Origin: Acaryochloridaceae cyanobacterium VAR_48_metabat_390
GTDB lineage: Bacteria; Cyanobacteriota; Cyanobacteriia; Thermosynechococcales; Thermosynechococcaceae
DNA length: 25,636 bases
Reading direction: 5' to 3'
Assembly (NCBI GenBank): GCA_031422435.1
Contig: JANPLU010000015.1
Location: forward strand, 1-25,636
Positions 1-25,636 of the stretch are shown piece by piece. Position numbers and translations under genes: made by a program. The notes under the pieces are model-generated. The model was not told the origin of the DNA, made no database searches, and worked only from the letters and a program-made list of their open reading frames with translations. Each line of letters starts with the position of its first letter. Position 1 is the first letter of the stretch.

Positions 1-1180
1 CTCTAAAGGGAGAGCAGGTAAAAGCGCAGTCCCCTTGGATCTTTTGGCAGTAAGGATGAAAATTCCACAACAGAGCCATCGCCCTTATGGCCAGACGTGT
101 AGAGTCATCAGAGCCATGAAAATATTGCATCTGATAAAGGATGCGGTCTTGATAGTTGATCAAGCGGTCAACTTGATTACTCGTTCTGTAAGCTTGAGGA
201 GCCTCAAAGGTCAGTTTGAATTGAGTTGCCTTGGTCTTGAGCGCCACCAGCTTGTTAAGGACGATTTCATGAGACACATGGGTGCTTGCCCATTCCTGAA
301 TTCGTCGTAAGCGTTGCCCAAACTGCCGTGGATTGAGTGCATGAAAGAGTCCCCATAGTTTATCTGTGACGTCTTTATAGAGCACCTTATCTCTACGGCA
401 ATGTTGTTGAATGCCAAGTACCGTATGCAGGAAACACAGCATCAACGTTATCCCTGGGAATAGGGTTTTCCAGGCTTGTTGGGTTGCGTCCCATCCGTCG
501 GTGTTCACCGTCTCAGGACAATAGGCTGGGTTGAGCGCCAAAGCTTCTTGCTGAAATTCTCTGTAGGCTTGGGTCAACCCCGTTTCGTCTGCACTGTGAG
601 CTATCCCAACCCCTAAAAAGCATTCTTTGGCAGCAGTCACGGCAATGTAGATTCGTTTTCCCAGCCATCGACTATGTTTTTCATCTCCAACAAGGTTAGG
701 GGGGGAAAGCCGACGAGTCTTTGACCGTCGCTCCGACAATTGAGATGCGCCCTAAAGCTTGGGTCGCGTTGTACCAATACATGGCGTTATGGCCTAAGAC
801 ATGGGCAATGGCCTCATAAGGCACTCCATAACGTCGCAGGTACAGTCCTTTTTCAACCGCTTCAGTATGACCAATCATATAGGGCATTACGCTGTCAGGA
901 CGCAGTTGGTAAGCTTGGCGATTACTTTTGAGACGAATTCGGCGGGTGCGTAGGTGCAGTTTGTCCGATTCAACGAATCCGTGAAAGCAATATCCTTGAC
1001 TGATCTCGGCTGGAAACAATTCAGGGTGTTTTGCAATGAGTCCGTCGAGATAGGCGCGATACCGTAGGGTATCTTCGACAAATACTGGATACTCAACATC
1101 CGGTGGCATCGGCAGACAAATTGTTTTGTCTCCTGATGTGCTTCGGGCTTTGCGTTTTGACCTAGGACTGCTCCTCTGAA
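1..1180 (-). pseudogene. DDE-type IS transposase (unclassified family), split by a +1 frameshift in a C7 run; runs off the left window edge
   Basis: ORF 696..1109 ends ...TVKDSSAFPP* at GCT TTC CCC CCC TAA. The +1 frame continues open to base 1: NLVGDEKHSRWLGKRIYIAV...ETVNTDGWDATQQAW...CFLH...RTSNQVDRLINYQDR, which has DDE-like acidic motifs and a CxxH motif. The first frame is also open upstream of 1109 (GDKTICLP), so the start is uncertain. Confidence 0.7.
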
Positions 1181-1249
1181 CTCGCCCACAACAACCATTT
1201 TATCAAACACAAACTAGCTTAGAACCAGGAATGTTAGGCGAATACCCCT

Positions 1250-1366
1250 ATCCCTGGGCAAAGCACAGAAATGACCCATTGGGTTAAATTTACGCTGCCC
1301 GCGTGAGTAACCGCAATCACTAGCCAGAGACAGGTGGTCAAATGGCTTAGATGTGGCCAATCACAG
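1250..1366 (-). pseudogene. N-terminal remnant of an IS4-like transposase
   Basis: Part of ORF 1234..1437: CDWPHLSHLTTCLWLVIAVTHAGSVNLTQWVISVLCPG resembles the N-terminus of cyanobacterial IS4-family transposases (recalled similarity, not searched). The similarity stops next to the adjacent element. Confidence 0.5.
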
Positions 1367-1533
1367 ATCTTAAAAATCCCTTGACTATTGAATCCCTCAT
1401 AAATTACTTTATGTTCAGCAACCAGAGCTTGCCGCACTTCAGAGTCGAATTAGCAAGTTTCCTTACGCTCTGGGCTCCTAGATTTTCCACTTAAAATTTT
1501 GTCAGTCAAACAGATTCCAGCTCAAGCGGTACG

Positions 1534-1635
1534 GCAGTCCTAAATCATTTGTAAATGTCTAAACCTGAAAAGCTTGTAAGACAGACATTTTATGCCTAGG
1601 CAGGATCCCATAATTCACGAGTCATTCAGGACTGC
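1534..1635. mobile_element. MITE-like element with imperfect terminal inverted repeats
   Basis: The left end GCAGTCCTAAATCATTTGTAA matches the reverse complement of the right end, GCAGTCCTGAATGACTCGTGA, at 16/21 positions. The element is ~100 bp, non-coding, and resembles dispersed cyanobacterial repeats. Confidence 0.55.
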
Positions 1636-2032
1636 TGTTGACGATGTTCGCGAAGCACTCAAAATGGTCTAATTTAATGCTAGAGACTTGCCTTTTGATT
1701 TACTAATACGTTATTATTGGCTTGATATTCGCGCTGTTATAGAGAATTTAACGTAATTTTTTGAAATGTCAAGAAGCGTGAATTTCCATAAATACTTCTT
1801 CTGAGATATGTATGGAAATTGTTAAGATTGAGCTTAAAGCAGTTCATGAGATATCAGGCTCAAAGGCTGTTCTTTATTGTCCTGTTTGAATTTTGAATTC
1901 TTAAAAGCTTTGATCGTTTCGCTTTCGCTTGATTTTTTGGAAGGCTACTTTTGTGCGCAGTGTTGTTGTGTGTTTTCCTGCGATGTTAGCCCAGTCAAAA
2001 TCAAATCAGTCAAAATATAGGATCATTGCATC

Positions 2033-3250
2033 ATGAAAAACCTCCATGTAAATATTGCTCTGTCTGCATTTAGCTTGACAGCTTCAATATTAGTTGGGTC
2101 ACTGTCTGCCTCTGCCCAAGCCATTGCTGATAGTGTCGTTGACAACACTTCTCCAAATGCCCGCATTAGCAAGACTCAGCTTCTAAACCTCAAAGCTCAC
2201 AAAAACTCACTCACGCCACCCAACACTGCATCGGTAAAGCCTGCTGCTGCTACTAGATCGACGGGAACACCTGGTGTAAAGGCAGAATCGGGTGCTACAA
2301 CGTCAGGAACCCGAGCTTTTGGGACTTTTGGTGTGCCTTACACTTCAAAACGAGTTTCTCATCAGCCGACTTCAGCCGTTGCGTCAAGTGCTGGCGGATA
2401 CTTGAGTGCCACTTACCCCTATCGGGCGATCGGCCGGCTCAACTTTAACACAGGCTCTGGAGGAAGCTTTTGTTCTGCTAGCTTGATTCGTAAAAGTGTT
2501 CTGGTGACTGCGGCTCATTGCATCCAAAACTTTGGATCTGGTACTACTATTTACTCCGGCTTTACCTATATCCCCGCCTTTTACAACGGTGCAGCACCCT
2601 ACGGGGCATGGACTTGGCAAACGCTGGTAAGGCCAGGTTCTTGGGCGAGTGGTACAGATATTGGCAGTGGCGCCGCCAGAGACAACGATCTTGCAGTCAT
2701 TGCCTTGCGCAAAAATGCCAATAATCAGTTTATTGGAGATGTCACGGGTTACTTCGGTTATGGTTGGAATAATTATTCCTTCGTTAGCTCTAGTCGAACC
2801 GGAAATCTAGCTGTTGCAGCACTCTCTACCTTAGGGTTCCCAGGCCTACTGGATGCGGGTCGAATTTTGCAAAGAACTGATGGTCCAAGCTACCAAACCA
2901 TCATTTCTGGAGCGGGTCAAATTTATCAAGGCAGTAATCTAACAGGTGGTTCTAGTGGTGGCCCTTGGATGGCAAATCTAGGTTATCAGAACCCTGCCTT
3001 TTCAGGCGGAGCAACGGCTGGCCTTGCGGCTAACGGTAATGTTGTTGTTGGCGTTACATCTTGGGGTACCGCAGATCCTAATACGCCTAAGGATAACTAC
3101 TCATCTCAGTTCAGACAAAATAGCCGTTATCCCAATGCGGCTTACGGTGTCTATGGAGCAGGGAATATTGGATCTTTGCTCAATACATTGTGTACTTCTA
3201 GCCCCGCAGGTAGCGCATCGACCTACGCCCAGCTTGGCTATTGCAACTAG
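2033..3250 (+). CDS. Secreted trypsin-like (S1/V8-type) serine protease
   Basis: Signal-peptide-like N-terminus (..SASAQA). Catalytic motifs CSASLI..VTAAHC (His), DNDLAVI (Asp) and GGSSGGP (Ser). Confidence 0.9.
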   Translation: MKNLHVNIALSAFSLTASILVGSLSASAQAIADSVVDNTSPNARISKTQLLNLKAHKNSLTPPNTASVKPAAATRSTGTPGVKAESGATTSGTRAFGTFGVPYTSKRVSHQPTSAVASSAGGYLSATYPYRAIGRLNFNTGSGGSFCSASLIRKSVLVTAAHCIQNFGSGTTIYSGFTYIPAFYNGAAPYGAWTWQTLVRPGSWASGTDIGSGAARDNDLAVIALRKNANNQFIGDVTGYFGYGWNNYSFVSSSRTGNLAVAALSTLGFPGLLDAGRILQRTDGPSYQTIISGAGQIYQGSNLTGGSSGGPWMANLGYQNPAFSGGATAGLAANGNVVVGVTSWGTADPNTPKDNYSSQFRQNSRYPNAAYGVYGAGNIGSLLNTLCTSSPAGSASTYAQLGYCN

Positions 3251-3289
3251 GCGAAGATGATCGTTTTGCTTAGAACTTAGGGTCTTATG

Positions 3290-3322
3290 GGGCTTGATGA
3301 TTTATCGTCAAGCCCTAATTTA
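3290..3322 (+). terminator. Intrinsic terminator-like hairpin after the protease gene
   Basis: GGGCTTGATGA-ttta-TCGTCAAGCCC is an 11-bp stem with one G-U pair, followed by an A/T-rich tail. Confidence 0.6.
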
Positions 3323-3469
3323 TGGGGTTGTTCCATTTTTAGAAACGATAGAAGGAAATTGAGATCGGTCTGCAATCATGAAAGGAGAGAGAATCTACAA
3401 GGATCTCAACAAACGGGTTCATTGATAGATCAAGCTCATTGAAATAACTCCCCATAAGCGGATGTAAGT

Positions 3470-4063
3470 ATGAAAAAGCAACTTTGGAATGCGGCGGCTG
3501 ACTCTCAACCCAATTGGCTCCCTAGGTTTTTGTCAGCACTTACCTTTGCGATACTATTCACTGCCGTAGGGGTAGTAGTTTATAGGCATCCAAAAGCGAA
3601 TGCTCAGGATACAGTTATACATTCAACTCCCAGTAGTGATTTACCTATGGAAAATCAGTCTTCTAATTCTCGGATTGGTTCTACCTGGGTACTCCTTTCT
3701 TGGCAAAAATCAGGACGTGTTCAGAACTTGGTGATGGGTAAAACACTTACCGCAACCTTTACGCCAGATATGATCAGTGGAAATAGTGGATGTAATCGTT
3801 ATAGTGCCTTTTATGAGATAAAGTCGTCCGATTACATTGCCGTAGGTTCCGTTATGTCTACTCGCATGGCTTGCATAGAACCAGAATTAATGCGGCAAGA
3901 GGCTGAGTTTATCGCCGCACTGAAGGGCGCTCAGGTTTTGAATAGCGATCGCAGTGGAAATTTGATTCTGCAATATAAAACAGAAGAAGGAGAAATGGGA
4001 TCCCTGACCTTTAGGGCAAACTCGATAGATTCTACCTCACAGTCCGCCCCCTGCAATAAATAG
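3470..4063 (+). CDS. META domain (HslJ-like) membrane-anchored/secreted protein
   Basis: N-terminal hydrophobic segment, followed by the W.L..., ISGNSGCNRY and STRMAC motifs typical of META domains. Confidence 0.85.
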   Translation: MKKQLWNAAADSQPNWLPRFLSALTFAILFTAVGVVVYRHPKANAQDTVIHSTPSSDLPMENQSSNSRIGSTWVLLSWQKSGRVQNLVMGKTLTATFTPDMISGNSGCNRYSAFYEIKSSDYIAVGSVMSTRMACIEPELMRQEAEFIAALKGAQVLNSDRSGNLILQYKTEEGEMGSLTFRANSIDSTSQSAPCNK

Positions 4064-4308
4064 TTGAATTCTGGATTATTTGCAGAAGAATCGGTTAATT
4101 CGGTATGACTCGCGCCATAAATAGAGAAGGTGTTTTGATGCCTTTGTTTACTTGGCGATCATTCACATCTGGATTAATAAACTTATATTAGTGGGATAGG
4201 TCCTTGGACCAAAACGCCTTTTTCATCATTGCCTTACGACTTTTATCAGCAGATTAAATGTTAGTTTGCTAATAATGGCGGTATTACGATTTTCTAAAGT
4301 AGACCAGC

Positions 4309-7300
4309 ATGAATGAGGTAGATACGGGGCGGGTTCAGGGTTTTCTTAAGAAGTGGCTGGGTTCTGAGGGGAATGAACGGGCGAATTATCAAACGTTTTT
4401 TGGCGATTTCTGCATTGCGTTAGGGGTTGAGGGGCCGCCACCCAAGGGAAGTGGGGAGGGCGATCGCTATTGCTTCGACAAAAATATCAAGTTCTACACC
4501 GAGAAGGCTGAGACGACGAGGTTTGCAGACTTTTACAAAGAAGGTCACTTTTTAGTTGAGGCGAAGCAGGGCAGTACAGATTCGAGTAAGGGGCACGGGA
4601 AGCGTGGGACGAAGACCTACAAGGACGCGATGCAGAAGGCGTTTAACCAGGCGAAGTCTTATGCCTACAACCGGATGCTGCCATCGCTGCCACCGTTTTT
4701 GATGACGTGTGACATTGGCTCCCATTTTGAGGTGTGGGAGGGGTTTAGTGGGGAATACGGCAGTTATGGCGCGCGCAAGCAGATCAATCTGAATGATTTG
4801 GTGCAGCCGGAGGTGTTTGACCGCTTTGTGGCAATTTTCACCGATCCGCAGTCGCTGAACCCAGAGAAGTATCGAGCGCGAGTGACTCGGGAGGTGGCGG
4901 CGGAGTTGGCGAAGCTGTCGCGGTGGCTGGAGGAGCAGGGACGAGAACCCCACGAGACGGCTAATTTTTTAATGCGCTGCATTTTTACGATGTTTGCGGA
5001 GGATGTGGAGCTGCTGAAGGGGGAGGTGTTTACGAAGGCGTTGCGCGATCGCTGGATTCCGAACCCGGAGACCTTTAAGCCTGAGATTGAGGCGTTGTGG
5101 CAAACGATGAACACAGGGGGTACGTTTGGGTTTGAGCGCATTCTGAAGTTTAACGGCAGCTTTTTTGAGGATGCGACGGCGTTTGAGTTGCCGAGGGCGC
5201 AGCTTGAGGTGCTGTATGCGGCGGCAGCGAAGGATTGGAGCCAGGTGGAGCCTGCTATTTTTGGGACGCTGCTAGAACGCGCACTAGAGAAGAAGGAGCG
5301 CAGCCGATTGGGGGCGCACTATACGCCGCGCTCGTATGTGGAGCGGCTGGTGCGTCCAGTGGTGATGGAGCCGTTGCGCCAGCAGTGGGATGAGGTGGAG
5401 CTTGAGCTAAAGCGGATTTTAGAGACAACGGCGGGGCAGGAGCCGACGGCGGCACAGCGGAAGAAGGCGGAGCAGGAGATTCAGGATTTTTTGGCGGAGT
5501 TACGACAGGTGCGGATTTTGGATCCGGCTTGCGGGACGGGGAATTTTTTGTATGTGACGCTGGATTTGCTGAAGGGGCTGGAGCAGGAGGCGATCGCCCG
5601 TCTAATCGACATTGCTGGCGAGGTACAGCTTGGGCTGGAGCAGATTAACCCGTCGCAGTTTTTGGGGATTGAGATTAATCCACGGGCGGCGGCGATCGCG
5701 GAGCTGGTGATTTGGATTGGCTATTTGCAATGGTATTTCAAGCGTTATGGCAATGCGGCACCGCCGGAGCCTGTGTTGCAGGCGTTTGGCAATATTGAGT
5801 GTCGGGATGCGGTGTTGGCCTATGACGGCACGGAGCCGGATGTGGATGCGAAGACGGGGGAGGTGAGGACGCGCTGGGGTGGGCGGATGATGCACCATCC
5901 GGTGACGGGGGAGGATGTGCCGGATCCGAGCGATCGGGTGGTGATTTATCGGTATTTAAATGCGCGGGCGGCGGAGTGGCCGGAGGCGGATTATGTGGTG
6001 TCGAATCCGCCGTTTATTGGGAATGCAAGGATGAGGGAAGCACTTGGTGACGGTTATGCCGAAAAACTACGTGAAACTTATCAGGATGTGCCTGAAACCG
6101 TTGATTTTGTTATGTACTGGTGGCACAAAGCAGCAGAACTAACAAGAAGAGATGAATTCAAAAGATTTGGTTTTATCACAACTAATAGTATTCCCCAAAT
6201 TCGCCAAAGAAAGGTTATTGAATTTCATCAAAACCAGCAGGATTCTATTCGTATGGTCTTTGCCATAGCGGATCATCCTTGGATTGATGAAGGTGCAGAT
6301 GTCAGAATTGCTATGACTGTTGGCGAAAAGAATTTATCTATGAAAGTTGTATCAATCTCTGAGCTAGGAAATATTCTTTCCGAAGAAGATGGAGAAACCC
6401 CTGAACAAAAAGCTGAAAACGTAAAAATTTATTGGAAGAGAGTCAGTTTAATTCTCAGCAACCTTAGTTCTGGAGCAGATGTAACGAAAATCAGCCCGCT
6501 AGCAGCAAACTGTAATCTTTCTAGTAGAGGCGTGATGATTAATGGCTCTGGTTTCCTCCTTGAAGAAAATGATTTTGAAAAGGTTGAGTCTGATATTCTC
6601 TTTCCCTATTTGAATGGTAGAGATTTAATGCAATTCTCACGTAATACGAGAGTCATAGATTTATTTGGAAAAAATATTTTGGAAATCAAGACGCAATACC
6701 CTAAAGCTTATCAATGGATTTTAGAAAGGGTAAAACCAAAACGAAAGACTAGTAACGATAAGAGGCTGCGTGAAGAATGGTGGAACTTTGAGAGGCCGCG
6801 CCCTGAAATTCGTGATGCACTCAAAAAACTATCTCGCTATATAGCAACCGTAGAAACTAGTAAGCATCGAGTATTTACATTCTTTGATCGCAATATAGTT
6901 CCTGACAATATGCTGGTCATAATTGCGCTTGATGATGCCTATTTTTTAGGAATCCTTTCTTGCTTTATTCATAGAGCTTGGTGCTTGGCAAATGGTGGAT
7001 CATTAGGTGTCTATATTGGGAATATTCGTTATAACAATACCCGTTTATTAGATACTTTTCCCTTTCAATATACTACGCATGAGCAAAAGCAAAAAATTCG
7101 TGAGTTGGGCGATCGCCTTGACACCCATCGCAAACAAGTCCAAGCCGCCTATCCAGAAATCACCATCACCGGAATGTATAACCTGCTTGAAAAACTGCGA
7201 TCGGGTCAGCCGTTTACAGATGGTGATCGTGAGTACAACAATAAAGCGCTGGTTTCTACGCTGAAGCAAATCCATGATGAATTGGATGTGGCGGTGTTGG

Positions 7301-8382
7301 AGGCGTATGGTTGGCAAGATTTGGTGCCGCTGCTAAGCCCCTCACCCCTAGCCCCTCTCCCAGCGGGAGAGGGGAACCGGAAAGATGTTAACCCGTCCGA
7401 CTGGGACAGTGAATTCTCTCATCTAGCAGGTCGCTGGCGACAGATACCTGAAGCCTTTCTGCAACGGGTGCGGCAACTGCGACAGCAGCAAACCCCCGCC
7501 GAGCAATTCCTATGGGAACTCCTGCGCGATCGCCGTTTCCTAAATGCAAAATTCCGCCGTCAACATACCCTTGGCTCCTACATCGCAGACTTCTACTGCC
7601 ACCAAGCCCACCTAGTCATTGAGCTAGACGGCAGCATCCACCAAAGCCAAACCCTCAGAGATCAAGATCGAGATCAGTGGATGCAGGCCAATGGAGTAAC
7701 CGTACTGCGCTTTTCTAACGATGCCGTTTATCACCAAACTGCGGAAGTATTGAATGCGATCGCAGAATTAATATGCCCCTCCCCCCCTTCGACAAGCTCC
7801 CTATTGCCAAAGGCAAGGCTACGCCAACGACAGCCTCAGGACACAGCAAGGCAACGCCTAGCCCCTCACCCAAAAGTAGAGGAAAACCAGATCATGCCCC
7901 CTTCTCCCGCTGGGAGAAGGGCTGGGGATGAGGGGCAATCCATGAATGAAAAATCCTCAGACGAAACCCTCCTCGAACGCCTCGTTGCCCTCAACGCCGA
8001 ACGTGCCGCCGAAGAACGCAACGGCCTTATCCGCTGGCTGCGCCCCGAATACCAAGCCCCCGACCAAGCCAAACCCACCCAAACCACCCTTGAAGGCATA
8101 GACATTGAAGCAGAAACCGCCATCATCGCCCCCGTCGAACAGCAAAAATGGCCCACCCAACCCAAAGCCCAACTCACCGCCATCCGCGACCTACTGCGCA
8201 CCAGCAGCGGCGAATGGACAGCCCTACAAATCGCCAGCCAATTTACGGGACGCAACACCCAGAAAAAATTGGATGCCGTTAGAGAAAACTGTGATCGGCT
8301 GGAATGGTTTGGGCTACTTATCCGGCGCGAAGAAGGAGGTGTAGTGTATTGGCAATATGCCGAATTGCAACAAACCGCCTGA
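4309..8382 (+). CDS. MmeI-like (type IIL/IIG) fused restriction endonuclease-adenine methyltransferase with an inserted DUF559 domain
   Basis: N-terminal PD-(D/E)xK-like ADFYK..LVEAK motif, GAHYTP, motif I ILDPACGTGNF and motif IV SNPPF, a TRD region, and the conserved C-terminal 'H.ELD.AVLEAYGW...LLERLVALN' segment. Confidence 0.9.
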   Translation: MNEVDTGRVQGFLKKWLGSEGNERANYQTFFGDFCIALGVEGPPPKGSGEGDRYCFDKNIKFYTEKAETTRFADFYKEGHFLVEAKQGSTDSSKGHGKRGTKTYKDAMQKAFNQAKSYAYNRMLPSLPPFLMTCDIGSHFEVWEGFSGEYGSYGARKQINLNDLVQPEVFDRFVAIFTDPQSLNPEKYRARVTREVAAELAKLSRWLEEQGREPHETANFLMRCIFTMFAEDVELLKGEVFTKALRDRWIPNPETFKPEIEALWQTMNTGGTFGFERILKFNGSFFEDATAFELPRAQLEVLYAAAAKDWSQVEPAIFGTLLERALEKKERSRLGAHYTPRSYVERLVRPVVMEPLRQQWDEVELELKRILETTAGQEPTAAQRKKAEQEIQDFLAELRQVRILDPACGTGNFLYVTLDLLKGLEQEAIARLIDIAGEVQLGLEQINPSQFLGIEINPRAAAIAELVIWIGYLQWYFKRYGNAAPPEPVLQAFGNIECRDAVLAYDGTEPDVDAKTGEVRTRWGGRMMHHPVTGEDVPDPSDRVVIYRYLNARAAEWPEADYVVSNPPFIGNARMREALGDGYAEKLRETYQDVPETVDFVMYWWHKAAELTRRDEFKRFGFITTNSIPQIRQRKVIEFHQNQQDSIRMVFAIADHPWIDEGADVRIAMTVGEKNLSMKVVSISELGNILSEEDGETPEQKAENVKIYWKRVSLILSNLSSGADVTKISPLAANCNLSSRGVMINGSGFLLEENDFEKVESDILFPYLNGRDLMQFSRNTRVIDLFGKNILEIKTQYPKAYQWILERVKPKRKTSNDKRLREEWWNFERPRPEIRDALKKLSRYIATVETSKHRVFTFFDRNIVPDNMLVIIALDDAYFLGILSCFIHRAWCLANGGSLGVYIGNIRYNNTRLLDTFPFQYTTHEQKQKIRELGDRLDTHRKQVQAAYPEITITGMYNLLEKLRSGQPFTDGDREYNNKALVSTLKQIHDELDVAVLEAYGWQDLVPLLSPSPLAPLPAGEGNRKDVNPSDWDSEFSHLAGRWRQIPEAFLQRVRQLRQQQTPAEQFLWELLRDRRFLNAKFRRQHTLGSYIADFYCHQAHLVIELDGSIHQSQTLRDQDRDQWMQANGVTVLRFSNDAVYHQTAEVLNAIAELICPSPPSTSSLLPKARLRQRQPQDTARQRLAPHPKVEENQIMPPSPAGRRAGDEGQSMNEKSSDETLLERLVALNAERAAEERNGLIRWLRPEYQAPDQAKPTQTTLEGIDIEAETAIIAPVEQQKWPTQPKAQLTAIRDLLRTSSGEWTALQIASQFTGRNTQKKLDAVRENCDRLEWFGLLIRREEGGVVYWQYAELQQTA
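7337..7936 (+). mobile_element. 600-bp in-frame insertion: DUF559 (Vsr-like) endonuclease domain flanked by REP-like terminal inverted repeats
   Basis: The left repeat 7337-7374 and the right repeat ~7898-7936 are inverted copies (34/38 identical), and each contains its own hairpin. The interior encodes RQLRQQQTPAEQFLW..KFRRQH..YIADFYC..LVIELDGSIH..RD..VLRFSN. Confidence 0.75.
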
Positions 8383-8440
8383 AAAAAAGGAAACTACCAC
8401 CCTGTAACCCATCAAAAAAACAAATCACTACTAACAAATC

Positions 8441-8493
8441 TGTAAACGCGCCCGGATGGGATCGAACCATCGACTAACCGCTTAGAAGGCGGT
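8441..8493 (-). repeat. Duplicated 3' portion of tRNA-Arg (att-like direct repeat)
   Basis: 52/53 identical to 9176..9228, covering the anticodon arm through the 3' end plus 6 nt of flank. Confidence 0.92.
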
Positions 8494-8550
8494 CTATCAA
8501 CTTAGTAAAAACAAGGTTTTCACGAGTACAAGAAATTTTTTATCCCAAAC

Positions 8551-8956
8551 TTATCCCAGTTTTGCAGAATTTATCATTTTACTGAGGCCATTCAGAATGG
8601 GTTGATACTGATCAGGCGTTAACGTCCCTATGTAGCGGCTTACACGAGTCTTATCCAGCGATCGCGCCTGATCTAACAAAGCAATAGAGCGAGTAAGGTA
8701 AGCTCCCATCGCCTGCCGCCAAAACTGGATACAAAGCAGGGCATTGAATAGCCCATTGCTGCCCTCTAAAAGTTGTTAATGGAATCACCAGCAATATTGG
8801 GTAGCGTGGGGTTCCTAGCGCTTCTGGCACCCCTACAACGATAGCTGGGCGATATCCATGCTGCTCACGTCCAGCGGGAACCTGCTCAGGTAATGTTGCC
8901 ACAATGACATCCCCCACACCTAAAACATCATTCCCTACTCTGCTTACTGCCCTCAA
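8551..8956 (-). pseudogene. PemK/MazF-family toxin, frameshifted
   Basis: GDVIVATLP..GREQHGYRPAIVV..VIPLTT is the PemK signature. After AGCTTACCTTAC (~8690-8702) the expected C-terminus (SIALLDQARSLDKTRVSRYIGTLTPDQYQPILNGL...*) lies in the +1 frame and ends at 8551. The start codon is uncertain. Confidence 0.8.
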
Positions 8957-9122
8957 CGACGAAACCTACACCCTGTTGATAATGGATAAGCTTTCCCGTT
9001 GTCTGAGGGTTAGTATCTCCCCAGTCATAGGATTCCATCTCAGATAAATGAGAAAGGTCTGCATCTAGCCAGTTTTTGTCCTCTTGATCCATAGCCTTAA
9101 CTTCAATGGTTTTAGATTGCAT
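8928..9122 (-). CDS. Small acidic protein, putative antitoxin partner of the PemK gene
   Basis: 64 aa, acidic, with a GAGGGAGG ribosome-binding site upstream. It lies directly upstream of and overlaps the toxin ORF. Confidence 0.65.
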   Translation of the reverse strand: MQSKTIEVKAMDQEDKNWLDADLSHLSEMESYDWGDTNPQTTGKLIHYQQGVGFVVEGSKQSRE

Positions 9123-9181
9123 AAGTTCCTCCCTCGTTAGCCTTTCTATAGATCATTTCACTTAAATGCATGAATTGTAAA

Positions 9182-9254
9182 CGCGCCCGGATGGGATCGA
9201 ACCATCGACCAACCGCTTAGAAGGCGGTTGCTCTATCCACTGAGCTACGGGCGC
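9182..9254 (-). tRNA. trnR: tRNA-Arg(UCU)
   Basis: The reverse complement GCGCCCGTAGCTCAGTGGATAGAGCAACCGCCTTCTAAGCGGTTGGTCGATGGTTCGATCCCATCCGGGCGCG folds as a cloverleaf with anticodon TCT. CCA is not encoded. Confidence 0.97.
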
Positions 9255-9293
9255 AAGCAGCGTGTGCTTCTCTTCAGATAATACCCCATGTTT

Positions 9294-9899
9294 CTACGCG
9301 CTAGCACTCCTTTCACAATGCCTAGACAGGAGATAACGAATCACGATCGCCGCATTGACCCAATGTGGCGTCGAGTCCCTACGCCGCCACCATCCCCAGG
9401 CTTCTTGTGGCGATCGCCATAAATCCAAATGCGGCACCCCTGGTTCTGCGTAAAATGGGTCTTGCCCCATCCCCAGCGCTTGGCTACTCCAGTGGGTAAA
9501 CCCATCATGGCTCAGCCGATAAATCGGAAATGCTCCGTAGAGCGGCACTCCCCATCCATCTAGGGCAATGACTGCGCGAAGGGTGCCGCCCTGCTGTTGC
9601 CAAGCCCAAGCTGCCCCCGCCATCCCTACTACGCCTGCACTAAAGCCAATCATCACCAGGGGTTGGGTTATCGAAACGTTTTGATGTAGGAACCGTAAAA
9701 TATGATCAGGTGAAAAACCCCAATATTGAGCATCTGGAACAATATAAGGAGCTGGCAGTGCAGCAAATAGGGCGTTGGGCAACGTTACCGCCTCAATCGC
9801 AGCCCAAAAGTCTGCCGTGAGGGCTGGGTCATGAATACCAGGACATAAAATAATCGGCACAATTGGATCTTGAATATTTTTATGATCGCCTAAACGCAT
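9294..9899 (-). CDS. Alpha/beta-hydrolase-like conserved cyanobacterial protein
   Basis: CPGIH motif, nucleophile-elbow-like IGFSAG, ALDGWGVPL and a downstream His (PHLDLW). Confidence 0.7.
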   Translation of the reverse strand: MRLGDHKNIQDPIVPIILCPGIHDPALTADFWAAIEAVTLPNALFAALPAPYIVPDAQYWGFSPDHILRFLHQNVSITQPLVMIGFSAGVVGMAGAAWAWQQQGGTLRAVIALDGWGVPLYGAFPIYRLSHDGFTHWSSQALGMGQDPFYAEPGVPHLDLWRSPQEAWGWWRRRDSTPHWVNAAIVIRYLLSRHCERSASA

Positions 9900-10040
9900 T
9901 GTAAAACAGCCTTCCAGATAGCTCCTCTAGGGGGCAAAACCTGCAATCTGTTCAGCAGTCGCACATTCATTAGCAATCCCCTGGGAGGGGATGTTAGGCT
10001 TAAGGTATACCTAGCCTAAAATAAATCAAGAGGAAGCCCT

Positions 10041-11180
10041 GTGGTTACGACTCCAGAAAAATTGCAGACCCCCAGCCTTGATCGCACTGCTAATGACCGC
10101 GTTGCTGTGCTGCTGATGGGCTACGGCGAAGTTGAAAACTACGAAGATTTTGCCAACTATAACGAACAGGCTCTAAATTTACTAACCGCTAAATTTGCGC
10201 CCGTACCCACCTGGGTTTATCCGCCCCTTGCCAAGCTGTTGGCAATATTTGACCTCCATGAGTGGGGGCACACACACCACAATTTTGTATCGCCTCACAA
10301 CGCCATCTTTGAGCGTCAAAGAGCAGGCATTGAGGCAGAACTGCAAGAAAAATGGGGCGATCGCGTCCAGGTCTTCAAAGCCTTCAACTTCTGTGCGCCG
10401 TTTCTCCCAAACCAAGTATTAACCGAAATCAAAGCGCAAGGCTTTGAAAAACTGCTGATTTATCCGTTGTTAGTCGTAGACTCTATTTTTACCAGCGGCA
10501 TTGCAGTAGAGCAGGTAAATCAGGGGCTAGAAGAGCTAAAAGACGCAGACGAGCCTTGGATCAGCGACCTGCGCTACATCCCCTCTTTCTTTGACCAACC
10601 CGACTATATTCAGCTTTTGGTAAAGCGTACAGAGCATACCATTCGTGCAACTCTGGGCACTCAGTACCTGCCCTCTCAGGTGGGTATTGTGCTAATGAAT
10701 CATGGCTGCCCTCATAAAGCTAAAGGATTTGTCTCTGGCATTGCCGAAAGTCAGGCGCTGTATGACAAAACCAGAGAAGCCCTAATGTACCGCTACCCGC
10801 TCATTTCTGTGGGCTGGCTCAACCACGACACACCGCTCATTGACTGGACTCAACCTGCGGCGGATAAGGCCGCCCGTAACCTGATTGAGCTAGGCGCTAA
10901 GGCCATTGTGTTTGTGCCCATCGGGTTTGCTACCGAAAACCATGAGACGCTACTGGATGTCCATCACATTATCCATCAGCTAGAAGTAAAGCACGACCAG
11001 CTTAAGTTTGTGCAGATGGACTGTGTAAACGACCATCCAGAGTTTTTGGCAATGGCTGCGCGCTGGGCAAATCCTCAAATTGAGGCATTACTAGAGGAAA
11101 CAGCGATCTCTGACCATGCCAGCCACAGCCATGCTGCGGAACATAGCCACCATCATCACGGCGCGGTTCACCACCATTAG
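10041..11180 (+). CDS. Ferrochelatase-family (class II chelatase) protein with His-rich C-terminal tail
   Basis: AVLLMGYG, LIYPL, NHGCP, W..P and PIGFATENHETLLD motifs parallel HemH. There is no C-terminal CAB domain. The protein ends HASHSHAAEHSHHHHGAVHHH. Confidence 0.85.
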   Translation: MVTTPEKLQTPSLDRTANDRVAVLLMGYGEVENYEDFANYNEQALNLLTAKFAPVPTWVYPPLAKLLAIFDLHEWGHTHHNFVSPHNAIFERQRAGIEAELQEKWGDRVQVFKAFNFCAPFLPNQVLTEIKAQGFEKLLIYPLLVVDSIFTSGIAVEQVNQGLEELKDADEPWISDLRYIPSFFDQPDYIQLLVKRTEHTIRATLGTQYLPSQVGIVLMNHGCPHKAKGFVSGIAESQALYDKTREALMYRYPLISVGWLNHDTPLIDWTQPAADKAARNLIELGAKAIVFVPIGFATENHETLLDVHHIIHQLEVKHDQLKFVQMDCVNDHPEFLAMAARWANPQIEALLEETAISDHASHSHAAEHSHHHHGAVHHH

Positions 11181-11581
11181 GATAGGAGTGATGGCTGATT
11201 AGGCATCTTCGTCTGCAACGTGAGTGCAGCATTCAGGTTGCAGACGAACAGGATGTCTCATTTACGATTTTAGAAAGCTGAAGTTTTCTCGATCTTTACA
11301 GGCAGCGGGCAGATTTTTTGCAATAAATAGATATCCGCCACGTTGAGCAGGTTGTTGAAGCGATCCTCGGGCGGGAGGTCTAAAAGTTAAAGAGTGGGGA
11401 CGTTGCCTGCTTACTCCACAAAAGTTTGACGCATGGAGCTTTTCTCTGCATTGCCCTAGTTTAGGGTTGAGAGTTCATTGACTCAAAACCAGTCTATGGC
11501 ATGATTAGAAATTGATTTTACCAATACCCAGCCACAGGTTAGGGAAAATCAAAACGCTCAAGTATCCGTCATTCGTAAGCA

Positions 11582-12976
11582 GTGGGTTATGCAGTGAATA
11601 AAGCTTCGTCCATTTTTCAAGTTTTTGGAAGCCGGAAAATGGCGGCTGTCCTCGCGCTGGGCTTTCTGTCTGGCTTACCCTTCGCCCTCACGGATGATGC
11701 ATTTCGGGCTTGGATGTCAAAAGCAGACCTAAATTTAGCGACCATTGGCTGGTTTAGCCTAGTGGGACTGCCCTATTCTCTCAAGTTCTTGTGGTCTCCT
11801 GTGCTGGATCGATATGTCCCCCCCTTTTTGGGACGGCGACGGGGATGGATGTTAGTGGCGCAAATGGGGTTGGTGGCAGCCGTACTGGCGATCGCCTTTC
11901 AAATGTCCATCATTCCAGGGCTGGCTGGCGCTCAGCGTACCCTGTGGCTTCAGGCTTTAGCGGCAACGGCGCTGCTGATTGCCTTTTTAAGCGCCACTCA
12001 AGATATTGCCATTGATGCCTACCGGACCGACGTTTTAGAAGAACGTGAAACCGGAGCGGGTGCTTCACTCTACATCTTGGGCTACCGCGTCGCCCTTCTG
12101 CTAACGGGATGGATTGCCTTTAACCTAGCCGATCGCCTGGGGTGGCACTGGGTTTATGTTCTGATGGCGGGACTCATTGCAGTTGGATCTTTTACCGCTT
12201 TCTGGGCGCCGGAGCCAACCCGTGACGAGCGTCCCCCAGAAACTTTTGCCCAGGCCATTGTGCAGCCTTTTCTAGACTTTTTGAGGCGCTTAGGTTGGAA
12301 GTCAGCAGTCTATACTTTGCTTTTTATCGTGCTGTTTCGCTTAGGCGATGCGATGGTCGCAAAGCTCGCCGTTCCGTTTTTGGGGGCGAAAGGGATTGGA
12401 TTTAGTGATGGAGATATTGGCAACATCCGTCAGGGCATGGGTCTGATTGCAACCATTGTGGGCACCCTCATGGGGGGAGCTGCCCTCAGCAAATTAGGGA
12501 TTAATCGATCGCTATGGCTCTTTGGTAGCCTTCAGGCCGTCAGCAATATTGGGTATTACATTTTGGCAGTTGTGGGCAAAGATTACCTCACAATGGTGCT
12601 GGCGATTAACGTCGAAAACTTTTGCAGTGGGCTAGGCACCGCAGGCTTTGTGGGCTTTTTGATGAGCCTTTGTAATTCTCGTTTTTCAGCCACCCAGTTT
12701 GCCCTGCTGTCTAGCCTAATGGCTGTTGGGCGCGACATAATTGCAGGCCCTTCGAGCGGCATCATCGCTGAGCGTATCATGCAGTGGATGGCAGTTAATC
12801 CAGACTTGAGCAGCAATATTTTATTAGGCGGTGCGACTGGAAAAGGGTGGGCACTGTTTTTTCTGGTCACGCTAGTGGCGGCGTTGCCAGGACTTTTGCT
12901 ACTGCCCTTTTTTGCCCCTTGGAATGCCAAACCCGTCGTGTCAATGCCCCGCCCTGGATTAGATGAAGAAGCGTAA
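11582..12976 (+). CDS. ampG: AmpG-family muropeptide MFS transporter
   Basis: LGFLSGLPF, PYSLKFLWSPVLDRY..GRRRGW, SATQDIAIDAYR and SATQFALLSSL motifs. The true start may be slightly downstream. Confidence 0.92.
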   Translation: MGYAVNKASSIFQVFGSRKMAAVLALGFLSGLPFALTDDAFRAWMSKADLNLATIGWFSLVGLPYSLKFLWSPVLDRYVPPFLGRRRGWMLVAQMGLVAAVLAIAFQMSIIPGLAGAQRTLWLQALAATALLIAFLSATQDIAIDAYRTDVLEERETGAGASLYILGYRVALLLTGWIAFNLADRLGWHWVYVLMAGLIAVGSFTAFWAPEPTRDERPPETFAQAIVQPFLDFLRRLGWKSAVYTLLFIVLFRLGDAMVAKLAVPFLGAKGIGFSDGDIGNIRQGMGLIATIVGTLMGGAALSKLGINRSLWLFGSLQAVSNIGYYILAVVGKDYLTMVLAINVENFCSGLGTAGFVGFLMSLCNSRFSATQFALLSSLMAVGRDIIAGPSSGIIAERIMQWMAVNPDLSSNILLGGATGKGWALFFLVTLVAALPGLLLLPFFAPWNAKPVVSMPRPGLDEEA

Positions 12977-12989
12977 TAGGTTAAAGTCT

Positions 12990-14339
12990 CTAGACCTTGA
13001 CTGAAATTCGATCTTCTGGAACAGGCAGTTCCACTTCAATAGGCTTTGTGTTCATAACCTCAGACTCGGTAATCAGCCGTGCGCCGCGCTGACGGGTGAA
13101 GTAGTTCCAGCCCCACTGCATTAACACCACCATTTTGTTGTCAAACTCAATGAGGTAGTAGATGTGAGCAAAAATCCAGATAAACCAGGCGAGTGGCCCA
13201 GAAAACTTGATGAACCCTAGATCGACTACCGCTGCATTTTGACCAATGACGGCGAGGCTCCCCACTTCTTTGTAGGTGAAGGGGGCGATCGCCTTTCCTG
13301 CAATCTGGGCACAAATCTTTTGCGCAACATACTTGCCCTCTTGGGTTGCCACTGGCGCAACACCAGGTAACGGCGCATCGCCCTGATGGGCAAAGTGTGC
13401 CAAATCGCCCACCACAAAAATATTGGCGTGGCCTGGAACGCTAAGGTCTGCATCGACCATAACCCGACCAGCCCGATCTAACGCCGCGCCAGCTCGTTCT
13501 GCAAGTACCTTACCCATAGGGGAAGCCTGCACCCCAGCCGCCCATAACACCGTCTTTGCCGGAATTCGCGTTGCAATATCACCCTGCTGCACCGTCACGC
13601 CATCTTCGTCTACATGGGTGACGCGGGTTTGGGTCAGAATATTTACACCCATGCGCTCAAGAGATGCGGCGGTTTTTGCCGATAAATCTGCTGCGTAGGG
13701 GGGCAGCACTCGGTCTAGCCCCTCTAGTAGCAGCACCTGGGTTTGCTGCACATCAATATTGCGGAAGTCGTCTTTAAGGGTTTTGAAGGCTAACTCGGCG
13801 ATCGCCCCCGCTAGCTCTACCCCCGTTGGGCCTCCCCCCACAATCACAAATGTGAGCATTGCCCTACGTTTTTCTAGATCTGGCTCCTTTTCCGCCGCCT
13901 CAAAAGCCAAAAAAATCCGCCGCCGCATTTCGAGAGCATCTTCGATGGTCTTTAGCCCTGGTGCGGCAGTCTGCCACTCCTCCTTGCCAAAGTAGTGATG
14001 CCGAACGCCCGTCGCCACAATCAGCGTATCGTAAGGGATGCACCCGTTAGGCGTAACGACCTGCTGACGCTTGGTATCGAGGTCAATTACATGCTCCATC
14101 AGCACTTTTGTATTGCGATTGCGGCTCAAAATGCTGCGTAATGGCGAAGAGATTTGAGCCGGAGACAACGTACCCGTTGCAACTTGGTACAAAAGCGGCT
14201 GAAATAGATGGAAATTTCGTTTGTCGATCAGCGTGACATCCACAGGGGCTTTGGCGAGGGATTTAGCTACATACAGTCCACCAAAGCCGCCCCCAACAAT
14301 GACAACCCGATGACGGGAAGATGGCGGCTGCTTGGTCAT
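12990..14339 (-). CDS. Type-2 NADH:quinone oxidoreductase (NdbA-like)
   Basis: Two Rossmann motifs (VVIVGGGFGG and FVIVGGGPTGVELAG), HLFQPLLYQVATG, WAAGV and VVGD. Confidence 0.93.
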   Translation of the reverse strand: MTKQPPSSRHRVVIVGGGFGGLYVAKSLAKAPVDVTLIDKRNFHLFQPLLYQVATGTLSPAQISSPLRSILSRNRNTKVLMEHVIDLDTKRQQVVTPNGCIPYDTLIVATGVRHHYFGKEEWQTAAPGLKTIEDALEMRRRIFLAFEAAEKEPDLEKRRAMLTFVIVGGGPTGVELAGAIAELAFKTLKDDFRNIDVQQTQVLLLEGLDRVLPPYAADLSAKTAASLERMGVNILTQTRVTHVDEDGVTVQQGDIATRIPAKTVLWAAGVQASPMGKVLAERAGAALDRAGRVMVDADLSVPGHANIFVVGDLAHFAHQGDAPLPGVAPVATQEGKYVAQKICAQIAGKAIAPFTYKEVGSLAVIGQNAAVVDLGFIKFSGPLAWFIWIFAHIYYLIEFDNKMVVLMQWGWNYFTRQRGARLITESEVMNTKPIEVELPVPEDRISVKV

Positions 14340-14575
14340 GACAAACTCCTAGCAATAACAGAATTGAATGACGAATCACAGTTACAAAAACTTCAGTTTT
14401 GCACTTGATGATACTAGCCTAGGAAATTCTCGATCCACTGGCAGTAGTGATGATTACGATATAAAACAATCTTGACAAGAAATCTTGACAAAACCTTCAT
14501 CACAGTATCACACAAAGAATGAATGAAGGCTTCAAATACAGTGATGACAGTGCGTTTGGCTCTGCTGTAAATGGC

Positions 14576-14630
14576 AAAACGTGTGTAGAGCGCAGTCAAT
14601 ATCTCTGGCTGCGCTCTACACACACGTTTT
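14576..14630. terminator. Long hairpin with A4/T4 ends, probable terminator of the guanidine hydrolase gene
   Basis: AAAACGTGTGTAGAGCGCAGTCA...TGGCTGCGCTCTACACACACGTTTT forms a ~23-bp stem with a 2-nt bulge, 20 nt after the stop codon. Confidence 0.75.
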
Positions 14631-14649
14631 CTAGGCTGTAGCTGCTGAC

Positions 14650-15840
14650 CTAATTCCAGGCTTGATCTACATTCATGTTGGCTTCGGCATGGATATAGCT
14701 AGGCTTTTCTTTGCGCGGGAGCTGACCTGACAGCACTAAATTCGCCATCGCGTCGCAAATCACGCGGGTTGCCATTAGAGAGGTCATATCGCTGACGTCA
14801 TAGGGCGGTGAAACTTCCACAATTTCCATGCCGCAAATGGGCGCACGACGCACGATACGAGCCAGCAGCCCTAGAGCTTCTCTGGGCAAAAGTCCACCGG
14901 GTTCGGGCCAGCCTGTACCAGGGACAAACCCTGCGTCGATGCAATCAATATCAAAACTAATCCATACGCAGTCGGTGCCGTCCATCGCGCGCTCTAGGGC
15001 ATAGTCGGCGGCGGCATCGAGACCCATTTCGCAAATATCTGTCACCGTCAAAATGTTAGTGGCACGTTCGCGGCATACTTTTACGCCCTGACGGGGCACT
15101 TGCCAGCCCCCAATGCCAAGCTGCACCAGGTTTTTAGCAGGTGCATTTGCCATATTGGTTGCATGGAACCAGGGGCAGGTGTGCATCCGCTCGTCCAAGT
15201 CGGTTTCTTGGGTATCGACATGGCGATCGAAGTGAATGATGCCGACTTTTTTGTCGCCCAAGTGCCGACAGATACCGCGCACGGTCGGGAAGCCAATAGA
15301 GTGATCGCCCCCCAGCAGAATGGGAAATGCACCAGACGCAAAAACGTGGGCAACCCCTTTAGAAATTTGGTCAAAGGATTTTTCGTTATTGGCAGGGATG
15401 GTAAAGATATCCCCCACGTCACAGAGCGTAATTTGCTCCCGTAGGTCAATGCCCAGCTCAAAATTGTAGGGCGTGTACAGCGCTGAAATCCGGCGGATGC
15501 CTTGAGGGCCAAAGCGAGTGCCAGGGCGATAGGTGGTACCAGAGTCGTGGGGCACCCCAACGATCGCCACGTCATACTCGCCGACCTTGCGCACGTCTTC
15601 GAGGTAAGGAGCCTTCATGAAGGTGTTAATGCCTGCATAGTGAGGCAGCTCACCGCGAGAAAAAGTAGGGATGGTGCGATCGCGTATACTTTCCGCCGCC
15701 TCCAGACCAAACTCTAGCCCCTTGGAAACCTCCTGCTGCCAGCCCGTCAGCGGTAGCTGAGCTTCTAGCGCTAACGCACGTTGGGCTTCAGATTGACCAT
15801 CTGGACTTTGGAAAAGCGGATTTTCTGAATTTGCCGTCAT
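14650..15840 (-). CDS. gdmH: Ureohydrolase (agmatinase family), probable Ni-dependent guanidine hydrolase
   Basis: GGDHS, HFDRHVD and SFDIDCIDAGFVPGTGWPEPGG motifs, a long N-terminal extension, and an upstream guanidine-I riboswitch, as for Synechocystis Sll1077. Confidence 0.88.
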   Translation of the reverse strand: MTANSENPLFQSPDGQSEAQRALALEAQLPLTGWQQEVSKGLEFGLEAAESIRDRTIPTFSRGELPHYAGINTFMKAPYLEDVRKVGEYDVAIVGVPHDSGTTYRPGTRFGPQGIRRISALYTPYNFELGIDLREQITLCDVGDIFTIPANNEKSFDQISKGVAHVFASGAFPILLGGDHSIGFPTVRGICRHLGDKKVGIIHFDRHVDTQETDLDERMHTCPWFHATNMANAPAKNLVQLGIGGWQVPRQGVKVCRERATNILTVTDICEMGLDAAADYALERAMDGTDCVWISFDIDCIDAGFVPGTGWPEPGGLLPREALGLLARIVRRAPICGMEIVEVSPPYDVSDMTSLMATRVICDAMANLVLSGQLPRKEKPSYIHAEANMNVDQAWN

Positions 15841-15876
15841 GATTGCCTATCCTAATCAAGTGCATTCTCATTTCAT

Positions 15877-15928
15877 CAAAAAGCCCAGGAAACCCCAGCC
15901 TTTTTGACTGCTGCTCTCCCGGGCTTTT
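15877..15928 (-). terminator. Riboswitch expression-platform terminator
   Basis: On the minus strand, AAAAGCCCGGGAG (aptamer P3) can pair with downstream TTTCCTGGGCTTTTT, which is followed by a U-run. This structure is mutually exclusive with the aptamer. Confidence 0.7.
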
Positions 15929-16060
15929 CTCCCGCCGTGCCGCTAGCAGCCCCTGTGGAGAAACCCACACGCGTCAACTAGCTCGCTTCTCTCGGACCAG
16001 ACGTTTTGTGGCTACACACTCACATTAAGTCGTAGCGGATAAACCGGAACCCTAGAAGCC
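15913..16060 (-). ncRNA. Guanidine-I (ykkC-yxkD) riboswitch
   Basis: The minus strand carries the consensus blocks CTAGGGTTCCG...CTGGTCCGAGAG...CACGGCGGGAGAAAAGCCCGGGAG upstream of the ureohydrolase gene. Confidence 0.93.
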
Positions 16061-16101
16061 TTTCAGTTTTTCTACTCTATTCTACATAGAGGTGGCGTGG
16101 C

Positions 16102-16743
16102 TCACGTCACGGATTTAACCTGCAAAGGGACAGCCGTAGCCGCCATCAAGCCCCAGAATAGGCCAAATCGAATTTTCCGAGACGCGTCAATGTTGAATCC
16201 TGATGAGATAAAAAAATTGTGAAGCTCCCGCTGGGTATAGCATTGCTGATGGGCAGGATCGATCCATTTAAGAGCAATATTTAAAGTGCGGCAGAATAGA
16301 AAGTCTCTACACCAATCTAAAATCACGACTTTTCCACTCGGTTTAAGCACCCGTTTGATTTCAGTCATCACTACTAGGGGGGCATCAAAGTAGTGGAAGG
16401 CGCTAGCCGATACGACGACGTCAAAGCTTTGGTCTGGGAACGGTAGCGCTGAGGCACTGCCCCTTTGAAACGAAACATTAGAAAAATTGTGCAGCTTTTG
16501 GTGGGCGATCGCCAGCATCTCCTCAGAAATATCAACGCCCACAATCTGTTGAGTTGGGTTTTCGTTCAGCACCAGGCGCTCAAATTCACCTGTCCCGCAG
16601 GCAATGTCCAGAACCTGATCTGAGGCGGAAAGGTTCACCCAGGTTTTGAGAAACGACAGCGTATTTGTAACATACCAATTCCACCGCTGATCGTAGATAG
16701 AGGCGAGGGAATCGTACTGCTGGCGGACTTGAGCTTCAGTCAT
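16102..16743 (-). CDS. Class I SAM-dependent methyltransferase (UbiE-like)
   Basis: VLDIACGTG, GVDISEEML, LPFPDQSFDVV and RVLKPSG motifs. Confidence 0.9.
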   Translation of the reverse strand: MTEAQVRQQYDSLASIYDQRWNWYVTNTLSFLKTWVNLSASDQVLDIACGTGEFERLVLNENPTQQIVGVDISEEMLAIAHQKLHNFSNVSFQRGSASALPFPDQSFDVVVSASAFHYFDAPLVVMTEIKRVLKPSGKVVILDWCRDFLFCRTLNIALKWIDPAHQQCYTQRELHNFFISSGFNIDASRKIRFGLFWGLMAATAVPLQVKSVT

Positions 16744-16932
16744 TTTCTTCTAGGTGCGCAGCCACTTCTGCGTAACAGATTCATGATGTCAAGACCAGAT
16801 GGATATTAGTCTGCGATTGATTATAAGGTGGACGCGATCGCCAATCACTGAGGTGCGGATCTATGAAGGGTCGTAAAACAGAATCGCCACGCAGTCGGAT
16901 CGACTAGACTGCTCCAGCGGGGTCTAACAGCG

Positions 16933-18162
16933 TTAGAGAACGGCTGGGGTGGTTTGTTCCACAAGACTGTTCCAGTGGTTCAGTGCCATTTGCTGAATCT
17001 CTTTGAGGGGCGTATTGTGCTGCCGTGCCAGCTGAGCGCAATCTTCGTATTCGGGCTGGGCATTGACGATGCGATCGCCATACCGCGCTACTTTAACCCG
17101 AACTGAACCTAGGGGTGTCTCAACCGTTTCGCTCATTCTATGCAAGACTGTCCGGTGTTGGATAGAGCGACGGATGCCGAGGGTGGTTGTTTCACGAAAC
17201 AGGATTGCCTCACAGGGTTCAATGAGGGCGGTTGGACAAAGTACGCTCAGCAAAATGCCAGGTCTAGATTTTTTCATGCCGATCGCCTGGGTAAACACTT
17301 CTACAGCGCCTGCGGCTAGCAATGTGTCATACAGGTAGCCTACAACCTGCGGATTAATATCATCAAGCTGGGTCTCTAGCAGCGCAATTGTTTCGCTGTT
17401 GGCGGCAGAAGGAGAAATATCCCCTTCTGCCTCTCCAACCCACAGCCGCAGTAAATTAGGAATCGGTAAATCGTGGCTGCCTGCACCTAAGCCAATGTTT
17501 TGAAGCTTAAGAGTCGGCGCAGCGCCAAAGCCTTGAGCTAACGCCGTCACAATTGCTGCACCTGTAGGTGTCACTAACTCTTTTTGGATGCCGTTGTCGT
17601 AAAGCGGCACCTGACGCAGTGCTACAAGCTGCAACACGGCTGGTACTGGCACCGGAAGTAACCCGTGGGCAGCTTTCACCGTACCACCGCCTGTGGGCAG
17701 TGCAGAACAAAAGATCTGATCAATGCCCAGCCAATCTAAGCCGATACAGGTGCCTACAATATCCGCAATGGCATCCGTGGCACCCACTTCGTGGAAATGC
17801 ACTTGCTCTGGAGCGATGCCGTGGACGGCTCCCTCGGCGATCGCCAGCGTCCGAAAAATCTCTAAACTCCAGGTTTTGACCCGCTCTGGGAGCTGTGTTT
17901 GCAAAATCAGCGCCTCAATTTCGGGTAAATGGCGATGAGGCGCATGATGGGAGTGCCGGGAATGCACCTTAACCTGCACATAGGTTCCTCGCTGTCCCTG
18001 ACGATGCGCTGTTTCGACAGCAATTTCATACTCATCGGTTAGGCAAAGCTGAGCAAGGGAATTTTTTAGATGCTGGAGGGGTACCCCAACGTCGATAAGG
18101 GCACCCAAACACATGTTTCCGGCAATTCCCGTAGGGCAGTCAAAATAGGCAATTTGGGGCAT
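16933..18162 (-). CDS. larC: Nickel-pincer cofactor biosynthesis nickel insertase LarC
   Basis: YFDCPTGIAGNMCLGAL, a His patch (HSRHSHHAPHRH), HFHEVGATD, ELVTPTGAA, MKKSRPG, ETTTLGIR and PEYED motifs. Confidence 0.93.
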   Translation of the reverse strand: MPQIAYFDCPTGIAGNMCLGALIDVGVPLQHLKNSLAQLCLTDEYEIAVETAHRQGQRGTYVQVKVHSRHSHHAPHRHLPEIEALILQTQLPERVKTWSLEIFRTLAIAEGAVHGIAPEQVHFHEVGATDAIADIVGTCIGLDWLGIDQIFCSALPTGGGTVKAAHGLLPVPVPAVLQLVALRQVPLYDNGIQKELVTPTGAAIVTALAQGFGAAPTLKLQNIGLGAGSHDLPIPNLLRLWVGEAEGDISPSAANSETIALLETQLDDINPQVVGYLYDTLLAAGAVEVFTQAIGMKKSRPGILLSVLCPTALIEPCEAILFRETTTLGIRRSIQHRTVLHRMSETVETPLGSVRVKVARYGDRIVNAQPEYEDCAQLARQHNTPLKEIQQMALNHWNSLVEQTTPAVL

Positions 18163-18230
18163 TTTGTATCTTGAAATACAGTGGAGCGCCTATGATAGGC
18201 GTGTTGGCGTTGCGTTAGCGAATTACCGTC

Positions 18231-18896
18231 ATGGCTCAAGTTTACACCGTTCATCCAGACTCACCCCAGCCGCGCGTTGTGGCACAAATTCGGGATGCGC
18301 TGCAGTCCGGGGCGGTGATGCTTTATCCCACCGACACGGTTTATGCGATCGGCTGTGACCTCAACTCAAAATCCGCTGTTCAAAAGGTACGGCAGATCAA
18401 GCAGTTGGCTAACGATAAGCCCCTCACCTTTTTGTGTCCTTCTTTGTCCGATATTGCCAAGTACGCTCACGTCAGCGACCCTGCCTATCGGCTGATGCGA
18501 CGCTTGGTACCAGGTGCCGTGACGTTTATTTTGCCTGCAACTAAGCTGGTGCCTAAGCTGGTACAAAACCCCAAGCGCAAAACCACGGGTATTCGCGTAC
18601 CCGATCATGCTGTGGCTCATGCACTTTTAGAGGCGCTAGGCAATCCCATTATTTCGACCTCAGCCACCGTGGGCGTGTCTTCAGAGGATGAATATGTGCC
18701 TGTTTTGTCAACTTCTACGGCTGAACTATTTGATGCTTTTGAGAAGCTAGTAGACATTATTGTGGATAACGGTCAGGAACCGAGTCATGAGGTTTCAACG
18801 GTTTTAGACCTGTGTGAGGAGCCTGTAAAAATTCTGCGCCAGGGGCTAGGCTGGGAAGAGATTGCGCCGCTGTTGGAAGGGGCGATCGCACCGTAA
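18231..18896 (+). CDS. Sua5/YciO/YrdC-family protein (YciO-like)
   Basis: HPDSPQPR, YPTDTVYAIGC, PGAVTFIL, GIRVPD, STSA and STVLDL..LRQGLG motifs. Confidence 0.9.
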   Translation: MAQVYTVHPDSPQPRVVAQIRDALQSGAVMLYPTDTVYAIGCDLNSKSAVQKVRQIKQLANDKPLTFLCPSLSDIAKYAHVSDPAYRLMRRLVPGAVTFILPATKLVPKLVQNPKRKTTGIRVPDHAVAHALLEALGNPIISTSATVGVSSEDEYVPVLSTSTAELFDAFEKLVDIIVDNGQEPSHEVSTVLDLCEEPVKILRQGLGWEEIAPLLEGAIAP

Positions 18897-19043
18897 TCGC
18901 AGCATTATTTCGCTAAAACCAAATTATGAACGCCATTGAGCAGATTTTCGTCCTAACGCTTGAGAAATTGGCATATCAACCGCCAAATCAGCAGAAACCC
19001 CGCAGTAGTGTAAAGGTAATTCTGCTTTGAGGTTGATTGCGGT

Positions 19044-22000
19044 ATGCCCTATCCAGAGCCTGAACGCTACATTCCCCTTCAACTGCGTTTATTGGCAAGC
19101 CACCCAGCGCTCCTAGAAGGGTTAGACACATGGCTTAAGTTAGGACTCATCACCGACCGCGAAGTGCAGATTCTCTGCCAGCGTTATTTAACGAGCGATC
19201 TTCCGGCACAAAAAATTGTCGCATCAACGCCTGCAAGCACGGCGATCGCCACTGAAATCACTCAGCCGCAGATGGCTGCGATCGCCACTCCCTCAGCCTC
19301 GCCCCCAAGCCCTCGTAGCCCAAGCTGGGTGAGCCAGTTTTTACAAAGTCTGATTAACGAAGTCAGCGTCATTTGGCTGCTATGTCTAGGGGTTTTCTTA
19401 GTCATCGCATCTTCGGCGGTACTGGCTGCCAACCAGTGGGAAAACCTCTCCGCCGCAGGGCAGTACGGCATTTTATTAACCTACACTGTGGCCTTTATTG
19501 GAGCCAGTTTTTGGACTGCCACAAAGCCTCAGCTTTTAATCACGGCTCGGATGCTGCAAGTCGCAAGTTTGCTCCTAATTCCAGTCAATTTTTGGGTGAT
19601 GGACGGGTTTCGGCTGCTCCAGAGCGGTAGCGGCATCATAATGGCGGCGATCGCAGCGGTATTGCTGTCCGTGGCGATCGCAATACTCATGCCGAAACGT
19701 CACAACACCCGCGCAATTACCGCGAACGTTTTGGGACTCAGTTGGCTGCACTGGGGCTGGGGGTTCGCGTCTGTTCCGGTCATTGCAACCTACATCGGCT
19801 GCATTGGCACCTCAGCGATTCTCTTGGCACAGCAACAGGCGGAACCTACAGAAGAACCAAAAACAGCCTGGTGGAGCCGCATTTCTGCCGCCGACATTGT
19901 GCTGCCCTTTGCGGTAATGCTGCTGCTGTTTCGTGCCTGTGTGGTGGTTGCGGTGCCCTTAGAGCAATTAGGGCTAGCCTTTGGACTCTGCGGCTGGCTG
20001 CTGTGTTGGCAAACGCGCAGCCAGCTGTCTGGGCAGATTTGGGCGCTGATTGGGTTGGGTTTACTTGCGGTGGGCTGGCTGGTGAGCGTGGGGGCTGAAG
20101 TTCCTTGGCAAGCAGTGCTGGTGAGTGGATTGGGGCTATGGCTGCTGGGCGATCGCCTTCTACGCCATCACAACCCTGCCGATCTCATTGGCCTATTTAT
20201 TGTGGGTCTAGGCAGTCTTGGGGTTGCTCTCCGACTCGTCCCGTCTTCACTGCGCGAGGCTTTTACCGTAGCCTGCACAAACTGGTTTGGCTCAGCGGGT
20301 ATGCCGGACGTGCTTTGGAGCATCGGGCTATATCCCTATCTCTGGGGATTTTTAGGACTCACCTTTTATCTACGCCGGACTCAGCAGCCACGCCTGGTTC
20401 GGGTTGGCTACACCCTAAGCTGGATTTTGGGGGTCTGCTTAGTGGGCTTGAGCTTGCTTAACCCAGGGGTGCGATCGCTGTCTCTCTGGCTAGCGCTATT
20501 AACCTTAGGGGCTGCGCTGCGGCAGCAGTCTTCTGAGCGACGGGTGTTGGTTTACATCACGCATCTGTTGGGGTTAGCTGCAATCTTCTCGACCGTAGAT
20601 AATTTCGCGCCCCCGTTGAGCATTGCACATTGGGGCATTTTGGTATTGGCGGTCATGGTTATTGAGTGGGTCGCGTCTCTGCTGTTGACGCGATACGCTT
20701 TGTGGCAAGAAAGCGCCTGGTTTGTGGGTCTAGGGTTAGCAGGGCTAGGGTATTTGCTGCTGGCTGGCTCCATTGGAACAGCGCTAGCAATACAGCGCAG
20801 TGCGGTGCTCGTGATTCCGACTGCCCTGACCAGTCTTGCGTTTTTTCCGCAGTTTAGACGGGTTGAGGCCGCTGCCGGACTGAGCGTAGTAGGCGTGATT
20901 GCGGTTCAGTTTTTGACCTTTGAGGCAACGGTTCCCCGTCTGATTGGGCTGGCGCTGGGAGCTTCGCTGATGGTGCTTAATACGGTACGCAGCCCCAATC
21001 TGCTTGCTGCTTTTCTAAGCATTGGGTTTGGCCTTACCTTTGGCTATGCCCTTGGGTGGGAGGTTTTACCCCTAAGTTTTCAGAATTGGGTATTGCTTTG
21101 CGTGGGTTTACTGTGGGGCATGTTTATACTGCGGCAGGGACTATCGTTTCAAAGCTGGAACGTGAGCCGCCCCTTTCAGCGCGCTTTGGATGGCTGGGCG
21201 ATCGCCGTAACCCTCTGGACAAGTCTGCCCCTAGCCGTCTATGGATTAATCACAGTCTTGGCTCCGACATCATGGCTTCTTCCCTTTGGCTGGGTTTATC
21301 CTACTGCCGCTGCGGTGCTGACGGCGGCTCTGGCCTATCGCCACTGGCAGGCTCCCCTACCGCTTGGACTGGTGGGTATCGCTTGGGGGCTAGAGGTGAT
21401 GCTGGTCTGCACCTTTGCCTATTGGGGACAGGCAGCCTCTAGTGTGGCGATCGCCACACTCTCTCTCGGCCTACTCAGCGTATTGCTTGGGGAATTCTGG
21501 GTACGCCGCACAGGGCAACCCTACCGCTGGAGCTACAATCTCATTCCATTGGGCTACGGCGTTTTTGGGGGTGCGCTCGGTCACACAGAATGGACTGCCA
21601 CCACGGGGATTTATACCTTGACTTTGGCAATGATTGGGCTAGGGATTGGTCGTCGTTTGCCTGCGCTTGTGCCCATCACCATTTTGGGAGTATTAGGTTT
21701 TTCTCTTAGCTCTTTTGAGCTAGTGCTGTATCCGCTGCTCAACGCAAAGGGCGGTCAATCTGGGGATGGGCTGATTATTCTAGGCGCAGTGGCACTCGGC
21801 CTTGCGTTTGTCTACCGATCTATTAATCCGTGGGGTGCAAAATTTCTTAATCTCCCGCCTAATGGACTCAGTATTTTGGGGCATATTCACTGGGGACTGG
21901 GCACTTTCTTCGCCATCATTGCCCTACCAGAACTCAGCAGCTTGGGCGAACAGCTTTGGGGCGCTGAACTACTGATTCTAGGTGGTTATGCGCTCTGGCA

Positions 22001-22826
22001 GGGGCGATCGCAGCCCATCTGGATTTATGCCGGACTGGTTCAGTGCTTAATGGCGATGGGGCAGGTTTCCTATACTCAGCTACCTGTAGGGCAGGTCATG
22101 CCGTGGGCAGGGGCGATCGCTAGTGCCGTTGCTTTAGCAATCTACAGTCTGCCGTGGGCGCGTTGGGGCTGGGCAAAGCCGCCGTTTACGCAGGTGGCGA
22201 TCGCACTTCCTGCCGCCGTCACGCTGCTCAGTGCCTTTCAAATCAACACCAGCAGTCTTTTGCTGGTGGGCGGTTTCTATGGCTGGATTGCGTTTGCTAC
22301 CCAGGTTACGCGCATTAGCTATATTGGCCTACCTGCGGTGTACTGGGCGGCGCTCAAGCTATTAGAAGCGCTTCAGCTTACTTCCTCTATCTGGAGCGTG
22401 GGCTTAGTGGGGCTATCGCTTTTGTTTGTGGCTCAAATTGACCCCGCGTTCCAATCTGCTACCCGACGAGAGCTGCGGCACACGCTGCGCTGTTTTGCCG
22501 TGGGGCTGGTGGGCGTAACGGCGCTGTATGAGTCGGATGCCTACTTCTGGTCAGGGGTTGTGACCATTGGCTTTAGCTTAGTTTTGGTGGTGTTGGGGCT
22601 GGTTTTACGAGTCCGTGCCTTTCTCTATGTGGGTACGCTCACTTTTGTATTCAAGGTACTGCGGCTGATTTGGCTGTTTGTGGCTCACGAGTCTCAGACG
22701 CTTTGGATTTTGGCGTTTATCCCAGGTGTGCTAATTATTTGGATTGCAATGACTTTTGAGGCACGGCGATCGCAGGTGACGGCACTGCTGCAATACTGGG
22801 TGACTGCTTTAGAAGAATGGCAATAA
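19044..22826 (+). CDS. Large polytopic membrane protein (DUF2157-like)
   Basis: 1260 aa, a short soluble N-terminus (W..LGLI), a Pro/Ser linker, then many hydrophobic helices and a C-terminal RAFLYVGT..FEARR..W segment. Confidence 0.75.
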   Translation: MPYPEPERYIPLQLRLLASHPALLEGLDTWLKLGLITDREVQILCQRYLTSDLPAQKIVASTPASTAIATEITQPQMAAIATPSASPPSPRSPSWVSQFLQSLINEVSVIWLLCLGVFLVIASSAVLAANQWENLSAAGQYGILLTYTVAFIGASFWTATKPQLLITARMLQVASLLLIPVNFWVMDGFRLLQSGSGIIMAAIAAVLLSVAIAILMPKRHNTRAITANVLGLSWLHWGWGFASVPVIATYIGCIGTSAILLAQQQAEPTEEPKTAWWSRISAADIVLPFAVMLLLFRACVVVAVPLEQLGLAFGLCGWLLCWQTRSQLSGQIWALIGLGLLAVGWLVSVGAEVPWQAVLVSGLGLWLLGDRLLRHHNPADLIGLFIVGLGSLGVALRLVPSSLREAFTVACTNWFGSAGMPDVLWSIGLYPYLWGFLGLTFYLRRTQQPRLVRVGYTLSWILGVCLVGLSLLNPGVRSLSLWLALLTLGAALRQQSSERRVLVYITHLLGLAAIFSTVDNFAPPLSIAHWGILVLAVMVIEWVASLLLTRYALWQESAWFVGLGLAGLGYLLLAGSIGTALAIQRSAVLVIPTALTSLAFFPQFRRVEAAAGLSVVGVIAVQFLTFEATVPRLIGLALGASLMVLNTVRSPNLLAAFLSIGFGLTFGYALGWEVLPLSFQNWVLLCVGLLWGMFILRQGLSFQSWNVSRPFQRALDGWAIAVTLWTSLPLAVYGLITVLAPTSWLLPFGWVYPTAAAVLTAALAYRHWQAPLPLGLVGIAWGLEVMLVCTFAYWGQAASSVAIATLSLGLLSVLLGEFWVRRTGQPYRWSYNLIPLGYGVFGGALGHTEWTATTGIYTLTLAMIGLGIGRRLPALVPITILGVLGFSLSSFELVLYPLLNAKGGQSGDGLIILGAVALGLAFVYRSINPWGAKFLNLPPNGLSILGHIHWGLGTFFAIIALPELSSLGEQLWGAELLILGGYALWQGRSQPIWIYAGLVQCLMAMGQVSYTQLPVGQVMPWAGAIASAVALAIYSLPWARWGWAKPPFTQVAIALPAAVTLLSAFQINTSSLLLVGGFYGWIAFATQVTRISYIGLPAVYWAALKLLEALQLTSSIWSVGLVGLSLLFVAQIDPAFQSATRRELRHTLRCFAVGLVGVTALYESDAYFWSGVVTIGFSLVLVVLGLVLRVRAFLYVGTLTFVFKVLRLIWLFVAHESQTLWILAFIPGVLIIWIAMTFEARRSQVTALLQYWVTALEEWQ

Positions 22827-22956
22827 TCTCTTTAAAGATTTGGCACGGACTCAGCGTGCTAAGGGTGTTGTTGAGCCTGCTAGCGGTCTAGTTTCATGCT
22901 TTGACGGATAAATTTATAGTCTGTTTCCAGAATAGGCATACTGATGAGCTGATGAT

Positions 22957-22992
22957 GTGCTCAACGCCTTGCGGCATCAAAGGTTTCGGCAC
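22957..22992 (-). CRISPR. Single intact 36-bp CRISPR repeat adjacent to the leader downstream of cas2
   Basis: Minus strand GTGCCGAAACCTTTGATGCCGCAAGGCGTTGAGCAC has GTG...CAC ends and an internal ATGCC/GGCGT hairpin, typical of MYXAN/I-B-type repeats. No second intact copy is nearby. Confidence 0.8.
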
Positions 22993-23251
22993 GCCAGGCG
23001 CTAGAACCCTTGCGGGGCAAAGCTCCAGAAGCAACCTTGCAAGCAGGTTAGACAAACTTTTGTACCCAATGCCTTACGGCATCGAAATTGCATGGTATGT
23101 CCTCCTAGAACCTAGTCACCGTAAGCATTTTAACATCCTGCAAGCACCTTATCATCTCTATAAAAGCCAGAAACTCATGCGCCACAAAGTGCCTAGCCCT
23201 CCAGCCTCAGCACTTACTGCTTACAACCACTCCACCCTGCAATATCAGTCC
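22993..23251 (-). promoter_or_regulatory. CRISPR leader region containing a degenerate repeat at 23062-23098
   Basis: Lies between cas2 and the repeat. GTACCCAATGCCTTACGGCATCGAA matches the repeat at 20/25 positions. The motifs CTAGAACC and TGCAAGCA each occur twice. Confidence 0.7.
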
Positions 23252-23545
23252 TCAAAGAATTCTGAAAGACTCCAGCTCCGTCGGCCAAGTTTCAGGACGG
23301 TTGCAAGCTACCACCCGCTGCACACAGCGATCGCACAGCCCCGCAATCAGCAGACTATCCTCCTGCGTCAGAATTTTCTCCAGTTCCCACCGTAGACGTT
23401 CCCGCTCTCGTTGAGAGAGCATGCATCTAAAAATCGAGAGCTGCAAAGACTCCCCATAGCCCTGTAGTAGCTTGTACGCCTTTCGCCAGCGTTTTGGTTC
23501 GCGGATATCGTAGCAAATCAGATACCAATTTTTTGCCTGAGCCAT
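23252..23545 (-). CDS. cas2: CRISPR-associated endonuclease Cas2
   Basis: YLICYDIREPKRW, GYGESLQLSIFRC and EDSLLI motifs. Lies directly after cas1. Confidence 0.96.
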   Translation of the reverse strand: MAQAKNWYLICYDIREPKRWRKAYKLLQGYGESLQLSIFRCMLSQRERERLRWELEKILTQEDSLLIAGLCDRCVQRVVACNRPETWPTELESFRIL

Positions 23546-23554
23546 CTATTCCAC

Positions 23555-25213
23555 CTACCGTACAATCAACTTTGCAAACAACCCACCTTCGCCCATCCAT
23601 TCCTTCTCCAATAGCCTCACCTCCAGCTCAAACAGCCTACGGTAAGACAGCGAATAGCCTAAAATCGGATGTTTCCAGCTTTCATCCTTACGACGCTCAT
23701 AAAGCTGAATAAACTTACGACTACCGTCATTGCTCAGCCAAACCTGTTGCCCTCTCACCTCAAAATCTTCATTTACATCCCACTGACTGCGATTAATAGA
23801 GGCCACAACGGTCATATCTACCAACGGCACCCTAAAAATCTCCATCAAATCCAACGCCAGTGGTGATGCCTGAGTTCTGGGCTGATGGTAAAACCCTAAA
23901 GCAGGCTCCAACCCCACCGTCAAAATGGCATTCATCACATCCTTGAGCAATAGGGCATAGCCAAACCCCAGTAGGGCATTAAACCGATCCTTCGGTGGAC
24001 GACGATTCCGCTCATTGAAATGCAGTAACACAGGCACATTCTGAGAGACTAACTGAGACAAAACTCCAAAATAAATTGCCGCCAACTTTCCCTCTACTCC
24101 CAGCAGTGAAGGCAGCGAATCTGCATACTTCACCTGTTTTAGGAGCGCCTGCATTTGGGCGATCGCCTCCGTCAGTTCCTCACAGCGATTGCCCCGTTGC
24201 CCCCGCATCAAAAACTTACGCTGACTTTGCCCTCGACACTGCACTAACTGTTTCGCCATCGTCAGGCAAAATGCCGGATCGCTCAAAGCGCCATACTGTC
24301 GAATCCGACGCTGAATGCTGCCCTGGCGCTGGTCAAAGCTGCCAATATAGCGCCCACCGCCAGATACTAGATGCACCCCCACCTCATATTCCTTACAGAA
24401 ATACAGCGCCTGTGTTGAGATCTGAGAATAGCTGTGCAGCACTACCTGAGACACCTGCCGAATCGCCATCTTTTCTACAGGCTTGCCCTTAAGCGTCACC
24501 TTAAGCTGATCGCCCGATCGCCCCACGCAAGTTCCTGGCTCTAAAATATGCAGCACCTCCCGTTCATCATCCGCCGGAAACAATCGAATCGGCTGCCACT
24601 CACGGTCATGAGCAAGCCGCGCCTCCTCTGGCAAACAAACCGGAGCCAAAGAACACCGCGCACACAGGCGTTCGTTTTCTGTCACCGGAGGTCGTAACGT
24701 TGAAGTTCTTAGCGCTCTGGCGCGATGAATGGCATCTTGTACCGCCTGTCGCCCTACATCATCTAAAGGCACATGCACCAAAACATTATCGGCATGGTAA
24801 CGAATGCGGCCTTCAACAATCTGGATGCCCAGCGCACATTCTAATAGACAGGCATAGGAAAGAATTTGGAGGCGATCGCTTTCCCAAGCCTGCGGTTGAT
24901 TCTCTGCATCTCGATGGCAGCGCCCCCGCTTATGCTCATAGGGGATTGTCTGTCCATCGCGGGTACGCAGTGCATCTACCCGACCGCGTAAGCCTAGTTC
25001 TGGGCTTTCTAGAAACAACTCATCCCAATCTTCGTCTTCTTGTTTTTCTAGCTCTGCATGGAGCCTACGCCCCGCGAAGACAGCAGCATCTTGGGTGTAG
25101 AGTTCTTCGACTTCTTCAAGGTAAAATAGCCGTGGGCAGTAGGCTAGGGCATGGAGTGCAGAAACCCGAATAGTGTCGGAGCTTGTGGCAGTAGCTTGCA
25201 GCAGCGTTGTCAT
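23555..25213 (-). CDS. cas1: Cas4-Cas1 fusion (type I-MYXAN-like)
   Basis: N-terminal Cas4 (YCPRLFY, GRVD, PYEHKRG, CARCSLAPVC) fused to Cas1 (LLGVEG..A..YF, RNRRPPKDRFNALL, GFYH, LALDLMEIFR). Confidence 0.95.
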   Translation of the reverse strand: MTTLLQATATSSDTIRVSALHALAYCPRLFYLEEVEELYTQDAAVFAGRRLHAELEKQEDEDWDELFLESPELGLRGRVDALRTRDGQTIPYEHKRGRCHRDAENQPQAWESDRLQILSYACLLECALGIQIVEGRIRYHADNVLVHVPLDDVGRQAVQDAIHRARALRTSTLRPPVTENERLCARCSLAPVCLPEEARLAHDREWQPIRLFPADDEREVLHILEPGTCVGRSGDQLKVTLKGKPVEKMAIRQVSQVVLHSYSQISTQALYFCKEYEVGVHLVSGGGRYIGSFDQRQGSIQRRIRQYGALSDPAFCLTMAKQLVQCRGQSQRKFLMRGQRGNRCEELTEAIAQMQALLKQVKYADSLPSLLGVEGKLAAIYFGVLSQLVSQNVPVLLHFNERNRRPPKDRFNALLGFGYALLLKDVMNAILTVGLEPALGFYHQPRTQASPLALDLMEIFRVPLVDMTVVASINRSQWDVNEDFEVRGQQVWLSNDGSRKFIQLYERRKDESWKHPILGYSLSYRRLFELEVRLLEKEWMGEGGLFAKLIVR

Positions 25214-25399
25214 AAGTTGGCGCTCAGATTAACTTCTGCACCAATCTGGCATCCGTACCCTGCAAAATCTTTGCCAGTTTCAAAAGTTTTCTATCTTTTC
25301 ATTAGCAAAAGTAGCCGTTAGTTCCCATTTATAAGGAGCAAAGGTGGAAAGGGCGATAGCTACACACCAAGAGTCCGCACTTCAGTCTCACGCAATGGA

Positions 25400-25507
25400 C
25401 TATTGCCATAGACGCTGAATGGGATAAGCATCAAGGTGGGCATCTCGACTAACTAAAATGAGCGTACGGTTGATAGCCTACGCCACAAGGATTCTATCGG
25501 GAGCATC
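25400..25507 (-). pseudogene. C-terminal remnant of a VapC/PIN toxin
   Basis: Translates DAPDRILVA*AINRTLILVSRDAHLDAYPIQRLWQ*, matching the VapC C-terminal pattern D.FDR.L.AQA..E.L.LVSRD..FD.Y...RLW. There is a TAG at 25478-25480 where Gln is expected. Confidence 0.7.
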
Positions 25508-25572
25508 TCACTTTTGCGATGAGTAGAAATACTTAGGCAACATTTTTTAATTGAAGCGATATCGAGAAATAA

Positions 25573-25636
25573 CCATTAAGGTAAGCACACCGATGTCTGA
25601 GAACCTGAGGGACATTCTTGGTTGCCCATTGTGCTC
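25573..25636 (-). CRISPR. Probable trailer end of another CRISPR array extending beyond the window
   Basis: The window ends in GTGCTC, the first 6 nt of the repeat on the + strand. Forty nt earlier, CATTAAGGTAAGCACAC resembles the other repeat half, CATCAAAGGTTTCGGCAC. Confidence 0.5.

Follow-up and report, generated by a model that had tools for sequence, protein, structure and literature searches.

A hairpin-bounded DUF559 nuclease cassette carried in frame by a cyanobacterial MmeI-like gene: a candidate non-splicing mobile element

Introduction

How can a restriction-modification (R-M) enzyme accommodate, within one open reading frame, an additional nuclease domain that is flanked on both sides by DNA hairpins? 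The question is raised by the window analysed here, a stretch of 25,636 nucleotides that makes up contig C15 in a cyanobacterial assembly of 3.70 Mb (hereafter G000). HIP1 octamers are plentiful in the window. Palindromic inserts that are translated within host proteins reportedly include the cyanobacterial SDR elements described by Elhai in 2008. Such inserts are also represented by Rickettsia palindromic elements and intragenic REPs (PMC3733652), and a non-splicing endonuclease insertion that is read through, ShiLan, occurs in actinophage DNA methylases (PMC11855218). Two further strands of background bear on the locus. BoxC, also termed PIT or TMECO, is an intrastrand-triplex repeat (Holder et al., 2015; PMC4666352) that was already known from E. 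coli in the early 1990s, its means of spread not being known (PMC4666352), while the E. coli DUF559 gene ycjD has been treated as a hypothetical gene (PMC12817139).

An earlier note on this DNA had described an exactly 600-bp segment with 38-bp inverted ends as a DUF559 cassette inserted in frame within an MmeI-like enzyme. It had likened the ends to REP/RAYT-type repeats, had proposed that the nuclease might mobilise the segment, and had offered as an alternative that the R-M enzyme thereby gains a second nuclease.

The host enzyme and the cassette within it

The host protein has the Pfam domains MmeI_N, MmeI_hel and MmeI_Mtase and a weak match to MmeI_TRD, and PADLOC calls it REase_MTase_IIG (1358 bits), with the 1136-position profile aligning as two stretches on either side of the insert. 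The N-terminal nuclease motif D..EAK (aa 74-86) and the methyltransferase motifs DPACGTG (405) and NPPF (566) are intact; nuclease, methyltransferase and target recognition domain lie on one chain, as in other MmeI-like type IIG/IIL enzymes. The methyltransferase is of the adenine type. No intein Pfam match was found on the host and no Rfam intron in positions 7200-9400, and an intein or intron was rejected as the vehicle of the insert.

Table 1. Coordinates of the host gene and of the parts of the cassette (positions of the window).
Feature	Position	Strand	Basis
Host gene, MmeI-like type IIG/IIL R-M enzyme, 1357 aa, open frame	4309..8382	+	ORF list, Pfam, PADLOC
Host flank AYGWQDLVPLL; variable insert-taking loop begins	7303..7336	+	comparison of relatives
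Left arm L, C-rich tail and 10-bp hairpin, reads PSPLAPLPAGEG; BoxC/TM-type motif on minus strand	7337..7374	+	inverted-repeat search, folding
DUF559 (PF04480) Vsr/EDxHD-like nuclease domain, aa 1052-1153	7462..7767	+	Pfam E 3e-34
Second left arm L', degenerate; repeats L directly, 438 bp further downstream	about 7775..7884	+	repeat search, relatives
Nested insert made of other small repeats, 69 bp (23 codons), splitting L'	7788..7856	+	relatives, repeat search
Right arm R, hairpin and G-rich tail, reads PPSPAGRRAGDEG	7899..7936	+	inverted-repeat search, folding
Host flank running into LLERLVALN; variable loop ends	7937..7995	+	comparison of relatives

The features of the insert are collected in Table 1. 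Much of the earlier description was borne out: the 38-nt arms L and R are complementary at 34 of 38 positions (89%), the window holding no longer inverted repeat, and each folds into a GC-rich hairpin of 10-12 bp, folds that when taken singly are unremarkable against shuffled sequences (z -1.1 to -2.1). The segment that they delimit lies inside the host frame, one base off codon phase, and reads SPSPLAPLPAGEG...PPSPAGRRAGDEG around an intact PF04480 domain, the arms being free of stops in that frame and encoding Pro/Gly-rich linkers. The R-type variant occurs likewise among short elements elsewhere in the genome. Because the arms are stop-free and would supply such linkers in a loop of variable length, splicing is unnecessary; and since there is no in-frame start codon between L and the DUF559 domain, the nuclease would be made here solely as part of the fusion. 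Removal of positions 7337-7936 in silico keeps the frame and gives the predicted junction peptide. The figure of exactly 600 bp is nevertheless no established boundary, because any nearby in-frame removal of 600 bp is just as frame-neutral and no natural allele has the predicted junction.

Nor is the cassette the simple two-arm element with exact ends that had been envisaged. The order is L - DUF559 - L' - R, so that the domain sits between two direct copies of the left arm, 438 bp (146 codons) apart. The second copy is intact in the relatives G002 and G004. In G000 it is split by the nested insert, a 21-nt core of which splits another L arm on contig C112 and the inner part of which is found again on contigs C43 and C26. 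The right end is a complete short element (L' plus R) instead of a single arm. Extra 138-bp left-plus-right units stand upstream of the cassette in G001 (one) and in G004 (four) and number none in G000; one G002 copy contains a collapsed extra unit with a frameshift, and a hot-spring contig has the form with one extra unit. The cassette is therefore a nuclease held within a variable array and no fixed 600-bp transposon.

The nuclease domain itself retains E1065, D1094, E1105, D1107, H1111 and D1118. Four of these (E1065, D1094, H1111 and D1118) are invariant in 79 sequences, and the catalytic residues are conserved at 97-100% in 146, with values of 99-100% for E1065, D1094, E1105, H1111 and D1118. 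They line up with D196, H213 and D222 of the homing endonuclease I-Bth0305I, the catalytic domain of which (3r3p) is matched both by the domain model (pLDDT 87; TM 0.66) and by profile (E 2e-5). The model matches 3hrl with TM 0.70, and its match to Vsr is weak. Values of dN/dS were 0.10-0.21 in the three unsaturated pairs of 11, a degree of purifying selection that could merely reflect the need to fold within the fusion. The nearest titled matches to the nuclease are in Thermosynechococcaceae bins. The domain shares 46% identity with E. coli K-12 ycjD, which ends in a hairpin and has a strict TMECO match 168 nt downstream; 3346 of 5426 E. coli genomes contain this region, with the gene alone at one locus.

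The host loop in empty, hairpin-only and filled states

Comparison of relatives places the insert in what appears to be a length-variable loop of the host enzyme, occurring in three states: empty, hairpin-only and DUF559-filled. When homologues were ranked by their C-terminal region, 6 of 120 had DUF559 in this loop and 17 were unparsed. A wider parser, applied to a set enriched with added fusions so that its proportions are biased frequencies, gave 86 empty, 21 hairpin-only (of several subtypes) and 13 DUF559 alleles (120 of 128 rows usable). The window's allele falls in a clade of eight rows nested within the starred host clade of 40, the other 32 rows of which are empty, and DUF559 changes state at least three times on the C-terminal host tree and at least seven times on the upstream tree. 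On this phylogenetic evidence the window's allele is best regarded as a derived insertion.

Natural empty alleles thus exist, as the proposal of an in-frame, hairpin-ended and unspliced DUF559 insertion called for, and the frame is open throughout. None of them has the exact junction that had been predicted, which is absent from 61 relatives, 120 protein homologues and 80 metagenome loci. Their linkers are 12-39 aa long, 12 aa being the commonest length, and vary in sequence, which does not allow single-base placement of the junction. Four of 21 listed DNA sequencing runs, all of them contigs, contained no precise excision joint, the joints that skip about 765 nt belonging to distant homologues. 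The residues that flank the loop separate filled alleles from the shortest empty ones: DL follows the conserved W in 34/34 filled alleles vs 0/39 twelve-residue alleles, and E precedes AYG in 33/34 vs 10/39. All 47 longer empty alleles have DL too. These flank residues, shared by filled alleles across host clades, fit a spread of such alleles together with their flanks, but may instead reflect common ancestry.

A dispersed hairpin repeat in the genome

The idea that the repeat is dispersed through the genome was upheld. A profile made from 29 of the genome's arms recovers 47 at E<=0.01, whereas a locally shuffled genome, which served as control, yields none (the reversed genome was unsuitable, with 26 matches vs 32, because the C-rich arm resembles its own mirror image). 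At a threshold of at least 16 bits there are 55 arms genome-wide in 42 clusters, two of which belong to the cassette. Most arms pair as left-plus-right, nuclease-free elements, here called minis; 22 such spans, from left arm to right arm, measure 71-121 bp and repeat the cassette's left/right asymmetry of sequence. They are mostly intergenic, with in-frame minis or arms in PriA, ChlH/CobN, a second MmeI gene and a WD40 protein, and many are nested inside other inverted repeats. The whole genome has a single DUF559, and with one nuclease beside some 40 potential targets any homing would be rare or site-restricted.

In an alignment of eight sequences, G000, G001, G007 and G009 have a mini at one intergenic site where G002, G005 and G004 lack it, a single filled/empty comparison that yielded no clean junction. 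Three congeners have three different hairpin subtypes in the ChlH/CobN loop, none of the three aligned alleles being empty. No Rfam family matches the cassette. AA stands at both cassette ends; nothing consistent was found in the flanks of the 22 spans, and target-site duplication was rejected as a general feature.

Hairpins and DUF559 across genomes

PF04480 matches occur in 78 of the 121 genomes of the class. Loci were drawn from 70 of these matches (the top of the list plus long frames) and 80 from a scan of GTDB; leaving out four duplicates, 11 loci whose flanks were short and the locus of the window itself gave a set of 134. In 110 of these a C/G hairpin stands no more than 250 nt from DUF559, in 57 on both sides, compared with 21 of 1447 windows taken at a distance and 8 of 184 placed past gene ends. 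The co-occurrence of repeat and nuclease in unrelated hosts is therefore far above chance, and homologues that lack DUF559 at the host loop exist; on both points the earlier note had staked its proposal. Hairpins accompany long fusions (59/72) and short frames (51/59) alike, and none of the three intein-borne DUF559s (0/3), which lie within intein-like segments of three cyanobacterial genes. At the protein level, 73 of 120 fusions have arm peptides upstream, 98 have them downstream and 62 have them in both places, compared with 31 of 868 control windows; these counts are biased upward because the query contained the arms. L is outermost on the upstream side in 40 of 52 loci, and R on the downstream side likewise in 40 of 52.

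Different nuclease clades have different hairpin subtypes. Mapped on the DUF559 tree, subtype changes 8 times against a shuffle mean of 25.8 (minimum 21 in 500; 79 labelled cyanobacterial rows, the labels being assigned by regular expressions and a few apparently wrong), whereas genome labels are random on that tree (62 changes vs 63.7). Hairpin subtype thus appears to follow the nuclease tree rather than the genome. Indeed, several DUF559s of one genome are non-sisters with different subtypes. Since neighbouring DNA is co-inherited, such tracking speaks for long linkage and not for recognition.

Hairpin load and nuclease presence are correlated across 121 genomes. Where the two T-arm DUF559 clades occur, 24 of 27 genomes have at least five hairpins, vs 33 of the 94 others, clade status being taken from the retrieved DUF559 loci only, so that some genomes lack an assignment. 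At a threshold of at least ten hairpins the link is weak (p 0.02-0.04), in a comparison that counts the nuclease's own arms and includes kin that are not independent. A full-length DUF559 match is absent from 15 of the 43 genomes with at least ten hairpins, four of which were rechecked; G059 (92% complete) has 378 copies, G086 96 and G071 65.

Fusion hosts show a bias towards R-M genes. An R-M or methyltransferase Pfam domain is present in 25 of 29 long cyanobacterial fusion frames, DUF1156 being counted as methyltransferase-linked. About four fifths of the 120 fusions listed are in R-M genes: 24 lie outside them (19 MetH, two MetRS, HrpA, YgiQ and CobW), and nearly all the others within. DUF559s that are closely related to one another occupy loops of MmeI genes in the N-terminal, the methyltransferase and the C-terminal part, and occur in ISP, Eco57I-like and DUF1156 genes; among fusions the position also varies over HsdR, HsdM and HsdS. 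Holding the 14 same-loop copies together is rejected at the borderline by an AU test (p 0.045), the bootstrap being unsettled. We infer that the R-M bias reflects carriage and tolerance by genes that are themselves mobile and insertion-tolerant, although a benefit to the host may also play a part.

Comparison with known systems

The arms resemble BoxC/TMECO in having a hairpin with a tail, two arm types in inverted pairing, tens of copies per genome and abundance in cyanobacteria (PMC4666352); here, too, the repeat is both dispersed in many copies and paired as two inverted arm types. The TMECO consensus is CCCTCNCCC N3-6 GGGNGAGGG N3 GGGNGAGGG, and a loosened form allows a longer second loop. 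The left arm fits only with a 5-nt second loop and not the strict form, the right arm fits neither, and G000 contains one strict and 22 loose matches. On these motif comparisons the arms appear to be of BoxC/triplex-motif type, close relatives of BoxC rather than strictly identical to it. In E. coli, however, BoxC is described as always intergenic and without a linked mobile element (PMC4666352), whereas the arms of the present locus lie in coding sequence on either side of a nuclease. The words 'endonuclease' and 'ycjD' have no occurrences in the main text of that paper, the Table S2 of which, on TMECO-flanking genes, could name ycjD (PMC4666352). Full-text searches, whose coverage leaves out most subscription journals, turned up no paper that links DUF559 or ycjD to these repeats.

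With REP/REPIN-RAYT systems the locus shares a palindrome-flanked single-copy enzyme, inverted doublets, enzyme-specific subtypes and some intragenic copies (PMC3116915; PMC3733652), and G000 indeed combines one enzyme with genome-wide inverted doublets of the cognate subtype. However, RAYTs are HUH/Y1 transposases whereas the domain here is Vsr-like PD-(D/E)xK (PF04480), it is fused in frame into host proteins as RAYTs are not, and the arm ends of cassette and genome have no GTAG or CGTC tag. The description of the ends as REP/RAYT-type repeats accordingly gives way to the BoxC/triplex-motif type. Fold and catalytic residues (E, D, H and D) are instead those of the EDxHD homing endonuclease I-Bth0305I (PMC3239194; PDB 3r3p). 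Unlike such homing endonucleases, the cassette has no N-terminal NUMOD DNA-binding part and no surrounding intron or intein, is bounded by hairpins and has many unrelated hosts and targets in place of a single conserved one. It has the inverted arms of a MITE or classical insertion sequence but no target-site duplication. Rickettsia palindromic elements, intragenic REPs and SDR elements contribute short peptides and no enzyme, as far as their descriptions go, whereas a nuclease domain is carried here. ShiLan is an HNH nuclease, out of frame with its own start, and the abstract mentions no hairpin arm family (PMC11855218). By analogy, then, the layout is like that of REPIN/RAYT and the chemistry may be like that of EDxHD homing endonucleases.

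How the cassette may spread

The reading that we favour, to which we would give an even chance, is that the cassette is a selfish element that does without splicing, its predicted nuclease likely nicking cognate hairpins and being copied by recombination. The DUF559 domain would be translated within the fusion and active, and would recognise and nick the hairpin of its own subtype; recombinational repair would then copy the cassette to other hairpin-bearing sites, with junctions set by arm homology instead of by target duplication. Loss of DUF559 between the direct copies L and L' would leave an in-frame mini, and R-M genes, being mobile and insertion-tolerant, would be the main carriers. Nick-and-copy homing of this kind would account for the absence of target duplications, the embedding in arrays, the retention of frame, the shared flanks and the fact that catalytic residues are conserved. 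It has its difficulties. If homing into every mini were free, one DUF559 among some 40 other arm clusters would not be expected, the preponderance of R-M genes among fusions also fits a role for the host, and the hairpin-rich genomes in which DUF559 has no match count against it.

The solitary nuclease of G000, with its 42 arm clusters, is what would be expected if a mostly sessile, single-copy DUF559 spread minis in trans in the manner of a RAYT and rarely moved with its arms, fusions being tolerated accidents. A mini that some members of the genus have at an intergenic site and others lack at the orthologous position, ycjD standing alone at one locus, and the non-sister DUF559s with different subtypes in one genome, as is the case for RAYTs (PMC3116915), all accord with such an arrangement. 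Near-identical nucleases at several in-frame sites imply, on the contrary, that the nuclease gene does move, and hairpin-rich genomes without DUF559 are no easier to explain. Moreover, we know of no strand-joining chemistry in a nicking domain of the PD-(D/E)xK type, and we consider this account unlikely. The nuclease-less genomes sit more comfortably with passive carriage, in which another enzyme or replication errors spread the hairpins, recombination shuffles DUF559 and catalysis is irrelevant to mobility. The three subtypes in the ChlH/CobN loop, the several subtypes gathered by the MmeI loop without a nuclease, the nesting of G000 minis in other inverted repeats and the instability of BoxC loci in E. 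coli (PMC4666352) point the same way. What passive carriage leaves unexplained is the presence of hairpins at most DUF559 loci across phyla and at E. coli ycjD, the fidelity of subtype to nuclease lineage and the near-complete conservation of the catalytic residues, and we rate it slightly lower still.

Just as improbable in our estimation is that the domain is kept for the benefit of the host, as a second nuclease or for Vsr-like repair, the hairpins being a historical vehicle or linker. This was the alternative raised in the earlier note, and the R-M bias among both the cyanobacterial frames and the listed fusions still fits it, as does the fact that Vsr works alongside methyltransferases (PMC3424549). 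It is weakened by the rarity of DUF559 among orthologues at this loop, by its variable position over the loops of MmeI genes and over HsdR, HsdM and HsdS, and by the host's retention of its own nuclease motif. MetH and MetRS fusions would have no use for the domain. Vsr, furthermore, serves cytosine methylation, whereas the host methyltransferase is of the adenine type.

Implications

What this locus newly contributes is a series of alleles in three states with expansion of the array, the layout in direct repeats and the tracking of subtype across cyanobacterial clades; the nuclease-less hairpin-rich genomes and the ycjD test case are likewise new from this analysis. A wider proposal, which we hold more tentatively than the reading favoured above and at rather less than even chances, is that DUF559 and the C/G-rich hairpins (BoxC/PIT/TM and their cyanobacterial sister subtypes) may be two halves of a previously unrecognised, phylum-spanning type of mobile DNA. 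A minimal Vsr-like nickase would recognise its own subtype, spread short non-autonomous copies, home into them and survive in genes, even essential ones, by virtue of linker-encoding ends, and ycjD would be the missing enzyme of BoxC.

If so, two orphans would be joined, DUF559/YcjD, which is widespread with no function assigned, and the BoxC/triplex-motif repeats, a link that is directly testable in E. coli K-12, where ycjD adjoins BoxC. It would also explain why large R-M and housekeeping proteins bear names such as 'DUF559 domain-containing' or 'very-short-patch-repair endonuclease'. Should the nuclease act on hairpins, there would be a REP/RAYT-like system built on a different chemistry, and an in-frame route by which a 100-residue domain with Pro/Gly linkers enters R-M enzymes, methionine synthase and tRNA synthetases. 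Such an element would represent a third way of living in genes, besides RNA splicing and protein splicing.

Repeats nested in and enclosing the hairpins

A second family of tiny repeats, with insert lengths that are multiples of three bases, lies inside the left arm, one of the two arm types of the C/G-rich hairpin repeat that brackets the DUF559 nuclease domain (window 7788-7856, in the degenerate second left arm downstream of the domain; extracted loci L263, L264 and L265). Its 21-nt core interrupts an arm at L264, on contig C112 of the window's own genome (G000), and is itself interrupted in the window insert. These nested repeats resemble cyanobacterial SDR elements. On a larger scale, at least three kinds of outer inverted repeats enclose many of the minis, the short nuclease-free pairs of left and right arms dispersed over G000; such enclosed minis lie on C14, C33, C54, C67, C82, C96, C112 and other contigs. 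The outer repeats may be families in their own right, or they may mark where larger units truly end. In the ChlH/CobN gene, a single loop carries three distinct hairpin subtypes across G000, G002 and G009 (G000:C115 24774-24853; L274, L275), a sequence pattern that suggests replacement or a hot spot.

Hairpins and DUF559 apart

Neither family nor protein queries found DUF559 in the compared genomes G059, G086, G071 and G046, which hold 34-378 hairpins each; here another enzyme may serve the hairpins, or the nuclease may have been lost or left unassembled. At L066, L067 and L068, all in cyanobacterial genes, DUF559 lies within an intein-like segment that ends in HNC. An N6_N4_Mtase domain is present at two of these loci, and hairpins are absent from all three. 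In the DUF559 tree their clade adjoins the main clade of hairpin-flanked copies, a placement that is weakly supported.

Other features of the window

The window also encodes a Cas4-Cas1 fusion (23555-25213, minus strand), whose top match is a type I-MYXAN Cas1, and a membrane-protein-like ORF of 1260 aa (19044-22826, plus strand) with no match in NCBIfam. Within the MmeI-like R-M gene, the TRD-coding part (6001-7000) has 37-39% GC vs 54-59% upstream, a composition consistent with a swapped specificity region. Immediately beyond this gene, the arrangement of segment 8441-9255 makes it likely to be a small toxin-antitoxin islet integrated at tRNA-Arg(TCT).

Features of the segment 3' of the R-M gene
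Feature	Position	Strand	Remark
Partial tRNA-Arg(TCT) copy, 53 bp	8441-8493		duplicates 3' part of the tRNA gene at 9181-9255
PemK/MazF-like ORF, broken across two frames	8651-8956 and 8551-8709		between tRNA and partial copy
64-aa ORF	8928-9122		between tRNA and partial copy
tRNA-Arg(TCT)	9181-9255	-
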